Shown: positions 1 through 64,000 of the stretch, piece after piece
How the letters are laid out: every line of letters starts with the position of its first letter
Position numbering within the stretch: position 1 is the stretch's first letter
NCBI GenBank assembly: GCA_022843305.1
Contig: JALHNX010000003.1
Location: 4,272-68,271 of the forward strand
Length of the DNA stretch: 64,000 bases
Origin: Pyrinomonadaceae bacterium
GTDB lineage: Bacteria; Acidobacteriota; Blastocatellia; Pyrinomonadales; Pyrinomonadaceae
Direction: 5' to 3'
Translations under genes and position numbers: made by a program
The notes under the pieces: model-generated
Told to the model about the DNA's origin: nothing
Databases searched by the model: none
Seen by the model: only the letters and a program-made list of their open reading frames with translations

Positions 1-171
1 GTTTTTACGCTTCGTTCGATGGCGATTTCAAATCGCATTTTGGAAATCAGCCAGGAACTGATCTTAGCTGAACAGAGCGGAAACAGCGAATTGCTCGGTC
101 ATCTCGTGGCGGAACAAATCGGGCTGGCGCGTCTGAAACGCGATTTGCAGAACCGCGTCAACGCAGGCTGA
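1..171 (+). CDS. 3' end of a CDS entering from the left edge (possibly DNA primase, by dnaG-rpoD synteny)
   Basis: Frame 1 is open from base 1 to TGA at 169-171 (...AEQIGLARLKRDLQNRVNAG*). It lies directly upstream of rpoD, as dnaG does in many bacteria. The 56 aa seen are not diagnostic. Confidence 0.35.
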   Translation, partial: VFTLRSMAISNRILEISQELILAEQSGNSELLGHLVAEQIGLARLKRDLQNRVNAG

Positions 172-342
172 AAGTTTTGAGTCCCGCCTAAGGGCGGCAA
201 AACCGTTTCGCTTCGCTAACGGTTTGAGGCACGCTGAAGCGTGGACTCTGAACGCCTGAAACAATTTATCGTTTTGCGCGTTAAAAAGTTATTTAATAAA
301 CAACGATTTACTAACGAATTTAATCAAAGAACATTTAATAAA

Positions 343-2070
343 ATGGTTATGACAGACTACGACGAAAAGGAAGATTTAATGGACCGGCTGCTTGCCATGG
401 GCAGAGGCAAAAAGTTCTTGAGTTTTGACGATTTAAACCGGGAAATGCCCGACAAAATGATGTCGCCCGAAGACATCGAAGACGTTCTCGAAAGATTGGA
501 AGGCGCGAATATTTCGGTTTCCGATTCGGATTCCGCGCTTCTCGAACAAGCCGCGAGCCTAGCGCTCGACGACGATACCGAAGTTGACGAAGACGATCTG
601 GATTTGGATTTATCCGCCGGAACGCTCGATAAATCGAATGATCCCGTTCGCCTTTACTTGCGCGAAATGGGTATCGTTCCGCTTTTGACGCGTGAAGGCG
701 AAGTAACAATCGCCCAAAGAATCGAACGCGGGCAAATCAAAACGCAGAAATCAATTTCGCGTTCGCCGATTGCGGTCGAAAGACTGATCAAGCTCGGCGA
801 AGACCTTGTCAAAGGTAAAGCGAGCATCCGCGAAACCGTGATGTTTTCCGAGCAAGCCGAGCTGACGGGCGAAGAAGACAAGGTTGACGAATATCTGCGC
901 TGGACGCTCGAAGGCATCGAAAATATCAATTCGAATTTTGCCAAAGCAATGAAATTCTGGAACGATTTGCGCGAAGAACAGGAAAAAACAAAAGGCAAAC
1001 CGTCAAAAAAACTGCTGACGCTGAAACGCCGCACGGCGCGGGCGCGGCTCGAAATTTCGCAGGAAATCAAAAATCTTAATCTGACCGAATACGCGAAACA
1101 GGTTCTGATCGGCGCGATTCGCAAAGTTGATGCCGAGATCAAAAAAGCCGACCGCGAAATTCGCAAAACGGAAGAAAGGCTCGAAGGCAAGGTTTCGCCC
1201 GACGAAAAGAAAGAATTGACGGCAAAAATCGCCGAAGCGCGGACAAAACACGCCGAAATCGAAGCCCGATATTTTCTTCCGACGGTCGAAATCAAACGCT
1301 CTTTACAATCGATTCTGATCGGCGAAACGCAGACCAATCAGGCGAAACGCGAATTGGTCGAAGCCAACTTGCGCCTGGTTGTTTCGATTGCGAAAAAATA
1401 CACGAATCGCGGTTTGCAATTCTTAGATTTGATTCAGGAAGGCAACATCGGTTTGATGAAAGCGGTTGACAAATTCGAATGGCGGCGCGGTTATAAGTTT
1501 TCGACTTACGCGACGTGGTGGATTCGTCAGGCAATCACGCGCGCCATCGCCGACCAAGCGCGAACGATTCGCATTCCCGTCCATATGATCGAAACGATCA
1601 ACAAGCTGATTCGCACCAGCCGCGCTTTGGTTCAGGAATTAGGACGCGAACCGACGAGCGAAGAAATCGCCAAGAAAATGGACATTCCGGTTTCAAAAGT
1701 ACGCAAGGTTTTAAAAATCGCACAGGAACCGATTTCACTCGAAACGCCGATCGGCGAAGAGGAAGATTCACACTTAGGCGATTTTATCGAAGACCGCTCG
1801 ATTATGAATCCGGCAGAATCCGTAACGTTCGGCAACTTGCGCGAAATCACCGACGAAGTTCTCGCAACCTTAACGCCGCGAGAGGAAAAAGTCATCAAGA
1901 TGCGTTTCGGGCTCGGCAATACAGGTTCGGAACACACGCTCGAAGAAGTCGGACAGCATTTCGCAGTAACGCGCGAACGCATTCGCCAGATCGAAGCGAA
2001 AGCCTTGAGAAAACTGCGTCACCCGTCGCGCTCGCGTCGTTTGAAAGCGTTTCTCGAAGGCAAGGCGTAA
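343..2070 (+). CDS. rpoD: RNA polymerase primary sigma factor (sigma-70)
   Basis: Sigma-70 regions are readable: [100 protein letters not shown]. The track start at 241 is GTG. I prefer the first ATG at 343 (MVMTDYDEK), but the start is uncertain. Confidence 0.95.
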
Positions 2071-2111
2071 TTCGATTTTGGATTTTAGATTTTGGATTGA
2101 CGTTTTAATGA

Positions 2112-2160
2112 TTTGCGGTTTGCGATTGCATTTTGCAGTTGCAGACCGCAAAATCTTTTT
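2112..2160 (+). terminator. Putative intrinsic terminator after rpoD
   Basis: TTTGCGGT (2112-2119) pairs with ACCGCAAA (2145-2152) and is followed by ATCTTTTT. The loop is long (25 nt), so this is only moderately convincing. Confidence 0.45.
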
Positions 2161-2162
2161 AA

Positions 2163-2546
2163 ATGGAATTTTCAACCCAAATTTTCTGGCTCGTGATCTT
2201 GTCGATCGTCGTCGCTTCGATCGCGTGGACGGTCACGCAGGAAGAAATTTTCCGCGAACCGCGCGAGTATTGCGAGAAAAAAAGCGAAACCTGCAAATCA
2301 ATTCTCCAGCGCAAATTTTTCTACGTTTTCACCTGCGAATACTGCTTCAGCCACTGGGTGACGATTTTTATTTTGCTGCTCACCGGCTTTCGGCTTTTGC
2401 TCGACGATTGGCGCGGCTACATTTTAGCGTTCTTCGCAATTCCGTGGCTTGCCAACCAATGGATGAGCATCTACCGCCGTCTGCGCGTCGGCATCAAACA
2501 CGAAAATCTTCAGGCGAAAATCGTCGAGGAAAAACTCGACAGATAG
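2163..2546 (+). CDS. Small polytopic membrane protein (DUF1360-like, tentative)
   Basis: ATG start. Hydrophobic segments include IFWLVILSIVVASIAW and VTIFILLLTGF, and there is a CEYCFSHW motif. Family assignment is from memory only. Confidence 0.6.
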   Translation: MEFSTQIFWLVILSIVVASIAWTVTQEEIFREPREYCEKKSETCKSILQRKFFYVFTCEYCFSHWVTIFILLLTGFRLLLDDWRGYILAFFAIPWLANQWMSIYRRLRVGIKHENLQAKIVEEKLDR

Positions 2547-2550
2547 ATTT

Positions 2551-4374
2551 TTAGCGATGTTCGAGTTGGATAAGATAAACCGCCGAATCGCCCTCGAATT
2601 CGATTTTGCTCAGTTTGTTGTCCGCGTCTTTCACAGCGGTTTTCTTTATTTTTCCGCTTTCGAGAAAATCCTTGAGCTTTTTCTCCAGTCCTTTATCAGC
2701 CAGTTTGCCGGTGTTCTGAAAAGCGTTTTCGCGCGATTTTTCCGCCGTTTCCGGTTTTTCCTTGCTCCAGACGACCCAGAAATTTTCCGTTCCGGCAGTG
2801 CCGCTGAATTCGTTCCAGCCGGTCTGATATTTCTGTTTGGCGGAAACATCCGCCGCGCCGTTGTTTTGTTTCGGAGTCGGGAAAATAATGTTGAAAACCC
2901 GTTCGCCTTTTTCGTCCAAGCCTTCGGCAAAAATATACAAAAAGCCATTTTCCGACGGAATGAGGTTCATCATAAATTGATAGCCGTTCTCGAAAATTTC
3001 CTGCCCGCTCGATTCAAAAGGCTCCTGATATTTTTTGCCGTCGCGCATTTTCTGCACGAGAAGCGAATAATCGAGATTCTTTGACGGCTGCGAAGCTGCG
3101 GTTTTCGCCGCGTTTTCGTTTGTGGTCGCGCCGCCCAACGCGCCCGAATTGGTATTCGCCGTTTCGTTTTGCTTTGAATCCGAGTTTGTTTTTTTCGTCG
3201 GATCGCCCGAAAACTTCCAAATGACACCCGCAGCAGATGCGCCGATAACAAGCAGCAAAACCGCGCCTAAACCGATCAGCGAAAACTTTTTGGTGTTTGA
3301 AGCGGGAACGCTTTCATGAGTTTGCGAAACAAAACCGGCTGACTGCTGAAACGTCGGAACAGACGGCGCGTTTTGATTTATTTCAATGATCTGCGCGGCG
3401 TTCTGCGTCGGCGGCGGCTGATAGTGAACTGCCGGATTGACGATTTCGGTTGCCTGCGTCGAGACGGAAGCCGCCTGCGAAAGTTTTAAACTCTGCCGGA
3501 ATTCCGCCGCCGTCTGAAAACGATGTTCGGGCATTACCTGCAAAGCCCGGTGAATCGCGCTTGCCAGCGCGGGCGAAACTTCCGCGTTCAGGGTTTGGAT
3601 GTTCGGCAGAGGGTCGGGTTTGTCAGACCAGAGCGCGTGAGCGCGAACCGTCGCCGTCGCCTGTTCGGGCGAAAATCCCGTCAGCAGATGATAAAGCGTC
3701 GCGCCGAGCGCGTAAATATCGCTGCGCCCGTCGGTTTTACGTTCGGCAAAATCGCGCATTTTTTCTTCATTGAGCGACATTAAAAGCAGATACGAATTCG
3801 GGTCAACCCGCAAAACCTGTTCGAGCGGCGCGTAAAAAGGCGTGTAGCCCGTAATGCTCTGTCCGCCGTAGGCAAGCGTTTTTTCCGCTTCTTCGACATT
3901 TCCTTTCGCCGTGCCGAAATCGAGCAGAAAAATTCGTCCCTTTTCGTCAATTTTGACGTTATGCGGCTTAATGTCGCGGTGATAGATCGGGAACGAATGC
4001 AGATATTCGAGCGCGTCGAGAACCTTATCGGCGATATTTAAAACATCCTGAATCTCGAATTTACGGTGTTTCATCAATCCGTGCGCCAGGTCTTCGCCCG
4101 AGATGTAATCCATCACGATAAAGCTTGCGCCCGATTCCTGAAAACAATTCGTAACCTTCGGCAGATTAGGATGGCTCAGATTATAAAGCAAGTCGGCTTC
4201 GACCTTTGAAGTCTTCGCCACCGCTTCGTTGTCCGAAAGAATTTGTTTGATGGCAACGCGGTTGTTGCCCGAAAAGCGCGTGTCTTCCGCCAGATAAACC
4301 GCGCCGAACCCGCCGCTCCCGATCTTTTCGCGGATCAGATAACGCCCGTCAATGATTTTTCCGTTTTCTAACAT
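2551..4374 (-). CDS. Hanks-type Ser/Thr protein kinase with TM helix and extracytoplasmic DUF4384-like domain
   Basis: Kinase motifs: IGSGGFGAVY (P-loop), VAIK, HRDIKPHNV, DFGTAK. TM helix FSLIGLGAVLLLVIGASAAGVIW. C-terminal NGFLYIFAEGLDEKGERVFNIIFPTP resembles DUF4384. Confidence 0.9.
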   Translation of the reverse strand: MLENGKIIDGRYLIREKIGSGGFGAVYLAEDTRFSGNNRVAIKQILSDNEAVAKTSKVEADLLYNLSHPNLPKVTNCFQESGASFIVMDYISGEDLAHGLMKHRKFEIQDVLNIADKVLDALEYLHSFPIYHRDIKPHNVKIDEKGRIFLLDFGTAKGNVEEAEKTLAYGGQSITGYTPFYAPLEQVLRVDPNSYLLLMSLNEEKMRDFAERKTDGRSDIYALGATLYHLLTGFSPEQATATVRAHALWSDKPDPLPNIQTLNAEVSPALASAIHRALQVMPEHRFQTAAEFRQSLKLSQAASVSTQATEIVNPAVHYQPPPTQNAAQIIEINQNAPSVPTFQQSAGFVSQTHESVPASNTKKFSLIGLGAVLLLVIGASAAGVIWKFSGDPTKKTNSDSKQNETANTNSGALGGATTNENAAKTAASQPSKNLDYSLLVQKMRDGKKYQEPFESSGQEIFENGYQFMMNLIPSENGFLYIFAEGLDEKGERVFNIIFPTPKQNNGAADVSAKQKYQTGWNEFSGTAGTENFWVVWSKEKPETAEKSRENAFQNTGKLADKGLEKKLKDFLESGKIKKTAVKDADNKLSKIEFEGDSAVYLIQLEHR

Positions 4375-4403
4375 AATTTTTAACGCAGAAATTATAAGAA
4401 AAA

Positions 4404-4483
4404 TTAGCCGCGGATTAACGCGGATTACGCGGATTAAATCAAATTATTTAAAATCCGCATAATCCGCGTTAATCCGCGGCTAA
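4404..4483. repeat. Long near-perfect inverted repeat (32-nt arms, 16-nt loop) built from three CGCGGATTA units per arm
   Basis: Left arm TTAGCCGCGGATTAACGCGGATTACGCGGATT (4404-4435). Right arm AATCCGCATAATCCGCGTTAATCCGCGGCTAA (4452-4483). There is one mismatch. It lies between two same-strand genes. Confidence 0.85.
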
Positions 4484-4487
4484 ATTC

Positions 4488-5480
4488 TTAAGGCACAATC
4501 GCCGACATCCGAAACGGCACCAGCAAAGGCAGGTCGGCGCTGATGCGGACTTTGTAGATCGTCTGCGGCAGCGGTTCTTCCTGTTCGAGCGCGCGCGTCG
4601 CGGTCTGCGCGGCGGTCAGTTCCGCGCTCGTCATCGCAATTCCTTCGCCGTCTTCGGCGTCGTAAATATCAACGGTCGCGCCCCAATCGTTTGACCATTT
4701 TTCAAACTGCGCGGTATTCAAAGCAAGTGCCTTCATTCCAATATCGAGCGGTAGTTTTTCCGTCGTGATCAGCACGACGAGTTCTTCGCCCGCGTAATCG
4801 CGGCGTTTCGGTTTGATCGTAAAATACGGCACGGAATCAGTCGAAGCGGGAATATCAACCAGACTTCCCGCCCGAACGCTGTTATCGCCGCCGCGCGTTC
4901 TCAGGGTCGGAAAAATTATATTCGCCGCGCCCGCCGTGCCGTCCGCGTAATATTCGCGGTTGATGATATACAGATAGCCCGAACGCGAAGATTCGATGGT
5001 AAACCGGACGCGGTCGCCTTCCCGAAAACGTGTTGTCGAATTGACGCGTTCCGCCGTCCAATTTTCGCGCCCGTCGCCGATTCTGACCGAGAAAAACGGC
5101 ACGTCGCCGTCGTCCGCAGCAATCGGTCGAAGCCGCCAGAACGTGACGCCGATCTGTTCGCTTTTGACAGCGGTTTTCTGCGGATTCGGTTTGGGCTTAT
5201 TAACATTTGCGACGGTCGTTTTCGGCGGAATACGTTTGACCAGATTGTATCTGCGCCGCGTGTTGGTGATCACGGCGAGATTTTTCCGCTGTTTTTGCGT
5301 TACGTTTTGCTGCGTTGTTTGATTGACGCGTTTGTCGCCGCTCGCGGGTTTCTGACGTTGCTTTTGAAAATCGAGCGACGAAATCTCGCGTGTCGCCACA
5401 TCATCCTGCGCGTAAACGGACGCGCCGCATAACAAAATTATCAGAAACAAACCTCGGGGGATTGTGATTCGTATTTTCAT
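4488..5480 (-). CDS. Secreted DUF4384-domain protein
   Basis: Signal peptide MKIRITIPRGLFLIILLCGASVYAQ, using ATG at 5480 (the track start at 5486 is TTG). DUF4384-like core RVRFTIESSRSGYLYIINREYYADGTAGAANIIFPT. Confidence 0.75.
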   Translation of the reverse strand: MKIRITIPRGLFLIILLCGASVYAQDDVATREISSLDFQKQRQKPASGDKRVNQTTQQNVTQKQRKNLAVITNTRRRYNLVKRIPPKTTVANVNKPKPNPQKTAVKSEQIGVTFWRLRPIAADDGDVPFFSVRIGDGRENWTAERVNSTTRFREGDRVRFTIESSRSGYLYIINREYYADGTAGAANIIFPTLRTRGGDNSVRAGSLVDIPASTDSVPYFTIKPKRRDYAGEELVVLITTEKLPLDIGMKALALNTAQFEKWSNDWGATVDIYDAEDGEGIAMTSAELTAAQTATRALEQEEPLPQTIYKVRISADLPLLVPFRMSAIVP

Positions 5481-5502
5481 ATTCAATTTTTTTCACCGGC
5501 GG

Positions 5503-5802
5503 CTAATAACTCACGTTGCGGCACTTTTCTTCCCTGTAGGTTCTGCCGCCGCGGGTAACCGTGCGGGTCCAACAGAGTTTCCGCCATCTTTTCGCCTTTT
5601 TCTTCTTTTTGGATATTCGGTTCTTTCGAGATATTCGCTTTTTTCCGCCTGCCGTGTTTACCGGCGCGGGTGTTTTGAAATCGTTCGACGTGATAATCGC
5701 TTTCGGATTTCTCGGCTGCTTCGATTTCTGCGCGAAACCGATTGTTCCGAAAGCCAATAATAAACTGACCAAAAGCAAAAACCTAAAATATTTATTTTTC
5801 AT
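5503..5802 (-). CDS. Small secreted, highly basic protein with a C-terminal Cys pair
   Basis: ATG preceded by AGGAG. Signal peptide MKNKYFRFLLLVSLLLAFGTIGFAQ. Lys/Arg-rich mature part ending in CWTRTVTRGGRTYREEKC. Confidence 0.55.
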   Translation of the reverse strand: MKNKYFRFLLLVSLLLAFGTIGFAQKSKQPRNPKAIITSNDFKTPAPVNTAGGKKRISRKNRISKKKKKAKRWRKLCWTRTVTRGGRTYREEKCRNVSY

Positions 5803-5884
5803 TTAACTCCTAAGTTTGCGGAAGGAGCGTACAAAGTAACGGCGCAATTTTACACCAACCTTAACATATATAAAGTTTAATTCA

Positions 5885-5912
5885 CCAAAAAAACGCAGTC
5901 ACGTTGCGTCTT
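5885..5912 (-). terminator. Putative intrinsic terminator after the caspase-FGE gene
   Basis: The minus strand reads GACGCAACGTGACTGCGTTTTTTTGG: a 5-6 bp stem followed by a T7 run, about 60 nt after the stop at 5971. Confidence 0.5.
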
Positions 5913-5970
5913 TTCCTTGAAAACCCGCCCTTGCGCATTAAAACTTATTCGATAAAATCTCTAAGGCAAA

Positions 5971-7605
5971 TTACTGCCTGACAAGGCGAAAACCATAGAA
6001 ATTGGTACGATTCGATGGCGTAACTCCCCATCTTCTCCAAACAACGAAACGGGATGAAAAACTTCCACCACGAGCAACCCGTGCGTTGTAAGGCGACGAA
6101 CCCGGACCTGTCGGGTCTGTTAATATTCCGCCTGTAGTTTTGTCAAACCAATCCTGACACCATTCAATAACATTCCCGTACATATCATACACGCCCCAGG
6201 CGTTTGCCTGCTTGGTCGCCACATCATGCGTCGCTTCGCCAGAATTGTCAGAAATCCACGCTACTTTGTCAGGATTTTTCAGAACGTCCTCTTTCGTTCC
6301 GGCACGCGCCGTATATTCCCATTCCGCCTCGGTCGGCAAACGGTAAAGATAACCGTCGTTGAGCAGGTTCATCTGGTTTACAAACTCTTGCGCGTCGTCC
6401 CAACTGACACAGATTACCGGTTTGTTATCACCGACAAAATTTCCGCTCAAACTGCCGGAATCGCATTTTGACGGTAAATCGCCCATCAAAGCCTTCCACT
6501 GTGCCTGTGTCACTTCCGTGACCTGCATTTCAAAACCCCGAGTTAATCGCACTGTTACAGGCTTATCGTAAGGAGAATCATTTGATCCCATCTGAAATTC
6601 GCCCGGCTGAATATACGAAAAGCGCATCTCGATGCCGCCCGGTAAAACGATCTTGCTGATCGTGCCCGTCGGTTTGACGGGTTTTAGTTTGATTTCACTT
6701 TTCTTTTCAATTTCAGGCTGCGGCTTGACAGGGGTCTGACTGATTGGCAGTTTGTTTACTTGAGCTGTTTGTTGTTCGACTCGTAACGCAAAGTAAAAGT
6801 CCTGCAAAGTATTGCCCTCTTTCCATGGCAATTGCTGTTTGTTCGATTTTTGCCAAACCTCCGCCGAAACCGCTCGTACCATCTTGTCGTATTCGAGATT
6901 CGGCTGTTTGATTTGCTTGAGAAGAGCTTCGGTGAAAAGTCCGTTGCGCCCCGCGCCGTCGGACGCGACTTTGCCGGGTTCGGTCGCGTAGAGAACGAGC
7001 GTTCCGGTCGGCGGTGAGATTTTTGCCAAACCGTCATTGTTTGAACTGTCACGGAACGAACGCCACGAACGGGCGAACGGGTTGTTGCGGCAAGCGTCCA
7101 GAATGACGATGTTCAGATCGTTTTTCGCCGTCTGCATTTTGCCCAAAACCAGCCCGATCGGAACTGCCGAATATGAAACTTCGTCCTCTTCGGGAATATC
7201 GGCATCAACCGGCACGAGATAATTTTCGCCGTTAACCTGCAACCCGTGTCCGGCGTAATAAAAAAGTCCGACTCCGCCCGATACTGTCAACTTCGTGCCG
7301 AATTCGCGGATCAAAGTTTCCATCTGCCGCTTGTTTTGATTAACGCCCGAAATGACTTCAAAACCCAGATCGCGCAAAGTTTTCGCCATATCCGCCGCGT
7401 CGTTCGAAGGGTTCGGGAGCGGTTTCGCCTTCGTATATGCGCCGTTGCCGATAACGAGCGCGACGCGTTTCTGCGACGCTTTTTTATTGTCTTCTTCCTG
7501 CGTCAATTCACGCGTCTTTTGTGCCTTTATGCCGGACGAAGCAATCAGCAACATAAATAAGCTGCTGACAATCAATAGCTGTTGTTTGTCGAACTTAAGT
7601 TTCAT
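5971..7605 (-). CDS. Secreted caspase (peptidase C14) fused to an FGE-sulfatase (SUMF1-like) domain
   Basis: ATG at 7605 gives the signal peptide MKLKFDKQQLLIVSSLFMLLIASSGIKAQ. Caspase His/Cys: YYAGHGLQ and ILDACRNNP. FGE-like: YRLPTEAEWEYTARAG, WGVYDMYGNVIEWCQDW, GGSF, YGFRLVRQ. The track N-terminal extension to 7833 overlaps the upstream gene and is rejected. Confidence 0.85.
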   Translation of the reverse strand: MKLKFDKQQLLIVSSLFMLLIASSGIKAQKTRELTQEEDNKKASQKRVALVIGNGAYTKAKPLPNPSNDAADMAKTLRDLGFEVISGVNQNKRQMETLIREFGTKLTVSGGVGLFYYAGHGLQVNGENYLVPVDADIPEEDEVSYSAVPIGLVLGKMQTAKNDLNIVILDACRNNPFARSWRSFRDSSNNDGLAKISPPTGTLVLYATEPGKVASDGAGRNGLFTEALLKQIKQPNLEYDKMVRAVSAEVWQKSNKQQLPWKEGNTLQDFYFALRVEQQTAQVNKLPISQTPVKPQPEIEKKSEIKLKPVKPTGTISKIVLPGGIEMRFSYIQPGEFQMGSNDSPYDKPVTVRLTRGFEMQVTEVTQAQWKALMGDLPSKCDSGSLSGNFVGDNKPVICVSWDDAQEFVNQMNLLNDGYLYRLPTEAEWEYTARAGTKEDVLKNPDKVAWISDNSGEATHDVATKQANAWGVYDMYGNVIEWCQDWFDKTTGGILTDPTGPGSSPYNARVARGGSFSSRFVVWRRWGVTPSNRTNFYGFRLVRQ

Positions 7606-7628
7606 AATCGCCTCTATTTTACTGCGTT

Positions 7629-8918
7629 TTACTTTGATGTAAAGGCAAGCGTCAGATTCGCGCTCGAACCGGGCAGAGCGCGGGGATTTTGTGCAAAATT
7701 CGTCGCCTTTTGCACCGCGCCCTGCGTGTATTGAAACAATTCGCCCGCCGTGATCAGATTGTCGCCGTTCATATCCGCCTTGCCTTTCAAACCGTCGAGC
7801 AATGCCCACGTAAAAACGCCGTGATTGCCCCATTTGGCGGATTCCTGCGAAACCTCGTTGACATCCGACGAAGTTATAATCGCGCGTCCCGTCTGTTTGA
7901 AAAGCTGATTGGTCAGATAAAAATTCGAGATGTTGTTTTCGTCGTCTTCCTGCACCAAATCTCTGCCCGAGACAAGTGATTTTGTTTTCTGATTTATCCC
8001 TGCGCTGTGGCAGGTGTCAATCAGAGTGATAACGCGTTGGGCGTAAATCTGCGTGTCGAGAATCTGTTTCAGCTCGCTCATCGGAAACGCGGTTTTCGGC
8101 ATATCCACGACCTTTGTATCCGAAAGCAGAAAATAAAGATTCTGCGGCGCGATCGGATCGGGCGCACCGTGTCCGGCGATAAATATAAAAACCAGATCAT
8201 CCGTCTTGGCGCGTTTCGCGGTTTCCGCCAGAGCCGCGCGCACGGCAACCAAGGAAGCGTCGCCGTTGACAAGCAGTTTAACGTCGCCCGCCGCGAAACT
8301 TCCGCCCGCCGGAGTTTTCAGAAAAGCGGCTATCGCCTGCGCGTCGTCGTCGGCAAAGTTCAGATTTTTGAGTCCTGCGTCGTTATATTTATATTCGGAA
8401 ACGCCGATAATGACGGCAAATTTGCGTCCGCGAAAGATTTCAGCCTTGCCGCCCGCGCCGCCCGCTTTTTCGATAACGGCGTTTTTATCGCCCAAAATCA
8501 ACAGATATGAAGCGTAATATTCGCGTCCCGTTTTTTTATCGGTCGCGCGGATTTCGATGACGTTTCTTCCGGGAAGAAGTTCGTACCCGAACGGACGGTC
8601 TTCGCGTCTGCCGCAATGCACGATTTTCCCCTGCGCGTCGAGCTTTTTATCGCACCCGCGATTAATGCCGCTGCCGTTCAAAGTAACGATGATTTTTCCG
8701 TAATCAATATCGGCGGCAAACGGTTCGAGGACGCGGAATTTCAGCGTCGGAACCGTCTTTGAAGGCAGACGAATAATCGGCGCAGTATAACGCGTCGCGG
8801 AAACTTCTGGAATTTCCAGAACAAACGGCGCGCGCGAAGAAAAACTCGTTTGTGCCGAAACTGTGGTTGTCAAAAAAACCAGTAAAAACAGGCTGTTTTG
8901 TAGAATTTGAGATCTCAT
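7629..8918 (-). CDS. Secreted caspase-family (peptidase C14) protein with an N-terminal beta-rich domain
   Basis: Signal peptide MRSQILQNSLFLLVFLTTTVSAQ. Caspase block FAVIIGVSEYKY, catalytic FIFIAGHGAPD and LIDTCHSAG. Confidence 0.85.
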   Translation of the reverse strand: MRSQILQNSLFLLVFLTTTVSAQTSFSSRAPFVLEIPEVSATRYTAPIIRLPSKTVPTLKFRVLEPFAADIDYGKIIVTLNGSGINRGCDKKLDAQGKIVHCGRREDRPFGYELLPGRNVIEIRATDKKTGREYYASYLLILGDKNAVIEKAGGAGGKAEIFRGRKFAVIIGVSEYKYNDAGLKNLNFADDDAQAIAAFLKTPAGGSFAAGDVKLLVNGDASLVAVRAALAETAKRAKTDDLVFIFIAGHGAPDPIAPQNLYFLLSDTKVVDMPKTAFPMSELKQILDTQIYAQRVITLIDTCHSAGINQKTKSLVSGRDLVQEDDENNISNFYLTNQLFKQTGRAIITSSDVNEVSQESAKWGNHGVFTWALLDGLKGKADMNGDNLITAGELFQYTQGAVQKATNFAQNPRALPGSSANLTLAFTSK

Positions 8919-8934
8919 AGTTTGTAAATGAATT

Positions 8935-8977
8935 TATATTTCTCCACGAAAGCGTAATGCCTGCGTGGAGAAATATA
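8935..8977. repeat. 14-bp perfect inverted repeat between the M48 and caspase genes
   Basis: TATATTTCTCCACG (8935-8948) and CGTGGAGAAATATA (8964-8977). No T-run follows on the minus strand. Confidence 0.6.
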
Positions 8978-8998
8978 TCACCGAAAACGAAGTTTTTT

Positions 8999-10717
8999 TT
9001 ATTGTTTTTTGGTTGTCGTTTGTTTGGTTGTCGTTTGTTTAGTCGCCGGTTGGACACTTGCCGGAGTATTATTTACGACCGTCGCTGCGACATTTCTGAC
9101 ATTCGCTACCGGCGCAACGCTCCAGTTGATTTCTCCGGCTTCCTGCATATAGTCGTAAATAATGTTCATATTCGGCGGAAGCGCACCGCCGTTCATCTGC
9201 TGATACATGGCGACATATTCCTTTAAGTCGTTGACAATTTCCGTAATGTTGTTGGTCGAACGTCCGCTCATTTTCGTTAAAGCGTAGTAAAACCTTGCCT
9301 GCGGGTTGGCTCTGCGGTCGTCAAGTTCAATAGCTTTGGCAAACATCCGTAAGGCTTCTTCTCTTTCACCCGCTTTTCGCGCCGTCAGTTTCAAAACTTT
9401 GCCGTAATAAAAATAACTGAGCGCGTCGTCCGAACGAATCGCCAGTGATTGGTCGAGGTTTCGGGCGGCGAGTTTATACATATCGTAATAAAAAGCGGTG
9501 ATGCCGTTGTCGCGTTTGAGAACCGCCATGATATTTTCAAATTCGCCGTCGCCCGCCATTATTTCGCCGTTCTGAATTTTCATTTTAATCTCATCAGCCA
9601 TTTTTTCCTGATTTTTTTTCATTCGGTCCGTCGTGACGGTCGAATTGCGGTCGAGCGAAAGCGCTTTTCCGCGCAGGTTTGTTGCGCCGAAAGTAGTTTT
9701 GGCAATCGTTGAAGAATTGGCTCCGGCAATCCATCCGTTCACGGCTTTGCGACGTTCTTCGGTGCGTTTACGGTCGGCGAAACGGTCGAGTTCGAGACGC
9801 GGATCTTCATTGACGGCAGTTTTCAGCGTTTCGTAAAACGTCTGGGTTTCGCGGACATCGTAATTGCGTCCAAGCATATATTCCATCGCTATTTTGTCGG
9901 CATCGTCCTCTTGCGCGAGCGACCATTCAAACGCCTTCGGGTCAACCAATTTTGCGACCGATTTGCCGAGCGACGAACCGGCTCCGATTAAAAACAGGCT
10001 ATTGCCGCCCAGCAAGCCGGCAGTCATACCGCCCGCAATCGCGCCGAAAATGCTCGCTTTTCTTTCCTGGTCTTTGGTGGCATCCTCAACCCATTTTGCG
10101 ACCATTACATCCTGCCGCCAATGTTCCTTTTCGACGTGCGCGATTTCGTGTGAAAGTATGTAGGCAAGCTGCGCTTCATTATCCACCAGCGAGAGCAGTC
10201 CGGTCGAGATATAGACTGTGCCGGTCGAAAGCGAACGCGCGTCAGGCATCGGATTGAGCGTGATTTTAAAACCGTAAAGTTTATCCGAGTTTTGCGGAAC
10301 GAGCGATTGTCCGACACGGTTAACATAATCCTGTGCCAAAAGATTGTCGTAAAGTGTGTCGTTGTTCTTCGGAATTTTATCGCCCGAATTGGTCATTACC
10401 CAATCATCGTTGTCAAGCGTGTTGTATTTAAATGCAAGCTGCGCGTGATCGCGTTGAAGACGGCGAAATTCATAATCAACATCTTCCTTGAATTCCGCAT
10501 CCCTGTTGTATTTCTCCTGTGCTTTAGCGAGTGTTTCTCCATATTTACGGATTTGTTTATCAACTCGTTTATCGTCTTTCTCGTTTTGTTTGGTTTCCTT
10601 TTTTTCCTCTTTGCTTTTCTCGACTTTTTGCGCCAGCGCGAACATCGGCATCATTAACGACAAAAACACAACTCCCGCAAGGATACGAACTGTAACCTTT
10701 ACTTCTCTTGTTTTCAT
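8999..10717 (-). CDS. Secreted M48-family zinc metallopeptidase with a C-terminal TPR-like region
   Basis: AGGAG followed by ATG. Signal/anchor VFLSLMMPMFALAQ. HEIAHVEKEH (HExxH) plus the downstream EDDADKIAMEYM motif typical of M48. The C-terminus has helical repeats and a TKQTTTKQTTTKKQ tail. Confidence 0.85.
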   Translation of the reverse strand: MKTREVKVTVRILAGVVFLSLMMPMFALAQKVEKSKEEKKETKQNEKDDKRVDKQIRKYGETLAKAQEKYNRDAEFKEDVDYEFRRLQRDHAQLAFKYNTLDNDDWVMTNSGDKIPKNNDTLYDNLLAQDYVNRVGQSLVPQNSDKLYGFKITLNPMPDARSLSTGTVYISTGLLSLVDNEAQLAYILSHEIAHVEKEHWRQDVMVAKWVEDATKDQERKASIFGAIAGGMTAGLLGGNSLFLIGAGSSLGKSVAKLVDPKAFEWSLAQEDDADKIAMEYMLGRNYDVRETQTFYETLKTAVNEDPRLELDRFADRKRTEERRKAVNGWIAGANSSTIAKTTFGATNLRGKALSLDRNSTVTTDRMKKNQEKMADEIKMKIQNGEIMAGDGEFENIMAVLKRDNGITAFYYDMYKLAARNLDQSLAIRSDDALSYFYYGKVLKLTARKAGEREEALRMFAKAIELDDRRANPQARFYYALTKMSGRSTNNITEIVNDLKEYVAMYQQMNGGALPPNMNIIYDYMQEAGEINWSVAPVANVRNVAATVVNNTPASVQPATKQTTTKQTTTKKQ

Positions 10718-10912
10718 TTTTTTTCGGACTCCTATTTCTTAATGTGATTTAAAAGTGTTAAACCTCAACACACAAAATGTATGATGACGAAATTAGTTAA
10801 GTATGAAAGCTTCCCCTTTTCCGAAAAAAACTGCTACTAAAGTATGTATGAATCTTTTACTACTTTTTTGGGATAATTACAAGGTTTTTTTTGAGATTTA
10901 ATGTTTTTGCAG

Positions 10913-11428
10913 TTAATCTTTGAGCCATTTTTGCATTTGCGGAAACGGTGAAACGCCGAGTTCGAGAGCTTTCCTTTCCGAGAAAGCCATTTCGTATTCT
11001 TCCAGACCCTTTAAGCCGACGAAAACGCCGAGGCTGAAATTAAACAACAGACTTTCCGCTTTTCCCTTGTAGCCGCCTTTGTGAAAGACGATGCGCGGGT
11101 CAATTTCGAGATAAACACAAGCCGCGTAAGACCACACAATCGCCTGCGTTTCCAAAGCGTCCGGATTTATGTCGGGCAAGACAACCTCATCGCATAACTG
11201 TCCGCGCAAATGAGCGGGCGCAACCGCCAGATGTCCCGCTTCGTGAAGCAAATCGCCGGGAAACGTGAGTTTTTTCTCGTCAACCAGAAGTTTGCCGTCT
11301 TTGACCAAAATTCCGGGCAGAAATGTTTCCTTATCAAATGTTGCGGGAATAATCCGAATGCCGATTTCCGTGAGAAAATCGGTGATTTTATTGGTCAAAT
11401 CGTTTTTAAAAAGATTGTTTTTCAACAC
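10913..11428 (-). CDS. Hypothetical protein with an HEAGH motif (possible metallo-hydrolase)
   Basis: Long ORF directly after the DUF5989 gene. The track TTG start at 11461 overlaps that gene, so GTG at 11428 is preferred. Contains LLHEAGHLAV. No family recognised. Confidence 0.5.
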   Translation of the reverse strand: MLKNNLFKNDLTNKITDFLTEIGIRIIPATFDKETFLPGILVKDGKLLVDEKKLTFPGDLLHEAGHLAVAPAHLRGQLCDEVVLPDINPDALETQAIVWSYAACVYLEIDPRIVFHKGGYKGKAESLLFNFSLGVFVGLKGLEEYEMAFSERKALELGVSPFPQMQKWLKD

Positions 11429-11432
11429 TTTT

Positions 11433-11591
11433 CTAAAAAATTGAATAAATAAACGGCGCAAGCGCGGAGCTTTGCGCCAGAACCAGAAGCATACTCATCA
11501 AAATCAAAATAATGAGGATCGGAAGCAGCCAGTATTTTTTGTTTTGGCGCATATAAAGCCAGATTTCTTTGACCAAAGACATTTTGCCCAT
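11433..11591 (-). CDS. DUF5989 (SxtK-like) small membrane protein
   Basis: MGKMSLVKEIWLYMRQNKKYWLLPILIILILMSMLLVLAQSSALAPFIYSIF matches the family pattern (K/R-K-(Y/F)-W-L-L-P-I...APFIY(S/T)(I/L)F) as I remember it. It starts 15 nt after the carbamoyltransferase stop. Confidence 0.75.
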   Translation of the reverse strand: MGKMSLVKEIWLYMRQNKKYWLLPILIILILMSMLLVLAQSSALAPFIYSIF

Positions 11592-11605
11592 AATTTTAAT
11601 ATTTT

Positions 11606-13825
11606 TTAGAAAAGCCGTTCGAAACGATCTTTCGTCTGCCGTGTCGCTTTGCGCTGTGTCCAATTACTTTCGCCTTTTTCGCCGCGCCGCCGAAGCGGAT
11701 CGCGCCCGACGATTCTGGAAACAAGATTATACGGCACGAACATCAGATAAAAAAGCAAAGTCAGCAAAATCATACTGTTGATATGCCCCAAAAACATCGC
11801 CAGCTTCATCCAGTAAACGTGAAAATATTTCGCCGCTTTCGGCAAAAAAATTCCAGTCAAACCAAAAATCGCGGTTAAACCCGCAAAAGTAATCGCCAAC
11901 GTTTCGTTTGAACGATAAAAATTATACGCGGCGATGAGCAGAAAAACCGCTGCGACGACCAATGCCGTGTTGCGCGCCTGCTTGTTTGTAACCTGTTCGA
12001 TTGCAGAAAATTTCGGCTTTTGCGGTTCGATGGATTCGAGCGATAAATTGCCGTTTTGCGCCCGTTTATCGAGCAGAATGTCTTCCATCACAAGAAAATC
12101 CATCTCGGTTTTCATAAAACATCGGTAAGCATCTTTAGGAGTGCAGACAATCGGTTCGCCGCGCACGTTGAAGGACGTATTGACAAGAATCGGACAGCCC
12201 GTTAAATCGTCAAACGCCGAAATTAAACCGTGATACGCCGGACTTTCCGCGCTTTCGACAGTCTGAATCCGCGCCGAATAATCAATATGCGTGACCGCCG
12301 GAATCGCCGAACGGCGTAAGTTAAGTTTTTCGATGCCGAAAAGTTTCTGCTCGTCTGCGGTCAACGCGACGCGCAAATTTTCCCTGACCGGCGCGACCAG
12401 CAGCATATACGGCGAATCGGTTTCGAGTTCAAAATATTCGGAAACTTTTTCACGCAGAACCGACGGCGCGAACGGGCGAAACGATTCGCGGAATTTTATC
12501 TTCAAATTCATCTGCGTCTGCATTTTCGGTGAACGCGCATCGCCCAGAATGCTGCGCCCGCCGAGCGCGCGCGGACCGAATTCCATTCGTCCCTGAAACC
12601 AGCCGACAACCTTTTCGTCCGCCAGATGTTTGGCAACGGTTTGATTTATTTCATTGCGCGGCAGTTTTTGAAAATTCGCGCCGACCGAATCGAGAAAATC
12701 TGTTATTTCGTCGTTCGTGAAATTCGGTCCGAGATAATAATTTTTCTTGCCGTTCGTTTGATATTTTGCCGCGTCGCGCTCGTTGCCGAGATATTGATAC
12801 CAAACCGAAAGTGCCGCGCCCAATGCGCCGCCCGCATCGCCCGCCGCCGGTTGAATCCAGATGTTTTCAAAAATCCGCTCACGCAAAATTCGTCCGTTGC
12901 CGACGCAGTTGAGCGCAACACCGCCCGCGAGACAAAGATTTTGTTCGCCGGTTTCTTTCTGAACGTGTCGCGCGATTTTAACCATCGCCATTTCGGTAAC
13001 TTCCTGAACGGAACGCGCTAAATCTAAGTGAATTTGGAGTAATTCGGTTTCGGGTTCGCGGCGCGGTTCGCCGAAAAGTTTCTCAAAATCCGCGTTAGTC
13101 ATCGTCAGTCCGGCGGCGAAATTGAAATATTTCATATTCAGCCGAATCGAGCCGTCTTCGTTAAGCGTGACGAGTTCATCCAAAATCTGCTGCGTATAAC
13201 GCGGTTCGCCGTATGGCGCGAGTCCCATCACTTTATATTCGCCCGAATTGACCCTGAAACCGAGATAATACGTGAACGCCGAATAAAGCAGACCGATTGA
13301 ATGCGGAAAATGCAATTCTTTGAGCAAATGCAGTTCGTTTCCCTGTCCGTAACCGTAACTCGTCGTCGCCCATTCGCCGACACCGTCCAGTGTTATAACG
13401 GCGGCGCGTTCAAACGGCGACGCGAAAAAAGCCGACGCGGCATGCGATTCGTGATGCTCGGTAAAAAGAATCTGCCCTTTGTAATTTAACGCTTTCGCGA
13501 TATTTTCGCGTGTCCAGAGCTTTTCCTTTAACCAAACCGGCATCGCTTTCAAAAACGAGTGCAACCCTTTCGGCGCGTAATCAATGTAAGTTTCCAAAAG
13601 CCGTTCAAACGTCAGCAGCGGTTTATCGTAAAACGCGACAAAATCCAGATCGTCAACCGTAATTCCGGCGTGTTTTAAACAATATTCGACCGCGTTTGAT
13701 GGAAAATTCGCGTCGTGTTTTCGGCGCGTGAAGCGTTCTTCCTGCGCCGCCGCGAGAATTTCGCCGTCGCGCACTAAACACGCGGCTGAATCGTGGTAAA
13801 AAGCTGAGATTCCTAAAATATACAT
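11606..13825 (-). CDS. Carbamoyltransferase (NodU/CmcH family) fused to a C-terminal SxtJ-like membrane domain
   Basis: N-terminus MYILGISAFYHDSAACLV and the long body are typical of NodU/CmcH. The last ~140 aa (VVAAVFLLIAAYNFY...WMKLAMFLGHINSMILLTLLFYLMFVPYNLVSRIVGRDPLRRR) resemble SxtJ. Confidence 0.9.
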   Translation of the reverse strand: MYILGISAFYHDSAACLVRDGEILAAAQEERFTRRKHDANFPSNAVEYCLKHAGITVDDLDFVAFYDKPLLTFERLLETYIDYAPKGLHSFLKAMPVWLKEKLWTRENIAKALNYKGQILFTEHHESHAASAFFASPFERAAVITLDGVGEWATTSYGYGQGNELHLLKELHFPHSIGLLYSAFTYYLGFRVNSGEYKVMGLAPYGEPRYTQQILDELVTLNEDGSIRLNMKYFNFAAGLTMTNADFEKLFGEPRREPETELLQIHLDLARSVQEVTEMAMVKIARHVQKETGEQNLCLAGGVALNCVGNGRILRERIFENIWIQPAAGDAGGALGAALSVWYQYLGNERDAAKYQTNGKKNYYLGPNFTNDEITDFLDSVGANFQKLPRNEINQTVAKHLADEKVVGWFQGRMEFGPRALGGRSILGDARSPKMQTQMNLKIKFRESFRPFAPSVLREKVSEYFELETDSPYMLLVAPVRENLRVALTADEQKLFGIEKLNLRRSAIPAVTHIDYSARIQTVESAESPAYHGLISAFDDLTGCPILVNTSFNVRGEPIVCTPKDAYRCFMKTEMDFLVMEDILLDKRAQNGNLSLESIEPQKPKFSAIEQVTNKQARNTALVVAAVFLLIAAYNFYRSNETLAITFAGLTAIFGLTGIFLPKAAKYFHVYWMKLAMFLGHINSMILLTLLFYLMFVPYNLVSRIVGRDPLRRRGEKGESNWTQRKATRQTKDRFERLF

Positions 13826-13835
13826 TTATAATTTT

Positions 13836-13932
13836 GGTTTTTGGTCTTTGGTTTTCGGTCTTTGATTTGTATTTCATTTAACCAAAATGGTTTATCAGAC
13901 AAAACACAAGCCGAAGACCAAAAACCGAAGAC
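13836..13932. repeat. Imperfect hairpin with arms made of degenerate heptamers (GGTCTTT/GGTTTTT)
   Basis: Left arm GGTTTTTGGTCTTTGGTTTTCGGTCTTTG (13836-13864). Right arm CAAGCCGAAGACCAAAAACCGAAGAC (13907-13932). Confidence 0.7.
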
Positions 13933-15201
13933 CTATTTAAAGAATTCCTCGCAGAGTTTTTGTGAGAGTTTTTCGCCCGCGACGCGATGACCGTCAATAT
14001 TCCAATGCCCATTGCCGATATTTTCGCCGAAACCGTGCAGATAAACTTTATTTTGTTCGGCAAAGAGTTGCAATTCGGGCGCGAGATTATAAACCGTAAA
14101 TTTTTCGCGCGTCCCGAGATTTTTGATGCGCGTGTCGGGATAAAAAATGTCGTTTGCGCCGATTTTTTCGAGAAAAGCGCGGCGCGGCGCGGCATCGGGA
14201 AAAACCTGTATGCCGTTGCTCAACGTGACGACCAGAAATTTCGCGTTTTTACTTTCAACTTCGTTGCGCATTTCGACGAGCAATCCTTCGGTTACGCGCC
14301 ACGCTTCCTGCCAAACCGCATCTGCCGGTTCGCGGTAAATCAAATTATCAATGCCGACATCTTCCGCCCGAACAACCGGGTTTGGTTGTTGCGGTGGTGC
14401 GGTTTCAGTCTTTTGCTGATTTGAAATTTGCTGTGTCGGAGTTTGTGCGCGTCTTTTTGCCAAATAATTTTTGAGCGAATACTGAGCTTGATGTCCGAGC
14501 TGGACAAACCGCAGATTATCTCTGAGCCACGTTCCCGATTTGCTCAGTTTTGATGTTCGCCAGCGAAACGCCGAAGTCGTGCGAAACGAATCGTCCAATT
14601 CGAGTTTGTCGCCGCGATAAACAAAATACGGGATTTCGTCGGTTTTCTTCAAAGCGCGTAAATTATCGGAAATATCGTTGTTCGTCGTTACCGCCAACAG
14701 CACAACGTCGGGCGAATATTCCCAAACCTGACGCTGCAAAGTTATCAATTCCTGCGCCGTGCCGTAACCCGAAACGCCGAAATTTATCACTTCGACCTGA
14801 CGACCGCCGAGCGCGGAACAGTTTTGAAGGCGATTTTCCGCGATTTTCCAAAAAGCGTTTTCAAGCGGAACCTGCAAGGCTTCCGCGTATGAATCGCCGA
14901 TCACCGCGATTCGCAAAGTGTTTGCCGGCTTTTGTTTATTATGTTCGACGTCGCGCAAACCGTCGCTGTTGATTCTGACGTAACTTTCGCCTTCTTTGCG
15001 ATACCAGCCTTCGATTTTCGGCGTTAAAACATAACCGCGATATTCGTCCGGCGAGTAAAACGTCGGGAACGAATAATTGATAATCCGCAAAGCGATTTCG
15101 GTAACGAATAAACCGATAACAAGGCTGATAAAAAGCAATGTAAATTTTACAAAAACCCGCTTTTTTCGGCTCCAATTTTGAGTTAGATTTTTTTGTTCCA
15201 T
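13933..15201 (-). CDS. Membrane-anchored SGNH/GDSL-family hydrolase
   Basis: ATG at 15201 (MEQKNLTQNW). TM helix FVKFTLLFISLVIGLFVTEIAL. Block I motif IAVIGDSYAEA. Confidence 0.8.
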   Translation of the reverse strand: MEQKNLTQNWSRKKRVFVKFTLLFISLVIGLFVTEIALRIINYSFPTFYSPDEYRGYVLTPKIEGWYRKEGESYVRINSDGLRDVEHNKQKPANTLRIAVIGDSYAEALQVPLENAFWKIAENRLQNCSALGGRQVEVINFGVSGYGTAQELITLQRQVWEYSPDVVLLAVTTNNDISDNLRALKKTDEIPYFVYRGDKLELDDSFRTTSAFRWRTSKLSKSGTWLRDNLRFVQLGHQAQYSLKNYLAKRRAQTPTQQISNQQKTETAPPQQPNPVVRAEDVGIDNLIYREPADAVWQEAWRVTEGLLVEMRNEVESKNAKFLVVTLSNGIQVFPDAAPRRAFLEKIGANDIFYPDTRIKNLGTREKFTVYNLAPELQLFAEQNKVYLHGFGENIGNGHWNIDGHRVAGEKLSQKLCEEFFK

Positions 15202-15332
15202 CCGGTGACGAAAAGATTCTAAAAAGTTTTTGAGAAATTGTCCAACTTCTCGAACCTTATCACATCTAAACATCTTTCAATAATTATATTGTCTAAACTT
15301 CGCCTGACAGGTATAATTATCCGTTTGGATTT

Positions 15333-17219
15333 ATGAGCAAAAAAATCATCGAAAGCTACCGGCAGAAACTTACGAACGAGGAAGGCTACGTCATCAAACA
15401 CGGCGCACGGCTTCGCATCGCATTGTGCTATCCGAACACGCACTCGATTGGAATGGCAAACCTCGGAATGCACACGATGTATGAGCTTTTCAACAAAATT
15501 CCCGAAGTTTCCTGCGAGCGGGTTTTTCTGCCGGATGATGCGGAAATGCGCGAATATGAAAAATCGCGCACACCGCTTTTATCTCTGGAAACACAAAAGC
15601 CGATTCGTGATTTTGATGTCGTCGCCTTTTCGATTTCGTTTGAAACCGATTATCTGAATATGGCGAAAATGCTGCAAATGTCGCAAATTCCGGTTTGGGC
15701 AAAAGACCGCAATCATTTTCACCCGCTTGTCGTGATGGGCGGCGCGGCTTCGTTCCTCAATCCCGAACCGATTGCCGATTTTACAGACATTATCGCCGTC
15801 GGCGAAGGCGAAATTCTCGCATTTCAATTAGTTGACGCGATTCTCGAACATAGCAATAAAGAAGATATTTTATTAAATCTCGCTCGCATCGGACGCGGAT
15901 TTTATATTCCTTCGTTTTACGATGTCGTGTATAACGACGACGGTACGGTTTTCGATTATCTGCCGAAAGAAAAAGGCGTTCCGAAGCGCGTCGGACGTGC
16001 GCTGGCGGCGGTTAATCCGAAAGAAGGAACGCTTCGTCGGGCGATCAAACGCGGCGAAAAGGAATTAGCCGATTTTCTCGTTAATCAGGATATTTTCTGC
16101 CCTTCGACAAGCGTTTGGTCACCCGGCGCGGAAATGGGCGACCGTCTTTTAGTCGAGATTTCGCGCGGTTGTTCGCAGGGCTGTCGTTTCTGCTGGGCGG
16201 GCTACAATTATTACCCGCCGCGCGTCGTTCCGGCGAAAGACATTCTGGCAAAAGCGCGTGAATGGCGCGATAAAACCGACAAGATCGGTCTGGTTTCAAC
16301 CGCCGTCTGCGATCATCCCGAAATTTCGACGATTTTGAGCGAACTCCGAAAAATGGAATATCGCATCACGGTTTCGTCGCTGCGGCTCGATCAGATTTCC
16401 GATGAACTGCTCGACGCGTTGGTCGAATCGAACGACCAGCAAATCGCGGTCGCGCCCGAAACCGGTTCGGACAGATTACGGCGAGTAATCAATAAAAATC
16501 TGACGAACGACGAAATCGTTGACATCTGCGGCGCGGTTTTCGACCGCGGAATGCTGACCGTCAAACTTTATATGATGGTCGGACTGCCGACCGAAACGCA
16601 GGAAGATTTAGACGAAATGTTTGTTCTCGTCGAGCGCATTAAAAATAGAATGCTCGAAGCCGGAAAGAAATTCGGTCGTGCCGGAAAAATAATTCCCTCG
16701 CTCAACGGCTTTGTGCCGAAACCGAATACGCCTCTGCAATGGGACGGAATCTGCGACGAGAAGGAATTGAAACAAAAAATAAAATACGTCTGCAAAGGAC
16801 TTTCACGGATTCCGAACGTCGAAGTTCGTTTTATGTCTGCCAAAATCGCGCACGAACAAGCCCTTTTTTCGTCGGGCGACCGAACCGTCGCCAAAGTCAT
16901 CGAAGCAGCGGCGCGAAACGGCAATAATATCAGAGAAACCTTGCGGCAAATGAATTTCGACGATTCATTCCATATCTCGCGTAACCGCAGTTACGACGAA
17001 TTTCTGCCGTGGTCAATCGTTGATTCGGGGCTTTCGTTTGAATTCCTGAAAACCGAAAACGAAAAAGCGCACGAAGCACTTTCCTCAAAGCCGTGTCCGG
17101 CGGTCGAGAAATGCACGACGTGCGGTGTTTGTCCGACAACCTGGCTGGCTGACGCGCCGACCAATCTGATACAAATTCATCACCTAAAAGTTCAGCAAAA
17201 CTTAGCTGCCGGTGTTTGA
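15333..17219 (+). CDS. B12-binding-domain radical SAM protein
   Basis: The N-terminal Rossmann-like region (RIALCYPN...VVAFSISF) precedes EISRGCSQGCRFCWAG (CxxxCxxC). Confidence 0.9.
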   Translation: MSKKIIESYRQKLTNEEGYVIKHGARLRIALCYPNTHSIGMANLGMHTMYELFNKIPEVSCERVFLPDDAEMREYEKSRTPLLSLETQKPIRDFDVVAFSISFETDYLNMAKMLQMSQIPVWAKDRNHFHPLVVMGGAASFLNPEPIADFTDIIAVGEGEILAFQLVDAILEHSNKEDILLNLARIGRGFYIPSFYDVVYNDDGTVFDYLPKEKGVPKRVGRALAAVNPKEGTLRRAIKRGEKELADFLVNQDIFCPSTSVWSPGAEMGDRLLVEISRGCSQGCRFCWAGYNYYPPRVVPAKDILAKAREWRDKTDKIGLVSTAVCDHPEISTILSELRKMEYRITVSSLRLDQISDELLDALVESNDQQIAVAPETGSDRLRRVINKNLTNDEIVDICGAVFDRGMLTVKLYMMVGLPTETQEDLDEMFVLVERIKNRMLEAGKKFGRAGKIIPSLNGFVPKPNTPLQWDGICDEKELKQKIKYVCKGLSRIPNVEVRFMSAKIAHEQALFSSGDRTVAKVIEAAARNGNNIRETLRQMNFDDSFHISRNRSYDEFLPWSIVDSGLSFEFLKTENEKAHEALSSKPCPAVEKCTTCGVCPTTWLADAPTNLIQIHHLKVQQNLAAGV

Positions 17220-17237
17220 TTTCAATCTTTTTCTTCT

Positions 17238-17645
17238 TTATTGTTTGGTCAAAAATCCGGTCGGCGTGGCGGTGTGATCAAATTCATATGGATAATTGTA
17301 AATGCCGAAAGGAAGGATCGGCACATCTTTCGTGTATGCGACATGTGCCTGAATCATATTATTAACCGCTTTAACTTCAACAAATGCGTCCGGCGGAACA
17401 TTATTGCTTTCAATTGAAAGCAGAATTTTATTTTTGATCATATCAGCCGGCGTACCTTTTCCCGGCACGGATATTCCCTGAATTACCGCCGTTTGCATAT
17501 CCTGTTTTAAGCTTTCGCCCGCATACGCTACCGGAATAAAATGGTAGCCGGCATTTCCAATTAAGTACAAAACCAGCAGAACCATCAATAATTTAACGCC
17601 TGCTCCGCCGTGTTCGGAACTACTTTTTTTTACAGCTTTTTTCAT
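17238..17645 (-). CDS. Membrane-anchored hypothetical protein
   Basis: AGGAG lies 10 nt upstream of ATG at 17645. Single TM helix VKLLMVLLVLYLIGNAGY. No family recognised. Confidence 0.6.
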   Translation of the reverse strand: MKKAVKKSSSEHGGAGVKLLMVLLVLYLIGNAGYHFIPVAYAGESLKQDMQTAVIQGISVPGKGTPADMIKNKILLSIESNNVPPDAFVEVKAVNNMIQAHVAYTKDVPILPFGIYNYPYEFDHTATPTGFLTKQ

Positions 17646-17685
17646 TTTGGACAATCTCCTCGAAAATGGATTTTTCAGGATAAAC

Positions 17686-18846
17686 TTATGTTTGCAGAAA
17701 TTTTTTGAGAGTTTTTTGAAAAGATTTTGGGGAAATCTCTTCGCTTGACAAAATTACCGGCTCGCCGATTCGTTTCAATAAAATCCATTGCAGCGTCTGA
17801 CCGATGTTTTTTTTGTCAAAAGAAAATGCTTGAACAACTTTTTCAATTTCGATGTTTTTCACGCTTGGCAATTTGCCGAGATTGTGAAAAACATCGTTCA
17901 ACAATCTTACTTCATTTTCATCCAAAATTTCAAGCGTTTTTGAAAGTTCTGCAGCAAATAAAATTCCGTAGCCGACGGCTTCTCCGTGTTTGAAATACTC
18001 GTAATCGGTAACTTTTTCGAGCGCGTGTCCGAGCGTATGCCCGAAGTTCAATATTTTGCGTGATTTAGCATCGGTTCGGTCAGCCGATTCGCGTTCATCG
18101 TTCATCACTATTTCAGCCTTGAAACTAACCTGCGCGGCAAGCAGATTTTCGAGTTTTGAGAGAAAGTTTTCATCCGAAAAATAATTCCTGAAATTTTTCG
18201 GCGGATAATTCATTAAAAAATCTGCTGTTTTATCAAAAAGCTGCCGGTTTGAAATCGCGCCGTGTTTGATTGCTTCGCAAAATCCGGCGACGAGTTCGCG
18301 GTGCGGCAGAGTTTTCAAAGTTTCGATGTCAATCAAAACGCCGTTCGGCTGATGAAACGCGCCGATCAGATTTTTACCCAAATCGGAATTAATGCCCGTT
18401 TTGCCGCCGACCGATGAATCAATCATCGCCAGAAGCGTCGTCGGAATCTGCAATAAAGCGATTCCGCGCAGATAAACGGCGGCGGCAAACCCCGCCAAAT
18501 CGCCGACCACGCCGCCGCCGAGCGCGACAATCGCATCGGTTCGCGCCAATTTATTTTCCGAGATAAATTTCAGAAGGTTTTCGAGCGACCGCAGATTTTT
18601 ATGTTTTTCGCCGTCCTTCATCAGAAACACAAAAACTTCAAAGCCCGCTTTTTCAAAGCTTTTTTGCACTATTGAGCCGTAAAGACGAAAGATTTTGGCG
18701 TTCGAGACAATAACAATCTTCGCAGTTTTTTCTGAAAGCCGGGAGATTGCCCATTCACCACAAAATTTCAATCTGTTATGTCCGATTTGAATAGTATATT
18801 TATGCGAAGAATCGGTTAGTTTTACAGAAACGGATTTATCTCTCAT
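17686..18846 (-). CDS. aroB: 3-dehydroquinate synthase
   Basis: LGGGVVGDLAGFAAAVYLRGI, DSSVGGKTGIN and GHTLGHALE are as expected for AroB. ATG at 18846 (MRDKSVSV) is preferred over the longer track start. Confidence 0.9.
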   Translation of the reverse strand: MRDKSVSVKLTDSSHKYTIQIGHNRLKFCGEWAISRLSEKTAKIVIVSNAKIFRLYGSIVQKSFEKAGFEVFVFLMKDGEKHKNLRSLENLLKFISENKLARTDAIVALGGGVVGDLAGFAAAVYLRGIALLQIPTTLLAMIDSSVGGKTGINSDLGKNLIGAFHQPNGVLIDIETLKTLPHRELVAGFCEAIKHGAISNRQLFDKTADFLMNYPPKNFRNYFSDENFLSKLENLLAAQVSFKAEIVMNDERESADRTDAKSRKILNFGHTLGHALEKVTDYEYFKHGEAVGYGILFAAELSKTLEILDENEVRLLNDVFHNLGKLPSVKNIEIEKVVQAFSFDKKNIGQTLQWILLKRIGEPVILSSEEISPKSFQKTLKKFLQT

Positions 18847-18871
18847 TCTGATAAAAATTTTGCGGTTTTCG

Positions 18872-18924
18872 GCAAAAAAAAGCAAAAAGAAAAGCCGTAA
18901 GTTTCATAGTCCACTTACGGCTTT
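18872..18924 (-). terminator. Intrinsic terminator immediately upstream of aroB
   Basis: The minus strand reads AAGCCGTAAGT-GGACTATGAA-ACTTACGGCTT (11-bp stem), then TTCTTTTTGCTTTTTTTT. It ends about 25 nt before the aroB ATG. Confidence 0.75.
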
Positions 18925-19104
18925 GATTTCTTTTATAAAGCAGGCGAAGCAACATGGAAGTGTACCGCACCTGCCAATGCGTAGTAACTGTCCTCACCCC
19001 AGCTACCACTAGAGACGGAGGCTCCACCAACCGTCTCGATTGAATTGAATATACACCCATCAAGCGGTGTTTGGCAAGCGGCGAAACTATAACCTTTATT
19101 AATT
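18925..19104 (-). ncRNA. Candidate structured RNA, long 3' UTR or leader between the ABM gene and the aroB-proximal terminator
   Basis: About 180 nt non-coding with several stems: GAGACGG/CCGTCTC, UGGUAGC/GUUACUA, GCAGGUG/CGCCUGC, ACACC/GGUGU. It ends in the strong terminator. No known family recognised. Confidence 0.3.
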
Positions 19105-19404
19105 TTATTTTTGAATTAAATAATCCGAAAGAATTTCGAGCCGCACTTCGGTAAAACTTTCTTCAATCGCTTCACGCATTTTCGTTCGGGCGACGAAATC
19201 CGGCGAACCGGCAAAAGCATTTTCGCGTTGTTCGGCGGATTTCCACTGCGCGTAAGCGTAGAAAATCCCGTCATCGCCGCGATGCAGACGCGATCCCAAA
19301 GAATCGAAATTTTCTCGGTAAAAAGCCGTAACTTCCGACCACGCTTCGATAAATTGCGATTCCTTTTCGGGTTTGATACGCCAGCGGTAAAGAATTATAA
19401 ACAT
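19105..19404 (-). CDS. ABM-domain (antibiotic biosynthesis monooxygenase-like) small protein
   Basis: 99 aa. MFIILYRWRIKPEKESQFIEAWSEVT...YAYAQWKSAEQ fits the ferredoxin-like ABM pattern. Confidence 0.7.
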   Translation of the reverse strand: MFIILYRWRIKPEKESQFIEAWSEVTAFYRENFDSLGSRLHRGDDGIFYAYAQWKSAEQRENAFAGSPDFVARTKMREAIEESFTEVRLEILSDYLIQK

Positions 19405-19411
19405 AAAAAAT

Positions 19412-19500
19412 GTGAAAATGTGGAAATATGAAAATGTGAAAAAGTTAGTTGATTAAAATAGCAAAAACTTTTTCACTTTTAGTCTTTTTCACTTTTTCAC
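19412..19500. repeat. Hairpin with arms made of four octamer units (TGTGAAAA-like)
   Basis: Left arm GTGAAAATGTGGAAATATGAAAATGTGAAAAAG (19412-19444). Right arm CTTTTTCACTTTTAGTCTTTTTCACTTTTTCAC (19468-19500). Confidence 0.7.
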
Positions 19501-19502
19501 GT

Positions 19503-20849
19503 TCATCCCAAACTCGTGCGAATCACGTCCGCCAGGCGGTTTGCCTGCGATTCGATCTGCATTTGATTTTCGCCTTCGATCATCACGCGGGCAAGATTTT
19601 CCGTGCCTGAATAACGAAGCAGAAGCCGTCCTTTGCCGTCGAGTTCTGTTTCGAGCAGTTTCGAGGCTTCGGCAATCTCGATAACTTCTTCAAACGGGCG
19701 TTTTTCCTTGACTTTGACATTGACCAGAATCTGCGGATAGCGCGTAAAGCCCTTTATCATTTCCGAAAAACTTTTGCCTTTTTCATAAAGCGATTCGAGC
19801 AGAAAAAGCGTCGTCATCATTCCGTCGCCGACCAGACTCTTTTGGGGAAAAATGATATGCCCCGACTGTTCGCCGCCGACCGACGCGCCTGTTTTTAAGA
19901 GTTCTTCCAAAACGTATTTGTCGCCGACGGCGGTTCGCAAGAGCTTGAAATTTCTCGCGCCTAACGCGATTTCCAAACCGATGTTGCTCATCACGGTCGC
20001 CACGACGGTTTGATTATCGAGCCGTCCGTGTTCGGACAAAAATTGCGCCATAATCCAAAGCACCGCGTCGCCGTCAACCAGATTTCCCTGTTCGTCAACA
20101 AAGAGCGAGCGGTCGGCATCGCCGTCAAACGCGACCCCGAAATCGGCTTTTTCTTCCAAAACCTTCGCCTGCAATTTTTCCAGATGAAGCGAACCGCAAT
20201 CCTTATTGATATTTTTGCCGTCCGGCGCACAGTTTATGACGACGACTTCCGCGCCGAATCTTGAAAAAAGACGCGGCGCAAGCGTCGAAGCCGCGCCATT
20301 TGCGCAATCAACGATCATTTTGAAATTTTCGAGCCGCAAATCCTTGAATTCTTCCGCCAGATAATCCAGATAAGCCGTTTGGTATTCGGCGGCTTTTGAA
20401 GAATCAACTTCTGACTCTCGACTCTCGACTCTCGACTCTTGACTCTCAAAAATATCGCTTTCGATTCGGCGTTCGGTTTCGCCGTCGAATTTTTTGCCGG
20501 TCGGGGCAAAAATCTTGATCCCGTTGTCTTCAAACGGATTGTGCGACGCGCTGATGACGATTCCGGCATCGAATGCGAACTTTTTCGTCAAAAAAGCAAC
20601 GCCCGGCGTAGTGATAATTTCCGCCGATTCGCATTCCGCGCCTTCCGATCTTGCGCCCGCGTGAAAGGCTTTTTCGATCCAAGCGCCGGATTCGCGCGTG
20701 TCGCGTCCGGTGATAAAACGCGGCGTTCGCGCAAGTTTTTCCGCGAACTGCCGCGCCAGTGACCGCCCGACCGTTTCGATAGTTTTTTCGTCCAAGGGAA
20801 ACACGCCCGCAAGCCCTCGCATTCCGTCTGTTCCAAAAAGTTTTTTCAT
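19503..20849 (-). CDS. glmM: Phosphoglucosamine mutase
   Basis: MKKLFGTDGMRG, the phosphoserine loop SASHNPFEDNGIK, FDGDADR and GGEQSGH. Confidence 0.95.
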   Translation of the reverse strand: MKKLFGTDGMRGLAGVFPLDEKTIETVGRSLARQFAEKLARTPRFITGRDTRESGAWIEKAFHAGARSEGAECESAEIITTPGVAFLTKKFAFDAGIVISASHNPFEDNGIKIFAPTGKKFDGETERRIESDIFESQESRVESRESEVDSSKAAEYQTAYLDYLAEEFKDLRLENFKMIVDCANGAASTLAPRLFSRFGAEVVVINCAPDGKNINKDCGSLHLEKLQAKVLEEKADFGVAFDGDADRSLFVDEQGNLVDGDAVLWIMAQFLSEHGRLDNQTVVATVMSNIGLEIALGARNFKLLRTAVGDKYVLEELLKTGASVGGEQSGHIIFPQKSLVGDGMMTTLFLLESLYEKGKSFSEMIKGFTRYPQILVNVKVKEKRPFEEVIEIAEASKLLETELDGKGRLLLRYSGTENLARVMIEGENQMQIESQANRLADVIRTSLG

Positions 20850-21105
20850 AATTTTCTACTTCACCAAACGACAAATTAACGCTTGCTTTCAGATTTTACA
20901 AATGCAAAATACGTTTTCGGTGTCGTCAATCGGCATTATGAAAGTTATAACATTTTTTTGTGGTTTATATAAAATATTAGGAATATATTTGACAACCTTT
21001 TGCCTTTTGAGCGAATCTATAATCGCGCACGCGAAAAATCGCGTATCGAAATTGGATCACATTAAGAATAATTTCCATAAACTATTCTCCCCAGAGGATG
21101 CCTTG

Positions 21106-22389
21106 ATGAAGTATTTGTCTATATTTGCGTTTTTACTCATTTTATCAACTAATCTGCTTTCCCAAACCGTTCAGCCGGACACCACACAAACACGCGCCCG
21201 CGTTGTCGGCGTAACGCCAACGCCGTCAAAAAACGTGGTTGTCACCAACAATTTGCCGCCGACACCCGCGCCGACTCCGAAATCCGTCGTTGTCGCATCG
21301 CCGACACCCGCGCCGGTTATTGTCAGCAGAACGCCGACTCCGGCAACAAACACGACCAATACGACGAGCCAAATTCTTTCGTTTGGTCAAATCAAAGCGA
21401 GGCTTGAAGAAGCAAAACGCGCAATGACGGCGCGACCGATCACGATTGCCGATACGGACGGCACATTTACGATGAGTTCGGTGCGGATCGCTTTTTACGA
21501 TTGGGACACGAAACAGCTCGATTACGTCGTCATGACAAAAGATGCGTTTCTGACCAAAAATGGCGAATTTTTCCTGACTTCGGCAAATAATAAATCGCTC
21601 AAGGTCAGAATCATCCGCCCGAACGGCGTCAACACGCCGGTCGTGATTTCCGATTACACGAACAAAAATCACCTGCCCTTGATGGTGCAGTATCCGGTCG
21701 AGCGCGGCGGAAAATATTACGAAACGGCTTATTATATGTCCACGCATCCCGGACTTGTCACGCCCGAAGTCGTCAACGCCGGAAAACTTTACGTCCGTAA
21801 CACGATCGACATCGCGCGCGAAAAACTTCGCCAGAAAGGTTTCACCATCGCGCCGCACATCGCCGATATGGGCGAAAAACTTTCGATTGTCGAACACGTT
21901 GACCATTATCGCTTCCGCACCGAATATCATCCGAATATCTACAACGACATTTTCACGCTTTTCGCGCTGAACGAAGGACAAACCTATCGTTATGCCGTCA
22001 GTTCGGCAGGCGCGGGCGGAATGGTGCAGATGATTCCCTCGACCTACGCGATGATGCGGCGGCTTTATCCCGGAGCGAATTTAATGCCCGATTTTGTCGA
22101 AGGAATGCGCGACCACGTCAACGCTTCGCAGGCAATGTTGCTTTATATTCAAATGACTTATAACGATCTGGTCGCCAGCCCGACCGTTGCCAACGCGCTG
22201 CAAACCGGCATTGCGACCGAAGCCGAACTGATGTCGGCAGGTTACAATTCAAATCCCGCAAGACTTCCCGGCTATATCAAACGCGGCGGCGCGAACTGGC
22301 GCAATCTGATTCCGCGCGAAACGCAGATTTACCTGCAGATCAATGCTTCGATTGATCGTTTCGCACCGTTTGCAAAACGCACAAAATAA
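21106..22389 (+). CDS. Secreted protein with a C-terminal lytic-transglycosylase (SLT)-like region
   Basis: ATG at 21106 gives the signal MKYLSIFAFLLILSTNLLSQ. A TP-rich linker follows. AGAGGMVQMIPSTYAMM is SLT-like. The track extension back to 20698 overlaps glmM and is rejected. Confidence 0.65.
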   Translation: MKYLSIFAFLLILSTNLLSQTVQPDTTQTRARVVGVTPTPSKNVVVTNNLPPTPAPTPKSVVVASPTPAPVIVSRTPTPATNTTNTTSQILSFGQIKARLEEAKRAMTARPITIADTDGTFTMSSVRIAFYDWDTKQLDYVVMTKDAFLTKNGEFFLTSANNKSLKVRIIRPNGVNTPVVISDYTNKNHLPLMVQYPVERGGKYYETAYYMSTHPGLVTPEVVNAGKLYVRNTIDIAREKLRQKGFTIAPHIADMGEKLSIVEHVDHYRFRTEYHPNIYNDIFTLFALNEGQTYRYAVSSAGAGGMVQMIPSTYAMMRRLYPGANLMPDFVEGMRDHVNASQAMLLYIQMTYNDLVASPTVANALQTGIATEAELMSAGYNSNPARLPGYIKRGGANWRNLIPRETQIYLQINASIDRFAPFAKRTK

Positions 22390-22409
22390 AATTCATTTTC
22401 GGTAAAATA

Positions 22410-22450
22410 AAAAAAAGCGAAGCAGAAAGTTTGCTTCGCTTTTTTGTTTT
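22410..22450. terminator. Bidirectional intrinsic terminator between convergent genes
   Basis: A-run, then AGCGAAGCA-GAAAGTT-TGCTTCGCT, then TTTTTGTTTT. Confidence 0.8.
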
Positions 22451-22464
22451 GATCGGGAAAAGTT

Positions 22465-23685
22465 TTAGCTCGCCGCTTTCGCGTCCGTCTTGTAAGCCGG
22501 AAGACTGACCCGCGCTTTCGGTTCTTTCTTCAAGCCCAAAGCCCAATCCGCTTGCATCAGCGTGTGTATGTCGCGCGTTCCTTCATAAATGACGGCGGCT
22601 TTGCAGTTTCGCAAATAACGCTCGACCGGATAATCGTTCGTGTAACCGTTTGCGCCGTGAATTTCAATCGCCATCGAAGCGGCTGTTTCACTGCGAACGG
22701 TCGCTTGCCATTTTGCCAAACTCGCGGCTTTTGCCGAAGATGCGCCGATATTTTTCAGATAACCGCATTTCAGCCAGAGCAGATGCGACATTTCATAATC
22801 GGCTTCCATATTAGCAATTTTTTGCTTGACGAGTTGGAAATTGGCGATTTTTTGCCCTTGCACTTCGCGTGTGTTTGCATATGAAACAGAAGCATCCCGC
22901 GAAGCGCGAATCACACCGGTTGCGCCTGCCGCGACCGTGTAGCGTCCGTTTTCAAGCGAAAACATCGCAATTTTGAAGCCTTCGCCTTCGTTCCCAAGCA
23001 TATTTTCGTTGGATACGCGCACGTCTTGAAGCGAAAAATAACCCGTATTTCCGGCTTTAATTCCCAATTTTCCGTGCAGCGTCCCGGAAGAAAAACCTTC
23101 CATCGTGCGCTCGACAATAAAACAACTGATGCCCGAATGGTCGCGCACTTTTTGTTTTTCCAAATCCGTCCAACAGAAAAACAGGAAATGATCGGCAACG
23201 TCGCCTAAAGAAATCCACATCTTTTCGCCGTTCAAAATCCATCCCGCGCCGTCGCGTTTGGCATACGAACGCATCCCGACGACATCGCTTCCCGCGTTCG
23301 GTTCGGTCAATCCGAACGTCGCCAATTTTTCGCCCTTCGCCTGCGGCACGAGATATTTTTGCTTTTGTTCTTCTGTTCCCCAAGTCAATAAAGACAAAGA
23401 GTTCAGCCCAACGTGAACGCTCATTGCGACGCGCAAAAACGTATCACACGCTTCGAGTTCTTCGCAGACAAGCCCAAGCGAAATATAATCAAACCCCGCG
23501 CCGCCGTATTCTTCGGGAATACAAACACCAAGAAGCCCAAGCTCCGCCATTTTGTCAAAAATGCTCCGCTCAAAATGCGCCTTCTCATCCCATTCCTTTA
23601 TAAACGGCGCAACTTCCCCATCGCAAAATTCCTTAACGGTTTTCTTTAACGCAATATGTTCTTCCGATAATTCAAAATCAATCAC
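22465..23685 (-). CDS. Acyl-CoA dehydrogenase family protein
   Basis: GTG start. FELSEEHIALKKTVKEF, GLTEPNAGSD, the C-terminal YEGTRDIHTLM-type motif, and typical length. Confidence 0.9.
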   Translation of the reverse strand: MIDFELSEEHIALKKTVKEFCDGEVAPFIKEWDEKAHFERSIFDKMAELGLLGVCIPEEYGGAGFDYISLGLVCEELEACDTFLRVAMSVHVGLNSLSLLTWGTEEQKQKYLVPQAKGEKLATFGLTEPNAGSDVVGMRSYAKRDGAGWILNGEKMWISLGDVADHFLFFCWTDLEKQKVRDHSGISCFIVERTMEGFSSGTLHGKLGIKAGNTGYFSLQDVRVSNENMLGNEGEGFKIAMFSLENGRYTVAAGATGVIRASRDASVSYANTREVQGQKIANFQLVKQKIANMEADYEMSHLLWLKCGYLKNIGASSAKAASLAKWQATVRSETAASMAIEIHGANGYTNDYPVERYLRNCKAAVIYEGTRDIHTLMQADWALGLKKEPKARVSLPAYKTDAKAAS

Positions 23686-23767
23686 AGTTTTATAAATTTC
23701 CTTTTAATTTTAAGAAAGTAAATACCGAAATTATTCTATCATTTTGCCGAAAACCTTAGTCAAACCG

Positions 23768-23810
23768 CAAAACAAAAAAGGTGCAGAAAGTAATTCGCTT
23801 TCCACCTTTG
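23768..23810 (-). terminator. Putative intrinsic terminator after the M23-vWA gene
   Basis: The minus strand reads AAGGTG-(19 nt)-CACCTT, then TTTTTGTTTTG. Confidence 0.55.
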
Positions 23811-23837
23811 AGGTTTATGAAACCGTGAATTGATCAG

Positions 23838-25814
23838 TTATAAATTTTTCGTTTTATAATCATCGAGCCGTTCAATCAATTCTTCGAGATGTCCGATTGG
23901 AATGGTCAGCAAACTGAGAGCGTCGCGGTCGAATGAAGGTGAATTGACGCGGCGGTTTAGAAAATCAAGAGAATCAGCCAAATCTGTTGTGTTTCGTTCG
24001 ATTCTTGGCGAGCGGATTTCTAAAATTGTCATCAAATTTCGATAGAATATTCCTTTTTCCGCAACAAATCCGGCAAACTCTGCCGCTAATTCCGCATTTT
24101 TTAAGCTGGTCAAACGTTTGTAATATTCTTTCAAATACGCCAAATCGCTTCGTAAAACATCAATGTAATAGATAAATTGACTTCGATAATCTACTTCTAA
24201 TGTTGTAACTTTTCGCCCGACCTCACTTGAATCGGGCGCGTTTGCCAACAATTTTAAATATTGCAGATAATTTTCCGTCGCGCATTTCGGGCGTTCCAAC
24301 GCTTCGCAAACCATCGCCAGATTGTAGTATCCAATCGGGTCGGACGGATTGTTTTTGACGTAAATCGTCCAAATCTGCAAGGCGTTTCCAAAATCCCGAT
24401 TGACGATTGCCCGTGTGCCGCTTTCGTTGTTTGAAACTTTCGGCTGATAAACGCGAATTACTTTTTGAAAAGCGCGTCTGAGTTGTTCCGAATCCCGCGC
24501 CGGAAAATATTTTCCGCCCGAACTCGATGCCAAATATTGCAAATCGCGCTCTTCTTGCGAACCGGGTTTAATGTCAAACCCGATGCACAAAAACTTGATT
24601 TTTTGATAGACGATGTTTTGACTTTGGCTATACACGCCGCGAGGTCGAATCTTGTCATTACAAGTGTTCATTCCGTCCGTTAAAACAACAATTCGACCTT
24701 CGCCAAGTTGCGGACGAGCCGCGAGATAATCGGTCATCCGGTCAACCGATAAATTTATCGCCGTAAAAAGCGGCGTTGCGCCCGCCGGCGGCGTAATTCC
24801 GCGCAGAAATATATTTTCGGCTTGGCTCAAATTATTAGTAAAAGGCAATAATTGTTTGACATCCCGCGGAGTGCATTCGCCGCCGAAAGTCCAAATCGAA
24901 ACAGTCGAATTATCCTGTTTCCGCCGCCGATTTTCCTGCATCTCGCGCACTGCCTCCAATCCCGCATTTTTCGCCTGCAAAATCTTTCCGTTTTCTTCCA
25001 TACTTCCCGAAACGTCAAGCAAAAACATCGTCGGAAGTTCGGCAGCCGTTACGGGCGGCACGATTGTTCCGCCTTTAATGCGGACATTTGAGAGAAAACT
25101 TATCGGATCAATAACCGGGTTTTTTAAAACATTTTTCAGTCTTCCGTCCGGTTCATAACCATTGAGTTCGGAGTTTGAACAAACTGACCAAATCTCAAAA
25201 TGAAGATGCGGAACGTAAGTATATTTTTTGTTTTGCTTATCGTAAAGTTCGGCAATTTTTCCGCCTGCGTCAATATTATCGCCTGTTTTAACGAGAATTT
25301 TACTTTCATCTAAATGCAGATAGTAAGAAAAAATTTCTTCGGTTTCAAATTCTTCGTAGCTTCCGGCTTTGCCGTTGTATCTGAAAGCGATAAATTTACT
25401 TCCGCGTGGTGCAAGGTGTTTGATAATCACTAATCCGCCGCGAGTCGGAAGAGGATTCGGATTCGATTTTGTTGAAAAGATTACAATCCCGTTTCCAATC
25501 GAATAAATCGGCTGATTTTGGCTTGCTGAACTGCTTCCGCCAAGCAAATAATCAACTCCCGTATGTTGCCAAAATCCGCCCGGCAGCCCCGGAATGTCTT
25601 TATTTGTTACACGGTTTCCAAAATCATTTGTGATTTGCCAAGAATTTCCGCCCGTATCCAGTACTGGCATTTTAAAAAAATCTGCCCTTTTTGAAGGTTC
25701 AAGTCCGCATTGGACTCCGCTTAGTTTTGTTTGTGCCTGCGTAATAAAAACAAAAAAACACAGTAAAAACGGGGCAAGACGGAAAATCCTAAAGTTTTGC
25801 TGTAAAATTCTCAT
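23838..25814 (-). CDS. Secreted M23 (LytM-type) peptidase fused to a vWA domain and a C-terminal helical-repeat region
   Basis: M23 motifs HTGVDY (HxxxD) and PHLHFEI (HxH). vWA MIDAS motif LLDVSGSMEENG. The C-terminus is TPR-like (ALQIWTIYVKNNPSDPIGYYNLAMVCEAL). Confidence 0.85.
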   Translation of the reverse strand: MRILQQNFRIFRLAPFLLCFFVFITQAQTKLSGVQCGLEPSKRADFFKMPVLDTGGNSWQITNDFGNRVTNKDIPGLPGGFWQHTGVDYLLGGSSSASQNQPIYSIGNGIVIFSTKSNPNPLPTRGGLVIIKHLAPRGSKFIAFRYNGKAGSYEEFETEEIFSYYLHLDESKILVKTGDNIDAGGKIAELYDKQNKKYTYVPHLHFEIWSVCSNSELNGYEPDGRLKNVLKNPVIDPISFLSNVRIKGGTIVPPVTAAELPTMFLLDVSGSMEENGKILQAKNAGLEAVREMQENRRRKQDNSTVSIWTFGGECTPRDVKQLLPFTNNLSQAENIFLRGITPPAGATPLFTAINLSVDRMTDYLAARPQLGEGRIVVLTDGMNTCNDKIRPRGVYSQSQNIVYQKIKFLCIGFDIKPGSQEERDLQYLASSSGGKYFPARDSEQLRRAFQKVIRVYQPKVSNNESGTRAIVNRDFGNALQIWTIYVKNNPSDPIGYYNLAMVCEALERPKCATENYLQYLKLLANAPDSSEVGRKVTTLEVDYRSQFIYYIDVLRSDLAYLKEYYKRLTSLKNAELAAEFAGFVAEKGIFYRNLMTILEIRSPRIERNTTDLADSLDFLNRRVNSPSFDRDALSLLTIPIGHLEELIERLDDYKTKNL

Positions 25815-25826
25815 TATTCAATAGGC

Positions 25827-26120
25827 TTAATAACAACTGATAAATTCACGGAAAACCCAACCGAGAATCACATAATTTCTGCCGCGATAAACACCGATTC
25901 GCACCCATTCGCGCCCGCGGTTATCCGACGAATATTTTTCGATATAAACCACCGTTCCATTGCGGATTTTTCCGACAATTCGACCATTCGGCGAAGCCCG
26001 AATATTTAACGGCGTTCCCGTCGGATCAGTTACTTTACATCTCTGTGCGCTTGCTTCCTGAACACCTACAAAAGCAAATACTCCAACCAAAAATAATATG
26101 CAAAATATTGAACTTTTCAT
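25827..26120 (-). CDS. Small secreted SH3b-domain protein
   Basis: AGGAG followed by ATG, with a signal peptide. CKVTDPTGTPLNIRASPNGRIVGKIRNGTVVYI is a typical bacterial SH3 pattern. Confidence 0.7.
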   Translation of the reverse strand: MKSSIFCILFLVGVFAFVGVQEASAQRCKVTDPTGTPLNIRASPNGRIVGKIRNGTVVYIEKYSSDNRGREWVRIGVYRGRNYVILGWVFREFISCY

Positions 26121-26135
26121 TTTCTTCTCCTATTT

Positions 26136-26858
26136 TTATTTGATCTCCGAAAACTGAACATCTAAAATTCCGGTTTCGGGACAATTTTGAAAATCGTAAT
26201 GCCACCATTCCGCCGCATAAACCTTAAAACCGTCCGACTCCATCGCTTTTCGCAAAATCTCGCGGTTTTTCTTTTGCGCTTCGGTTGCTCTTGCGTAATC
26301 AATCGCGGCTTTGGCTGTAAAATCATCGTATTCGGTCGGCAGATCCAAATTTTCGCCTGTTTTTAAGTCAAAAAGACTCAAATCAACCGCGCAACCGCGA
26401 TTGTGGCGCGAGCCGTTTTTCGGGTTGGCAACGAATTTTTTCTTGCTTGCGGGCGTAACTTCCCAGAAAAGTTTGGTTGCCGAAAGCGGACGATAGCCGT
26501 CAAAAATTACCAAGCCAAGATTGTCTTTTTTCAATTTTTGGTGAATCCTGACAACCGCATCTGCCGCCGGACGCTGTAAAAAAGCCCGCGCTTCTTTGTA
26601 AACTGCTTTACCGACAAAATTGTTTGCCGTCGCATAGCGAATGTCGAGTTTTAGCGTGTCGTCCAACTTTATCAACTCGACCAAGCCGTCTTTGGAAACT
26701 TCTTTTTTCGCCGTTGCCGACGGAGTCGGGCTTGGCGTTAAATTTGTTTCGGCAATTTTAGGCTTCGGCGTTTCAATTTCAGTTTTCGCCGTTGTCGCCG
26801 CCGGATTTTGACAAGCTAAGCTGACCGCAAAAATTAAAAATATAAATACGATTTTCAT
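26136..26858 (-). CDS. Exported D-alanyl-D-alanine dipeptidase (M15D, VanX/DdpX-like)
   Basis: FDGYRP, SRHNRGCAVDLSL (SxHxxGxAxD) and AEWWHYD. Signal or lipobox-like N-terminus IFAVSLAC. Confidence 0.85.
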   Translation of the reverse strand: MKIVFIFLIFAVSLACQNPAATTAKTEIETPKPKIAETNLTPSPTPSATAKKEVSKDGLVELIKLDDTLKLDIRYATANNFVGKAVYKEARAFLQRPAADAVVRIHQKLKKDNLGLVIFDGYRPLSATKLFWEVTPASKKKFVANPKNGSRHNRGCAVDLSLFDLKTGENLDLPTEYDDFTAKAAIDYARATEAQKKNREILRKAMESDGFKVYAAEWWHYDFQNCPETGILDVQFSEIK

Positions 26859-26878
26859 ATTTCCGATAATATTCCGAG

Positions 26879-27442
26879 CTAATCGCTCGAAGTCGCGGCA
26901 TCAACTCCAAAACAAAATCCGTCTTGTGTGCCTTTTCCGCTCAAACAATATTCGCCCGGCGACAGAGTGTTTGCCGGAACGACTTTGAACGAAGATTCGC
27001 CGTATTTGGCGACATTAAATTGAATAGCGTATTGATTGACGGTAGTTTTTGAGCTGATTCCAATTGAACCGACTTTGGCAACCGTTAGTTGACGATAGCC
27101 TTTTTTGGAATCAAACCGAAAAAATTCGATAACGCTCATCGGGTCAATCGCTTGCGAAGCTACGCGCACAACAAACGCTAATTTTTGGTCGGCTTTGAAT
27201 CTGACGTTTGATTTTTCACCTTTAATCCTCAAAAGACTTTCGCCGCCGCCATAACCCAAGGCTTTAATTTTAACTTTTGATTCCGGCGTTTGCCGTTCAA
27301 GCGCAACTAAGTTTCCGTTTTCTTCCAAATTAAAGTAAACGCCGATGTATTCGGGTTCGGTTACGGTTTTCTTTTCTTGCGCCAAGACCGTTTGGCAAAG
27401 CAAAATTACCAAAACAAAAAATGATAGTTTCATAATTTTCAT
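26879..27442 (-). CDS. Secreted hypothetical protein
   Basis: Signal peptide MKLSFFVLVILLCQTVLAQ. It is packed 13-20 nt from both neighbours. No family recognised. Confidence 0.6.
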   Translation of the reverse strand: MKIMKLSFFVLVILLCQTVLAQEKKTVTEPEYIGVYFNLEENGNLVALERQTPESKVKIKALGYGGGESLLRIKGEKSNVRFKADQKLAFVVRVASQAIDPMSVIEFFRFDSKKGYRQLTVAKVGSIGISSKTTVNQYAIQFNVAKYGESSFKVVPANTLSPGEYCLSGKGTQDGFCFGVDAATSSD

Positions 27443-27455
27443 ATTTTTTTCTCCA

Positions 27456-29288
27456 TTACGAACATTGAATTTTAAGAGTTTGCCGCACAGATTGCGGAAC
27501 GGATTTTAGTTCATCGCATTGATAATCGCCGCCTTCGTCCATTCCGACTGATGTCCAAGTATTGCCGTTTTGTTTGAGAAGCCAAGTTCCGCCTTGTCCG
27601 GTAGTCTGCATTTTACTATTCATCGTATTCACACCGATTTCGGCGTAATCGTCGGCAAAACTCTTTATTTGCGACTTTGTTTTTTTAATAATTCGCCCCG
27701 TTTTTATCGCCGCCACATAATTAAAACCTTCCAGCGCAATCCAAACATATACATCTTGCGAACTCGCGCCCTGTTTGGTTTCTTTGACGACAAAAGCAAT
27801 GAGCGATGAGATTTTCTTTTGAAGCGCGGCGGCTTCGGCTCTTTTGATTTGCGCCGGTGTTTGCGGTTTGATTTTTGTGGTTTTCGGCGTAGTTTTGGCA
27901 ACATTCGGTTTTGGCTTCGGTTGAATCCAGCCGAAATATACGCCCACGCCTTCGACAAATTTTTCACGCCCGACGGTATGTTCGCTGAAATCGGCGTTTG
28001 AATAATTTAAAATCATTTCGCGCCGCGTGTCTTTCAGACGTTCCAACAACGAATTATTGTCAACATAAAGCACAACGCCGGTTGAAACTTCGCGGTAAAT
28101 CCCCATCATCCGCCGCCAGACGTTTGCGCCTTCGCGGACATCGTAACCGGCATCGTAAGCGTAATAAAGTCCAACGCGGTCGGCTTGTTCTTCCATATCT
28201 TTGGAAAATTTGCCGGACATCAGTTTATAAGACAGTTGCGCCATTAAAAGTCCCGTATTTTGTCCCAAAACGGACGCACCGATACCAATGAGTGCCGCCC
28301 AACGCGCTTGATCTTGTTGGGCTTCAAAACGTCGGCGGGCGTGTTCATTGGTAACGTGCGCGATTTCGTGTCCGAGAACGAAGGCTAGTTCCGCTTCGCT
28401 TTGCAGACGTTTTAAAAGTCCCGTATGAATAAAAACCGAACCGTCCGAAAATGCTACGGCATTCGGCACATCGTCTTCGAGAACATAAAAACGGAATAAA
28501 ACCCTATTCGGATCTTCTTCGGGCAACATTTTCAAATATTTCGGCACAATCCGCATTCCGATTTTTGTAACGTAAGTGTTAAGTTCCAAATCATCAACTA
28601 CTTTGAAAGTGCGTCCGTTGATTATCACGCCCGCGCCGGTTGTTCCGGGCGGCGGCAAGGTCAAACCTTTTTTGACGGTTTCCAATAATTTTGTTTCAAG
28701 CGGCGTAAAAAGATTCGGGCGAACTTCGCCGGACGTAACTCTAACTACCCGATTTGTCTGCCGAATGCCTTTCAAATCGAGAAGCGAACCGAGCGGAATA
28801 TCTTTGAATGTGTTAAAGGTTTTGCCTTTCCATTCTTTAACTCCGGTCAAAATCGCATTCGGCGCAAGCTCGACTACTCTGCCGTTGACTAACGCCCGCG
28901 GAACTTCAACGCGGTCGAGATAACCGTCAATATTCTCTTTCTGTTCTTCAGGATTCGTTTTTACATTGATTTGAACAGCTTTTAATTGGGTCGTTTCGAT
29001 TTTATCGAGTTCGATTTCAACTTCTATTCCGGCACGAATGTAATCCGCCGTAATCGCTTTGCCTTTGTGATTTTTGAGTTTGGTCTGCCCGCTAATCACA
29101 ATTTCCGCAAAATCCCGATTCGGCAAATTTTTCTCGTCCGTCTGAATAATAAGCCGATTAAATGGCGCGGCAAACTCCAAAACAAAACCGTCCTCAATTT
29201 TTGAAGGCAACTTTTTCTGCGCCGAAACTGATAAATTGACGGCTGCAAACATAAATAGCAGCAATGAAGTTAAATGTTTTTTATTCAT
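27456..29288 (-). CDS. Secreted M48-family zinc metallopeptidase (second paralog)
   Basis: Signal LLLFMFAAVNLSVSAQ. LGHEIAHVTNEH (HExxH) and EEQADRVGLYYAYDAG. N- and C-terminal extra domains of unknown type. Confidence 0.85.
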   Translation of the reverse strand: MNKKHLTSLLLFMFAAVNLSVSAQKKLPSKIEDGFVLEFAAPFNRLIIQTDEKNLPNRDFAEIVISGQTKLKNHKGKAITADYIRAGIEVEIELDKIETTQLKAVQINVKTNPEEQKENIDGYLDRVEVPRALVNGRVVELAPNAILTGVKEWKGKTFNTFKDIPLGSLLDLKGIRQTNRVVRVTSGEVRPNLFTPLETKLLETVKKGLTLPPPGTTGAGVIINGRTFKVVDDLELNTYVTKIGMRIVPKYLKMLPEEDPNRVLFRFYVLEDDVPNAVAFSDGSVFIHTGLLKRLQSEAELAFVLGHEIAHVTNEHARRRFEAQQDQARWAALIGIGASVLGQNTGLLMAQLSYKLMSGKFSKDMEEQADRVGLYYAYDAGYDVREGANVWRRMMGIYREVSTGVVLYVDNNSLLERLKDTRREMILNYSNADFSEHTVGREKFVEGVGVYFGWIQPKPKPNVAKTTPKTTKIKPQTPAQIKRAEAAALQKKISSLIAFVVKETKQGASSQDVYVWIALEGFNYVAAIKTGRIIKKTKSQIKSFADDYAEIGVNTMNSKMQTTGQGGTWLLKQNGNTWTSVGMDEGGDYQCDELKSVPQSVRQTLKIQCS

Positions 29289-29304
29289 ACAGTCCGCAAA
29301 GTAG

Positions 29305-29622
29305 CTATGGTTCCGGAACAGGGTCTAACGTTCCTTTCCTGACACATTTTTTACACGAGTTGATACGGCGATAAGTCAGCACTAACCCGTATCTGATACC
29401 GTGTTTTTGGACGGCTTCAATCGAATATTCGGAGCAAGTCGGGTGATAGCGACATTCAATTTTGCCTTCCAGCATCGGTCGCCCGATATACTGATAAATA
29501 CGCACACCACCAACATAGAACCAACCCGTGATTTGCTTTTCGGGATTACGATAAGTGTCTGCAATTGCCAAAGTTATCAGCAAAAAAAGTACAATTAAAT
29601 ATGTTTCGGGTTTTTTAAGCAT
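29305..29622 (-). CDS. yidD: YidD-family membrane protein insertion efficiency factor-like protein
   Basis: CRYHPTCSEYSIEAVQKHGIRYGLVLTYRRINSC matches the YidD signature. ATG at 29622 overlaps the upstream stop by 8 nt. Confidence 0.8.
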   Translation of the reverse strand: MLKKPETYLIVLFLLITLAIADTYRNPEKQITGWFYVGGVRIYQYIGRPMLEGKIECRYHPTCSEYSIEAVQKHGIRYGLVLTYRRINSCKKCVRKGTLDPVPEP

Positions 29623-30034
29623 TTCCACACGTTGGACATTTAACAATCGATTGAAGCCTTTTATTGTTGCAATGCGGACAATTTATCAAATCACCTTGCG
29701 GGCGGGAATAATAATAAATTGCAAAACCTATCAGCCCGGTAAAGAAAACAAGAAGCATCCACATTACAGAATTATCCAGTCCCCGGGCTTTTGCGTCTTT
29801 AGCAACCCAAACTAAAAGCGCGATGTTAAGCCCGATGACTGCGACAATTGCCACAATCGGCAAAATTATCATCGCCCCTGCCCCTGCGCCGCAAGTTCCG
29901 CAAGCCGCGCAAACCTCGGCATCATTCGGTTGATTCGTTCTGCTTTGAGCAAGCACTGAAACTATTTGCAGCAAAATCATCATTAAAGAAAACGCTGTTT
30001 TTTTTATTTTTTTCACCTTTATTCTTCTCTCCAT
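29615..30034 (-). CDS. Membrane protein with a PLD-nuclease-N-like two-TM module and a C-terminal zinc ribbon
   Basis: Signal/anchor, CAACGTCG, two TM helices flanking WVAKDAKARG, and a C-terminal CPHC...CPTC. Confidence 0.65.
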   Translation of the reverse strand: MERRIKVKKIKKTAFSLMMILLQIVSVLAQSRTNQPNDAEVCAACGTCGAGAGAMIILPIVAIVAVIGLNIALLVWVAKDAKARGLDNSVMWMLLVFFTGLIGFAIYYYSRPQGDLINCPHCNNKRLQSIVKCPTCGNA

Positions 30035-30142
30035 TTTTCAGCTAATTTATAAATACTTTGATTATTATTGTGAGGATGTGAGGTAACAAATGCCTGTGAA
30101 ATAATCCAAGTGCGATTATTTTTGCTATCTGCCGGTTTGTCA

Positions 30143-30415
30143 TTACTTTTGAACCGATTTTCTCAAATCTTGCCAATAACTTCGCTCTCCGATCAAATAA
30201 CTCCAGCCCTCGTTTTTTGAAACAGCCCCGTCCAAAGCCCATTCAAAACTCGAAGACATCATATTTTTCACGGCAGTTTTGTAGTTATTCAAAACATTTT
30301 GCTTTAACTTTGCGAAAAATGTCTGAAAACTTTGGTCTTGAGCATTGGCTAGCAGACTGCCGGCAATGTTCAGCAGAATTACCGTTAATATTGAAATGAT
30401 TTTTATTCGGTTCAT
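30143..30415 (-). CDS. Small secreted hypothetical protein
   Basis: ATG at 30415 gives the signal MNRIKIISILTVILLNIAGSLLANAQ. The longer track start was not used. Confidence 0.55.
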   Translation of the reverse strand: MNRIKIISILTVILLNIAGSLLANAQDQSFQTFFAKLKQNVLNNYKTAVKNMMSSSFEWALDGAVSKNEGWSYLIGERSYWQDLRKSVQK

Positions 30416-30492
30416 TTTTCTCCTTTTGAAGAGTTCGACAAAGTTCTGGAAACAGTTATCGAACTCTTCAAATTTGTGCCGGACAAACCGGC

Positions 30493-30879
30493 TTACCATT
30501 CCTCGTAATGCCAATCACCATTTCCCTTTTGACTCGGTTCGCCGCCCTGATAAATTCTTTCGATTCTTGCGTCAGAAGTCGTGGTTACGGTCAACGGAAT
30601 AGAATCGTTTTTCTTATGGTCAAGCCGAATAACAAAACCTTTTTTTGGAGTTCTGCCGCCGCCCGAATGAAATGTTCCGCTTTTTTGCCATCCGCCCCAT
30701 TTGATATTGACTTTGACATTCTTCGGAACAATTCCGGATGTTTGCCCAAATCGCACAATCACATAAATCTTTCCCTTCTCCGCCGGCGGTGTCCAAGTTT
30801 GCGTATCTGCCCGCACGGTTGTCGGAATCGCCAGCAAACAAAACAATATCCCGAATATCGCAATTAGTTTTCTTTTCAT
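30493..30879 (-). CDS. Small secreted hypothetical protein
   Basis: AGGAG followed by ATG. Signal MKRKLIAIFGILFCLLAIPTTVRA. Confidence 0.6.
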   Translation of the reverse strand: MKRKLIAIFGILFCLLAIPTTVRADTQTWTPPAEKGKIYVIVRFGQTSGIVPKNVKVNIKWGGWQKSGTFHSGGGRTPKKGFVIRLDHKKNDSIPLTVTTTSDARIERIYQGGEPSQKGNGDWHYEEW

Positions 30880-30920
30880 TTTTTCTCCTGATTTTGTTAC
30901 TTTCGCTAATCTTCTTCACT

Positions 30921-31097
30921 TCAACTCGATTTTTCGTATTGTAAATACGATTGTTTCCCAGAACCTTTACAAACCGTGCAGTTGCCCGAACCGCGACATT
31001 TTGAGCAGTTAGTTTTGCCGAGTAATCCGTAAGTTCCGCCTTTTCCGCCGCATTGCGCACAATTTCCCGTGCCTTTGCACCCTTTACATTCAGCCAT
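30921..31097 (-). CDS. 58-aa protein consisting of four DnaJ-type CxxCxGxG zinc-finger repeats (absent from the ORF track)
   Basis: My own translation is MAECKGCKGTGNCAQCGGKGGTYGLLGKTNCSKCRGSGNCTVCKGSGKQSYLQYEKSS*. GAGAGGA lies 5-11 nt upstream of ATG at 31097. The stop is 41 nt before the next gene. Confidence 0.65.
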   Translation of the reverse strand: MAECKGCKGTGNCAQCGGKGGTYGLLGKTNCSKCRGSGNCTVCKGSGKQSYLQYEKSS

Positions 31098-31540
31098 CTT
31101 AATCCTCTCTTTTCGTTTGTTTTCGATAAATGTTGTTTTATCCTGTTCATGCTCTCAATATCCACTCAATTTTTTTATTTTCGCTCAAAATTCTTTGAGA
31201 ACAGTTTTTTAACCGCTTTCGAGCGAAAAATCCTTGATTTTGGTTTGCGCCGGTGTTATGATTTGCGCTGTAAAATATAAAAACCGAGTTCCTTTGGGAT
31301 AAAACCTTTTTCCGTAATTCTGCCCGACGGATTTATTTTGTTTGTATTCGGACAGCGGTGAATTTTTGAATGTTTTATAAACCGCTTTAACTACAAAAAT
31401 TGAATTTTGTTTTGCACTATCTACCGTATCTCCAAATGACATTTTGACAATGAATTTATCTTGAAATTTTCGTGAAATAATCGTGAACCGGCTTTTCATT
31501 TTTACGATTTGCGCTGATTTGCGAAATTCAGGAAAGCATT

Positions 31541-32785
31541 ATGAACAAACTCTCAAAAATTTATACATTCGACGATTTTCAGTTTGATACCGACCGTCTC
31601 GCCCTTTATCACCGCACTAATCTGGTCAAAAACAGCGATAAAAAAACGATGCAGGTGTTGGCGGTTTTATTGCTTAATCCGAACAGATTAACGACGCACG
31701 AAGAGATTATCGAAAAGGTTTGGCAGGATAATCCGCTCGGTGTAACTTCCGGGCATATCGGGCAATACATCAGCCGGCTGCGAAAGATTTTTGCCGAACT
31801 CGCGCCTGAAAAACAATTTATCGAAACGGTCAAAGGACGCGGTTATTCATTTAAGGGCAATATATTTTTAGATGACGCGCAAATTGAAGAGAGTGTTGAA
31901 ACCGCGTTGCCGACTGACGCGGCAAATATTCCCGAATCCGTCCAAATTAGCGGAGAAAAATCCGCTTTGCGTTTCAACCTTCGTCAAGCGACAATCGCTT
32001 TTTCGCTTTTGATCTTGGCTTTACTGACGATTTTCGCGGCTTGGACGCGGTTTGCCAAAAATGATGAAGAAGAAATACGGCGCGTGGTTAAAGAGTCGCA
32101 ATTATACGAGTCGTTGGTGTTATACAAAAATCCGGCAATGTTCGATGAAACGCAGCTGGATAAATATTGGATGGCGGAACTCGACCATACTCTGAACGCC
32201 GACCGCCGCCGCATCCGCGAAGCCGTCAAAAAACTCGACAACGAAGGCAGGCGATACGGCGATGAAACACGATGCGAACAGTTCGAGTTTCAATCTGTCG
32301 AAATCAATCAAAACCGCGATTTTGCCGTTGTCAAAACTCTGGAAAAATGGTTTATTGCCGTCTATTTCAACGATGGAACTCTGCAAAGAAATAAATATGT
32401 CGGTCCTTATTTTGTCAGTTATCTCGTCCGCAAATCGAACGGACGCTGGTTGATTGAAAAATCGAATACGGCGCGGGTTAATCGTCCGATACCGCGGCTG
32501 TCCGGCATCGAAACTCTTTCCGAAATCAAGCCGGAACAGCAGTTTTTCGTTAAACTGAACGGACAGGATTTTGAAGCGGAAACCGTTCACATCGAGATTT
32601 TCGGCGAAGGCTGCCCGGAAAGCAACCCGTGCCGAATTTCAAATATAACCTTGCGGGAAAATTCAAAAATCTCGGAAACATTTTTAGAGAATGTTCCGCT
32701 CACGTTGTCGTCCGGCATTTTCAGAATTACCGTTCGCAACGGCGATTCGCGGGGATCGAATTCGGTTGATCTGGAAGTTCCGTAA
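31541..32785 (+). CDS. CadC/ToxR-like membrane-bound transcriptional regulator (N-terminal OmpR-type winged helix)
   Basis: FDDFQFDTDRLALY...MQVLAVLLLNPNRLTTHEEIIEKVW...YISRLRKIF...ETVKGRGYSF, then the TM helix IAFSLLILALLTIFAAW and an extracytoplasmic domain. Confidence 0.8.
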   Translation: MNKLSKIYTFDDFQFDTDRLALYHRTNLVKNSDKKTMQVLAVLLLNPNRLTTHEEIIEKVWQDNPLGVTSGHIGQYISRLRKIFAELAPEKQFIETVKGRGYSFKGNIFLDDAQIEESVETALPTDAANIPESVQISGEKSALRFNLRQATIAFSLLILALLTIFAAWTRFAKNDEEEIRRVVKESQLYESLVLYKNPAMFDETQLDKYWMAELDHTLNADRRRIREAVKKLDNEGRRYGDETRCEQFEFQSVEINQNRDFAVVKTLEKWFIAVYFNDGTLQRNKYVGPYFVSYLVRKSNGRWLIEKSNTARVNRPIPRLSGIETLSEIKPEQQFFVKLNGQDFEAETVHIEIFGEGCPESNPCRISNITLRENSKISETFLENVPLTLSSGIFRITVRNGDSRGSNSVDLEVP

Positions 32786-32807
32786 ATAGATTTGTGATTT
32801 TTGCTGT

Positions 32808-33056
32808 ATGACAAATGAATTTATCATTTACGAATTTGCCGGTTTGCGCTTTTCTGCATTCGATTCGATTTTGGAAAATACGGCGACGGGAAAAAGAATC
32901 AAACTGTCGCAAACGCATTGTCATTTTCTGCTTGCGGTCGTGCGAAAATCTCCCGAAATTGTCGCGTATAACGATTTGCGTCAAAAAGTTTGGGTGCATT
33001 ACAGAGAAATGTCAGAATCGCTCAAACAGCGGATTTTTCTTCCGCTTTTCTGTTAA
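32808..33056 (+). pseudogene. Truncated winged-helix (CadC-like) fragment
   Basis: 82-aa ORF with [55 protein letters not shown]. It lacks the wing (xGxGY), TM and sensor parts, and lies 22 nt after the full-length paralog. Confidence 0.4.
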
Positions 33057-33093
33057 AATAAAAATATTTCAACTCGTCTTGTCGCCAAAATTT

Positions 33094-34446
33094 ATGAAAA
33101 ATCTATTCCGTTTGACGTTTCTTTTCAGCACGTTGTTAATGTCTTTAAGTTTTGCTTTTGCCCAAAATAAATCTAACGAACCGCTTCCGAAAATGCCGAA
33201 ACTTCTTTCACAGCGCGAGCAGGCGGAGGTGCGCGAGATGTGGCTCGGAAAACGGCTCGACACGCTGCTTTTGCCGATGATGCGAAAGCATAATGTTTCG
33301 ATGTGGATTGTTGTCAACGAAGAATTTAACAGCGATCCGGCGACGGAATATCTGGTGCCTCCGATGCCGATTGTCGGAAGCCGCGATTTTTTTATTTTTG
33401 TTGACACAGGCGAAAAAAAATTGGAAAAGATTGCGATTGTCCGTTATGCCGAAGAACGCCTGAAAAATCATTACGAGATGATAAGCGTTTCGCGTGATAA
33501 ATTGGGCGAAACTCTGCGCTCGACAATTGAGAAATACAATCCGAAAACAATTGCTTTGAACATCGGCGGAACGCGCGGACAGCAAAACGGTCTTTCACAC
33601 GCTTCGTATAAAATGCTGGCGGAAACTTTGGGTGCGGATGCGGAGAAAAAATTCGTTTCGGCGGCAAATTTTCTGACCGAATTTTTCGATACACGCATTG
33701 CGGAAGAACTCGAACATTACCGCACGGCGGTTCTGGTAACGGATATTTTGACGCGCCGTGCATTTTCAAACGAAGTTATTATACCGGGAAAAACAACTGT
33801 CGGCGATGTTCGTTGGTGGTTGATTCAGCAAGTCAATAATTTAGGTTTGACGATTTGGTTTCAGCCCGATTTGCGCGTTCAAAGACAAGCAAAATCAACC
33901 GCTGTGAATCAGCAATTTTTGTCGGTTGCCGATGAATCAACGGTTTTGGAACGCGGCGATTTGATTCACGTTGATTTCGGTTTGAACTATATGGGACTTT
34001 CAACCGATTGGCAGAAACACGCTTATATTCTGAAAAAAGGCGAGCGCGATGCGCCGCAAGGTTTGAAAAACGCGCTAAAAAATACGAATCGTTTGCAAGA
34101 CGTTCTCTTCGGCATTGCGCGTGTCGGAATGACCGGCGCAGAAGTTTACGACGCGACGATGGCGCAGATGAAAAAGGAAAATATCGAAGCGATGATTTAT
34201 TCGCATCCGATCGGCACACACGGACACGGACTCGGTGCTTCGATTGATTTCCGCCGCGCCATCGGCGTTTCGCCCGATAGAATCCGGCTCGATTCATATA
34301 TGTCAATTGAATTGAATACTTCGACTGTTATTCCCGAATGGAACAATCAAAAAGTAACGATTATGGCTGAAGACGATGCGTTTATGACCGAAAAAGGCTA
34401 CGAATTTTTCCGCCCGCGCCAGACCGAATTTTATTTGATCAGGTAA
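33094..34446 (+). CDS. Secreted M24-family metallopeptidase (Xaa-Pro peptidase-like)
   Basis: ATG at 33094 gives the signal [24 protein letters not shown]. Pita-bread motifs [20 protein letters not shown] and MAEDDAF. Confidence 0.85.
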
Positions 34447-34447
34447 A

Positions 34448-34560
34448 GGAACGCCGTCATCCTGACGGCTAAGGTCGTGTAAACGACGTATAAAATTTGA
34501 ATATTATAAACGCTTGTATGAACGCTTGGGCGTTCATTGCCGTCAGGATGACGGCGTTCC
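34448..34560. repeat. Palindromic intergenic element, family B copy 1 (22-nt terminal inverted repeats)
   Basis: GGAACGCCGTCATCCTGACGGC (34448-34469) and GCCGTCAGGATGACGGCGTTCC (34539-34560) are perfect complements. Internal small hairpins are present. The second copy is at 45765-45895. Confidence 0.85.
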
Positions 34561-34564
34561 GAAA

Positions 34565-35830
34565 ATGATACCGATTTCCGAAGCCATAAAAATCATTGAG
34601 CGCGAAAGTTTCGTGCTTCCGCCGGAAACGATTGATTTAGAAGATTCGATCGGGCGCGTTCTGGCGGAAAATATCAAAGCCGATATGGATTTGCCGCCGT
34701 TCGACCGTTCGCAGATGGACGGTTTCGCGGTGCGTTCGGACGACACGAAAAACGCGCCTGTTAATTTAAGAATTATCGGCGAATCGGTGGCGGGCAAAGG
34801 TTTCGACCAAAAAATGAAATCGGGCGAAGCCGTGCGAATTATGACCGGCGCACGCGTTCCCGACGGCGCGGACACAGTGCAAAAAGTTGAAGTAACAACA
34901 GAAAAAGACGGTTTTGTCGAGATTTTAGAAACTGCGAAACCGGCACAGAACATCAATAAATTCGCGTCGGAAATCAAAATAGGAACGAAAGTTTTTGCGA
35001 AAGGTGAGATTATCAACGAGCAGATGATTGCCGCGTTCGCATCGTTCGGTTATGCGAAATTGAAAGTTTTTCAAAAACCGCAGGTTTCGATATTTTCGAC
35101 CGGCAGCGAGATCGTCGAAATCGGCGAAACGCCGCAGAAAGACCAGATTCGCAATTCAAATTCGATGATGCTCAAAATTTTAGCCGAACGCGCGGGCGCC
35201 AATGCTGAAATTCTGCCGCAGGTTCACGACGATTTTAAAACGCTCAAAACAGCAATCGCCAAAGCTGTCGGTATTAAGGCAAAAGGCAAAAGGCAAAAGG
35301 CAAAATCTGATGAAAAGCAATCGCAAATCAAAAATCGCAAATCGCAAATCCTCATCATCACGGGCGGCGTTTCCGTGGGCGATTACGATTTTACGAAACC
35401 CGTTCTGCGCGAACTCGGCGCGGAGATTTTCTTTGAAAAAGTTTCATTAAAACCCGGCAAACCGGCGGTTTTTGCGCGATTAAATGACGTTTTGATTTTC
35501 GGTCTGCCCGGAAATCCGGTTTCGGTCGCGGTAACATTTTATCTTTTTGCGAGATACGCGATCTGGCGGGCGCAAGCGGCGAAAAACTGCGAGTTAAAAC
35601 GCGGTTTTGCGGTTTGTTCGGACAAAATAAAAGGCGCGAAAGAGCGCGATTGTTATCTGCCGGTTTCGCTTTCAACCAATAAAAAAGGTGAATTAATTAT
35701 CGAATCCCTGCGCTTTTCGGGTTCGTCGAATTTCATCGCCTTTTCCCGCGCCGACGCACTGGTTTTCATTCCGCAGGGCAAAAATCTGGAGAAAGACGAC
35801 GTTGCCGAGATTTTATTTCTTTTAAATTAG
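34565..35830 (+). CDS. moeA: Molybdopterin molybdotransferase
   Basis: ATG at 34565 (MIPISEAIKII). MoeA blocks PPFDRSQMDGFAV, RIMTGARVP, ITGGVSVGDYDF, KPGKP, GLPGNPVS. Confidence 0.9.
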   Translation: MIPISEAIKIIERESFVLPPETIDLEDSIGRVLAENIKADMDLPPFDRSQMDGFAVRSDDTKNAPVNLRIIGESVAGKGFDQKMKSGEAVRIMTGARVPDGADTVQKVEVTTEKDGFVEILETAKPAQNINKFASEIKIGTKVFAKGEIINEQMIAAFASFGYAKLKVFQKPQVSIFSTGSEIVEIGETPQKDQIRNSNSMMLKILAERAGANAEILPQVHDDFKTLKTAIAKAVGIKAKGKRQKAKSDEKQSQIKNRKSQILIITGGVSVGDYDFTKPVLRELGAEIFFEKVSLKPGKPAVFARLNDVLIFGLPGNPVSVAVTFYLFARYAIWRAQAAKNCELKRGFAVCSDKIKGAKERDCYLPVSLSTNKKGELIIESLRFSGSSNFIAFSRADALVFIPQGKNLEKDDVAEILFLLN

Positions 35831-35831
35831 T

Positions 35832-35900
35832 CCACGAAACACACAAAATATACAAAAATTATTATTCTGACTTTTTCGTTTCTTTCGTGTGTTTCGTGGG
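35832..35900. repeat. Palindromic intergenic element, family A copy 1
   Basis: CCACGAAACACACAAAATATACAAAAA...TTTTTCGTTTCTTTCGTGTGTTTCGTGGG, directly after the moeA stop. Confidence 0.8.
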
Positions 35901-35942
35901 CAAACTTCTTTTTTTATCCGTTATGTTGTAATTTCATAACTT

Positions 35943-36677
35943 ATGCAAAGTCCCGTCGCGCTGGCGCACGAAGCGATTCACGAAACGGTCGAAAACATTC
36001 TGAAATCGGCAGAACGCGGAAAAATTCTCGACGTTCCGGCGGGCGAAGGCGCGCTGGCTTTGCGTCTGAAAAATCTCGGTTTTACAGTTTTTTGCTGTGA
36101 TCTATACACCGAAATTTTCAAACTTTCGGAGACGGAAATAAAACGCGGGAATCTGGACGCGAAACTTCCTTATGACGATAAATCTTTCGATTATCTGGTT
36201 TGCGTCGAAGGATTGGAACATATCGAAAATCCGGCGAACGCGATGCGCGAATTTGCGCGGATCTTAAAAGAAAACGGCACATTGATCGTCAGCGTGCCGA
36301 ACATTATGAATATCGAAGAGCGTCTGAAATGGCTTTTTAACGGCTACACGTCGCATTTCAAACCTTTGTCGAGCGAGGCTTTGGCGGAAATTTCCAAAGA
36401 ATTCGGCGGAATGGAAGAAATCGCGCTCCACGTTAATCCGATCGGCTATTCGGAAGTTCGCTATTTGCTGGAGAAAAACGGTTTTTCATTGCAAAAAACA
36501 TATCTCGACAAACCGAAAAAAAATTCGTGGGCGTATTTTCCGCTCGCCGCTTTGATCAAGCTCGCGGCGCGTTTCAGTTCCGCGAACAAAAAAAAGTCGC
36601 GCTGGACAGATGAACTCAATTCCGACGAGGTTTTGCTCGGCGGAAACACTTTGATTTTTGAAGCAAAGAAGAATTAA
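35943..36677 (+). CDS. Class I SAM-dependent methyltransferase
   Basis: Motif I ILDVPAGEGALALRL, post-I CCDL, FDYLVCVEGLEHIENP. Confidence 0.85.
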   Translation: MQSPVALAHEAIHETVENILKSAERGKILDVPAGEGALALRLKNLGFTVFCCDLYTEIFKLSETEIKRGNLDAKLPYDDKSFDYLVCVEGLEHIENPANAMREFARILKENGTLIVSVPNIMNIEERLKWLFNGYTSHFKPLSSEALAEISKEFGGMEEIALHVNPIGYSEVRYLLEKNGFSLQKTYLDKPKKNSWAYFPLAALIKLAARFSSANKKKSRWTDELNSDEVLLGGNTLIFEAKKN

Positions 36678-36686
36678 ATTTTTCTG

Positions 36687-36765
36687 CCCACGAAACACAC
36701 GAAAGATACGAAAATAAGACTAAAGATTGCTTTGATTTTTTGTTTATTTCGTGTGTTTCGTGGGC
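36687..36765. repeat. Palindromic intergenic element, family A copy 2
   Basis: GCCCACGAAACACACGAAA (36687-36705) and TTTCGTGTGTTTCGTGGGC (36747-36765) are perfect 19-nt arms. Confidence 0.85.
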
Positions 36766-36776
36766 AAAAAACAAAT

Positions 36777-37247
36777 ATGAAAAAACTTTCGCATTTTGAC
36801 GAACAGGGCAAGATAAAAATGGTTGACGTTTCGGAAAAAGAAACGAGCGCGCGCCGCGCGGTCGCGTCCGCCAGTGTTTTGCTGAATAAAGAAACGATTG
36901 AAATTCTGCGGTCGAACGAAAACCCCAAAGGCAATCCCCTCGAAATTGCGCGAATCGCCGGAATTATGGCGGCAAAACGGACTTCCGAACTGATTCCTTT
37001 ATGTCATCAGATCAATCTTTCAAAGGTTGACGTGAAAACCGAAATTACGGACGCGGGCGTTTATCTCGAAGCCGAAGCGAAAACCGCGTCGCAAACCGGC
37101 GTTGAAATGGAAGCCTTGACGGCGGTGTCGGTCGCCGCGCTGACGATCTACGACATGTGCAAAGCCGTGCAGAAAGACATCGTCATCACGGAAATCCGGC
37201 TCGAATCGAAACAAGGTGGCAAAAGCGGTGATTTTAGGCGTAACTAA
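36777..37247 (+). CDS. moaC: Cyclic pyranopterin monophosphate synthase
   Basis: LSHFDEQGKIKMVDVSEKETSARRAVA..., IAGIMAAKRTSELIPLCH and TGVEMEALTAVSVAALTIYDMCKA. Confidence 0.92.
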   Translation: MKKLSHFDEQGKIKMVDVSEKETSARRAVASASVLLNKETIEILRSNENPKGNPLEIARIAGIMAAKRTSELIPLCHQINLSKVDVKTEITDAGVYLEAEAKTASQTGVEMEALTAVSVAALTIYDMCKAVQKDIVITEIRLESKQGGKSGDFRRN

Positions 37248-37387
37248 TATGCTTTGAAATTCATCAAACTTATGAAATCGGGCAAATGATTTTACTCAAC
37301 GGAGAATTTTCTTTTGCTTTAACGAACTTTAAGGTAGAATAGAACGTAAAGTTTACCTGAGATTTGAAAAGGAGTTATACAGAAAAC

Positions 37388-38182
37388 ATGAGATATAAAG
37401 TAGCCGAAGATTCACGCCCGCAGTTGACGCTTTTGATCGTCGCGACGCTTATCAGCATCGGTTTGTGGCTGATTTCACAGTATTTATTACCGTCGCTGAA
37501 TTATCTGGTTTATCCGCTTCAGCTTTTTGCGACGTTTATTCACGAAGGCAGTCACGTTCTGGCGACCGTTCTGACGGGAAATTCGGTGCAGAGTCTGACG
37601 GTTTCGCCCGATACGAGCGGCGTTGTCTGGTCTGAAACTTCGGGCTGGTTTTCACAGCTTTTGATTTCGAGTGCCGGTTATATCGGCACGACGGCTTTCG
37701 GCACGATGCTTCTCGTCTGGATGCGCTATAACTTTTCGTCGCGCAACGCGCTTTATTTTTCGTCTGCGTTTGTCGGCATTATGACGGTTCTTTTCGGGCT
37801 TTTGATGCCGCTTTGGAACGTTCTTTCGCTTCAGGTAACTTTGGGAAGCGTTGTTTTCACCGTCTTTTCGGGCGCGGTTCTGACCGCCGGACTTTTCGCT
37901 CTGGCGCGTTACGGAAGCTTGAAATGGGTCAATTTCGGACTCGCGTTTCTTGCCGTCCAGTGTTTGCTCAACGCGCTTTTCAGTCTGATCAGTCTGTTCT
38001 TTATCACGGCGACGACCGACGCGCATTCGGATGCCGTGAATATGGCAAAAGTAACTGCCATTCCCTCGATCGTCTGGGTTTTTCTGTGGATGGGCATCTC
38101 GATCCTGATGATTTCCGTCGGTCTGCGGCTCTACGCGGTCAGCCAGAAAGCAAAACAAAACGATCTGCCGTTTGAAGATTAA
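37388..38182 (+). CDS. Polytopic membrane protein, M50B-like metallopeptidase family
   Basis: ATG at 37388. FIHEGSHVLATVLTG (HExxH) lies within a TM segment. About 7 hydrophobic helices. Confidence 0.7.
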   Translation: MRYKVAEDSRPQLTLLIVATLISIGLWLISQYLLPSLNYLVYPLQLFATFIHEGSHVLATVLTGNSVQSLTVSPDTSGVVWSETSGWFSQLLISSAGYIGTTAFGTMLLVWMRYNFSSRNALYFSSAFVGIMTVLFGLLMPLWNVLSLQVTLGSVVFTVFSGAVLTAGLFALARYGSLKWVNFGLAFLAVQCLLNALFSLISLFFITATTDAHSDAVNMAKVTAIPSIVWVFLWMGISILMISVGLRLYAVSQKAKQNDLPFED

Positions 38183-38207
38183 AAGCCGCAAGAAAACGAA
38201 TTTAAAA

Positions 38208-38242
38208 AGCCGTCTGTGATAAGATTACAGACGGCTTTTTTT
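38208..38242 (+). terminator. Intrinsic terminator
   Basis: AGCCGTCTGT-GATAAGATT-ACAGACGGCT followed by TTTTTT. Confidence 0.8.
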
Positions 38243-38344
38243 AGAAATGAACGGCATACGCGGAACGCACTTTGCCGACCGCCGTTTTTGTTATCGTGTC
38301 TGAGCAACAAAGGGCGTTCCGCGTTTGTTTGACATCAAAAATAT

Positions 38345-39115
38345 ATGAGATTTATCGTTTTCGTTTCGCTCGTTTTATTCAGCGTTTTCAGCGTTTTCGG
38401 ACAAATCAAAAAACCGATTCCGCCGAAACCGTCCGTTCCCTATGCAAAATCTTTGCAGGCGGTTGTCGTGACGACCAAAGACTGGTCGGCGCTGCAGGGC
38501 AAAGCACAGCTTTTCGAGCGCAAATCCACAAAATCGAAATGGAAAGCGGTCGGCGAATCTTTTGCAATCGTCGTCGGCAAAAACGGATTGGCGTGGGGCG
38601 CGGGACTCAACGAACTGCCTTCGGATACGGGCAGACTTTTGATGAAAACCGAAGGCGACGGCAAAGCCCCGGCGGGAATTTTTTCTTTGACGGAAAGTTT
38701 CGGCACGAAGGAAAAACCCGATTTTATCAAACTTCCCTTTCTGCGGCTCGGTGAATATACCGAATGCGTGGACGACGTAAAATCAACACATTACAACCGG
38801 ATCGTTGACCGGATGAAGGTCGGCATTTTCGATTGGAACAGCTCGGAAAAAATGCTCGCCGTCGGCGCGGAATACGATCTCGGCATCACGGTCGCGCATA
38901 ATACGAATCCCGTGAACGCGGGCGGCGGTTCGTGCATTTTTCTGCATATCTGGAAAACGGCGGAAAATGGCACGGCGGGCTGCACGGCGATGGCGCGCGA
39001 AAATCTGGAAACGATCCTGAAATGGGCTGAGGCGACGAAAAATCCCGTTTTGATTCAGCTTCCCGAAGATTCCTACCAACAATTTCAAACAACGTGGAAA
39101 CTACCGAAACTCTAA
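38345..39115 (+). CDS. Secreted L,D-transpeptidase-fold (YkuD/YafK-like) protein
   Basis: Signal [41 protein letters not shown] resembles the H...G-x-G-C catalytic motif. Confidence 0.7.
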
Positions 39116-39366
39116 TCACACTGCGCGAACTGCCGATCGGTGCGCGGCTTTTGGTGCGCTCGAAAACCGACTGGCGGAGCGCCGTCATTGCGCGGTTCGA
39201 TCCGGAAAAAGCCGTTCTCTCGGTTTGTTCTCCTTCAGGCAGAACTTATCGCCTGCGCCGCGCTCTGGAAGCCGAATTGATCTTCGACGGCGGAATTCCG
39301 GTTCTCAAGATCGATGCGGACGAAAACTGGCGCGAAAATTTCACAAAATACGATTTTCGCTGGTGA
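39094..39366 (+). CDS. Hypothetical 90-aa protein
   Basis: GTG-start ORF overlapping the previous gene end by 22 nt. Ordinary amino-acid composition. No family recognised. Confidence 0.4.
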
Positions 39367-39423
39367 TTGGCAAAATTGATTTTTGGTATCATGTTAAGTT
39401 AGCTTATAAATTGGCTCAAAAAC

Positions 39424-40293
39424 ATGGCGCAAGATCTTTCGGCGGAAAACAAAAAAATCAAACAAATCTCAAACAGAATCAGAAAAAGTGATTTCAAATA
39501 TCATTTTCACATCGAATCTTTCGGCGTAAAAATCGGTTTTTCGACAAATTCGGTGGAAGCTCTCGAAGCCGTCAAACAAGCCGTCGGAATTTATCTTCCC
39601 GATTGTTTCAAGGAAATTGAAAAGACCGAAACCGAACATAATTTTTTATTCGTCTGGAACAAAAGCGAACGCGACTCGCTTTATAAAAACGGCGAGCGGA
39701 TTTTCAGCCGCGAACGGCGCGAAACTTCGGTTGAAAGCGCGGCTTCGCGGATTCGCCTGACGGTTGCCGAATTTGCCGCCAAACGCGTTTTTATTCACGC
39801 GGGCGTCATCGCAAGGAAAGGTAAAGCGGTCATAATTCCGGGCAGAAGTTTTTATGGAAAAACGGCTTTGACCGTCGCACTGGTCAAACGCGGCGCGATT
39901 TATTATTCGGACGAATACGCGATTTTGGACGCCGAGGGTTTTCTGCACCCGTTTCCGAAAATGCTTTCGGTGCGCGGCGAAATTGACGATCATAAACAAA
40001 TTGACTATCCGGTCGAAAAATTCGGCGGCACGGCGGGAACCGAGAAAATACCTGTCGGAATGGTGTTGATTACCCAGTACAAAGCAAGAGCGCGGTGGAA
40101 TCCGAAGATTTTAAGCCCGGCGAACGGCGTGATTGAAATGCTTCAGCATACGATTCCGATTCGGCAAAACCCGCAATTCACACTTGAAGTCATCAATAAA
40201 ATCGCGAAAGAATCCGTTTTTGTAAAATCGAAACGCGGCGATGTTTCAAAAATCGCTGACTTGGTTCTGCATTTTATTGATAATAATCTTTAA
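39424..40293 (+). CDS. HPr-kinase-related (HprK-like) P-loop kinase
   Basis: VFIHAGVIARKGKAVIIPGRSFYGKTALTVALVKRGAIYYSDEYAILD shows a Walker-A-like GxxxxGKT in the context typical of HprK C-terminal-like kinases. Family assignment is from memory. Confidence 0.65.
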   Translation: MAQDLSAENKKIKQISNRIRKSDFKYHFHIESFGVKIGFSTNSVEALEAVKQAVGIYLPDCFKEIEKTETEHNFLFVWNKSERDSLYKNGERIFSRERRETSVESAASRIRLTVAEFAAKRVFIHAGVIARKGKAVIIPGRSFYGKTALTVALVKRGAIYYSDEYAILDAEGFLHPFPKMLSVRGEIDDHKQIDYPVEKFGGTAGTEKIPVGMVLITQYKARARWNPKILSPANGVIEMLQHTIPIRQNPQFTLEVINKIAKESVFVKSKRGDVSKIADLVLHFIDNNL

Positions 40294-40479
40294 CTTTTTT
40301 TCAGTCCCCAAAATATATTTATCTTAATATAGATTGAAGTTAAGGTTAAAATTGCTTTTTATTACAATGGTATTAAAAAATAAAAAACTTGATCGAGGAT
40401 TCGCACTAAATAATTTTTACGAAAACCCGACCAAGTTTTTTTGTTCGATTCTTAAACCGATAAATTTCTAATTAGAACA

Positions 40480-41034
40480 TTAAGGTACGCAATTACCGCT
40501 GCCTGCCCCGCCACTATTATTAGCCTTAAAACACCGGCAATTCGCATTGGCACACGGCGTTGTCACATTAGTGCATAATTGACCATTTGGACCGCTTCCA
40601 GCAGCACAAGCGCAACCGCCTGTTACAGGAATGCAGGTGCTCGCGGATTGTGCCGCAACCGGTGCGGTCAAAGAAGCAATCACAGGTAGTGCAATTAACG
40701 ATGCAAGTCCAACTTTTCTAACAGCTTCACGGCGCGACATACCGGCAAATTTATTTTTAATTTCTTCTTTGTTTTCAACCAATTTTTCTTTGCTTAACTG
40801 ATCGAGCGCCAGCCAAACAATGTCTTCATTGATCTGTGAGTTGAGTTGTTTGCCGACGACTTCGCTGATTTCCGCAATCGTTCGGCTGCCGTCGCAGGAT
40901 TGCCAAACCAGAGCCGATGTCTGATTTAAACAAAATGCTTTATTTTTTTCTAAATCGTATATTAACACTTCACCTTCAAGCTCTTGCACGACAAGGTTTT
41001 CCTTGCGGCTTTTCGGTGTAAAATCATTATTCAT
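40480..41034 (-). CDS. Tripartite protein: PqqD-like domain, internal twin-arginine-type signal or TM segment, and a 54-aa 8-Cys tail
   Basis: ATG at 41034 (MNNDFTPK). LVVQELEGEVLIYDLEKNKAFCLNQTSALVWQSCDGSRTIAEISEVV is PqqD-like. It is followed by MSRREAVRKVGLASLIALPVIASLTAPVAAQSA and then STCIPVTGGCACAAGSGPNGQLCTNVTTPCANANCRCFKANNSGGAGSGNCVP. Confidence 0.75.
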   Translation of the reverse strand: MNNDFTPKSRKENLVVQELEGEVLIYDLEKNKAFCLNQTSALVWQSCDGSRTIAEISEVVGKQLNSQINEDIVWLALDQLSKEKLVENKEEIKNKFAGMSRREAVRKVGLASLIALPVIASLTAPVAAQSASTCIPVTGGCACAAGSGPNGQLCTNVTTPCANANCRCFKANNSGGAGSGNCVP

Positions 41035-41060
41035 TTTTATTCTTTCCTCAAATGTTCCAT

Positions 41061-41112
41061 TAGGAACCAATCAATACAGTTTAGTGTAGGAACCAATTAA
41101 TACAGTTTAGTG
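41061..41112. promoter_or_regulatory. Tandem 26-bp direct repeat immediately upstream of the PqqD-fusion gene
   Basis: TAGGAACCAATCAATACAGTTTAGTG (41061-41086) is followed directly by TAGGAACCAATTAATACAGTTTAGTG (41087-41112), with 1 mismatch. It begins 27 nt upstream of the ATG. Confidence 0.6.
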
Positions 41113-41204
41113 AGAGTTCTCTTTTATCTAATCTATGATTAATCAATAGCAAGCGAAAGTCAATAGTTTTCTGTTTTGTTCTGCTTTTGAAAAACTTATT
41201 TATT

Positions 41205-41480
41205 TTATCTGAGTTCGCCGTATAAGAAGTAAACGATCAGCGGAACGCCGATTATATAAGCGATCAGCGCAAGTCGGTATAACTTTTGTCCGATCGGAGT
41301 CATATCGGTAAATCCGTTGGTCGCCCCGAAAAGAATATTGCCGATGCCGGTGAAAAAAAATCCGACGGCGTATAAACGCCCGGATGAATTTAGCGCGAGC
41401 CAGACGGCGAAAATTATCAGTGCCAGCCCGATGAGGATCATCACAATCGAATTAAAAGTCGGTTGAAAAGGTAAATTCAT
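41205..41480 (-). CDS. Small three-TM membrane protein, hypothetical
   Basis: ATG at 41480. Hydrophobic helices IVMILIGLALIIFAVWLAL, YAVGFFFTGIGNILFGA and LALIAYIIGVPLIVYFL. Confidence 0.55.
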   Translation of the reverse strand: MNLPFQPTFNSIVMILIGLALIIFAVWLALNSSGRLYAVGFFFTGIGNILFGATNGFTDMTPIGQKLYRLALIAYIIGVPLIVYFLYGELR

Positions 41481-41681
41481 TTTCAGCGACAAATTTTAAT
41501 TCAAATAGCTTTGCGAAACAAGTTTACATTATAAAAAAAACAGGCATCAAACAACGATTTGGTTAAATTAATTGGAAACTTCCGGGTTTTTAGTTCCGCA
41601 ACCCGATTTGCCGCTACCCTTTTTACTTTTCGCTTGATTTGGTAAAATTAAATTTTGCTCAAACGACAGAATTTTTCATCT

Positions 41682-44513
41682 ATGCAAGCAGTAAAGTCAA
41701 AAGAAGAATCAATCGAAGTTCGCGGAGCGCGGGTTCACAATCTGAAGAACATCTCGTTTCGCCTTCCGCTCAATAAATTAACAGTCGTCACGGGCGTTTC
41801 CGGTTCGGGAAAATCATCTCTCGCGTTCGATACGATTTACGCCGAAGGGCAAAGAAGATACGTCGAATCGCTTTCGGCATATGCGCGGCAGTTTCTTGAA
41901 CGAATGGACAAACCCGACGTTGACGAGATTTTGGGAATCGCGCCGGCAATTGCGATTCGACAAAAAAATTCGACGCGCAATCCGCGCTCGACCGTCGCCA
42001 CACAAACCGAAATTTACGATTATCTGCGCCTGCTTTTTGCGCGTGTCGGGCAGACGTTTTGTTATGTCTGCTCGCGGGAAGTAAAAAAGGATTCGCCCGA
42101 ATCGGCGGCTGACGAAATTCTTGAAAATCTGGCGGAAGGAACGCGGTTTTACGTCCTTTTTCCCGCCGAACACGATTTTGAAATCAAACCCCAAAAGACC
42201 AAAACCAAAGACCAAAACCCGATTCCGCATCTGATGAGCCTGATGCAGCAAGGTTTTACGCGACTTTTCCGCGACGGCAAAACGATCGAACTTCAAAAAC
42301 CCGAAGATTATCCGTTTAAGGATTTTGAAAACACGTTCGTGATGATTGACCGCCTGAAAGCCGACAAATCAATTCGTCAAAGATTAGTTGATTCGCTCGA
42401 AATCTGTTTCCGCGAAAGCGGCGCGGGCGTGATTAAAACGGCAGAACCGTCTGCGGTAGCGGATGGTTTACGCGTCGGAACATTCAACTTTTCGGAAAAA
42501 TTTATCTGCAAATACGACGGCACGCTTTACGAAGAACCCGAACCGCGTCTTTTCAGTTTTAATTCGCCGTTCGGGGCGTGTCCGCTTTGTCAGGGTTTCG
42601 GCAACACGATTGACATTGATTTCGAGTTGGTTGTGCCGAACGCGAATCTTTCCATCGAAGACGACGCGGTCGAGCCTTTTTCGCGCCCGCAATACGATTG
42701 GGCGAAAAAGGAACTTTTGCGATTTGCGCGAAACGAAGGAATTGACACGAAAATTCCTTTTGCCGATTTAGCGGGCGAAGAAAAACGCGTAATTTTTGAA
42801 GGCAAGCGCGGTTGGCGCGGTGTGCGCGGATTTTTCAACTGGCTCGAAACGAAAAAATACAAACTCCACGTCCGCGTTTTTATGGCAAAATATCGCGGCT
42901 ACACGACTTGCCCGGAATGCAAAAGCGGAAGATTGCGGAAGGAAGCGCAAGCCGTGCGGGTCGGCGGAAAATCGTTGCCCGAAGTCGTTAATTTTGCGAT
43001 CAACGACGCGCAAAACTTTTTTGATACGCTGGAATTATCCGAAGAACGCGAAAAGATTGCCGAAAAACTTCTTTTGGAAGTCCGCCGCCGTTTGAAATTT
43101 CTGGTTGATGTCGGGTTGGATTATTTAACGCTAAACCGGCTTGCTTCAACGCTGTCGGGCGGCGAAGCACAGCGCATTCAACTGGCGACAAACCTCGGTT
43201 CGCTGCTCGTCGGCGCACTTTACGTTTTGGACGAACCTTCAATCGGACTTCATCCGCGAGACAATTCAAGATTGGTAAAAATTCTCGAAAACCTGCGCGA
43301 CATCGGCAACACGGTGCTGGTTGTCGAACACGACGAAGAAATGATGCGCTCGGCTGACCATATTCTCGACATCGGGCTTTACGCGGGCGAACTCGGCGGA
43401 AATCTGGTTTACGAAGGCGATTTTGTCGGGCTGATTCAGGACGATATTTCGCTGACTGCCAAATATTTGCGCGGTGATCTGGAAATCAAAGTTCCGCAGA
43501 AACGAAAAGAGCCGACCAAGCAAAAAATCGAAATCAAAGGCGCGCGCGAAAACAATCTGAAAAACATTTCGGTCGAAATTCCGCTCGATATGTTGGTTTG
43601 CGTAACCGGCGTTTCGGGTAGTGGAAAATCAACGCTCGTGCATGACATTCTTTACGCCGGAATCAAGAAACAACGCGGCGAATGGCAGGGTCAGGTCGGA
43701 CATTTCAAGGAAATCAAAGGCGCGGAGCTGGTTGACGACATCATTCTGGTTGACCAATCGCCGATTGGCAGAACGCCGCGCTCGAATCCCGTGACATACA
43801 TCAAGGCTTACGATGCGATCCGCGAAGTTCTCGCTTCGACCAACGCTTCAAAAGCAAAAGGCTTTAACGCTTCGCATTTTTCGTTCAACGTTCCGGGCGG
43901 ACGCTGCGAAACCTGTCAGGGAAGCGGAACGGTAACGGTCGAAATGCAGTTTTTGGCGGACATCGAACTGACCTGCGAAGACTGTCGCGGAACGCGTTTC
44001 CGCGACGAAATCCTCGATGTCAAATACAAGGGCAAAAACATCGCCGAAGTTTTGCAGTTGACCGTCCGTGAAGCGATTTTGTTTTTCAAGGAAACCGCAA
44101 AATTAGTCAATAAATTAAAAGTCATTGAAGCCGTCGGACTCGGTTATTTAAGATTAGGACAATCGGCAACGACACTTTCGGGCGGCGAAGCGCAGCGCGT
44201 CAAATTGGCGGCGCATTTAGCGACGAAAACAAAATCGAAAACGCTTTTTATCTTTGACGAACCGACAACCGGCTTGCATTTCGACGACATCAACAAACTG
44301 CTGACCGCGTTTCGCGCATTGATCGAAAACGGCGGAAGTCTGCTCGTCATCGAACACAATCCGGACGTCATAAAAACCGCCGATTACGTCATTGATCTCG
44401 GACCCGAAGGCGGCACAGGCGGCGGCGAAATCGTCGCCACGGGAACGCCTGAAGAAATTGTCAAAGTAGAAAATTCGCACACCGGACAATACTTAATGGA
44501 ATATTTGAATTAG
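41682..44513 (+). CDS. uvrA: Excinuclease ABC subunit A
   Basis: ATG at 41682. [14 protein letters not shown], two Walker A motifs ([12 protein letters not shown] and [11 protein letters not shown]), ABC signatures LSGGEAQR (twice), and zinc-finger Cys pairs. Confidence 0.97.
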
Positions 44514-44518
44514 ATTCC

Positions 44519-44591
44519 GCCCACGAAACACACGAAAAATACGAAATAATTTTTGACTTTATTTTTCGTTTCTTTCGTGTGTTTCGTGGGC
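44519..44591. repeat. Palindromic intergenic element, family A copy 3
   Basis: GCCCACGAAACACACGAAAAATACGAAA...TTTCGTTTCTTTCGTGTGTTTCGTGGGC. It starts 6 nt after the uvrA stop and ends 10 nt before the next ATG. Confidence 0.85.
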
Positions 44592-44601
44592 AAAAATAAA
44601 T

Positions 44602-45723
44602 ATGGATTTAGAAACCATCAAAACACCGTCGCTGATCGTTGATTTTCAAAGAATGAAACGCAATGCCGGGCAAATTACAGCTCGCGCCAAAGCGTTAAAT
44701 GTCGCTTTGCGTCCGCACGTTAAAACGCATCGCTGTCTTGAGATTGCGCGGCTTCAAACCGAAAACAACTTCGGCGGAATTATGGTTTCGACGCTTTCGG
44801 AAGCGCATTTTTTCGCTGAAAACGGGTTTTCGGATATAACTTACGGTGTGCCAATCGAGCGCGGAAAATTTGCGGAAGTAATTGCGATTTCCAAAACTAT
44901 TGAACGTTTTGCAGTTTTGACGACGGACGCGGAAACGATTGAAGGATTAAACAACGCGGCGAAACACGAAAACGCGAAACTCGGTGTTTTTCTGAAAGTT
45001 GATGTCGGTTATCATCGCTGCGGAGTCGAACCGCACACGAACGAAGCGTTTGAAATTCCCCGAAAAATCAGCGATTCGACAAACCTCGATTTCGCCGGAA
45101 TTCTGACACACGCCGGACATTCCTATCACGCCGACACGCCCGAAAAACTGCTTGCGGTCGCGCAAGAAGAAAGAAATAAAATGCGCGATCTGGCGGAAGA
45201 ACTTCGCCGAAAAGGAGTTGAAGTTCCAACCGTCAGCATCGGTTCAACGCCGACGATGAGCGCGATTGACAACACGGAAGGCATCACCGAACTGCGCTGC
45301 GGAAACTATATTTTTTACGACGCTTTTCAGGCGACTTTGGGAAGCTGTAATGTTTCCGATTGCGCTTTAACCGTTCTCGCGGCGGTCGTTCACCGGGATT
45401 CGACGCGCCGAAAAATCGTCGTTGACGCAGGCGCGGTCGCCCTTTCCAAAGATCGCGGCGCGGTCGAATTCGACGCGCATTGCGGTTATGGGCGCGTTTA
45501 CGATTTGGCGGGAAACGATTTAGCTTTGCGCGTCGGTTCGCTTTCGCAGGAACACGGCGAGATTTTTGTTGAAGATGAAAAGATTTTTAATAGTTTAAAA
45601 GTCGGCTCGCGCGTTCGAATCTTAGCAAATCATTCTTGTTTAACTGCCTTGCAGCATTCGCATTATCACATTCTCAACGGCGGAAAAATCGTTGACCGCT
45701 GGGAAATCAATCGCGGTTGGTAA
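44602..45723 (+). CDS. PLP-dependent D-threonine aldolase / D-serine dehydratase-like (DSD1 family, alanine-racemase fold)
   Basis: TPSLIVDFQRMKRN, the PLP-lysine context LRPHVKTHRC, and the C-terminal SQEHG...ANHSCLT. Confidence 0.8.
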   Translation: MDLETIKTPSLIVDFQRMKRNAGQITARAKALNVALRPHVKTHRCLEIARLQTENNFGGIMVSTLSEAHFFAENGFSDITYGVPIERGKFAEVIAISKTIERFAVLTTDAETIEGLNNAAKHENAKLGVFLKVDVGYHRCGVEPHTNEAFEIPRKISDSTNLDFAGILTHAGHSYHADTPEKLLAVAQEERNKMRDLAEELRRKGVEVPTVSIGSTPTMSAIDNTEGITELRCGNYIFYDAFQATLGSCNVSDCALTVLAAVVHRDSTRRKIVVDAGAVALSKDRGAVEFDAHCGYGRVYDLAGNDLALRVGSLSQEHGEIFVEDEKIFNSLKVGSRVRILANHSCLTALQHSHYHILNGGKIVDRWEINRGW

Positions 45724-45734
45724 AGAGCTGAAAA

Positions 45735-45916
45735 CGTGAGTATTGGATAAGAAATTTGTCTGACGGAACGCCGTCATCTTGACGGCACACGCCGCGCCGA
45801 GCGGCGTAAAAGCGTTTCATTCAACTTAAAACTTGAAATTAGAGCGAGGATTTTAGCGTTTTTCAAACGCTGTGCCGTCAAGATGACGGCGTTCCTTGCT
45901 TATCCAATACTGACGT
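45735..45916. mobile_element. MITE-like element: 17-bp terminal inverted repeats enclosing family B copy 2, flanked by a 9-bp direct repeat
   Basis: Outer TIRs CGTGAGTATTGGATAAG (45735-45751) and CTTATCCAATACTGACG (45899-45915). Inner arms GGAACGCCGTCATCTTGACGGCACA (45765-45789) and TGTGCCGTCAAGATGACGGCGTTCC (45871-45895). Flanking AGCTGAAAA at 45726-45734 and 45917-45925. No ORF inside. Confidence 0.7.
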
Positions 45917-45927
45917 AGCTGAAAAGT

Positions 45928-46413
45928 TTATTCTCCCGCTTTTTGTTTAATTAATTCGATTATTTCATCCGACAGCCAAAGTCTTTCCTTCTGAACTCTG
46001 GTTAATGTTTCGGAAACTGACCCGATTAAACCTTTTTGTTTAGCTAAAATTAATGCGCCGCCGGTTCCCAAAAACGGAATTTTCAGAACCTTAGCGCATT
46101 TTCCGGCGGCAAAATCATCAAGCATGACAACTGAATCTGAACTTGCCCGCGCGAGATTAAGGACGGCTGATTCACCATCACCGAGATTATAACTTTTGAC
46201 GGTTTCGTCTGAATTTTCAACTAAAATTTGTTTAAAAGTAATGAGTAAAGGAAGTTTTTTTCTGGCAGTATCGTATTTTCTTCCTGCTAAAACTTCTTGC
46301 CAAACGGCATCAGGAACAAGAACTTCTTCAAAGAGTTCGGACAGAATATGTTCTAAATCGCTTTTCAGCAGAATAATTAAAGGCGACGAATCAACGATAA
46401 TTTTCTTAACCAA
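45928..46413 (-). CDS. DUF3368-family PIN-like toxin candidate
   Basis: KKIIVDSSPLIILLKSDLEHIL...VLVPDAVWQEV fits the DUF3368/PIN-like pattern. It overlaps the upstream small gene by 8 nt. Confidence 0.7.
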   Translation of the reverse strand: MVKKIIVDSSPLIILLKSDLEHILSELFEEVLVPDAVWQEVLAGRKYDTARKKLPLLITFKQILVENSDETVKSYNLGDGESAVLNLARASSDSVVMLDDFAAGKCAKVLKIPFLGTGGALILAKQKGLIGSVSETLTRVQKERLWLSDEIIELIKQKAGE

Positions 46414-46657
46414 GACTCAATTCCTCGTCCAATTCTTCTTTCGAATACTGCCACGCCGAAACACGATAGCGGGATAAAACATCAAGAAATTCGGCGCGTG
46501 AAAGTCCGAGAATTTCCGCCGCTTTCCCCTGCGAAAGAATGCCGAGTTCAAACCATTTGACAACCGCCGCGACCAATATTTCGCGTCCCAATTTATCCTG
46601 CGTCGTCCCCAAAGCCGTCAACGCCGTTTCCGGTAAATCTATTGATGCAGTATTCAT
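46406..46657 (-). CDS. UPF0175-family antitoxin candidate
   Basis: ATG at 46657. LGILSQGKAAEILGLSRAEFLDVLSRYRVS is the typical UPF0175 C-terminal HTH. Confidence 0.7.
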   Translation of the reverse strand: MNTASIDLPETALTALGTTQDKLGREILVAAVVKWFELGILSQGKAAEILGLSRAEFLDVLSRYRVSAWQYSKEELDEELSLG

Positions 46658-46736
46658 ATTTTTATCCTTTCGCAATCTTGATAACAAATCGAATCGCCGA
46701 CCGGACTCTTAAATTAAATCAAAGCCGAAAAACTTG

Positions 46737-47054
46737 TCAAGAAAAATCTTCGCCGTCGCCGAACACTTTGCGCCATGCGGGGGCGATCTGTTCGAGGACT
46801 TTGCAGTCGCAGTAGCCGCCGTTTTGCTGGAGCCACGAGCTGACTTTCGGGAAATTCAGGCGGTTTTCCATCATAAACTGCATCGCAAATCTCAGGGAAT
46901 GATTGCATTCTTCGCGTTCGAGTTTGTCTTCGAGATATTCGAAAAGGTCTTCGACATCGTATTGTCCGGCGGGAAAACTTTCCAGAAACTCTTCGAGTTC
47001 TTCGCCGCTCATTTGTTCCAGATTATCTATTTCACGTTTTTTTAATATCGCCAT
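46737..47054 (-). CDS. DUF2695-like small cytoplasmic protein
   Basis: CNHSLRFAMQFM...VSSWLQQNGGYCDCKVL. The Cys/His pattern matches what I recall for DUF2695. Confidence 0.6.
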   Translation of the reverse strand: MAILKKREIDNLEQMSGEELEEFLESFPAGQYDVEDLFEYLEDKLEREECNHSLRFAMQFMMENRLNFPKVSSWLQQNGGYCDCKVLEQIAPAWRKVFGDGEDFS

Positions 47055-47091
47055 AGATTGATTTTCGGTTAAATCCGCAGTTTTTTCAATT

Positions 47092-47439
47092 TCACGCTTT
47101 TTCGCGCGTTATGGATTCGATGAACGCGTAAAACAAAAACCACAATAAACTGCAAATTCCGAGACACGGAAGCAGAAACATTTTGAAGAATGTCCAGAAA
47201 ACCTTATTTCCCAGATTATATGAACTTGCCGTCGAGGTGTAGCAGAAATAGCTTCTTTGCAGACTCATAAAAACCATCTTTCCTTCGCAGACGAAACTTC
47301 CCGCCCAATCGGTGAAAATGACAGGCACGAAAAATCCTGCCATAACGGCGAAGAATGTTCCCGTCAAAACGCCTAAGATCAGCGAATAGATGACGGCTTT
47401 AATTATTTTCCTGTTCGACTTCGGTTTTATTTCCTTCAT
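47092..47439 (-). CDS. Small membrane protein, hypothetical
   Basis: Three hydrophobic helices. The ATG at 47439 overlaps the MFS gene end by 41 nt, so the start is uncertain. Confidence 0.45.
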   Translation of the reverse strand: MKEIKPKSNRKIIKAVIYSLILGVLTGTFFAVMAGFFVPVIFTDWAGSFVCEGKMVFMSLQRSYFCYTSTASSYNLGNKVFWTFFKMFLLPCLGICSLLWFLFYAFIESITREKA

Positions 47440-48682
47440 TTCTGAGTTTTTCTTCTTCCAGTTTACGCTTCAAGCCTTCGCGCCCGTCGTATTTTATAAA
47501 TTTCGGTAAAAGTATGGCTAAAATTATCGTCCCGACAACCGTCAGAACGCCGCCCGAGATGATCGAGGTTTTGACGTCGGTAAAATACGCGACGACGCCC
47601 GATTCGGCATCGCCGAGCATCGGTCCCGTTAAGAAACTTATCATCTCGATTCCGGCGAGCCGCCCGCGAAAATGTTCCGGCACGGTCTGATTCCAGATCG
47701 TCTGGCGAAAAATTCCCGAAATCATATCGAAATATCCCGCCAGCCCGAGAAAAAACAGCGCGAGATATAGGCTGTTCGAAAATCCGAACGCGGTGATCGC
47801 CAATCCCCAACCGGCGGCGGCGAGCGTGACCATCAAACCGTGCCGGTGAACCCATTGCGCCCAGCCCGATGTCAGCGTAGCGACGAGCGAGCCGACGGCG
47901 ATTGCCGAATAGAAAAATCCGACCGACGCGCCCGCGCCGAAGCTCACGGCAAGTGCCGGAAAAAGCGCTTTCGGCATTCCGAAAAACATCGCGTTGATGT
48001 CAACGAGATAAGTTCCCAGAAGTTCCTGACGACTTAAAGCGTAGCGGAAACCTTTGACGATTGACTGCAAATTCGGTCGGTCGGCATTCGCGGGCGGCGG
48101 CACGGCGCGAATCATCCAGACGGCGGCGAGCGAACCGGCAAACGTCAGTAAATCAATCAAATAAGCGATTGACGCGCCGTATTTGGCGATAATCACGCCG
48201 CCGATGATCGGGCTGATGATAAACCCGACTTCAAATCGAAGCGCGTTCAGCGAAGCAACCGCCGACATATATTCGAGCGGCACGATTTTCGGAATTAAGG
48301 CTTCAAACGAAGGTCTCTGCAAACCTGCAAGACCGGCGTGAATCGCCACCGCGACGAACAAAACCCAAACTTTCGGATTCGGCAAAAGCGCGTTTCCAAG
48401 CAAAATCGCGGTCGTTATCAGTTGCCCGATTTCCGTCAGACGCAGCATTTTACGGCGGTCAACTGAATCTGCCAGCGCGCCGCCGATAAACGCCAGAAAA
48501 AACATCGGCACAAATTCCGCCGCGCCGAGCAAGCCGACAAAAAGGCTCGATTCCGTCAGCTGATACATCTGCACGGGAACGACGATAAACGTCATCATCG
48601 TCCCAAAAAACGAAATCAACTGCCCGAAAAACAGCAGACGATAATCACGTGAGATTTTGAGCGGCGTGATGTCTAAAAGCAT
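47399..48682 (-). CDS. MFS transporter (EntS/MFS_3-like)
   Basis: About 12 predicted TM helices. The D-R-x-x-R-type loop GGALADSVDRRKML lies after TM2. Confidence 0.85.
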   Translation of the reverse strand: MLLDITPLKISRDYRLLFFGQLISFFGTMMTFIVVPVQMYQLTESSLFVGLLGAAEFVPMFFLAFIGGALADSVDRRKMLRLTEIGQLITTAILLGNALLPNPKVWVLFVAVAIHAGLAGLQRPSFEALIPKIVPLEYMSAVASLNALRFEVGFIISPIIGGVIIAKYGASIAYLIDLLTFAGSLAAVWMIRAVPPPANADRPNLQSIVKGFRYALSRQELLGTYLVDINAMFFGMPKALFPALAVSFGAGASVGFFYSAIAVGSLVATLTSGWAQWVHRHGLMVTLAAAGWGLAITAFGFSNSLYLALFFLGLAGYFDMISGIFRQTIWNQTVPEHFRGRLAGIEMISFLTGPMLGDAESGVVAYFTDVKTSIISGGVLTVVGTIILAILLPKFIKYDGREGLKRKLEEEKLRNEGNKTEVEQENN

Positions 48683-48757
48683 AGTTGGCAGTTGCAGTTA
48701 GCAGATTAAATCTTACACCAAAGCCCTGCCAACTGCCGACTGCCGCTGCCAACTGCT
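48683..48757. repeat. Hairpin with arms made of 6-7 nt units (AGTTGGC / CTGCCAA)
   Basis: Left arm AGTTGGCAGTTGCAGTTAGCAG (48683-48704). Right arm CTGCCAACTGCCGACTGCCGCTGCCAACTGCTG (48726-48757). Confidence 0.7.
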
Positions 48758-48764
48758 GTCCGAA

Positions 48765-50042
48765 TTAAGGCTTGACGTAATCCGTCCAAAAGAAAAGATA
48801 AGTCGCATAGAGATTGACGGCGAAGGAAATTATGTAGGCGAGCCATTCATACCATTGAATCTTTTTCGGACTGTTTTCGAGCAGAATGATAAACATCCAA
48901 GGCAAAAGAATCATCGCGTAGCGATAGCCGAATTGCCAGCCGCCGGGATTTCCGTGAATCCATAACACAAATGTCTGCAAGCAAATCGCCGCCCAAGCCG
49001 TATATTTCAGGACTTTATCGCGCCAACCGAAGCGGAATAAAAATAAAAGAAACGGACTACTCCACCAGATCGCGCCGCCGAATCCGCCGGGAACAAGATA
49101 CGGATAATGCGCCAATCTCTGCCACGGCGTGATGAGCATTTCTTTGACATTCAGCGGAATATACCGGATCGAAAAAATTCCGTGGGCGTACCACGGTTCC
49201 TGCAAAACGCCCGGACTCCGCGCATAGCCGAAATCCGTGAACGAATGAAAACGAATGTAATTGTAAACAAGAGTCGAAACCCCGAGAACGAACGGAACGG
49301 CGCAAAACTGTGCGAGATTTGCGATTTGGTGTTCGGTCTTTGGTTTTTGGTCTTCGGTCTTTGCAAGATTTTCCCATTCTCCTTTTCTCCCTTTATCCGC
49401 TTCTTTTTCACGCAAAAGCAGCCACATAAAAATCGGCGCGGTCAATAAAACTTCCGTGCGGTTGCCGAAAGCGAGCGCGAAAAATAGTCCGGCGAGAACG
49501 GGTCGGCGGTTGAAAACCGTGAAATAGATCGCGCCGAGTTCGCCCAAAACGGCAAAGCCCAACGCCAGTTGCCACGCACCCGCCATCGTCAGATTTGTCC
49601 ACATCCACGTGCCGAACAGGACGGCACAAACGAGCAAAACGCGTTTTTTCCGCTCCAGATCGTAATGTTCGGAAATCAAAAACAGAAACCGACAAATCGC
49701 GCCGGCAGTCAGCGCGGCAATCACGGATGCGGGCATTTCTTTGATCGCGCCGGCGAGCTTGAAAAAAGCGAACGGAATCATCGTCAAGACGCTGCCCAAA
49801 GGAAAAACCGAATACCAGTTTCCTTCAAACGGCACGAATTCATTCAGCCAGCTCGGCGGTTTTTCCTGAAAAGCGACCGCGCCGCGCAGGAAATTATCGG
49901 CGACGCGGAAAGTGTAATCATAATAATGCTGCGGCTTCGGATTGCTGTAATAATAAATCCAGAACGTGCCGACGACGAAGATAAAAATCAGTATTTTTCG
50001 ATTTTGAGATTTTCCTTCGTTCATTCCCGAAAAGTTTTCCAT
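48765..50042 (-). CDS. Polytopic membrane protein, GT-C-type glycosyltransferase-like (ArnT/PMT-like, tentative)
   Basis: More than 10 hydrophobic helices. ATG at 50042 lies 30 nt after the cca stop. The general architecture resembles GT39/GT83-type enzymes, but no motif was confirmed. Confidence 0.6.
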   Translation of the reverse strand: MENFSGMNEGKSQNRKILIFIFVVGTFWIYYYSNPKPQHYYDYTFRVADNFLRGAVAFQEKPPSWLNEFVPFEGNWYSVFPLGSVLTMIPFAFFKLAGAIKEMPASVIAALTAGAICRFLFLISEHYDLERKKRVLLVCAVLFGTWMWTNLTMAGAWQLALGFAVLGELGAIYFTVFNRRPVLAGLFFALAFGNRTEVLLTAPIFMWLLLREKEADKGRKGEWENLAKTEDQKPKTEHQIANLAQFCAVPFVLGVSTLVYNYIRFHSFTDFGYARSPGVLQEPWYAHGIFSIRYIPLNVKEMLITPWQRLAHYPYLVPGGFGGAIWWSSPFLLFLFRFGWRDKVLKYTAWAAICLQTFVLWIHGNPGGWQFGYRYAMILLPWMFIILLENSPKKIQWYEWLAYIISFAVNLYATYLFFWTDYVKP

Positions 50043-50071
50043 CGCTTTCGACGGTGCGGATTTTAGCCGAA

Positions 50072-51448
50072 TCAAAACATCTTTTTCGCTTCGTCAATCG
50101 CTTCGTCTAAATTCGTAATTTGCCCGTCGAGCTGTTTTTCGTAAACCGCATCGAGAATTGTCTTAAACTGCGGCGACGGTTTTAAGCCGAGTTCGATCAA
50201 ATATCTGCCCATCAAAATCGGTTGCGGAGCTTCGTGTTCGACATTTAATTCGCGCATTCGTTCGATAAACCATTCCTGCGCTTCCGCTTTGAACCATTTT
50301 TCCTTCGGCAGCCATTCGGGATTGCGTCCGAGACTGTCGGCTTTCGCCACGCGGTAAAGCAGATCCGGTTCGACTTTGCGCGCAAGGCGGCGAAACGCGC
50401 CGTCGCCGGGTTTCGATTTATAAAACATTCCGGGTGTCAGATGATAACGCACGAGTTGGACGATCTGACTGCGGACGTCGTAACCGTCAAGCGTGAAAAT
50501 CCCGAGTTTGTCCAAAAAAGAAAGCGTCGGCTCAACGCCCGCTTCGTCGTGCGCGTGCGAACGCCAGCGACCGTCGAAAAACTGCGTCGTCGCCGGTTTC
50601 CCGAAATCGTGACAAAGTGCGCCGAGCATCACCGTCACCTGCTTTGCAAACTCCAGATCGCCGATCAGCTTTCGCGCCTCGTCAACAACCATCAAAGTAT
50701 GTGTGTCAACCGGTCCCTCGGGATGCCATTCCGGCTCTTGCGGCACGCCGACAAGCGCGACGAGTTCGGGAAACAACTGATTTGCGATGCCTAGATCGTA
50801 AAAATACCGCAAACCGATCGAAGGTTTTTCGGATTTTAAAAGCAGTTTTTCAAGCTCGCCCCAGATTCTTTCTTTCGGTAAATCCGTTAAATCAATCGCG
50901 CGGCAGATTTCTCGCGTTTCGGCTTCGATTTCAAACTCGAACCGCGCGGCAAACTGCGCGGCACGCAAAACCCGCAAAGAATCTTCGGCAAAAGTTTCGC
51001 GTGAGACGACGCGCAGGAGTTTGTTTTTTATGTCTGCCTGTCCGCCAAAGCAGTCAATAATCTCGCCCGTCACCGCGTCCTGCATTATCGCGTTGATCGT
51101 AAAATCGCGCCTTTTGGCGGCTTCTTCAAACGGCATATCCTTGTCGCCTTCGACGACGAAACCGCGATGCCCGCGCCCGGTTTTGCGCTCGCGGCGCGGC
51201 AGTGAAACGTCCAGCTCCTGACCGATCTTATAAACCGTGAAGGCTTCGCCGACGGCGTTGACTTCGCCGAAATCGCTCAAAATTTCAAGCAACCGCGCCG
51301 GTTCGATACCGTAAATTTCCAAATCCCAATCCTTTGGTTCGATACCCATTAATTCGTCGCGCACACAACCACCGACGAGCATTGCGCGACCGCCGTCTTT
51401 ATCAATAATTTTAGCAAGTTCGATAACTTTGTTCGGAGGTTTTGTCAT
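50072..51448 (-). CDS. cca: CCA tRNA nucleotidyltransferase with HD domain
   Basis: ATG at 51448. GGCVRDELMG, DWDLE, RRDFTINA and HD-domain HDFGKP. Confidence 0.85.
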   Translation of the reverse strand: MTKPPNKVIELAKIIDKDGGRAMLVGGCVRDELMGIEPKDWDLEIYGIEPARLLEILSDFGEVNAVGEAFTVYKIGQELDVSLPRRERKTGRGHRGFVVEGDKDMPFEEAAKRRDFTINAIMQDAVTGEIIDCFGGQADIKNKLLRVVSRETFAEDSLRVLRAAQFAARFEFEIEAETREICRAIDLTDLPKERIWGELEKLLLKSEKPSIGLRYFYDLGIANQLFPELVALVGVPQEPEWHPEGPVDTHTLMVVDEARKLIGDLEFAKQVTVMLGALCHDFGKPATTQFFDGRWRSHAHDEAGVEPTLSFLDKLGIFTLDGYDVRSQIVQLVRYHLTPGMFYKSKPGDGAFRRLARKVEPDLLYRVAKADSLGRNPEWLPKEKWFKAEAQEWFIERMRELNVEHEAPQPILMGRYLIELGLKPSPQFKTILDAVYEKQLDGQITNLDEAIDEAKKMF

Positions 51449-51492
51449 AATGTCCAAATTCAAAAGTTATAGTTTAGAGCAATTACAGACAA

Positions 51493-51532
51493 AATAAAAA
51501 GACGAGTCCGATTATCGAAGCTCATCTTTTTA
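51493..51532 (-). terminator. Putative intrinsic terminator after the lipoprotein gene
   Basis: The minus strand reads AGATGAG-(14 nt)-CTCGTCT, including one G-U pair, followed by TTTTTATTTT. Confidence 0.5.
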
Positions 51533-51552
51533 TTTGAAATATTTTTTTCGTT

Positions 51553-52197
51553 TTAATTTTCGTTGAGGCTGTTTTGCTGAATTGCGGGGTTTTCGCCGTT
51601 GCTGTTCTTTTCAGGTTGGACGGTTTCGACCGGTTGATTATTCTGAACCGCCGGATTTTGAAATGCCGAACTCGGAAGCGGCTTAAGCGATGATTCTTTA
51701 TTCCCGCGTTTCATATAATTCATCTTCTTCCCATAATTCGGCGCGGCGGGCAATTGAGCGATTCTGGTAATTTCATCGGCTGAAGCCGTTAGTGCCTTAT
51801 CGTTTAATTCCGCAACCACTTTCGTTTTCCCGCCGCGAGCATAAACTGCCGCTTCCGTTTTTCCGTCAACCGAAGTTCGCAGGATAATAAGGCGTAACCG
51901 CGGATGTCCGGGAAAATAACGGGTTTCGGTCTTATTACCGAAACCGTCAATCAATGTTTCGACTTCCGATTTATCCTCCAAAATTCTTTTTGCCGGTTGA
52001 GTGGTTTCCTGCGTGGTCGGGATTTGTTTGCTTTCGTCGCGCAAATCGGAGTGGGTGATAATAACTTCGTTGCCTGAATCGCTTGAACTGCTTTCAATTA
52101 CGACTTCTTCCGCATTTTTGCTTTCCACGCCGGAACAGGCGGAAAATGCCGCGGCACAGACGGCAAACAAAAGTATTTTAATGAGCTTGAGATTCAT
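51553..52197 (-). CDS. Lipoprotein, hypothetical
   Basis: Lipobox LFAVCAAAFSAC-SG. No family recognised. Confidence 0.65.
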   Translation of the reverse strand: MNLKLIKILLFAVCAAAFSACSGVESKNAEEVVIESSSSDSGNEVIITHSDLRDESKQIPTTQETTQPAKRILEDKSEVETLIDGFGNKTETRYFPGHPRLRLIILRTSVDGKTEAAVYARGGKTKVVAELNDKALTASADEITRIAQLPAAPNYGKKMNYMKRGNKESSLKPLPSSAFQNPAVQNNQPVETVQPEKNSNGENPAIQQNSLNEN

Positions 52198-52290
52198 ATT
52201 GAACTTTTAAAAAGGTATTTGAACGTAAGACTTCAAAAACGAGACATTGCCGATTAATCAAAACCGGCAACGTCTTTTGAAATGCATAAT

Positions 52291-53973
52291 TTATTTTTCG
52301 GCAACGCCGAGAACAAAATTACTGACCGCGGTCATTCCGTTAGCGACACTGCTCGAGTTGTAAATGATTTCGGAAGTGCCGCCACCGGAAATATCATATT
52401 TCGGCGCGAGAAATCCTGCCGCCAGATTGTTTGGATTATACGGCGCAATGACCGTATTGCCCTGCAGAATACCGTTGCCGCCGCCTTTGCGGTCAAGTCC
52501 TGCCGCGCCGGTAACGATAATTAACCCGTTAAAATCAACTCCGCCGCGCAGAGTCAGTTTTCCCGTAACGATCAGTATTCCGCCGCCGCTGCCCGAAAAG
52601 CTGGCATCACCATCAACAAAAGTTATCCCCGTCGCGTTGGCGTTGTTTCCCCAATTGGAAGGTGCTTGTCCGCTCGGGAAATAACGACCTGAGGCTTTGG
52701 CGACCGTCTTCAGCGATTCAATCGTCATATTGAGATTAGTCGCCGATTCAAGCCAAAAAGGTATTTCGGCGGCAACGTTCGCGGGCGGTCCGAAAATATC
52801 CGCCTTCCGGCTTCGCCCGTCGAGCATATCAAAAACCGAAGTCAGATTGTCGTCATTATCCGTGCCGATTGAGGGAATAACAACGTTTGAATGAACATCG
52901 TCGCCCGAATAAGTAACGTTCTGCGATGATCCGGCATTAAACACAAAACCGTCTTTTTTGCCGATCAGCGTCAAGGTCGCCGGCGCGGATAATCCGTTAA
53001 AGAAATTTTTCTGGACGGTGGCTTCGAGAACTTTTTTCGCGCCGCGCGGTCCGTAGCCGGTAGCGCGAACGACTACCCGATACGGCTCGGCTTGCGTCAG
53101 GTTTGCAGAAATAGTTCCGTCTGAACCCCGGCTAATTTTCATCGGATTGCTGCCCAGAGTTATCCTACTGCCCATTAATTGATAAACCGGCGAATCGAAA
53201 TCAAACTGAATCTGGGCTGACGTGGAATAGCTTCCGTATTTTATCCAACCGCGAATTTCCTTCGTCGCCGTATAAGGCGCAATCATCTTGACTGTAATCT
53301 TAAATCGGATGTCTTCCGTAATATTTATCGTTCCGTTACCCGATGTAACGGAAAATCTGCCGAAGTTACTATTTGCCGAACCGCTCGAAACATCCAAATT
53401 ATTAACCGGATTTGTCGCCGGCGGATTGTAAGTAACGGTTGCCGTGTTTGGAGCAGTGCCGATTGTAATAGAATTTCTCCATTGAGACGGCGTAACACTA
53501 CCATCGTAGAATACCCCGCCGGTTGTGGGAATTTGAAAGGAAATAATTTCCCCGGTATTATCCGGATCGGTAACTTCAACCGCGAAGGCATAACCCGATT
53601 TCGGCTGGTATCCTGAATTTAATGTAATTCGATCAGCCCTTGGCGCACCGCTTGGCGTGTAATTATAATTCATCCAACGCGAAAGCCGCGCGACCGGTGT
53701 TGTATCGCCGTCGGCATTTGAAGTTGAAAGTGTAACCGCTTTACGAAAATTTGTCTGATTAGCAGGATCGCGCAAAACATTAATTGCCGATTGAATTCCG
53801 CTTTCCGCCGCGTTATAGGCTTGCAATTCGGCGGTGGCATCGGTAACGTTTGCCGTGTTCATCGTAACCTCTAACAAAAGTCCGCCGACTGCCGCCAAAA
53901 GCAGCAGCGTTATCATTACGACCATAACCAGTGCCGCGCCTTTTTCGCCTTTCCGATTTTTTTCTTTCCGCAT
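52291..53973 (-). CDS. PilX-like type IV pilus minor component
   Basis: N-terminus KGAALVMVVMITLLLLAAVGGLLLEV is PilX_N-like. It is last in a fimT-pilV-pilW-pilX ordered operon. Confidence 0.6.
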   Translation of the reverse strand: MRKEKNRKGEKGAALVMVVMITLLLLAAVGGLLLEVTMNTANVTDATAELQAYNAAESGIQSAINVLRDPANQTNFRKAVTLSTSNADGDTTPVARLSRWMNYNYTPSGAPRADRITLNSGYQPKSGYAFAVEVTDPDNTGEIISFQIPTTGGVFYDGSVTPSQWRNSITIGTAPNTATVTYNPPATNPVNNLDVSSGSANSNFGRFSVTSGNGTINITEDIRFKITVKMIAPYTATKEIRGWIKYGSYSTSAQIQFDFDSPVYQLMGSRITLGSNPMKISRGSDGTISANLTQAEPYRVVVRATGYGPRGAKKVLEATVQKNFFNGLSAPATLTLIGKKDGFVFNAGSSQNVTYSGDDVHSNVVIPSIGTDNDDNLTSVFDMLDGRSRKADIFGPPANVAAEIPFWLESATNLNMTIESLKTVAKASGRYFPSGQAPSNWGNNANATGITFVDGDASFSGSGGGILIVTGKLTLRGGVDFNGLIIVTGAAGLDRKGGGNGILQGNTVIAPYNPNNLAAGFLAPKYDISGGGTSEIIYNSSSVANGMTAVSNFVLGVAEK

Positions 53974-54011
53974 AATTTTGCTCTCTTTTTTAGACTCGCT
54001 AAAATGGTTCT

Positions 54012-54632
54012 TTAATACTGATTCAACATATAGGTCGAATTACGAAGCGTTACATCCGAAGTAAAAGTAACCGTTTGATTTCTGGGTTGTCCGACAACCT
54101 CTTCAAGTCTAACCGTAACAGTAATCCTGACGCGTCCCGTGTTATTTGTCGGAGTTGTTGAAGTGGTCGGAGTCGAACTGTTGCCGACATAGTCGAAATA
54201 TGAAAAAGTTACGTTACTGATGCGATTAACGACAACCGATGTAGTCGGAGTATTATTCGGGTCGTAACGGACGATTGACTGCGTTGCCGAATCAAAAAAA
54301 TATGTAACATCTTCGCCAATGCCGTCCGTCGTGTAATCCTCGTTTTCCAAGTTTGCCCGAAAATGAATTTTCTGTGCGCCCGAATCAGCCGTGACGATTC
54401 CGTTCGTCGTCAAACCATAACCGGAATTGCTGATTTCCCGCGAAATTGCGCTTAAAGCCGCGCGCGCCGAGGTTAAGGCATCCGTCTTGCGGCTTTCGCG
54501 GGTGCGCGTTCCTAAAGCTCCCGCAAAAAGAGTTGTCGCCAATCCCATCAAAATTAAAGTAATTGACATAGCGATGATCAGCTCAATCAGCGAAAAACCT
54601 TTATCGTGTTTGGTATTACTTTCCTTTTTCAT
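54012..54632 (-). CDS. Prepilin-type minor pilin (PilW-like)
   Basis: ATG at 54632. The cleavage/methylation motif KGFSLIELIIAMSITLILMG. Confidence 0.75.
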   Translation of the reverse strand: MKKESNTKHDKGFSLIELIIAMSITLILMGLATTLFAGALGTRTRESRKTDALTSARAALSAISREISNSGYGLTTNGIVTADSGAQKIHFRANLENEDYTTDGIGEDVTYFFDSATQSIVRYDPNNTPTTSVVVNRISNVTFSYFDYVGNSSTPTTSTTPTNNTGRVRITVTVRLEEVVGQPRNQTVTFTSDVTLRNSTYMLNQY

Positions 54633-54646
54633 CTTTAAAGTCCTTT

Positions 54647-55162
54647 TTAGTTGCCCCTGACGCGCCGCAAAACAACCGTCGCCGGAACGGATGTCTGCCA
54701 ACCCGGAGTCGGTCTTTCCAAACTGACGGTTACGCTGATTTGCTTAAACTTTGTCGCCGAATTAATTTGCACGCCTGCCGTAAACGGATCGTCGTCAATT
54801 ATTACATCAATGCGATAAGGATTATTATCCTGCCCGTTCACTATGTCCGGGGATTTTGTCCCGCCGGTTAAAGCCGAATCGGTTGCCGTCGGAACGAATT
54901 TCGCGCTTCGCAGTTGTTCGACCTTTTGCTGCAGAAGAGCTAACGCCTGCGCACGCGAAGTATTGCCGGAGTTGTAGCTAACGGCATATGTGAATGAAAT
55001 AAAGACTCCGAGAACGGCGATTAGAAAAACCACCATTGCAATCGTAACTTCAACCAAAGAAAATCCGCCTTGAACGGATTTTTTCTTTTTGCAAGGCGCT
55101 GAAAATAGAAAGTGTTCAGACTTTTTTGCAGTGTTTCGATAATTTTTGAGATTCAAATTCAT
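54647..55162 (-). CDS. Prepilin-type minor pilin (PilV-like)
   Basis: QGGFSLVEVTIAMVVFLIAVLG N-terminal methylation motif. Confidence 0.75.
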   Translation of the reverse strand: MNLNLKNYRNTAKKSEHFLFSAPCKKKKSVQGGFSLVEVTIAMVVFLIAVLGVFISFTYAVSYNSGNTSRAQALALLQQKVEQLRSAKFVPTATDSALTGGTKSPDIVNGQDNNPYRIDVIIDDDPFTAGVQINSATKFKQISVTVSLERPTPGWQTSVPATVVLRRVRGN

Positions 55163-55204
55163 TTTTTATGCTGAAAATCTTAGCCGCCTATTTTATCGGT
55201 TTTC

Positions 55205-56116
55205 TTACTGGCATTTCTTATTTGGTCTAACCGTCATCGGTAATTTACAAGTGCATCCGGTTTGATCCGGTCTTTGACCGCTCGTGCAGTAAACAACATT
55301 CGGTGTCGGCGTTGGCGTTGCAGTCGGTGTCGGTGTTGCGGTTGGTGTCGGTGTCGGTGTCGAAGATGGAGTTGCAGTCGGTGTCGGTGTTGCGGTCGGT
55401 GTCGGCGTTGCGGTCGGTGTTACCGTTGCGGTCGGAACCGGATACGGTGTCGGCGTTCCGGTCGGAATCGGCAACGGAGCATCGTCCTCTCGAACGACTA
55501 TCCAACTATTTATGCCTGTCTCGGCTCCGACAGTTGTAACGGTCGGATTTTCAAATGTCGGCAAGGTTTCGCCGCCACTGAGCATTGCCACAGTTCCGGT
55601 CGAAGAAAGCGAGATTATATTGGAATTAGCCACAGTTGCCGTTTCAAGCGTACAGTCGGCACCTTCACAAAAAGTAAAGACCGGCTCAATTGACTCACCG
55701 ATTCCGTTAATTGTCGTGGTATTTCCGAAACGGTCGAATCTTATAGTTACCGGAAAAACAAGATTTGCGCCGAGAATTTTTATGTTGCCCCGGCTGGATA
55801 AACCGATGGTGCGCTCTTCCGAAGTTTCAAGTGCACCGTTTTGGTTTAAATCAAGCAAAACTTTATAAGCGGTCGCGCTCGTTATCGTAATTCGCGTCAT
55901 ATCCGTCAGATTCACTGCACGTCTTTTTACCGCATCAAATCTCGCACGTTCCAAATTTATCTTAAATTCACGGGCAAGAGTTTGCCTTTCCATACTAGTC
56001 TGGGCATTGGTCATTTTCGTAACCGCCATTGCCACAAGTATGCCGCCGACGGCTAAAACCAGTAACATTTCAATTAAAGATTTTCCACTTTGAGTGTTAA
56101 ATTCATTTTTTTTCAT
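55205..56116 (-). CDS. Prepilin-type protein (FimT/GspH-like) with a Thr/Pro-rich linker and a Cys-containing C-terminal module
   Basis: ATG at 56116. [30 protein letters not shown] repeat block precedes [30 protein letters not shown]. Confidence 0.7.
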
Positions 56117-56319
56117 TAACTTTCGGTCTCCCAAAGGCAGTCGTTTCAGGTTAAATGGTCGGTACTACGCCATCTAATGTTTTAGCAGATGTGTTTGAGT
56201 TTGTCAAAGATTTTTTAATAATGTTTAACATACTGGAAAAAAAGAAGTTAAATCGTTCATTTTGATTTAACAATCGGTCAAAATGAATGATATAACTTCT
56301 CTTTTCGCAGGCTGAATTT

Positions 56320-57720
56320 CTATTTAGACAATCGTTCCTGCAAATATTTCTTTAATTCAGAGATACTCACTCTTTCCTGCGCCCAAGTGTCGCGGTCGCG
56401 GACTGTGACGGCGTTATCTTCGAGCGATTCGTGGTCAACCGTGACGCAGAAAGGCGTGCCGATTTCGTCCTGTCGGGCATAGAGTTTGCCGATGCCGCCC
56501 GTATCGTCGTAAACGGTGCGCATCGCCGGCAGTAAATCCTTTTTAAGCTGTTTTGCCAGTGCGACGATTTCGGGTTTGTTTTTCGCTAAAGGCAAAACGG
56601 CGACTTTGATTGGCGCGAGTTCGGGTTTTAATTTCAAAATCACGCGGACTTCGCCTTTTTCGTTTGTTTTTTCGGTGTAAGCGTCCATCAAAACCGCCAA
56701 TATAGTGCGGTTGACACCGGCGGCGGGTTCGATCACGTAAGGGTAAAAACGCTCGTTTGTCGCCGGATCGAAATACGATAGATCGTCGGTCGAATCGGAA
56801 TTGAGACGTTTGCCTTCGCGGTCTTCGGGTTTCTTTGAATGTGTTCTGAGATCAAAATCCGTGCGGTTGGCTATTCCCATCAATTCGTCGAATTGTTTGT
56901 CCTCGTCATCGCGTTCGGGAAAATAGCGGTAAAGAATGTCAACTGTTCGCTGCGCGTAATGCGCGAGTTCTTCGGGCGATTGCTCATAAAGTTTGAGATT
57001 TTCGCGCGAAATTCCTAAACTGTCGAACCATTCGAGAAAACCGTCAATAAATTCCTGATGAATACGCGGCGCGTCTTCCGGTCGGCAGAAATATTCCATT
57101 TCCATCTGCTCGAATTCGCGCGTGCGAAAAATGAAATTTCCGGGCGTAACTTCGTTGCGGAAGGCTTTGCCGATCTGCGCGATGCCAAACGGCAATTTGC
57201 GGCGCGAAGTGTTCAAAACATTCCCGAAATTGATAAAAATCCCCTGCGCCGTTTCAGGTCTGAGATATGCCAACGCCGATTCGTCTTCGTCGCTTGAAAC
57301 CGCGCCGACCGTCGTGCGGAACATTAAATTAAACTCACGCGGTTCGGTCAGATCGCATTCCTTGCCGCTTCCGGCGTGATGCGCATTATCCTTCGGACAA
57401 TTCACGTCCTGCAGTTTATCAAGGCGGAATCTGCCTTTGCACGTTCGGCAATCAACCAAAGGGTCGCTGAACGTTGCTTCGTGACCGCTGTATTTCCAGA
57501 CCAGACGGTTTTGGATGATCGAAGAATCCAAGCCTTCGATGTCGTCGCGTTCGTGAACCAGCCAACGCCACCAGCTTTGCTTGATGTTATTCGCCAATTC
57601 GACTCCGAGCGAGCCGTAATCCCAACTGCTTCCCAATCCGCCGTAAATTTCCGACGCGGGAAAAACAAAGCCCCGACGTTTTGCAAGGCTGACGATCGTT
57701 TCAATATTCGGTGCTGACAT
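56320..57720 (-). CDS. glyQS: Glycine--tRNA ligase (single-chain class II)
   Basis: [44 protein letters not shown] and an anticodon-binding C-terminus. Confidence 0.95.
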
Positions 57721-57804
57721 AAATTATTTGCGATTTGCAATTGTGTGTTAATCGGTAAAATCAAACTTTAGATTTTACAACGGACAAGCGGCAAGGACAA
57801 CGGA

Positions 57805-57850
57805 CAAAACAAAAAAGAAAGGGAAACTCCGTCGGAATTTCCCTTTCTCT
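57805..57850 (-). terminator. Intrinsic terminator after the PEGA-domain gene
   Basis: The minus strand reads AGAAAGGGAAA-(11 nt)-TTTCCCTTTCT, then TTTTTGTTTTG. Confidence 0.75.
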
Positions 57851-57873
57851 TTAACTCTCTGCTCCCTTTCCGC

Positions 57874-58827
57874 TTATTGCGGCACAGGCAGCGGAGCGCC
57901 GGGGGGAACAAACCATATTTCGTAGCTCGTTTTCAGACGATTGCTGCTACCCTTGACGATTGATATTCGACGCGGGTCAACGCCGCGCGTTTTGACGAGA
58001 TAATCCAGCGTACGTTTGCTGAGTTTATCGTAAGTATTGCTCGTCATACTGATTCTGTCGGTGCCTTGATAAATGATGATGTAAAGCTGCGCGTCGGGAT
58101 TTCCCTGCAATTGCAGAACGCAGTTGTCGAAACGCGCTTTGTCGTCGTCAAAGGCTCTCGATTCGAAATTATCGCACTGATTTGCCGAAATTACGGGTTT
58201 TCTTTCGACTTCGGTCGGCACGGAATTTTTCTGGAAACAGGTCGCGCCGTAAACATCGTCGGTCACGTCGAGTTCGGCGGTAATGCGCTGTCCGCCCATG
58301 CCGTTCGTGTCAACCGTGATTGCCGACGTGCCGAGTCCGCTCGTGACGCGCACCGTGTCGGGCGAAACCGTCCAGCGGTAATTGAGCGGTGTCGTCGAGC
58401 CGGTAACGCTGTTAAACGCCGCAAAAGTAATCAAATCGCCTTCCAAAACTCTTTCGGGCGCACTGACCGAAACGTCATACGGGCAAGGTCGTTTGAGGGT
58501 TTCTTCGATGTATCGCAGACAGATGCAGTTTTTGCGGTCTTTGACGATTTCGACATCTTTGGTGTAAACCTTGCCGTTCGGAAATTCGATTTCGAGCTTG
58601 TGAATGCCCGGTTCGAGATAAAATTCCGCCGGCGTGTCCGTTCCGCTCATTCCTTTATAAACACCGTCAATCTTGACCGCGTAAGCGACAGGCGTGGTTT
58701 TGACGGTTAAAGTTCCCGTGTTCTTCGGTCGTTTGTTTTTATCATTACCGAATCCGAACGCCGAAGTCATTCCCAAAGTGAGCATCAGCCCGATAACAAA
58801 CAAAAAATTGTAACTGATCTTTCGCAT
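57874..58827 (-). CDS. Secreted protein with a PEGA-like N-terminal domain
   Basis: Signal FLFVIGLMLTLGMTSAFG. GTLTVKTTPVAYAVKIDGVYKG...LEPGIHKLEIEF is PEGA-like. Confidence 0.6.
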   Translation of the reverse strand: MRKISYNFLFVIGLMLTLGMTSAFGFGNDKNKRPKNTGTLTVKTTPVAYAVKIDGVYKGMSGTDTPAEFYLEPGIHKLEIEFPNGKVYTKDVEIVKDRKNCICLRYIEETLKRPCPYDVSVSAPERVLEGDLITFAAFNSVTGSTTPLNYRWTVSPDTVRVTSGLGTSAITVDTNGMGGQRITAELDVTDDVYGATCFQKNSVPTEVERKPVISANQCDNFESRAFDDDKARFDNCVLQLQGNPDAQLYIIIYQGTDRISMTSNTYDKLSKRTLDYLVKTRGVDPRRISIVKGSSNRLKTSYEIWFVPPGAPLPVPQ

Positions 58828-58900
58828 TTTTTTATCCTCTAAATTTTTGATAAAAGCGGCTTTTGTTCAAAGACCGCTTTCATCAAACAAATTCAAATCC

Positions 58901-59578
58901 TTATTCCTCGCTCTTTTCCTCGTTCTTTTTACCGAACTTGCGGCGCGCCGCCAGACCGATTCCCGCCAGTCCGGTTCCGAACAAAAGAATCGTCATCGGT
59001 TCCGGCACGGGTTCGGGCGGCGGTGTCGGTGTCGGTGTCATGGTCGGCGTCGGCGTTGTCGTCGGTGTTGGTGTCGGTGTTATGGTCGGTGTCGGCGTTG
59101 TCGTCGGTGTTGTCGTCGGTGTTGTCGTCGGTGTTGTCGTCGGTGTTGTCGTCGGCGTTGTCGGCGGCGTTGGTGTCGGCGTATTGTCCTTATCGCGTGT
59201 AATTAGAAAAACGATCGGAATCGCCGCCAAACCTAACAAAGCCCATTTCGGAAAACTGCGGGTTCTAATATCAGCATCAACACAATCGCAAACTTCGTCT
59301 TCGACAATATCGGTTTTGATTTCCGTAATCACGCGATCGTCCTGCTGCGGGGTTTTGGTTTTGGTTTCGTCGCCGTCGTCATCATTGCTGAATACGATTA
59401 AATCGTTTGCCAAACGTAAATGCGAAAACGAGCCGGTTTTCGCATTACCCGGTTTAACGTTAACGACCTGCACGACCTGATTGAATTTAACGGGCGCGGC
59501 ATTTGCCGAAAAGTTTAATATCAAAACAGACATTAAACTGAATACCGCAAGAAAAAATCTGAATTTATGGTTTTTCAT
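58901..59578 (-). CDS. PEP-CTERM sorting-domain protein with a long Thr/Pro linker
   Basis: Signal peptide. The C-terminus VPEPMTILLFGTGLAGIGLAARRKF is the PEP motif plus TM helix plus basic cluster. Confidence 0.8.
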   Translation of the reverse strand: MKNHKFRFFLAVFSLMSVLILNFSANAAPVKFNQVVQVVNVKPGNAKTGSFSHLRLANDLIVFSNDDDGDETKTKTPQQDDRVITEIKTDIVEDEVCDCVDADIRTRSFPKWALLGLAAIPIVFLITRDKDNTPTPTPPTTPTTTPTTTPTTTPTTTPTTTPTPTITPTPTPTTTPTPTMTPTPTPPPEPVPEPMTILLFGTGLAGIGLAARRKFGKKNEEKSEE

Positions 59579-59849
59579 TAGTTTTTACCTAGCCGAATTT
59601 TTATTCGTGTAAGAAAACACAGCTTTACCGGTCTTTTTCAACGCGGAGATTTTATGAATTTTCAGAATGCTTGTGGCACAGACTATACCAAAAAATCAAA
59701 TGAAATGCACCACACGTGGGGCAAATCGTCTTAATTTTTTCCTCTGAAATTTCTTTATCTCCAGCTGTTCAACTCAGAAAACGCCCAATCTCAAAACATT
59801 TCCACAATTTTTTAAGTTTTTTAAGTTTTTTTCGGAAAATCGGTTTAAA

Positions 59850-59912
59850 ACGAAAAAAGGCAAAAGCCGAAGGTGAACTTTGAGAGATTGTTCACCTTCG
59901 GCTTTTGCCTTT
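59850..59912 (-). terminator. Strong intrinsic terminator after pnp (22-bp stem)
   Basis: AAGGCAAAAGCCGAAGGTGAAC (59856-59877) pairs perfectly with GTTCACCTTCGGCTTTTGCCTT (59889-59910). On the minus strand it is followed by TTTTTTCGTTTT. Confidence 0.85.
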
Positions 59913-59930
59913 TAACTTTTTACTTTCGGC

Positions 59931-62045
59931 TTACTGCGCTTGCGCTTTTTCTTGTTGGAGAACGGCTTTGCGCGAAAGTTTTATTTTGTTGCCTTCCTTG
60001 CCGATGCACTTGACCATCACCTGCTGACCTTCTTTCAGTTCGTCGCGCACGTCGCGGATTCTCCGTTCGGAAATTTCCGAAATATGGAGAAGCCCTTCAA
60101 CACCCGGAAAGATTTCGACAAACGCGCCGAAGTCAACGATTCTCTGGACAGTTCCGAGATAGGTTTCACCGATTTCAGCTTCGGCAGTGAGTGCTCTGAT
60201 GCGGTCAATCGCCGCCTGCGCCGCTTCGCCGTCGTGTGTTGCAATCGAGATCGTGCCGTCGTCGGCGATGTCAATCTTCGCGCCCGTCTCTTCTGTAATC
60301 GCACGAATTGTGACCCCGCCTTTGCCGATAACATCACGAATTTTGTCCGGGTGAATATTGATGGTGATAATGCGCGGCGCGTAGGGCGAAATATCCTCAC
60401 GCGGTTCGGCAATCGCTTCCTTCATAATGTTGAGAATATGAAGCCGACCTTTGCGGGCTTGCTCTAATGCTTCCTGCAAAATCATCGCGTTGATGCCGCC
60501 GATTTTAATATCCATCTGCAAAGCCGTGATGCCTTCTTCGGTTCCGGTAACCTTGAAGTCCATATCGCCGTAATGGTCTTCTGCGCCCGCGATGTCCGAA
60601 AGAATCGCGTAGCGGTTGCCTTCCATCACCAAGCCCATCGCCACGCCCGCCACGGGACGTTTAATCGGCACGCCGGCATCCATCAAGGACAAACAGCCGC
60701 CGCAGACCGAAGCCATCGAACTCGAACCGTTTGACTCGGTAATATCGGAAACGATACGAATCGTGTAAGGAAATTCTGCTTCAGTCGGCAAAATTGATTC
60801 GATAGCGCGCCGCGCCAGATTTCCGTGTCCGATTTCGCGCCGCGACGAGCCGCCGACTCTGCCCGTTTCGCCGACCGAATACGGCGGGAAATTGTAATGC
60901 AGTAAAAAGCGTCGTTTGATGTCGCCTTTTTCCAGATCGTCCATAAACTGCTCGTCGTCCTTCGTGCCGAGCGTCGTCGTGACAATCGCCTGCGTTTCGC
61001 CGCGGGTGAAAAGCGATGAACCGTGTACACGCGGAAGCCAGCCGACTTCGCACGTAATCGGGCGAATTTCCGAGAATTTGCGCCCGTCGGGACGGCGGCG
61101 ATTGCCCAAAATATCTTCGCGGAAGATTTTTTCCTTCAAATACGAGAAAACTTTGCCCGCCTTCTGGCGTTTTTCCGGTTCTTCTTCGGGATAGCTTTCG
61201 ACGACTTCTTTTTTCAAAGCATCGAGTCCGGCATATGTGCTTATTTTGTCTCTGCCCGTTGAATCGAGTGCTTCACGCAATTTATCGGTGTAATTTTTTT
61301 CGATTTCAGCAACCAGCGTTTCATCAAGCGGTGCCGCAACAAATTCGCGTTTCGTGATTTCGAGCGCTTTGAAAAGCTCTTTCTGCCACAAACAAAGTCG
61401 TTTGATTTCCTTGTGCGCGAGCATCAGTGCCTCGACCATAATCTTTTCCGAAACTTCCTTCGCTTCGGATTCGACCATCACGATGGCTTCTTCCGTTCCC
61501 GCGACAACCAAATTCAACGATGAATCGCGGCGTTCGTCATAGCTCGGATTGATGATATATTTTTCGTCAACCAAACCGATGCGAACTCCGGCAATCGGAG
61601 TTTCAAACGGAATGTCCGAAAGATACATCGCGCACGATGCGCCGGTAATTGCGAAAACATCCGGATCGTTTTCGGTATCGGCGGAAATGACGGTGCAGAT
61701 GATCTGCGTTTCAAAACGGTAGCCGTCCGGAAAAAGCGGGCGCACCGGACGGTCAATTAAGCGGCAGGTTAAAGTTTCCTTTTCGCTCGGACGACCTTCA
61801 CGGCGAAAATAATTCCCCGGAATTCGTCCGGCGGAATAAGTTGATTCACGGTATTCGACCGTCAGCGGAAAGAAATCGAGTCCTTCCCTGGCATTGTGCG
61901 CACTGACGGCGGTGACTAAGATCATTGTGTCGCCGTATTGGATAATAACCGCTCCGTCAGCTTGTTTGGCGACTTTCCCTGTTTCAACCGTTAATTCCCC
62001 GTTGCCGAGTTTGATTGATTCTTTTAAGTATTTTCTATTTATCAT
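59931..62045 (-). CDS. pnp: Polyribonucleotide nucleotidyltransferase (PNPase)
   Basis: Two RNase PH domains, KH (IRDVIGKGG) and S1 (GTVQRIVDFGAFVEI). Length 704 aa. Confidence 0.97.
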   Translation of the reverse strand: MINRKYLKESIKLGNGELTVETGKVAKQADGAVIIQYGDTMILVTAVSAHNAREGLDFFPLTVEYRESTYSAGRIPGNYFRREGRPSEKETLTCRLIDRPVRPLFPDGYRFETQIICTVISADTENDPDVFAITGASCAMYLSDIPFETPIAGVRIGLVDEKYIINPSYDERRDSSLNLVVAGTEEAIVMVESEAKEVSEKIMVEALMLAHKEIKRLCLWQKELFKALEITKREFVAAPLDETLVAEIEKNYTDKLREALDSTGRDKISTYAGLDALKKEVVESYPEEEPEKRQKAGKVFSYLKEKIFREDILGNRRRPDGRKFSEIRPITCEVGWLPRVHGSSLFTRGETQAIVTTTLGTKDDEQFMDDLEKGDIKRRFLLHYNFPPYSVGETGRVGGSSRREIGHGNLARRAIESILPTEAEFPYTIRIVSDITESNGSSSMASVCGGCLSLMDAGVPIKRPVAGVAMGLVMEGNRYAILSDIAGAEDHYGDMDFKVTGTEEGITALQMDIKIGGINAMILQEALEQARKGRLHILNIMKEAIAEPREDISPYAPRIITINIHPDKIRDVIGKGGVTIRAITEETGAKIDIADDGTISIATHDGEAAQAAIDRIRALTAEAEIGETYLGTVQRIVDFGAFVEIFPGVEGLLHISEISERRIRDVRDELKEGQQVMVKCIGKEGNKIKLSRKAVLQQEKAQAQ

Positions 62046-62227
62046 CTTGTGATTTCCTCTTAAACAAAAAGCGGCAGAAAAGCTCGCCGTGATGCTTTTT
62101 CCGCCGCTTTTGAATTATTCAACGACTGTTCTCTTTTATTAAAAGCTAATTCGCTGTCACGTTCAGCAAACCTTTAATAAATTCTTCGAGAGAACCTGTT
62201 CTGACAATGACTCGAAGCCGTCAATTC

Positions 62228-62311
62228 CAGTTGATAGTTGATAACTGATAGTGAATAGTTTTTATATTTTACTTTTCACTATCAACTTTCCACTATCAAC
62301 TTTTCACTATC
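62228..62311. repeat. Heptamer-unit hairpin in the rpsO-pnp intergenic region
   Basis: Left arm CAGTTGATAGTTGATAACTGATAGTGAATAG (62228-62258). Right arm CTTTTCACTATCAACTTTCCACTATCAACTTTTCACTATC (62272-62311). The ends pair and there is an internal bubble. Confidence 0.65.
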
Positions 62312-62576
62312 TTCTCAGTTTTAATTTCTCAATAATCGTGTGATATTCGTTAATATCTTTTCGTTTGAGATAATCAAGCAATTTTCTTCTGCGCGAGACC
62401 ATTTTTAATAAACCTCTGCGAGAATGATTATCTTTTTTGTGAATTTTAAAGTGTTCGGTCAATTCATTAATACGCTGTGTCAAAAGCGCGATCTGCACCT
62501 GTGACGAACCCGTATCCGATGTGTGTATTTTATAATCGCCAACGATTTTTTCTTTTAGTTCAGTAGCTGTTGCCAT
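62307..62576 (-). CDS. rpsO: 30S ribosomal protein S15
   Basis: 89 aa. [48 protein letters not shown]. Confidence 0.95.
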
Positions 62577-62729
62577 AAATATTATTTACTAAAAATAGCC
62601 TCTCCTTTTGCTCGCAGTAACTCCGTTAATCAAAAACGGTAACCACGAAAATTTTTATTTATCTTTTAAGTTGTTAGGTTAAAGACCTATTCAAATTAAC
62701 ACAATTAACCCGAAACAAGCAACGTTCGG

Positions 62730-64000
62730 CTAGTGTTTGAATTCTTCCATAAACTTTGTCGAAAAATCTCCCTTCTGAAATTTTTCGTCATTCATAATCT
62801 TTAGATGAAGCGGGATTGTCGTTTTAATGCCTTCGACGACCATTGCTTCGAGCGCACGGCGCATCCGCGCAATCGCCGATTCCCGCGTGCGGGCGTGAAC
62901 GATGAGCTTGGCAATCATCGAATCGTAAAAAGGCGGCACGACATAGCCCGGATAAACCGCCGTGTCAACGCGCACGCCGGGACCGCCGGGCAGATTCAAA
63001 GCCGTGATTTTCCCCGGTGAAGGCGTAAACTTTTCAGGGTCTTCGGCATTGATGCGGCATTCGATTGAATGACCGAAAAGCTGTAAATCATCTTGCCCGA
63101 AGCCGAGTTCTTCGCCCATCGCAACCCGAATCTGGTTGCGGACAATATCCACGAGCGTGACCATTTCCGTTACCGGATGTTCGACCTGCACACGCGTGTT
63201 CATTTCCATAAAATAGAAAGAACCGTCTTCGTCCAATAAAAATTCAAAAGTTCCCGCGTTCGTATAGCCGATTTCCCGACACGCTTTGACCGCCACCGCG
63301 CCCATTCGTTCGCGCTGTTCGGGCGTGATAACGGGCGAGGGTGCTTCTTCCAATAATTTCTGATGCCGCCGCTGAATCGAACATTCGCGCTCGAAAAGAT
63401 GAATGCAGTTTCCGTGTTCATCCGCCAAAACCTGAATTTCGATATGGCGCGGGCGTTCGATGTATCGTTCGATATAAACCGAACCGTTTTTGAAAGCCGC
63501 GAGTGCTTCCGTCTGCGCGAGTTCGAGATTCGTCGCCAGATCTTCTTCTTTGCGGACGATCCGCATTCCGCGTCCGCCGCCGCCCGCCGCCGCTTTGATG
63601 ATGACGGGAAAACCGATTTCTTTCGCTAATCTTATCGCTTCGTCAGCGTTTTCAATCGGCTCGGGCGAACCGGGCAAGATCGGTACTCCGGCGGCTTTCA
63701 TCGTCCGCCGCGCTTCGACCTTATCGCCCATCATGCCGATGACTTCCGGTCGCGGTCCGATGAATTTGATGTTGCAGTCTTCGCAGATCTTCGCAAAAGT
63801 TTCCGATTCCGCCAGAAAACCGTAGCCCGGATGAATCGCGTCAACGTTCGTGATCTCCGCTGCGCTGATGATCGCCGGAATGTTCAGATAGCTTTGCGCC
63901 GACGGCGGCGCGCCGATGCAGACGGCTTCGTCGGCAAAACGCACGTGCAGCGCCTCGCGGTCGGCTTCCGAATGCACGGCGACCGTCTTGATGCCCATTT
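62730..64000 (-). CDS. accC: Acetyl-CoA carboxylase biotin carboxylase subunit (N-terminus beyond the window edge)
   Basis: ATP-grasp motifs: [32 protein letters not shown]. The reading frame is open to base 64000. Confidence 0.95.

Follow-up and report, generated by a model that had tools for sequence, protein, structure and literature searches.

Dispersed intergenic palindromes of a Pyrinomonadaceae genome as probable REPIN-like elements of a GGA[AG]C-footed RAYT system

Associations of REP sequences with RAYT transposases, REPINs, BIMEs and TIRtrons with an Acidobacteria-specific transposase group have already been published (PMC3116915, PMC3337134, PMC3733652, PMC6006769), and the catalytic signature of the class-2 Y1 transposases has been defined (PMC6006769). 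In a literature search, no publication was found that linked RAYTs to Blastocatellia or Pyrinomonas.

The analysed sequence (the window) is a stretch of 64,000 nucleotides, G000:C3:4272-68271, taken from G000, the assembly of a soil acidobacterium of the Pyrinomonadaceae (5.72 Mb, 322 contigs, 47% G+C). Two copies of a palindromic element (family B) are located in the window. The palindromes are very probably REPIN-like, non-autonomous elements mobilised by a dedicated class-2 Y1 (HUH) RAYT, encoded on another contig (G000:C243:5015-5605, 197 aa), and by its sequence features family B appears to be a further REPIN-RAYT type system, of a kind that is already known.

As in the REPIN-RAYT systems (Nunvar 2010; Bertels and Rainey 2011, PMC3116915; 4ER8), the family is built from a short hairpin repeat whose unpaired 5' foot is conserved, found mostly as extragenic inverted doublets in tens of copies and without target duplication; a single-copy class-2 Y1 gene is bracketed by the repeats, and each paralogous transposase has its own repeat type. 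Unlike in those systems, GGA[AG]C stands in place of the GTAG foot (all lineages examined had either GGAAC or GGAGC), each half of the element carries a second hairpin drawn from four interchangeable classes, and the host belongs to the Acidobacteriota. The distribution also differs: family B is patchy among relatives (0/3 same-genus genomes) and its exact arm also occurs in Chloroflexota, whereas the Pseudomonas and enterobacterial systems have been described as vertically inherited. The transposase resembles TnpA-REP subclass 2.4 (Quentin et al. 2018, PMC6006769) in its motifs (NH[IFV]H and YIxNNP), in its length (~194 aa there, 197 aa here) and in being scattered across phyla, and the 'double foot' REPs of that subclass have counterparts in a GGAAC-hairpin-GTTCC unit at G000:C56:27101-27127 and in a Thermoflexus MAG. 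The published foot of subclass 2.4 is, however, GT[AG]G, the transposase being assigned to the subclass by motif, and no REP insertion was seen inside the RAYT gene of G000, only an arm overlapping its 3' end.

The TIRtron/TIRYT systems (Di Nocera et al. 2013, PMC3733652), which include an Acidobacteria-specific group and the Koribacter ORF1552 repeats, likewise have a tyrosine transposase flanked by non-GTAG inverted repeats; some TIRtron repeats are self-complementary or double palindromes, and moderately abundant dimer families occur. TIRYTs are, however, mostly of subclass 2.1 (~238 aa, C-terminal HTH, GGGGWSAS), whereas the RAYT of G000 has 197 aa without the tail and the arms lack the motif. 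The way in which a few hairpin types and linkers are combined as modules, with occasional head-to-tail arrays (G000:C255), recalls the E. coli BIMEs, but the sequences differ and the modules of family B are the second hairpins of a doublet, whereas in BIMEs REP types alternate and are joined by defined linkers. Finally, the shell of the long-type elements described below, with its outer terminal inverted repeats (TIRs) and 8-9-bp target duplication, is like that of bacterial MITEs (Correia/NEMIS, RUP, ERIC, Nezha); the 22-nt arms of family B are, however, internal to this long-type MITE, and the short types are without target duplication.

The features of the two loci were as follows (coordinates of the window):

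34444-34446, plus strand: TAA stop codon of the Peptidase_M24 gene; copy 1 begins 1 nt later
34448-34560, no strand assigned: copy 1, a 113-nt short-type doublet (arm, A hairpin, AT-rich centre, C hairpin, arm) without target duplication
34448-34469, plus strand: left arm of copy 1, one putative REP unit, with foot GGAAC (34448-34452) and hairpin GCCGTCA-TCC-TGACGGC
34472-34489, plus strand: second hairpin of copy 1, A class (stem GTCGT/ACGAC, loop GTAA)
34518-34537, plus strand: second hairpin of copy 1, C class (ATGAACGC-TTGG-GCGTTCAT)
34539-34560, minus strand: right arm of copy 1, a putative REP unit inverted relative to the left arm (exact sequence match)
34565-34567, plus strand: ATG of moeA, 4 nt past copy 1; position 1 of Pfam MoeA_N aligns to residue 2
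45726-45734, plus strand: left target-site duplication (9 bp), AGCTGAAAA (in-register direct repeat)
45735-45751, plus strand: left outer TIR of the ~182-nt long-type MITE-like unit that encloses copy 2 (outer-repeat pairing)
45765-45895, no strand assigned: copy 2, a 131-nt A...B doublet (arms 45765-45786 and 45874-45895; A hairpin 45789-45807; B hairpin 45855-45871)
45899-45916, minus strand: right outer TIR of the same unit (outer-repeat pairing)
45917-45925, plus strand: right target-site duplication, AGCTGAAAA (in-register direct repeat)

The perfect 22-nt arms reported in the earlier note were recovered at exactly the positions and with the sequences given there: GGAACGCCGTCATCCTGACGGC in copy 1 (34448-34469, plus strand, and 34539-34560, minus strand) and GGAACGCCGTCATCTTGACGGC in copy 2 (45765-45786, plus strand, and 45874-45895, minus strand), all four being exact, with 0 arm matches by chance in 100 shuffles. 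Each arm is self-complementary (GCCGTCA-TCY-TGACGGC). Genome-wide, far more than two copies were found, and the palindromes do form a dispersed family: 111 matches to the arm pattern (up to 3 mismatches) were obtained in G000, compared with 0-1 for a reversed control pattern, and the arms make up 46 inverted pairs, most often 129-131 nt long. Most of the arms that looked unpaired either had a diverged partner arm or lay where the contig ended, and the total was estimated at ~55-60 elements and ~110 arms. Gene calls for this fragmented assembly were crude ORF calls (4672 ORFs, 87% coding), by which nearly all family B elements are intergenic, as is usual for the many-copy extragenic palindromes of the REP/REPIN kind; the 46 inverted pairs, with minimum free energy (MFE) folds closed by the 22-bp stem, match the inverted doublets of that kind. 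Approximately 90 of 113 arms were without any mismatch, though loops and centres had diverged. Whole-element identity had a median of 71%, with one young subfamily at 95% or above. An array was observed at G000:C255:5246-5588, where a 106-nt unit made up of arm, A hairpin, centre and B hairpin occurs three times head to tail and a right arm closes the last unit only.

The arm consists of a 5-nt foot, GGA[A/G]C, and a hairpin with a 7-bp stem and a 3-nt loop. Throughout the family, each half-element has the same plan (arm, 1-3 nt, second hairpin), with a variable AT-rich centre between the halves. The second hairpins fall into class A (ACGYCGC/GCGRCGT, often with one G-T pair), class B (AGCGTTT-GAA-AAACGCT, almost invariant), class C (TGAACGC/GCGTTCA) and class D (AGATTGC/GCAATCT); their loops are variable and some of their stem changes are compensated (e.g. 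TGAATGC/GCATTCA, AGATCGC/GCGATCT). Among the doublets with both second hairpins classified, pairings of A and B (14) and of C and D (9) were the most frequent, and A/C and B/D pairings were present as well. Copy 1 is of the A...C type and copy 2 of the A...B type, and the view that their interiors are unrelated could not be maintained, both copies being laid out as arm, second hairpin, AT-rich centre, second hairpin, arm. Per-column conservation was 95% or more in the arm and the second-hairpin stems but not in the loops or the centre. The MFE fold of the whole strand has a 22-bp closing stem and two inner hairpins (RNA, -63 kcal/mol for copy 1 and -74 kcal/mol for copy 2; z about -10, copy 1 z = -10.6). 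Isolated halves fold into local hairpins, as the self-complementarity of the arms had led the earlier note to expect.

The C-to-T change between the left arms of the two copies, matched by a G-to-A change in the right arms, had been read as a compensatory substitution that keeps the long-range pairing. The variable base is indeed C in both arms of copy 1 and T in both arms of copy 2, but across the family all four combinations occur: 45 doublets of G000 were CC in 18 cases, TT in 12, CT in 8 and TC in 7 (30 concordant, 15 discordant; one further doublet has a G), and doublets in other genomes were CC in 24, TT in 18, TC in 9 and CT in 8. Concordance (~69%, where ~50% would be expected under independent draws) is not evidence of selection for pairing, because the copies descend from one another in subfamilies. 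The base itself occupies the third position in the 3-nt loop of each arm's own hairpin. With this base excluded, 0/116 other arm substitutions (33 in G000 and 83 elsewhere) were common to the partner arm. Stem changes were matched within one arm (GCCTTCA/TGAAGGC, GCCGGCA/TGCCGGC, GCCGTCT/AGACGGC, GCCAGCA/TGCTGGC), double stem changes inside an arm keeping the pairing in 35 cases and losing it in 5, and heterodimers exist in which two different hairpins, both intact, stand in one doublet. Uncompensated changes are thus found in further copies, as discordant C/T pairs and as one-arm substitutions, and long-range compensation was rejected on these arm-pair statistics. The C/T difference is best read as a neutral polymorphism of the hairpin loop and not as a compensatory change, and the pattern of substitutions points to the local hairpin as the conserved object, the 22-bp long stem appearing as a by-product of the inverted arrangement.

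With the Pfam Y1_Tnp profile, ten matching genes were found in G000. One of them, the RAYT gene at G000:C243, is matched by the NCBIfam equivalog REP_Tyr_transpos (94 bits, cut-off 80) and has Y1_Tnp (residues 80-172) as its sole Pfam domain. Its best PDB match is the E. coli TnpA-REP 4ER8, with which the HUH (HIH) histidines and the tyrosine of the class-2 Y motif (RYIENNP) align; the class-2 Y1 signature (HUH and Y---NP) is present, as NHIH and YIENNP aligned to HMH and YIYINP of 4ER8. The motifs NHIH and YIxNNP and the length fit class 2, subclass 2.4 of PMC6006769 (an assignment by motif). Upstream of the gene a full doublet ends 9 nt before the ATG, and downstream there are one further full element and one partial element. 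An arm at G000:C243:5589-5608 overlaps the 3' end of the gene and, read in frame 1 (GGA ACG CCG TCA TCC TGA), forms its last five codons (GTPSS) and the stop. At >60% identity this RAYT is the only copy in G000, so that a cognate, single-copy gene flanked by the repeats is present.

Other pairings of transposases and repeats were observed in the same genome. A RAYT paralogue at G000:C60:1935-2797 (L112), 60% identical, is bracketed by doublets of a sister arm, GGAGC-GCAGGCT-GCC-AGCCTGC, which forms approximately eight doublets in G000 and has inner hairpin modules in common with family B. Further Y1_Tnp genes (contigs C168, C25, C8, C4, C78 and C143) each have their own repeated palindrome family; a palindrome stretch with CCGCCTGCGGTAGCGGGCGG, present in ~85 copies in G000, adjoins the Y1 gene at C4:7326-7586. 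At least seven transposase-repeat pairings are held by G000.

Arms were found in 10 of 121 family genomes and in 0/3 same-genus genomes. RAYT orthologues at 72-78% identity were present in G057, G089 and G016, all three of which carry arms directly flanking the RAYT gene; arms also flank the orthologues in MFD04651.bin.1.211, RBC039 (86%) and ERR2431955_maxbin2_3 (70%). The arms flanking orthologues of 70-86% identity are thus identical or near-identical in at least six other genomes. One family genome, G039, had three arms and no RAYT match at E <= 1e-20. Over a wider range, ~40 homologues (42-86% identity; Acidobacteriota, Planctomycetota, Verrucomicrobiota and others) were nearly all flanked on both sides by one build, namely the foot GGA[AG]C, a 7-bp stem beginning with GC and a 3-4-nt loop, with a lineage-specific stem sequence. 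The stems track the RAYT identity classes, which is the lineage-wise hairpin covariation of REPs. By direct counting over 80 RAYT loci, which does not presuppose pairing, a perfect 7-bp hairpin followed GGA[AG]CGC in 123/298 cases, compared with 2/298 when the 3' half was shuffled, and 29 distinct stems were seen. Such a conserved foot with a co-evolving hairpin is the signature of a REP family.

Outside the Acidobacteriota, the exact 22-mer was found on Chloroflexota contigs and on those of other MAGs (L036, L043, L011, L076, L087, L096, L028). The ORFs of these contigs are only 27-67% identical to G000, so the contigs are not mis-binned Pyrinomonadaceae. There the arm takes the form of short heterodimers with a different partner hairpin, of a single 'double-foot' hairpin, or of ~80-nt tandem arrays. 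RAYT homologues were found in 4 of the 5 non-acidobacterial genomes searched but were only 38-54% identical, and in the Thermoflexus MAG fragments of a RAYT gene are flanked by GGAGC-GCCGTCA-TCC-TGACGGC. Horizontal spread of the arm family is likely.

At copy 1, Pfam profiles confirmed Peptidase_M24 and moeA as the flanking genes, and the N-terminus of MoeA, MI(P/T)ISEA, is kept in congeners. As the earlier note had it, copy 1 fills the whole gap between the two genes, from 1 nt past the TAA to 4 nt before the ATG. G002, G062 and G105 lack the 113-nt element, and the stop codon of M24 and the start codon of moeA overlap there as ATGA; an ATGA overlap is also present in two congeners at the locus corresponding to G000:C73:13170. 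From these comparisons, copy 1 appears to be an insertion that split a translationally coupled M24-moeA pair. For the short types, copy 1 included, sharing between the flanks was equal to that of a mismatched-flank control, and the target duplication expected of a DDE-type MITE was not found at the 22-nt arms. Transposition by Y1 enzymes without target duplication is established for IS200/IS605. We infer that the short types fit this route. The foot is immediately preceded by a pyrimidine at 48 of 60 arms, and the bases further 5' are A/T-rich.

Hairpins of other kinds were seen in the congeners at two sites where G000 has a family B element. At the junctions orthologous to G000:C23:12148 and C123:10706, unrelated 65-165-nt hairpins follow the same stop codon in G105, G002 and G062 (L140, L141, L146, L148), and their arms are runs of 7-nt words (GATTTGG, GTGGACA, GTGCAAA). 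A repeat of ~50 nt at L136:195-260 (G000:C123:10194-10259) has dozens of copies at 85-100% identity in all three same-genus genomes, which lack family B.

Copy 2 is flanked by the stop codons of a D-serine-dehydratase-like gene (45721-45723) and of a convergent DUF3368 gene, and its orthologous site was absent from the five relatives searched. It belongs to a subfamily (~40% of all copies) in which A...B elements are nested in units of 174-187 nt with outer 17-19-nt inverted repeats (21 paired cases). In-register direct repeats of 7-10 nt flanked 12 of these 21 long-type copies, giving the outer shell the TIRs and target duplication of a DDE-type MITE, and among the 21 there was no outer element that lacked the inner hairpin arms. 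The long-type subfamily looks like a target-duplicating MITE with a REP doublet as its core, and was probably spread by a DDE transposase, as its flanking repeats suggest. The outer-repeat motif ACGTSAATWYKGGATAAG is widespread (Cyanobacteria, Chloroflexota, Acinetobacter and others). A transposase for the outer repeats was not found; the one pair inspected, 1.5 kb apart on a cyanobacterial contig, encloses an aspartyl-protease-like ORF.

By the crude ORF calls, ~14 of 45 elements start 1-3 nt past the upstream stop codon, and at four or five further elements an ORF enters the arm by 18 nt and ends at its in-frame TGA (GGA ACG CCG TCA TCC TGA). By the same calls, the arm supplies GTPSS and the stop for four other genes (C28:18745, C220:8238, C260:2955, C297:1844). 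In many cases 3-9 nt separate the end of the element from the next ATG, and ~9 elements lie in spacers that measured 15 nt or less before insertion. Positions within 3 nt past a stop make up ~2% of intergenic bases, and spacers of 15 nt or less 0.5%. The bias towards sites right after stop codons is real; it may reflect target choice (TAA-like sites), the survival of harmless insertions, or function. No bias of orientation relative to transcription was found (CD 5 versus DC 4; BA 3 versus AB 1; small numbers).

The sequence of events that would account for the elements is as follows. Each arm would act as a REP unit, with a single-stranded GGAAC foot followed by the 7-bp hairpin and its 3-nt loop, and a REPIN-like element would consist of an AT-rich centre enclosed by two such units in inverted orientation, with a second hairpin after each. 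The local hairpins would fold on single-stranded DNA; the RAYT would recognise hairpin and foot, cut beside the foot, and move or copy the doublet into AT-rich sites without target duplication. Copy 1 would be such a RAYT-mediated insertion, and copy 2 a doublet carried inside a separate MITE with an 8-9-bp target duplication. We infer the catalytic role of the RAYT, the passage through single-stranded DNA and the preference for certain targets, as well as any effects on expression. Two observations go further than this scheme: the stop-codon placement is not explained by the transposase model alone, and the near-invariance of the arms, set against diverged loops and centres, is not predicted by simple recent copying and could reflect host-level selection or repeated homogenisation.

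Both observations bear on the alternative that the palindromes are RNA elements selected by the host, in which a transcribed structure would protect the upstream mRNA, uncouple translation of the neighbour or stall terminating ribosomes, with local and long pairing as the two states of a switch. This is considered unlikely as the main explanation, although it is compatible with an origin through the RAYT (exaptation). It would account for ~18 of 45 elements starting within 3 nt past a stop codon or supplying the stop, where only ~2% of intergenic bases lie that close, for the ~9 elements in short spacers that hold 0.5% of intergenic bases, for arm and inner stems that are conserved while loops and centre drift, and for the strong folds of both copies; unrelated heptamer-word hairpins also occupy the same slot at 2 of the 4 congener junctions examined. 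E. coli REPs located 15 nt or less from a stop codon reportedly lower expression of the upstream gene, as Liang, Rudd and Deutscher are said to have found in 2015. A single transcript, however, could not keep both halves intact, as the G-T pairs of A-type hairpins become A-C mismatches on the opposite strand; in addition, both orientations relative to transcription occur, partner arms with discordant C/T bases are common, and the same-genus genomes are entirely without family B. Neither copy matched an Rfam covariance model at E <= 1, and a known RNA family was rejected on this result. Thus, of the switch proposed in the earlier note, the local hairpins stand; the switch itself is unsupported, there being no Rfam match, both orientations being used, and the conservation being explained by the transposase. 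Sub-threshold Rfam matches of the family A hairpins (window 36677-36772 and 44519-44591) to models of plant and animal miRNA precursors were spurious, arising from long perfect hairpins. A broader proposal, which we hold to be quite improbable, is that the post-stop junction in Pyrinomonadaceae is a dedicated 'hairpin slot', targeted or filled by different repeat systems (the RAYT family and the heptamer-word hairpins), with the arms kept by host-level selection as an intercistronic RNA/DNA structure that sets the expression of operon neighbours.

If the 22-nt arms were instead the TIRs of a deleted DDE-type IS, mobilised in trans and unrelated to the Y1 gene, family B would be an ordinary MITE. 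In favour of this, the 22-nt arms stand inverted at the ends of non-coding elements of 113-133 nt, and the long types, copy 2 included, have outer 17-18-nt inverted repeats with 7-10-nt flanking duplications. These duplications, however, flank the outer repeats and not the 22-nt arms, and the short types, with copy 1 among them, show none above the mismatched-flank control. No DDE transposase lies between GGAACGCCGTCATCYTGACGGC arms anywhere in the data, the gene that they bracket being always the RAYT (at least six genomes), and compensation within an arm is not required of a repeat bound by a transposase as duplex. An ordinary MITE is accordingly a very remote prospect. It is just as improbable that the palindromes are repeated intrinsic transcription terminators or attenuators: GC-rich hairpins do lie downstream of genes, and one terminator-like match was obtained on the minus strand of the left arm of copy 1, but no consistent T-run follows the arms, many copies stand between co-directional genes, 3-9 nt before the next start codon, and the congeners do with an ATGA overlap at the copy 1 junction. 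A simple scan gave no terminator site on the transcribed (plus) strand at copy 1, and on this result, together with the many copies that abut the next start codon, the terminator reading was rejected.

On the preferred reading, that of REPIN-like elements mobilised by their RAYT, the conspicuous intergenic palindromes of G000 would be given an identity, and the apparent 'compensatory' change at the two copies is not to be read as evidence of an RNA switch. The family would represent a new REP-RAYT lineage from the Acidobacteriota, marked by its GGA[AG]C foot and by stems that covary cleanly over ~40 transposase homologues, and its unusual points are the modular, double-hairpin halves and a REP doublet that seems to have been captured and spread in a target-duplicating MITE. 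The bias to positions 1-3 nt after stop codons, the insertions into ATGA pairs and the identical 22-mer in other phyla bear on the target choice of Y1 transposases and on the tolerance of operons to such insertions.

Follow-up and report, generated by a model that had tools for sequence, protein, structure and literature searches.

Two copies of a palindromic repeat, here called family A, bracket a methyltransferase gene between moeA and moaC in a 64,000-nucleotide stretch of bacterial DNA (the window). Their positions raise the question of whether the methyltransferase arrived together with the repeats, as a cassette, or whether the repeats were inserted around a gene already present. The window carries three family A copies, which are located relative to their neighbouring genes as follows.

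34565..35830, plus strand: moeA (molybdopterin molybdenumtransferase), matching MoeA_N (4.9e-41), MoCF_biosynth and MoeA_C
35830-35901, no strand assigned: family A copy 1, left arm degenerate (GTCCACGAAACACACAAAA), right arm consensus
35943..36677, plus strand: class I SAM-dependent methyltransferase (MT), a generic methyltransferase match with no equivalog
36686-36765, no strand assigned: family A copy 2, outer arms both perfect (GCCCACGAAACACACGAAA and its mirror)
36777..37247, plus strand: moaC (cyclic pyranopterin monophosphate synthase), matching MoaC (1.7e-55)
41682..44513, plus strand: uvrA, upstream of copy 3, matching UvrA_DNA-bind, UvrA_inter and ABC_tran
44519-44591, no strand assigned: family A copy 3, between uvrA and the DSD1-like gene
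44602..45723, plus strand: D-serine dehydratase-like (DSD1-like) gene, matching Ala_racemase_N and D-ser_dehydrat, starting 10 nt past copy 3

A preliminary description of this DNA had named three copies and the genes moeA, class I SAM methyltransferase, moaC and uvrA. The domain matches agree with these gene calls, and all three copies are present, with ends that differ by at most 1-2 nt from those first given. The segment TGACTTT(A)TTTTTCGTTTCTTTCGTG, said to be common to copies 1 and 3, was likewise found.

Copies 1, 2 and 3 begin 0, 8 and 5 nt after a stop codon and end 41, 11 and 10 nt before the following ATG, respectively. The first G of copy 1 is the final base of the moeA stop codon TAG (35828-35830), which places the end of moeA in the source genome at the element boundary; the moeA C-terminus was compared with that of the relative G002. 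Inward of its outer arms, copy 2 has a 3-nt internal loop followed by paired ACGAAA words and a loop rich in A and T. On either strand, each copy is predicted to form one long hairpin (-27 to -45 kcal/mol, z -6.7 to -10.9), with energies on the two strands of -26.9 and -29.6 kcal/mol for copy 1, -42.3 and -39.9 for copy 2, and -39.9 and -44.7 for copy 3. The 17-mer CCACGAAACACACGAAA has 10 matches in the window when up to 3 mismatches are allowed, compared with a shuffle mean of 0.65, and none of 100 shuffles reaches 10. A search of Rfam yielded only sub-threshold miRNA-precursor look-alikes of a generic long-hairpin type (best score 37.6, compared with a gathering score of 100).

The methyltransferase gene and its bracketing elements

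The preliminary description had suggested that the MT might have come in as a cassette with the elements at its borders. In such a scenario, an integron- or transposon-like mobile cassette would have been inserted between moeA and moaC. Two copies do flank the MT exactly, and genes bracketed by family A are commoner in the genome than expected at random (6 versus 1.75, P = 0.007). Like the attC sites of integron cassettes, the elements are imperfect palindromes (60-140 nt) whose ends are conserved and whose centre varies, and they adjoin a single promoterless gene. It is this resemblance to attC palindromes that underlies the original cassette proposal.

However, gene order in relatives argues strongly against this scenario. 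MT orthologues (59-86% identity) reside between moeA and moaC in 14 of the 14 same-genus genomes that have the MT, and the order moeA-MT-moaC is found at ~45 of 57 Pyrinomonadaceae loci. In most of these ~45 syntenic genomes the genes overlap by 4 nt (stop/start) or are 5-35 nt apart, with no element; the commonest MT|moaC junction among the relatives is the 4-nt overlap, and many relatives lack an element on both sides of the MT. The preliminary description had itself named relatives with the MT at this position but without the elements as the observation that would refute a cassette. Because moeA-MT-moaC is kept in ~45 genomes that are mostly element-free, arrival as a cassette is rejected.

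The two sites flanking the MT also differ in their occupancy among species. The copy 1 site carries an orthologous copy in G002 and is empty (25-46 nt) in G003, G006, G014, G004, G013 and G009. At the position of copy 2, a 4-nt overlap is present in at least 22 relatives and other palindrome families are present in ~15. In G006, for example, site 2 is filled and site 1 is empty. Such differences indicate separate insertion events, and the bracketing of the MT is thereby shown to result from two independent insertions in neighbouring gaps rather than from a cassette boundary.

Bracketing by family A is not specific to the MT. Five unrelated genes are bracketed likewise, including those for RNase PH and a threonine-synthase-like protein, and the fact that these are housekeeping genes, such as that for RNase PH, argues against a cassette. 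Unlike attC sites, family A elements have no RYYYAAC/GTTRRRY core sites and are scattered through housekeeping operons rather than arrayed, and the bracketed MT is syntenic across a bacterial family. Given these findings, a mobile cassette is extremely improbable. As judged from conserved gene order, the MT is an ancestral, fixed member of the moeA-MT-moaC string, and thus a conserved partner of molybdenum-cofactor genes in Pyrinomonadaceae rather than a recent acquisition. This reading removes an annotation error.

Anatomy, position and distribution of family A

The host of family A is a soil acidobacterium with a genome of 5.7 Mb (labelled G000). The preliminary description had called for a genome-wide count of the arm motif. 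This count yields 199 matches with up to 2 mismatches (100 forward and 99 reverse; 0 with the reversed control), which corresponds to ~100 elements and establishes family A as a dispersed, selfish-looking family. Between 75 and 102 paired elements are present, with a modal length of 73 nt. The consensus comprises TTTGCCCACGAAACACACGAAA-nnn-ACGAAA, an AT-rich loop of 10-35 nt and then the mirror image, so that the word (C)ACGAAA is present three times in each arm, with a spacing of 9 nt. At its ends the consensus reads TTTGCCCACG...CGTGGGCAAA. Some 100 loci have in common the 20-28-nt arms, including a GCCC terminus that is not repetitive, and the loops follow a loose consensus, ATAAAAC...TTTCTTTT, across the family. 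The AT-rich stems are formed by 25-28 pairs, of which at least 19 are continuous.

Variation in the arms is two-sided, being mirrored between both arms. For example, arm position 5 forms an A-T pair in 50 copies and a G-C pair in 31, and position 14 forms A-T in 83, G-C in 18 and a mismatch in 1. Positions 1-2 form GC/CG pairs in 69 copies, compared with AT in 18-20. The loops are very heterogeneous and the arms nearly invariant, and therefore whole-unit copy-and-paste would be insufficient to explain the family without strong selection on the arms or conversion.

Only 3 of 102 copies reside inside ORFs, and the remainder are extragenic. On a crude ORF map of the genome, elements lie a median of 9.5 nt behind the stop codon, and 71% of copies are located within 18 nt of one; random placement per bp would give 17%, and random placement per gap 46%. 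Copies occupy 53 tandem, 20 convergent and 10 divergent gaps (expected 60, 12 and 11, from the same crude map). The preliminary description had offered, as an alternative to a cassette, REP-like terminators or insulators that accumulate in short same-strand gaps. The kind of element proposed there agrees with the ~100 extragenic copies beside stop codons, whereas the same-strand restriction does not hold given the distribution among gap types, and a terminator or insulator role is not favoured by the lack of a terminator consensus.

Family A occurs in a single genus of the Pyrinomonadaceae (Acidobacteriota, Blastocatellia). Arm matches are numerous in G000, G015, G010, G009 and G006, and number 0-2 in G001, G002, G004, G005, G007, G008, G011, G012 and G014. 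Two other Blastocatellia families also contain the family A 17-mer, within repeats that are unrelated. Patchy distribution was considered as evidence for horizontal spread, and this argument is weakened by the finding that the matches in G021 and G022 are different repeats; patchiness within the genus stands. A half-element in G021 abuts an IS200-like gene, but the 17-mer there is part of another repeat, which is not palindromic. A search of the available literature found no paper linking Blastocatellia or Pyrinomonadaceae with repeats of this type.

Different species carry different arm variants. The variant CCACGCGCAYACACGAAA has 34+28 matches in G010 and 0 in G006 and G009, and the variant GCCRCGAACAAACAC has 25+27 matches in G011 and 19+23 in G003. 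In G010, twelve copies have identical arms and heterogeneous loops. One copy in G006 and one in G010 have the same loop and different arms, as if arms had been overwritten in place. This is only a hypothesis, because the loop type common to these two copies recurs in others and the two have different flanks.

The copy 3 gap is empty (9-22 nt) in G013, G010, G014 and G009, and is occupied by other families in G011, G006, G017 and G005. Each of the three orthologous gaps is therefore empty in several species and filled with family A or another family in others, and because the same tiny gaps vary in this manner by species, the elements are later insertions. Family A probably consists of dispersed, gene-less palindromic repeats of the REP/REPIN/MITE kind that were inserted later around an old MT.

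Evidence bearing on a regulatory role

We considered the possibility that the elements are regulatory hairpins selected by the host, acting as terminators or insulators, 3'-end stabilisers or RNase III sites, in which case it would be selection, and not selfish spread, that set the copy number. Proximity to stop codons and the mild enrichment in convergent gaps noted above (20 versus 12 expected) are compatible with this possibility. When all hairpin families are considered, a long hairpin is present in 41% of convergent gaps compared with 18-21% of other gap types. The stems are also very stable, and their continuous pairing is of an extent (about 19 pairs or more) that RNase III accepts. Moreover, like Rho-independent terminators, family A places a stable hairpin just behind a stop codon, and the flanking sequence is rich in A upstream and in T downstream, in this case on both strands.

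However, an intrinsic terminator has a short GC-rich stem, a small loop and a U-tract 0-2 nt from the stem. In contrast, family A has a long AT-rich stem and a loop of up to 35 nt, and on its right flank AAA adjoins the stem, followed by mixed A/T with no U-tract. A scan for terminator and promoter consensus sequences called none of the three window copies. Transcription-related bias is also not evident: G-U and A-C mismatches on the sense strand number 26 and 28, giving no excess, and loop orientation relative to gene direction is 13 versus 7 (neither significant). Furthermore, moaC and the DSD1-like gene start 10-11 nt past the hairpin, which leaves no space for a promoter of their own. Because the insertion split ancestrally translationally coupled genes and left moaC without a promoter at this distance, efficient termination would silence moaC. 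The patchy presence of the elements, with close relatives lacking them at the same sites, also argues against host-selected function, and we regard such a role as unlikely.

Copies between operon genes are probably transcribed through and would contribute at most an mRNA hairpin that might serve as a processing or stability site, not an efficient terminator. Since the elements split formerly translationally coupled genes, an effect on operon expression should be measurable.

Mobility and origin of the elements

REP and REPIN elements with their RAYT transposases are described from Proteobacteria (Bertels & Rainey 2011, PMC3116915; Di Nocera et al. 2013, PMC3733652). Family A resembles them in being extragenic and high-copy, with two inverted arms around a short variable spacer that form one long hairpin just after genes. 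It also shares with them species- or strain-specific sequence variants, patchiness among relatives and the absence of target-site duplication. Among 78 ordinary copies, no direct repeat above expectation was observed at any offset; in these copies the palindrome extends into TTT/AAA flanks. Unlike REPs, family A ends without a GTAG/CTAC or CGTC/GACG tag and has AT-rich arms with three phased CACGAAA words.

A second difference concerns the transposase. Family A arms border none of the 10 Y1_Tnp genes in G000, nor any of 30 Y1 loci from five relatives rich in family A (1.5 kb scanned around each). A RAYT link for family A was thus rejected on the basis of 40 loci in six genomes, with the reservation that the assemblies are fragmented draft MAGs (95% complete) and a partner transposase gene may therefore be missed. 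In contrast, other, GC-rich hairpin families sit on either side of four Y1-transposase genes in G000, exactly as in REPtrons. Because these families have the classical transposase arrangement, a direct comparison of both repeat types is possible in one genome. Family A itself is a well-delimited repeat family from a little-studied phylum, with REPIN-like behaviour but no tag and, at the Y1 loci scanned, no transposase.

Family A also resembles bacterial MITEs such as Correia of Neisseria and ERIC, being small, gene-less, terminally inverted and intergenic, and it is presumably co-transcribed with neighbouring genes as hairpins, as MITEs are. Correia hairpins are cut by RNase III. Unlike MITEs, ordinary family A copies have no target-site duplication, and only a ~150-nt composite does: ~17 family A hairpins reside inside this true MITE, whose terminal inverted repeats are 21 bp long and whose target duplications are 8 bp. 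A parent insertion sequence sharing the ends of family A was not seen in the fragmented assembly, where arm pairs 125-1500 nt apart enclose only nested repeats or ordinary genes and no transposase-bearing copy.

A third comparison is with heptamer foldback hairpins, known from Pyrinomonadaceae, from Xanthomonas and as cyanobacterial STRR. In Xanthomonas, inverted GGGAATC heptamer arrays lie no more than ~50 nt from stop codons, in gaps whose genes are aligned or convergent (Rehm et al. 2015, PMC4692102). Similarly, family A arms consist of a tandem short word and its complement near stop codons, between genes of the same two arrangements, and family A occupies the same gaps as word-array hairpins in its relatives. 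Unlike these hairpins, its arm is fixed and dispersed, with a GCCC terminus and a 9-nt period, and is not built from a locus-specific 7-nt word. Furthermore, 7-nt-word arrays flank PF05635 genes (23S rRNA IVS protein/Avd-like) in G000 and five relatives, whereas CACGAAA arms are present at 0 of 13 such loci in G000 and 0 of 29 in the relatives. A link to a PF05635 cassette, which holds for the 7-nt-word arrays, was rejected for family A.

Repeated occupation of the same small gaps by different families could reflect site-specific hairpin formation in situ instead of insertion. Under this alternative, slippage would multiply a word and template switching would mirror it, the word having arisen often or spread by gene conversion. 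It would account for arms made of tandem words, for the many other Pyrinomonadaceae hairpins with locus-specific words, for orthologous copies that change in mirrored fashion in both arms, and for the lone relic copy in G002, whose arms are still mirrored. However, independent origin is impossible for ~100 loci with common arms, GCCC terminus and loop consensus, and empty and filled orthologous sites differ by a whole unit. Formation in place is accordingly very doubtful as the source of family A.

Alternatively, the arms might be binding-site arrays for a host protein that acts on double-stranded DNA in nucleoid organisation, supercoiling or replication, with the three words on one helix face. 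The 9-nt phasing of the words, the strand symmetry of the elements without transcription-related bias, and the recurrence of the 17-mer in unrelated repeats of other families are consistent with this model. No candidate protein was identified, however, and the mirrored covariation suggests that pairing, or symmetry as such, matters. Congeners with 0-2 copies would also have essentially no sites at all. We give this model as little weight as formation in place.

Returning to later insertion as the preferred reading, copies entered after speciation, into gaps originally of 0-30 nt and usually no more than ~10 nt from a stop codon, and insertion leaves no target-site duplication. The elements may spread in single-stranded hairpin form, with a trans-acting factor recognising their arms, much as REPINs depend on RAYT. 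Arm symmetry might be kept by a need for mobility or binding, or by arm-to-arm and copy-to-copy correction. A more specific proposal, which we advance only tentatively, is that these are mobile hairpins operating with neither target duplication nor RAYT, that their phased-word arms are read by the trans-acting factor, that the elements are aimed at the first ~10 nt behind stops, and that conversion restricted to the arms keeps these, and not the loops, uniform in each genome and gives rise to species-specific arm 'dialects' at copies that are otherwise orthologous. Clues to the spread and maintenance of such hairpins may come from their stop-codon proximity, their species-specific arms and the reuse of tiny gaps. 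Repeats like family A also break MAG assemblies, and several family A copies are located at contig ends.

Family A copies around the methyltransferase gene

Sequence reading and an arm search placed three copies of family A, a palindromic repeat family, in the window, with ends that differ from those in the preliminary description by no more than 1-2 nt.

Family A copies in the window
35830-35901: copy 1, moeA|methyltransferase gap; left arm degenerate, its first G also ends the moeA stop codon
36686-36765: copy 2, methyltransferase|moaC gap; sequence reading and arm search
44519-44591: copy 3, uvrA|DSD1-like gap; sequence reading and arm search

The neighbouring genes are those named in that description, and the methyltransferase (MT) is recognisable only as a generic class I SAM enzyme, with no assignment to a specific family. 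As claimed, the copies lie right after plus-strand stop codons (moeA, MT and uvrA) and end shortly before the next ATG, with measured distances of 0, 8 and 5 nt (1-9 nt in that description) and 41, 11 and 10 nt (10-42 nt), respectively. Each copy forms a single long hairpin on either strand (-27 to -45 kcal/mol; z-scores of -6.7 to -10.9). The 17-mer CCACGAAACACACGAAA has 10 matches in the window at up to 3 mismatches, compared with an average of 0.65 in dinucleotide-preserving shuffles (n = 100), none of which reaches 10. An Rfam search with family A yields no match above threshold, and what it does pick up are look-alikes of long microRNA precursors. The same is true of a further long hairpin at 40374-40453, located in the gap behind a gene ending at 40293.

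The moeA reading frame in the source genome (G000) stops at a TAG that arose at the left edge of copy 1 (window 35800-35835). Relative to the congener G002, approximately 6 nt are missing from the moeA end and copy 1 edge, including the original TAA. This small deletion accounts for the degenerate left arm of copy 1.

Copies 1 and 2 flank MT, and this gene had been proposed to be a cassette bounded by family A. This proposal is contradicted by the age of the moeA-MT-moaC order and by relatives that carry MT at the same place without the elements, an outcome that the preliminary description itself had listed as a refutation. MT orthologues (65-86% identical) are present in 14 of the 17 other genomes of the genus, always between moeA and moaC. 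The gap next to moaC is 0-26 nt and carries no palindrome in G009, G004 and the more distant congeners G016, G012, G008, G001 and G007. A wider scan with one genome per species covered 57 loci (L037-L093), all from MAGs and most labelled Pyrinomonadaceae, Pyrinomonadales, Blastocatellia or Acidobacteriota. The gene order is kept in ~45 of these, and MT and moaC most often meet in a 4-nt stop/start overlap. The conserved order and the overlap indicate that the ancestral state was a tight gene string, probably translationally coupled, to which the elements were added later. MT is thus ancestral at its position, and its conservation at moeA/moaC (window 35943-37247, ~45 genomes) suggests that it is functionally tied to molybdenum-cofactor synthesis, a connection annotated nowhere.

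Family A brackets six genes in G000, including RNase PH and a threonine-synthase-like gene, compared with 1.75 under random placement (P = 0.007). These six genes reflect mild clustering of copies, not cassettes. Look-alike elements with TTGTCCACGAAA-type ends, reported to lie on both sides of a different gene in another genome, would agree with bracketing being incidental.

Anatomy and genomic placement of family A

A genome-wide count, as proposed in the preliminary description, revealed that the arm is repeated throughout the G000 assembly (5.72 Mb, 322 contigs, 47% G+C, 95% complete), with 100 forward and 99 reverse matches at up to 2 mismatches versus 0 for the reversed control. Pairing of arms yields 75 elements with a strict threshold and 102 with a looser one, with a modal length of 73 nt. 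The consensus reads TTTGCCCACGAAACACACGAAA, then an internal loop of 3 nt, ACGAAA and an AT-rich loop of ~10-35 nt, followed by the mirror image, so that (C)ACGAAA words recur three times per arm, spaced 9 nt apart. The arms of a second subfamily are AACCGCGAAACACGCGAAA. The palindrome runs three bases past GC...GC, into TTT/AAA.

Variable stem positions change together in both arms. Position 5 is A-T in 50 copies and G-C in 31, position 14 is A-T in 83 and G-C in 18 with 1 mismatch, and positions 1-2 are GC/CG in 69 copies versus AT in 18-20. Family A is one of many families in a de novo census of G000 that detected 1516 hairpins with stems of 14 pairs or more, of which 1305 are intergenic. 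Long hairpins of all families occupy 41% of convergent, 21% of tandem and 18% of divergent gaps.

Placement was evaluated on a crude gene map, an approximation made of long ATG-initiated ORFs, and only 3 of 102 copies fall inside an ORF. Family A has 53 copies in tandem, 20 in convergent and 10 in divergent gaps (expected 60, 12 and 11; p = 0.05), and is therefore not restricted to same-strand gaps. In tandem gaps, the elements start a median of 9.5 nt past the upstream stop codon, and 71% of copies start within 18 nt of a stop codon (17% at random per base, 46% per gap). The alternative that these are REP-like terminators or insulators in short same-strand gaps thus stands for the short, stop-proximal gaps, but not for the strand restriction or for termination: a consensus scan called no terminator and no promoter at copies 1, 2 or 3.

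No target-site duplication was found at 78 ordinary copies. Two tests for a direction-dependent transcript role were also negative, with mismatches in the sense of the upstream gene numbering G-T 26 versus A-C 28, and an asymmetric loop motif oriented 13 sense versus 7 antisense. Family A is thus a dispersed repeat family that is extragenic, near stop codons and without target-site duplication. Copies within operons would be transcribed through. With moaC and the DSD1-like gene starting 10-11 nt downstream, there is no room for a promoter, and any effect might at most be on the processing or stability of the mRNA.

Turnover at orthologous gaps and species-specific arms

The moeA|MT gap carries family A in G000 and G002, and the unusual ACACAAAATATAC common to the left arms makes these copies, judged by sequence, clearly orthologous. 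The same gap holds the AACCGCG subfamily in G011, an unrelated non-coding 385-nt insert containing nested inverted repeats of its own in G010 (L041), and only 25-46 nt without a palindrome in seven close relatives. The MT|moaC gap carries family A in G000, G006, G010 and one more MAG, and in ~12 others has palindromes of other words (CACGAAC, ACGAAT, CACAGAG, CACAGAT, GGTCAGTGG, GTTAGTT) or GC-rich double hairpins. At uvrA|DSD1-like, family A is present in G000 alone, with the AACCGCG subfamily in G011, GC-rich REPIN-like elements in G006 and G017, and another hairpin in G005, and the gap is empty (9-22 nt) in four congeners. These differing occupants indicate that tiny gaps behind stop codons are colonised repeatedly and independently. 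In another Pyrinomonadaceae MAG, a CACAGAT-word hairpin (L052 gap 1) starts with TTATCCACA, the DnaA-box sequence of textbooks; this match is probably a coincidence.

Family A thus exhibits insertion polymorphism at orthologous sites, and its arms are species-specific. The MT|moaC copies of G010 and G006 have nearly identical loops, and arms that differ by a mirrored three-base patch (CGAAAT/ATTTCG versus CGCGCA/TGCGCG). The G010 variant is present as 34+28 arms in G010 and absent in G006 and G009, and twelve of its G010 copies have identical arms and heterogeneous loops. Similarly, many copies of GCCRCGAACAAACAC occur in the species that have it beside moaC, G011 (25+27) and G003 (19+23), and few (5-14 matches each) in the three other congeners searched (G014, G002 and G006). 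Repeats co-evolving with an arm-recognising factor, like REPINs with RAYT, would be expected to show this pattern. Gene conversion restricted to arms would yield the same pattern, and the two are inseparable here, as other copies also have the shared loop type and the G006 and G010 flanks differ. By analogy with REPINs, family A might spread as a single-stranded hairpin via a trans-acting factor, with arm symmetry presumably kept by the need for pairing or by correction.

REP/REPIN is the closest known kind, although family A lacks the GTAG/CGTC tag and RAYT association of these elements. Unlike classical MITEs, ordinary copies have no target-site duplication. The architecture resembles that of Pyrinomonadaceae word-array hairpins and of the inverted heptamer arrays of Xanthomonas (Rehm et al. 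2015, PMC4692102), but one fixed arm sequence at ~100 loci sets family A apart from both. The literature library searched contained no paper on such repeats in Blastocatellia.

Candidate mobilisers and related repeats

No family A arms were found within 1.5 kb of the 10 Y1_Tnp genes in G000 (0/10) or at the Y1 loci of five motif-rich relatives (0/30), all draft MAGs in which a partner gene could be missed. Four of the 10 have long hairpins of other abundant GC-rich families on both sides, a REPtron/RAYT-like arrangement. Genes for PF05635 (23S rRNA intervening-sequence protein) number 13 in G000 and 29 in five relatives, and nearly all sit between inverted arrays of 7-nt words, including those of the most abundant gene-less hairpins of G000. 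CACGAAA arms were found at none of these loci (0/13 and 0/29).

Repeat-flanked genes in G000
C243:4883-5755, C60:1933-2798, C78:11245-12016, C143:8477-9243: Y1 (IS200-type) transposase genes, 170-200 aa, GC-rich hairpin on both sides
C23:24992-25303, C35:31039-31344, C192:1597-1908, C21:36796-37113: PF05635 loci, examples

Approximately 17 of the family A hairpins make up the core of a larger repeat, a ~150-nt MITE that has terminal inverted repeats of 21 bp (GTAATGCCTCAATAAAAAGTT) and is flanked by clear target duplications of 8 bp. Its copies (C119:12137-12286, C82:13558-13707, C19:3152-3301, C18:18001-18150 and ~13 more in G000) are 88-98% identical, and several are at contig ends. This MITE is a secondary vehicle for family A, not the mechanism behind ordinary copies.

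GC-rich REPIN-like elements lie inside the AT-rich loops of some G000 copies (C124:4197-4342, C169:569-813, and also C155:~10088 and C169:~1589), a hint of in vivo exposure of the loops as single-stranded targets.

High 17-mer counts in genomes from two other Blastocatellia families were rejected as family A since the matches fall in different repeats. The ~160 matches in G021 lie in a non-palindromic ~120-nt unit (L169-L180), which in one case adjoins the 3' end of an IS200-like gene directly (C146; L121, 1400-1500), and those in G022 belong to an imperfect hairpin whose ends read AATAGCCCA...TGGGCTATT. On the present data, the palindromic form of family A thus occurs in only part of one genus, within which genomes carry from 0 to ~65 elements.

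Follow-up and report, generated by a model that had tools for sequence, protein, structure and literature searches.

A PqqD/RRE domain fused to a twin-arginine-type segment and a Cys-rich tail, encoded next to an HprK-like kinase in Pyrinomonadaceae

Convergent genes and features of the locus

Two convergent genes of the window (the whole stretch of DNA that was analysed, 64,000 nucleotides) were studied, one for a three-part fusion protein and the other for a predicted HprK/PEPCK-fold kinase. A check of open reading frames recovered both coding sequences exactly where the initial annotation had placed them. The features assigned to the locus are as follows.

39424..40293, plus strand: predicted HprK/PEPCK-fold P-loop kinase, 289 aa, without signal peptide (cytoplasmic); called from the open reading frame, TIGR04352, AF2 and Foldseek
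39841..39864, plus strand: P-loop codons of the kinase, G140-RSFYGKT147, aligned to G163-RSGAGKS170 of BsfK
40382..40441, no strand: inverted repeat between A and T runs, with arms of 22 nt and a loop of 16 nt
40480..41034, minus strand: fusion protein CDS, 184 aa and stop; RRE domain, Tat-like signal and Cys-rich tail
40483..40644, minus strand: tail of the fusion protein, residues 131-184, with 8 Cys; hypervariable and rich in Gly, Asn, Ala and Thr, predicted to lie outside the cytoplasm and to be disulfide-bonded
40645..40749, minus strand: twin-arginine-type signal or anchor segment, residues 96-130
40774..41007, minus strand: PqqD/RRE domain, residues 10-87 (PF05402, AF2, Foldseek); acidic, pI 4.7, predicted cytoplasmic
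41055..41066, minus strand: TTCC-N4-GGAA palindrome just 5' of the Shine-Dalgarno sequence
41061..41112, no strand: tandem 26-bp duplication in the 5' leader, 96% identity
41135..41163, minus strand: promoter-like site of the fusion gene, TTGACT-17-AATCAT

The fusion gene was read from ATG 41034, which has a GAGG Shine-Dalgarno sequence 5' of it and the same start position in homologues; TTG at 41070, from which the database entry was read, is not the true start. The TTGAC of the promoter-like site was invariant in 8 syntenic loci, and an alignment showed that the palindrome was kept in several of these loci. The 26-bp direct repeat, detected by repeat search, was considered as an operator and rejected, as it is a window-specific duplication missing in 7 syntenic loci. 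The inverted repeat, found by the same type of search between the convergent genes, is likely the shared terminator of both. A simple terminator scan missed it because its loop is longer than 8 nt, and an Rfam search of positions 39000-41700 gave one insignificant miRNA match, which lay over the terminator hairpin.

Domains of the fusion protein and the kinase

The fusion protein was confirmed to consist of a PqqD/RRE domain, a twin-arginine export-type segment and an 8-Cys tail. These three parts had been proposed in the initial annotation, and all three assignments were supported. The Pfam PqqD model (PF05402) matched residues 22-64 with 30.6 bits (cut-off 23.4, E=4e-7), and precomputed annotation with this family was present on nearly all fusion homologues. 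The NCBIfam model lasso_PqqD_Bac covered residues 10-87 with a score under its cut-off. In the AF2 model, residues 14-82 had the beta-beta-beta-alpha-alpha-alpha topology of an RRE, a winged helix-turn-helix (strands 14-19, 22-27 and 32-36; helices 38-46, 53-64 and 70-82; pLDDT 85-93). The top Foldseek matches were TbiB1 with its leader (5v1u/5v1v) and 6jx3, which superimposed with target TM scores of 0.70-0.75 and rmsd of 2.4-3.0, followed by TruD, ThcOx, PqqD, CteB and SkfB. Identity to BsfB1 was 31% (E=2e-10). Sequence-profile searches of the PDB with the fusion and kinase families gave no significant match. The strongest conservation within the domain was found in beta3 (A33, C35, L36, N37) and alpha3 (D71, W74, A76, L80), and these two elements form the leader-binding groove of RREs. 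The groove positions are the most conserved of the whole protein, which argues against a vestigial domain.

A winged-helix domain, a transmembrane segment and a periplasmic Cys domain, in this order, are also the layout of ToxR/CadC-like membrane-tethered regulators. Such a protein, or an anti-sigma-like factor, would bind DNA or a sigma factor through the N-terminal domain and sense redox through the Cys domain, and the palindrome 5' of the gene would fit this reading. We consider it very unlikely: the N-terminal domain is acidic (17 Asp/Glu vs 12 Lys/Arg; pI 4.7) and not of the basic OmpR/PhoB type, nearly all top fold matches were RREs of RiPP systems with no DNA-binding winged helix among them, no sigma factor was present among conserved fusion neighbours, and the upstream 26-bp repeat is not conserved. 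Besides, Pfam gave no Trans_reg_C match on the fusion protein.

Residues 99-130 read M-SRREAVRKVGLASLIALPVIASLTAPVAAQS and belong to the twin-arginine-type segment, which was characterised with a position profile of 348 sequences and also gave a weak match to the NCBIfam model 'formate_TAT'. It has the form F-x-G-M-S-R-R-E-A-V-R-K, followed by a 17-residue h-region and an A-x-A-type c-region, and showed all elements of a Tat signal ([ST]-R-R-x-F-L-K-type motif, h-region and A-x-A c-region). The twin arginine was found in 100% of the 348 unique fusion homologues within the motif [ST]-R-R-[ED]-[VA]-[IV]-[KR]-[KR], with S/T in 85% at -1, V/A/I at +3, I/V/L at +4 and K/R at +5 and +6. In these sequences the segment was free of indels from RR-5 to RR+31, and its end lay at a fixed distance from RR (P at +24, A/V/I at +27, A at +29), which places Pro at -6, A/V/I at -3 and A at -1 relative to the predicted cleavage site. 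Pro117 and Pro125 of the h-region were invariant or nearly so, and small residues recurred in the hydrophobic segment (G+8, S+11, A+14, S+20, A+23). A hydrophobic-x-x-Pro-x-hydrophobic motif occupied positions -17 to -12 from the predicted cleavage site. The conserved Ser at RR+31 was also kept in the seven loci without the kinase, as judged by reading the sequences by eye. A motif search of the window revealed no TatA and no Tat gene.

In every homologue the twin arginine (residues 101-102 in the window) was located behind the folded RRE domain, and N-terminal placement was never seen. We know of no ordinary Tat substrate with its signal behind a 95-residue folded domain. The initial annotation had offered an internal start as an alternative, in which Met99 (ATG 40738-40740), immediately before S-R-R in the window, would begin an 86-aa Tat prepeptide. 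One gene would then give two products, with the PqqD domain made separately or as part of a longer isoform. We rejected this reading and regard its chance of being right as minimal, because Met99 is not conserved: the corresponding residue was Met in only 23 of 86 homologues, Leu in 28 and Gln in 20, with Thr, Glu and others in the rest. The Leu codons included TTA (9), CTT (7) and CTC (2), which cannot initiate, and the linker and reading frame were unbroken in all homologues.

The tail contained exactly 8 Cys in the window and 6 to 26 Cys across the family. Its Cys count was even in 119 of 120 homologues (p=2e-34) and in two further sequence sets (87/90 and 136/143), which indicates disulfides outside the cytoplasm. 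The RRE was 72% identical across homologues and the signal 66%, compared with 30% for the tail (21% when Cys was excluded). The initial annotation would have been refuted by loss of the Cys-rich tail in relatives; we found it retained family-wide, although hypervariable. AF2 modelled the tail with beta-strands (pLDDT about 82-85), and a Pfam scan of 8 diverse tails gave no family, only insignificant knottin and conotoxin noise. Tandem copies of the fusion gene occurred at six loci (L003, L010, L018, L031, L078 and L082), and such paralogues were 50-80% identical in the N-terminal part vs 22-48% in the tail. Judged from these alignments, the tail appears to evolve and duplicate like a secreted product and not like a sensor. 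The general pattern of RiPP precursors was present, namely a conserved leader, a hypervariable core, multiple paralogues and adjacent modifying enzymes. The C-terminal residue of the tails was not Ser; a terminal Ser is the site used by PadeK, ThcoK and PsmK.

The h-region of the fusion protein is far more conserved than is usual for signal peptides, and this could equally reflect a permanent transmembrane helix packing against a partner. The fusion product would then be a single-pass (type II) membrane protein with the RR segment as an uncleaved signal-anchor. Its cytoplasmic RRE would bring the kinase, or some other peptide, to the membrane, its ectodomain, variable and rich in disulfides, would serve as a sensor, receptor or surface knob, and the kinase and the nucleotidyltransferase found in relatives (see below) would act elsewhere, e.g., on envelope or polysaccharide. 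The lack of indels and the recurring small residues, which resemble a helix-packing face, are consistent with this reading. On the other hand, the h-region is short (about 17 residues) and includes two prolines that hardly ever vary, Pro at -6 and the (-3,-1) A-x-A rule are kept at a constant distance throughout the family, and the tail shows the evolution and duplication expected of a secreted product rather than a sensor. We consider a permanent anchor somewhat unlikely.

The convergent gene, described as HprK-like in the initial annotation, is judged from sequence and model to encode an HprK/PEPCK-fold P-loop kinase with intact catalytic residues. The NCBIfam model TIGR04352 (HprK_rel_A) matched residues 113-184 only, with E=1e-13 and 51.1 bits vs a cut-off of 200; relatives of the kinase scored 30-65 bits (E=4e-18 for the L150-type relative, from genomes with kinase and NTP5 genes but no fusion gene next to them), and the full-length equivalog level was not reached. 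Models of HPr(Ser) kinase/phosphorylase proper scored far lower than their cut-offs (TIGR00679, 17.4 bits vs 240; PF07475, 14.7 vs 33.3), and a Pfam scan of 40 kinases assigned no family. The AF2 model (pLDDT 86.4) matched ATP-PEPCK (E=6e-5) and HprK/P (1kkl, 2qmh and 3tqf, E about 5e-4) in Foldseek. Both this fold and the motif His ... GxxxxGK[ST] ... D[DE] were found in the kinase. H125, G145-K146-T147 and S162-D163-E164 were invariant in the family, and H125, K146 and D163-E164 aligned to H148, K169 and D186-D187 of the lasso kinase BsfK, the core of which was matched by the family profile with an hhalign probability of 90.6%. The P-loop motif of BsfK has been validated by mutagenesis (PMC10368454). 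A search started from the L150-type kinase returned Pyrinomonadaceae proteins only and did not reach proteins named 'HprK-related kinase A'. Family models and predicted structures thus bear out the earlier view of both proteins, the HprK assignment through a core match below cut-off and a fold match.

Gene linkage in Acidobacteriota

The three-part architecture was kept in 601 proteins (90% clusters), and the fusion family comprised 1,137 clusters at 50% identity (E<=1e-30). Every named source was an acidobacteriote, mostly of Pyrinomonadaceae. Of 49 species-level loci, 38 had the kinase gene within 1.5 kb of the fusion gene, and four arrangements of the two genes occurred (24 upstream on the same strand, 9 downstream on the same strand, 7 convergent and 1 divergent). 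A nucleotidyltransferase, NTP5 (NTP_transf_5, PF14907), was present in 32 of the 49 loci and absent from the window. In most relatives the genes formed an operon in the order kinase, fusion, NTP5, with the fusion gene exactly between its two partners and gaps of 10-70 nt, which leave no room for a separate precursor gene. A reciprocal test gave a similar picture: in about 34 of 47 kinase-anchored metagenome loci the fusion gene lay within about 200 nt, with a usual gap of 10-70 nt; most of these fusion genes followed the kinase gene on the same strand, and six were convergent with it. Co-occurrence of the two genes across genomes, on which the initial annotation depended, was therefore observed, in many genomes and in different arrangements.

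It is also possible that this adjacency has no functional meaning. The fusion product would then simply be a Cys-rich protein, exported or anchored, whose RRE is vestigial, and its gene would lie by chance beside a kinase-NTP5 pair in Blastocatellia. All loci came from one bacterial class, so that shared ancestry inflates co-occurrence. Of the 49 fusion loci, 11 had no kinase nearby and 7 had no partner gene of any kind nearby, and three loci with the same synteny (L056, L061 and L068) had NTP5 and lacked the kinase. However, adjacency survived at least four gene orders and two unrelated chromosomal contexts, the fusion gene was inserted precisely between kinase and NTP5, the RRE groove is the best conserved part of the protein, and cooperation has been shown for a homologous RRE and kinase, BsfB1 and BsfK. 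These observations make a chance association improbable.

Other neighbours were also examined. Accessory enzymes beside the module varied: a PrmA-like methyltransferase was found sporadically, as was a 419-aa protein that had no Pfam match. Genes for p90, YkuD, M50B, MoaC, UvrA and tm95 were rejected as module members, as together they make up a block of housekeeping synteny, which is also found where the kinase is absent and is missing from the commonest fusion context. This commonest context was a polysaccharide locus, in which genes for an epimerase, GT1 and a WecA-like GT4 immediately precede the kinase gene. Also, kinase-NTP5 pairs occurred without a fusion gene in a sister group that is much larger, with at least 7,630 proteins, and must have another substrate there. 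Both observations favor the membrane-anchor reading discussed above. The initial annotation had noted that no cyclase, leader protease, radical SAM or YcaO gene was adjacent, and none was associated with the module among the window ORFs scanned: lasso cyclase, B2 protease and YcaO gave no match in the larger ORFs across the window, and the only radical SAM gene (15333-17219, Radical_SAM_N2 type) was 22 kb away. Similarly, in 84 loci the conserved genes up to 6 kb away included no lasso B2 peptidase or C cyclase family.

Possible function and relation to known systems

In our judgment, these genes quite probably represent a conserved system in which an N-in, C-out protein with an RRE, a Tat-like segment and a disulfide domain works together with the HprK-like kinase. 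A more specific interpretation, which we favor tentatively and to which we assign a probability of roughly 40%, is that the fusion protein is a self-contained RiPP-like precursor. The cytoplasmic RRE would offer the C-terminal part of the same protein to the kinase, and Tat-like export and release by signal peptidase would follow. By analogy with lasso B1 proteins, the N-terminal RRE would stay in the cytoplasm and present a segment of its own chain to the adjacent kinase, likely the strongly conserved signal region with the hydrophobic-x-x-Pro-x-hydrophobic motif. The kinase would modify the chain before export, as may NTP_transf_5, the methyltransferase or the 419-aa protein in relatives; the modified position could be a conserved Ser/Thr, located two residues past the predicted cleavage site. 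The conserved S-R-R-E-V-I-K-K segment would then act as an internal Tat-type signal and move the small hydrophilic C-terminal part across the membrane post-translationally. A kinase in the cytoplasm has access to the tail only until it is exported, which, we infer, fits post-translational Tat transport and not co-translational insertion. Signal peptidase I would cut after A-x-A, near residues 128-130 in the window, and so free a four-disulfide peptide of some 54-56 aa into the periplasm or beyond.

The closest known systems are modified lasso peptides, for which the initial annotation had correctly stated that HprK-like kinases accompany PqqD/RRE proteins in the clusters (PMC9266682, PMC10368454). 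In the Bsf cluster, which also contains the nucleotidyltransferase BsfN, the RRE protein BsfB1 strongly accelerates BsfK phosphorylation of the precursor core residue Ser3 (PMC10368454). In pseudomycoidin biosynthesis, the peptide is first phosphorylated by PsmK and then receives a hexose from PsmN, a nucleotidyltransferase homologue (PMC9266682). The fusion loci share with these trios (BsfB1/BsfK/BsfN; PadeK, ThcoK and SyanK; PsmK/PsmN) a homologous RRE, with lasso B1 proteins as its best fold matches, a homologous kinase core with the H...GxxxxGK[ST]...D[DE] motif and, in most relatives, a PF14907 nucleotidyltransferase as third partner. The lasso leader motif YxxPxL has the same register as the signal motif at -17 to -12, although the coincidence of Pro at -14 is weak evidence because adjacent positions are hydrophobic anyway. 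Unlike lasso clusters, the fusion loci lack a B2 protease, a C cyclase and an ABC exporter, and no short precursor is encoded separately. Their RRE forms one chain with a Tat-like signal and a Cys-rich domain, the tails lack a terminal Ser, and the product would be a disulfide-rich mini-protein and not a lariat.

An HprK-like protein is also paired with a PqqD-like protein in the SynChlorMet system (ScmC/ScmD) and in the HPr-rel-A cassette, which we take to be HprK-related kinase A (TIGR04352) plus a PqqD-family partner. TIGR04352 was the best NCBIfam match of the kinase, ScmC a weak one, and ScmD the best NCBIfam match of the RRE domain. However, scores were far under curated cut-offs (51-65 vs 200 bits; 21.9 vs 100 bits), the kinase match was limited to the P-loop core, and the RRE gave no match to TIGR04353 at E<=1. 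With Tat signals the segment shares [ST]-R-R-x-hydrophobic-hydrophobic-K, a moderately hydrophobic h-region, Pro at -6 and a terminal A-x-A; it differs in its internal position behind a 95-residue folded domain and in having no cofactor-type passenger. Pairing of a peptide-binding domain with a Tat signal follows the logic of proofreading chaperones (TorD, DmsD, NapD), but the putative binder here is an RRE in cis and not a separate TorD- or NapD-fold protein. The NHLP and Nif11 leader families are long-leader RiPP precursors derived from proteins. They resemble the fusion protein in three respects: the N-terminal leader (about 100-130 residues) is conserved and stems from a folded protein family, the C-terminal core is short, rich in Cys and hypervariable, and paralogues occur in tandem. 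In contrast, the leader here is itself an RRE plus export signal, and no lanthipeptide synthetase, cyclodehydratase or C39 peptidase-transporter was nearby. Our literature search on HprK-related kinases, PF14907, RRE/Tat and Acidobacteria RiPPs found no description of this system, which is the RRE-plus-HprK-kinase theme in a new form.

A further, speculative extension, which we consider rather unlikely, is that the RRE works as a built-in export gatekeeper. It would bind the Pro-containing motif at -17 to -12 within the Tat-type signal of its own chain, shield the signal and present the first core residues to the kinase (and to nucleotidyltransferase, methyltransferase and oxygenase-like enzymes where present), with release to Tat only after modification. 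The outcome would be a very large, hitherto unseen class of exported, phospho- or otherwise decorated, knottin-like disulfide-rich peptides of soil Acidobacteriota, and this RRE would be the first recognition element fused to its own substrate. To our knowledge, RREs occur either as separate proteins or fused to enzymes.

If the precursor interpretation is correct, the fusion protein would represent a new precursor architecture for peptide natural products, one that would be missed by genome-mining rules seeking short precursors beside class-defining enzymes. It would also provide a natural internal Tat-type signal behind a soluble domain, which bears on Tat substrate recognition and threading, and a handle on the orphan pairing of HprK-related kinases with PF14907 nucleotidyltransferases outside lasso peptides. 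Abundant, hard-to-culture soil Acidobacteriota would then produce thousands of hypervariable mini-proteins with 6 to 26 Cys, which could be toxins, inhibitors or signals.

Layout of the locus and domains of its two proteins

The convergent fusion and kinase ORFs were both found where the initial annotation had placed them, with a gap of 186 nt between them.

Features of the fusion and kinase genes in the window
39424-40293, + strand: HprK-like kinase, 289 aa
40382-40441, between the two genes: inverted repeat with 22-nt arms (repeat search)
40480-41034, - strand: fusion gene, 184 aa
Fusion protein residues 10-87: PqqD/RRE domain (Pfam PF05402, fold matches)
Fusion protein residues 96-130: signal-like segment (position profile)
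Fusion protein residues 131-184: tail with 8 Cys
41055-41066: TTCC-N4-GGAA palindrome directly upstream of the fusion-gene Shine-Dalgarno
41061-41112, fusion-gene 5' leader: 26-bp tandem duplication, its copies identical but for one C/T mismatch
41163-41135, - strand: promoter-like site TTGACT-17-AATCAT of the fusion gene

The fusion gene starts at ATG 41034 (- strand) behind a GAGG Shine-Dalgarno, and homologues begin at the same residue. TTGAC of the promoter-like site was invariant across eight syntenic loci. The leader duplication was missing from seven syntenic relatives and is thus a recent event private to the window lineage. The palindrome, kept at equivalent positions in the related loci L001, L006, L007 and L014, could be a small operator or RNA hairpin.

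The PqqD/RRE fold proposed for the fusion N-terminus was borne out by a PF05402 score of 30.6 bits (cut-off 23.4) and by the AlphaFold2 model (65 homologues as input; pLDDT 78.8 overall), in which this domain (pLDDT 85-93) adopts the canonical beta3-alpha3 arrangement. Its end-to-end alignment with the NCBIfam lasso PqqD chaperone model scored below the model cut-off. Its best PDB matches were leader-bound lasso B1 proteins, TbiB1 5v1u/5v1v and 6jx3 (target TM 0.70-0.75, rmsd 2.4-3.0 Å), followed mostly by other RiPP RREs (TruD, ThcOx, PqqD, CteB, SkfB). With BsfB1, a lasso RRE characterised by experiment (PMC10368454), it shares 31% identity (E=2e-10). The domain is acidic (pI 4.7), which together with the fold matches ruled out a ToxR-like DNA-binding role.

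Curated matches of the kinase (Pfam, NCBIfam) were all partial and below cut-off, including TIGR04352 HprK-related kinase A (E=1e-13, 51/200 bits, residues 113-184) and weak matches to HprK_rel_B, hpr-ser and Hpr_kinase_C. Its AlphaFold2 model was confident (pLDDT 86.4, pTM 0.81) and fitted structures of ATP-dependent PEPCK and HprK/P, which form the known HprK/PEPCK fold group. Residues invariant in the kinase family (H125, G145-K146, S162-D163-E164) align with H148, G168-K169-S170 and D186-D187 of the lasso-cluster kinase BsfK, a motif validated by mutagenesis (PMC10368454). Fold and invariant catalytic motif thus support the HprK-like assignment, and the lack of a signal sequence indicates cytoplasmic action.

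Signal segment and tail across the family

The fusion architecture is shared by 601 proteins clustered at 90%; an exhaustive profile search gave 1,137 clusters (50% identity) at E<=1e-30 and 4,497 at E<=1e-10. Among the best 150 clusters, proteins were 155-247 aa long and nearly all matched from the first residues to position 150 or beyond, which covers the RRE and the signal. All named sources were Acidobacteriota, mostly Pyrinomonadaceae and other Blastocatellia. Mean pairwise identity was 72% for the RRE, 66% for the signal, 32% for the linker and 30% for the tail (21% without Cys). Similarly, tandem paralogues were 50-80% identical in their N-terminal parts and only 22-48% in their tails.

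We tabulated every signal position relative to the twin arginines (residues 101-102) in 348 unique family members. RR was present in 100%, within the consensus F(-5) G(-3) [ST](-1) R R [ED] [VA] [IV] [KR] [KR] [VI] G, and was followed by a 17-residue hydrophobic stretch with near-invariant Pro at +16 and +24, then by A/V/I at +27, A at +29 and a first Cys at +32 or +33; no indels occurred from RR-5 to RR+31. The segment fits the Tat consensus, the signal peptidase I (-3,-1) rule and Pro at -6, in agreement with the internal Tat-type signal originally proposed, and signal peptidase would likely cut the window protein after A128 or S130. The hydrophobic segment is also unusually conserved, with small-residue periodicity, which favors the main rival explanation, that it is an uncleaved anchor; we consider this somewhat less probable than the export model proposed below.

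With cleavage at the predicted site, near-invariant Pro(+16) would lie at -14, flanked by I/V at -17 and -12. B1 proteins recognise a lasso leader motif in this register, Y(-17)xxP(-14)xL(-12) (PMC10368454). Ser/Thr is 85% conserved at core position +2. We regard these features as a lead that falls short of proof, since hydrophobic residues would be expected at those positions in any case.

The eight Cys reported for the tail were confirmed, and a Cys-rich tail was present family-wide. The tails, which are small and hydrophilic, range from about 22 to 115 residues and from 6 to 26 Cys; the Cys number was even in 119/120, 87/90 and 136/143 sequences (p down to 2e-34). Such paired counts point to disulfides and hence indicate tails that are bonded outside the cytoplasm. 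The window tail matched no Pfam family and was predicted to contain beta-structure (pLDDT about 82-85). In some relatives the tail carries 16 Cys and repeats a CxCNxN...CC...C pattern (L029 1034-1693; L042 9953-10663); in others the spacing is ICK/knottin-like, C...C...CC...C (L010 8908-9426; L051). Several structural classes may exist among the tails.

Gene neighborhoods

The expected co-occurrence was seen from both sides. Of 49 species-level genome loci flanked by at least 1.5 kb on either side, 38 had a kinase within 1.5 kb of the fusion gene; NTP5 (an NTP_transf_5 nucleotidyltransferase) was nearby in 32, kinase and NTP5 together in 30, and one or both in 42. The kinase was upstream on the same strand in 24 cases, downstream on the same strand in 9, convergent as in the window in 7 and divergent in 1. 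Starting from a kinase profile, a fusion gene was found within about 200 nt in about 34 of about 47 informative metagenome loci, usually following the kinase on the same strand after 10-70 nt (six convergent).

The commonest context was epimerase - GT1 - GT4 (WecA-like) - kinase - fusion - NTP_transf_5 (PF14907, E=2e-15) - TsaB - RimI, and the polysaccharide setting again favors the anchor. The window belongs to a second type, UvrA - small membrane protein - fusion, convergent (methyltransferase) - kinase - 90-aa protein - YkuD - M50B - MoaC. In some syntenic relatives (L001 6669-7487; L006 8655-9473) a DUF1223 protein (CxxC motif; thioredoxin-like, secreted) is encoded between UvrA and the small membrane protein; the corresponding position in the window lacks it.

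Accessory genes differ from locus to locus, and the window has no NTP5, methyltransferase or homologue of the 419-aa protein below.

Further genes
L001 8622-9647, - strand: methyltransferase, 341 aa (PrmA/protein-methyltransferase-like matches, weak PRMT5 match)
L031 1761-3020 (+), L018 2340-3605, L053 2508-3752: 419-aa protein beside fusion copies
Window 31541-32785, + strand: 414-aa protein, OmpR/PhoB-type winged-helix Trans_reg_C at residues 34-104

In more than 10 loci the module contains a PrmA-like methyltransferase, a possible additional tailoring enzyme; the 341-aa protein also lies between or beside fusion and kinase in L003, L005, L015, L016, L023, L024, L031, L089 and L160. The 419-aa protein had no Pfam or NCBIfam matches, and its HxD...H pattern recalls Fe(II)/2-oxoglutarate oxygenases.

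A much larger sister kinase group (at least 7,630 proteins) has kinase - NTP5 - TsaB - RimI without a fusion gene between, suggesting that the enzyme pair is the older arrangement and acts, or once acted, on a different substrate; this too favors the anchor. In Pyrinomonadaceae the sister arrangement is TPR protein - kinase - NTP_transf_5 - TsaB - RimI (L150 6025-8288, L157 5974-7964, P0241-P0360).

Elsewhere in the window, the 414-aa protein, 8 kb from the module, has an N-terminal DNA-binding domain and a long uncharacterised C-terminal part, and could be a ToxR/CadC-style regulator. A caspase-domain (Peptidase_C14) and FGE-sulfatase fusion (5971-7833, -) adjoins a second caspase-domain gene (7629-8918, -), and downstream are genes for a DUF4384 protein and a Ser/Thr protein kinase (locus including 2551-4374, -); these genes are unrelated to the module.

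Proposed mechanism and relation to known systems

It has been reported that the lasso-cluster HPr-kinase homologues PadeK, ThcoK, SyanK and PsmK phosphorylate the linear precursor peptide, and that the nucleotidyltransferase homologue PsmN afterwards adds a hexose onto the phosphate (PMC9266682). Similarly, BsfK phosphorylates core Ser3, greatly accelerated by the RRE BsfB1, and the Bsf cluster also has a nucleotidyltransferase (PMC10368454). Since the window RRE and kinase are homologous to BsfB1 and BsfK, the parsimonious reading by analogy is that the fusion RRE offers the kinase a peptide. The 10-70 nt gaps leave such operons no space for a separate precursor gene, so the obvious peptide is the rest of the same chain. 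A cytoplasmic kinase would reach the tail only before export, which fits a post-translational, Tat-type route. The protein would be docked and modified in the cytoplasm, exported by a Tat-type route, cleaved by signal peptidase and finally disulfide-bonded, an order to which we give a probability of about 0.4.

In its mode of action the system would resemble the lasso tailoring trio of B1, kinase and nucleotidyltransferase, as well as two known pairings, 'HprK-related kinase A' of NCBIfam and ScmC/ScmD of SynChlorMet. It belongs to none of these, because curated cut-offs were missed by a wide margin and the defining lasso enzymes were absent among conserved neighbors and window ORFs scanned, as the initial annotation had noted for an adjacent cyclase and leader protease. 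Curated models and the literature searched offered no counterpart for either the internal Tat-type signal or an RRE fused to its putative substrate. The very large size of the family and a directly testable model make this fusion system of substantial interest.

Follow-up and report, generated by a model that had tools for sequence, protein, structure and literature searches.

Within the window, as we term the whole stretch of 64,000 nucleotides of Pyrinomonadaceae DNA, from a soil acidobacterium, that was analysed, a 183-bp non-coding element lies at positions 45734-45916, on contig C3. Judged from its sequence and from that of its relatives, it is a genuine miniature transposon in which a REP/REPIN-type hairpin repeat is placed inside IS982-family end sequences, and the comparative data make it very probable that it is a MITE of an IS982-family IS, moved in trans, the body of which is a captured REPIN. 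Because IS982 ends are combined here with a REPIN body, the element can be described as a two-layer chimera. It is ordinary selfish DNA, and its two-layer build is unusual.

A DDE transposase acting in trans would recognise the two 18-nt ends, ACGT[G/C]AGTATTGGATAAG, and a staggered cut would be made within the 13 nt that separate two convergent stop codons, followed by insertion of the element; repair of the stagger would then produce the 8-bp duplication AGCTGAAA. The body is a REPIN and not an IS remnant, with two inverted REP hairpins and two inner hairpins, a type of repeat that is copied by RAYT. One REPIN variant would have acquired IS982 ends around it, after which the IS982 transposase would have multiplied it as cargo.

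Structure of the element and of its insertion site

The boundaries of the element, which runs from ACGT to ACGT, were set against 20 copies of its family, all starting with ACGT or a near variant. On both sides it is bordered by the 8-bp perfect direct repeat AGCTGAAA (45726-45733 and 45917-45924). An earlier note on this DNA had described a flanking repeat of 9 bp, and the 9-mer AGCTGAAAA is indeed found at 45726-45734 and again at 45917-45925; the duplication itself is however 8 bp long, its ninth base (A) being ambiguous because it is common to the first base of the element. The 17-bp TIRs and the length of ~182 bp given in that note were likewise found in place, with one mismatch, and were refined to 18 nt and 183 bp: the outer inverted repeat (45734-45751 versus 45899-45916) has 1 mismatch in 18 and was extended by the repeat tool to 21 nt at 90%. 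Inside the TIRs, the two family B arms that had been pointed out form an inner inverted repeat of 25 nt (45765-45789 versus 45871-45895) that is 100% complementary, with an 81-nt spacer. The absence of coding capacity and the position in a convergent gap also stood up to examination, as no ORF of at least 50 aa was found in 45724-45927 and the element fills the gap between the stops of the DSD1-like and DUF3368 genes, neither of which is disrupted. A scan of the whole window against Rfam at gathering thresholds returned no match. The toxin-antitoxin pair beside the element is incidental. The features of the element and its neighbours are listed in Table 1.

Table 1. Features of the 183-bp element and of the adjoining genes (window coordinates).
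Feature	Position	Strand	Remarks
D-serine-dehydratase-like gene (Ala_racemase_N + D-ser_dehydrat)	44602..45723	+	intact; stop 2 nt before the duplication
Target-site duplication AGCTGAAA, left	45726..45733	.	exact direct repeat; single copy in relatives
Left TIR ACGTGAGTATTGGATAAG, IS982-type end	45734..45751	+	15/18 match to the TIR found in two IS982-family ISs of G011
13-nt spacer AAATTTGTCTGAC, TIR to core	45752..45764	+	same or very similar in other copies, also where the shell contains other REP arms
Left family B REP arm	45765..45789	+	GGAACGC, then self-complementary GCCGTCA/TGACGGC hairpin; 7-bp stem
Interior hairpin X, ACGCCGC/GCGGCGT stem	45789..45807	+	predicted fold; interior type common to all shell copies
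Interior hairpin Y, AGCGTTT/AAACGCT stem	45855..45871	+	predicted fold; also in the REPINs flanking the C60 RAYT paralogue
Right family B REP arm	45871..45895	-	inverted-repeat partner of the left arm
3-nt spacer TTG	45896..45898	.	short side of the asymmetric shell (13 nt versus 3 nt)
Right TIR, inward reading ACGTCAGTATTGGATAAG	45899..45916	-	17/18 identical to the TIR of the metagenomic IS982-family IS L154
Target-site duplication AGCTGAAA, right	45917..45924	.	exact direct repeat; single copy in relatives
DUF3368 (PIN-like) gene	45928..46413	-	intact; stop 3 nt after the duplication
UPF0175 gene	46406..46687	-	overlaps the upstream end of the DUF3368 gene

A comparison with relatives for an empty site, which the earlier note had proposed, was conducted on 40 related genomes. 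Orthologues of the left-hand gene, with 79-86% nucleotide identity and the same stop position, were recovered from 11 genomes of the same genus (designated below by G numbers), and the neighbour on the DUF3368 side is kept in three of these, G010, G002 and G015. All three have ~12 nt between the two stops, lack the element and contain the target region once. When the element and one AGCTGAAA were deleted in silico from the window and the remaining sequence was aligned to the congeners, it was collinear with G010 (TAA-AGA-GCTGAAAA-GTTTATTC in the former versus TAA-AGA-TTGAGAAA-TTTATTC in the latter). The window copy was most likely inserted after the split from the species with empty sites.

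A different palindromic repeat, family A (GCCCACGAAACACACGAAA…), was also observed in the window at 35832-35900, 36687-36765 and 44519-44591, directly after three stop codons. One of the family A copies lies 11 nt upstream of the start of the left neighbour gene.

Copy family and target duplications

The genome assembly to which the window belongs (5.72 Mb, 322 contigs, 94.8% complete) was searched for further copies of the TIR and contains 20 full long-form copies of 172-185 bp in addition to partial ones. The ends of all 20 conform to ACGT[C/G]A[A/G]T(ATT or TCG)GGATAAG, and the layout of the copies is fixed and asymmetric (TIR, 3-nt spacer, core, 13-nt AT-rich spacer, TIR), occurring in either orientation. 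A family B core is present in nearly all of them, a copy on C272 having other arms. With the boundaries fixed at the ACGT ends, perfect flanking direct repeats of 6-8 bp were found at 11 of the 20 copies, four of which have 8-bp repeats, including TTTGGCTA on C2 and AGCTGAAA in the window. Six further long forms have a 6-7 bp repeat with one mismatch, and repeats of at least 6 bp with at most one mismatch flank 16 of the 20.

The remaining count, nine copies out of 20 with a perfect repeat of only 0-2 bp, and the composition of the flanks, which at 82% A+T yield more chance matches, would favour a reading in which the flanking repeat of 8-9 bp is coincidental and the element is a static palindromic repeat, spread by recombination or inherited. 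However, when each left flank was paired with the right flanks of other copies, a control that keeps the same A+T content, only 5.5% of the mismatched flanks reached 6 bp and none of 20000 permutations reached 11 copies; furthermore, a perfect 8-bp match was seen in none of 380 mismatched left/right flank pairs. The repeat in the window is not AT-only, and the probability of an exact 8-mer arising by chance at fixed flanking positions is ~1.5e-5. The single-target empty sites of the three congeners and an insertion nested in another copy with its own duplication, described below, also argue against coincidence, which we regard as extremely improbable. The interpretation of the earlier note, a MITE with a target-site duplication, is thus upheld by the repeats, their controls and the empty sites.

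The usual target is AT-rich with TA at both ends (19 of 20 copies), AGCTGAAA being the sole target among the 20 that is not of the TA...TA type, at the two positions abutting the element ends. Copies in congeners have repeats of 6, 7, 8 and 9 bp (9 bp in one copy), and the TIR was matched 73 times in G011, 22 times in G013 and 13 times in G006. In G011, a copy with a family B core is inserted inside a MITE that has the same shell and different REP arms (C171:41650-42008, L035), and this nested copy has a 7-bp duplication of its own, TAAAATA. The nested insertion is direct evidence of activity in G011. Contigs bearing the TIR were found among Pyrinomonadaceae, Pyrinomonadales and Acidobacteriota MAGs, and single TIR matches in other phyla look like chance.

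Two additional observations concern the arrangement of copies. Dozens of contigs of G011 and G013 begin or end ~120-140 bp inside the MITE (for example G011 C20:122-139 and G013 C60:120-137), and the MITE often accounts for breaks in the assembly of these MAGs. At C255:5246-5619, three family B arms in the same orientation, 106 bp apart, are followed by a reverse arm and one IS982-type TIR; this array at a shell edge forms a BIME-like tandem cluster.

Probable IS982-family transposase partners

Members of the IS982 family, among them IS982, ISAba825, ISAba4 and IS1187, have ends starting with AC and generate duplications of 3-9 bp. Since the element also has AC ends and a short duplication of variable length, we searched for an IS982-family transposase. 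Two genes scoring far above the NF033520 cut-off were found in G011, in ISs of 987 and 990 bp with perfect 18-nt TIRs, ACGTCAGTTCGGGATAAG. With the transposase ORF of G011, NF033520 gives 265 bits (cut-off 130) and PF13612 gives 233 bits. The TIR of these ISs is identical at 17 of 18 positions to the 'TCG' subtype of MITE in the present genome and at 15 of 18 to the window copy. Scanning metagenomes with the transposase yielded 48 loci, 27 of which have both TIRs; these 27 ISs are 960-1006 bp long, with ends ACGT[C/G]AGTTCG[G/A]GATAAG or close variants (ACGT... or ACCT...), and ten of them are bordered by perfect 6-8 bp TA...TA duplications. The best TIR match to the window copy was obtained with L154, a metagenome IS whose left TIR, ACGTCAGTTTTGGATAAG, agrees with the right TIR of the window copy at 17 of 18 positions and whose transposase scores 271 bits on NF033520. 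The partner ISs as a set reach 265, 266 and 271 bits against the cut-off of 130. The earlier note had assumed a transposase acting in trans and absent from the window, and had suggested looking for its gene between such TIRs and for other TIR copies in the genome; the ~990-bp IS982-family ISs of G011 and of metagenomes, which have ACGTCAGTTCGGGATAAG or a close variant at their ends, agree with this assumption, as do the 20 full copies and the tens of further TIR matches in congeners. The similarity between IS and MITE ends at the TIR, and the MITE is therefore not a simple deletion derivative.

In the present assembly, a search for an IS982-family transposase with NF033520 returned only a 37-bit fragment (C53:478-777), and a blastn search for the IS body gave nothing beyond the TIRs. 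The lack of an IS982 transposase in the assembly suggests that the window copy is probably a stranded fossil, currently immobile, with the reservation that absence from the genome is not proven by an assembly that is 94.8% complete and in 322 contigs, the genomes used being all draft or metagenome-assembled. The sequence ACAAAAATATTTGATAAG (C53, C165) was considered as an IS end and rejected: it has just two occurrences, lacks an inverted partner and is unlinked to the weak fragment at C53:478-777. For an autonomous element with the exact TIR subtype of the window copy, no TIR pairs 0.7-3 kb apart were seen in 18 genomes of the genus.

A different IS982-family IS was observed in the closed genome G017, where ten copies with ends ACCTTGTGTGCGAC… are present on C1 (for example at 209563-210288), and the TIR of the MITE was not matched in G017. 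The genus thus harbours several circulating IS982 lineages. For the clade related to the MITE, which comes from Acidobacteriota-rich soils, no name was found so far as searched.

The REPIN core and its RAYT gene

The family B arm motif GGAACGCCGTCATCYTGACGGC is represented by 111 arms in the genome at up to 3 mismatches, which form 47 inverted doublets, mostly of 119-133 bp, as well as solo arms. Outside full shells, 33 family B pairs were counted, ~25 of which are truly naked after allowing for missed TIRs, and no flanking duplications were found when these were sought at the 33 unshelled pairs. One naked REPIN is the second family B copy of the window, a 113-bp unit at 34448-34560 without an IS982-type shell or duplication. 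It starts 2 nt after a stop (TAA, 34444-34446), with a likely ATG 6 nt past its end, and it is closely fitted into what appears to be an operon junction.

Ten Y1_Tnp matches were detected in the genome. Among the corresponding genes, a RAYT ORF of 197 aa on C243 (L007 1264-1857), which reaches 94 bits on NF047646 (cut-off 80) and contains both an HUH motif (HIH) and the tyrosine motif RYIENNP, is surrounded by family B elements at 1124-1254, 1840-1861, 1875-2004 and 2075-2116: a full family B doublet ends 9 nt ahead of the gene start, a solo arm contains the stop codon, and another full doublet and a half element follow downstream. These REPINs have no outer repeats. A RAYT paralogue on C60, with 60% identity, is likewise flanked by doublets, the arms of which have a different hairpin part (GGAGCGCAGGCTGCCAGCCTGC) and a common inner hairpin, AGCGTTT..AAACGCT. 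The features found on C243 and C60 are those that define REPIN-RAYT systems (PMC3116915, PMC3337134), and the core at 45765-45895 is a REPIN with its own RAYT gene on another contig. RAYT-like genes have already been reported in Acidobacteria, and two REP super-families have been distinguished by a terminal tag, GTAG or CGTC (PMC3733652); the family B arm begins with GGAACGC, and CGTC is present inside the stem.

At least six further Y1_Tnp (RAYT-like) genes were observed, each flanked by its own high-copy palindromic repeat; further Y1_Tnp loci are at C4:7003-7773, C78:11250-12178, C143:8475-9853, C60:1934-2798, C8:14298-14488, C25:23539-24028 and C168:10848-11433. The repeat GTCAGAACCGCCTGCGGTAGCGGGCGGGTA is an example of those at the further RAYT-like genes, with 14-mers occurring up to 87 times. 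The genome runs many separate RAYT-REP systems. In G017, two family B elements 1.2 kb apart were suspected to flank a RAYT gene, and they do not. A C/T-G/A difference between the arms of the two window copies was also considered as a compensatory pair and discarded, as the base sits in the REP hairpin loop; this arm position 15 (window 45779 and 45881) is concordant in only 28 of 45 doublets, and is therefore weak evidence for selection on long-range pairing.

Relation between shell and core across the genus

All shell copies of this genome have one interior type, consisting of hairpin X (ACGYCGC/GCGRCGT) and hairpin Y, and naked copies have several different interiors. Such a pattern fits the enclosure of one REPIN variant by IS982 ends and its subsequent amplification as a unit. 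The distribution of arms within the genus also supports a putative spread as cargo. In G011, where two IS982 genes are present and no RAYT homologue was found at E<=1e-20, at least 48 of ~90 family B arms lie directly beside a TIR; the corresponding number is 26 for the 104 arms counted in the present genome (G000), in which RAYT is present and no IS982 genes were found. The 20 arms of G005 (no RAYT homologue at E<=1e-20) and the 12 arms of G009 (RAYT homologues at 50-54% identity) include none beside a TIR. A RAYT orthologue with at least 86% identity was found only in G000 and G002, the latter having 11 arms and a gene with a stop. The MITE shell explains the arms of G011 and gives no explanation for those of G005.

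These data also bear on whether the whole 183-bp unit could be a long form of REPIN moved by RAYT, an HUH tyrosine transposase, and not by an IS982 transposase. It could be argued for this reading that the core has the same arms as the elements around the RAYT gene, and that RAYT is encoded in this genome, in which an IS982 transposase was not found. However, transposition of the HUH/IS200 type makes no target duplication, and duplications are seen at the long forms and not at the unshelled family B pairs; the REPINs that flank RAYT lack the outer repeats, and these repeats match the ends of IS982-family ISs that were found independently, via their transposase. In G011, moreover, the shell-embedded arms occur without a RAYT homologue at the above threshold, and the many contig breaks inside the element suggest near-identical copies. 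Mobilisation of the entire unit by RAYT is thus very unlikely, and the evidence points to an IS982-family transposase as the enzyme that moved the shell.

The arms found inside the shell are not always of family B. Arms of the C60 type occur in shells in the C272 copy of this genome (C272:2750-2931) and in G006, arms of the GGAGCGCGGACGGCTCGTCCGC type occur in shells of G006 and G013, and the hybrid copy at C177:2063-2234 pairs a GGAGCGCGGACGGCTCGTCCGC arm with an arm of family B. The shells with other arms keep the same TIRs, spacers and inner hairpins. Other and hybrid arms within a conserved shell suggest that arms are replaced, whether by recombination, gene conversion or RAYT action. A further interpretation would make the IS982 shell a REPIN shuttle, driven by a DDE transposase and independent of RAYT, in which arms are swapped as modules among REP types, including those of other RAYT paralogues; the element would then be a non-autonomous one served by two unrelated transposase classes, the swapping taking place via gene conversion or RAYT-mediated replacement at a fixed docking site. 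It fits the situation in G011 because ~90 arms are present there without a RAYT homologue, and we put it forward tentatively, as a reading somewhat less likely to be right than wrong.

A few shells of G006 and G010 have an AT-rich interior and no REP. Two of these, G006 C107:3719-3899 (L029) and G010 C579:16406-16587 (L037), were observed to have the same IS982-type TIRs and duplications of 7-8 bp around an AT-rich interior that is unrelated and contains an inverted repeat of its own (…CTGAAATAAT…). Cargo other than a REPIN can also occupy the shell.

Predicted fold and possible effect on the host

The element is predicted to fold into a near-perfect 183-nt hairpin of -96.8 kcal/mol (z = -13), and a crude frame scan placed ten of the 20 long forms between reading frames that converge. 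Both features could be taken to mean that the host retains the element for a function, either blocking transcription from both directions or stabilising mRNA 3' ends between convergent genes, its mobility being secondary, and REPs have been reported to affect termination and mRNA stability (PMC3733652). Nevertheless, the stability of the fold is accounted for by the fact that any palindromic transposon folds in this way by construction, and the bias towards 3' ends can follow from the preference for AT-rich targets. A scan of 45500-46200 for consensus promoters and terminators returned nothing, with no terminator-like U tract, there is no Rfam match, and the element is missing from congeners that have the same gene pair. 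Retention for a host function, which would be compatible with the MITE reading, is on these grounds highly improbable, and an effect on the transcription of the neighbouring genes is possible but unsupported.

Comparison with known systems

REPINs have been described as vertically inherited repeats that depend on a RAYT present in single copy. With IS982 ends around it, a REPIN would escape this dependency and could burst wherever an IS982 transposase is present, and would constitute a natural test of the control of REPIN populations. The family is tied to a concrete enzyme pair, an IS982 DDE transposase and RAYT, which offers an anchor for the annotation of hairpin repeats in soil Acidobacteriota, and the MITE helps to explain contig breaks in MAGs. 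In itself, the element represents yet another selfish repeat family.

A MITE of IS982 origin is already known, namely MITECca01 of Cardinium, derived from ISCca4 (PMC9769881). Like MITECca01 (~240 bp), the present element is short and non-coding, occurs in many copies, has inverted repeats that closely resemble the ends of an IS982-family IS, and its movement is attributed to a parental transposase acting in trans. MITECca01 keeps short subterminal stretches of its parent and has intact parents in the same genome (PMC9769881), whereas here no similarity extends past the 18-nt TIR, a REPIN forms the body, and no parent IS is present in the assembly, the parents having been found in a congener and in metagenomes. 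The partner ISs resemble other members of the IS982 family in their size of ~1 kb, their single DDE transposase ORF (NF033520, PF13612), their AC ends and their short variable duplications; the window element differs from these ISs in having no transposase.

As in the REPIN-RAYT systems of Bertels and Rainey (PMC3116915, PMC3337134), two inverted REP hairpins are separated by a spacer and form ~50 doublets per genome, they flank a short HUH/Y1 transposase gene that passes the NCBI REP_Tyr_transpos model, and the unshelled copies are without target duplication. The systems described are mainly proteobacterial, and the host here is a member of the Pyrinomonadaceae (Acidobacteriota) with several RAYT paralogues that have their own REP types. 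Unlike REPINs as defined, a subset of the present copies is enclosed in the ends of a DDE transposon and flanked by duplications. A TIR shell around unrelated internal DNA is also known from mosaic MITEs, namely a MITE of P. gingivalis containing a minisatellite (PMC4596501) and Tn3-derived TIMEs forming mosaic elements (PMC4133298); in apparent contrast to these, the passenger here is itself a mobile repeat with a dedicated transposase.
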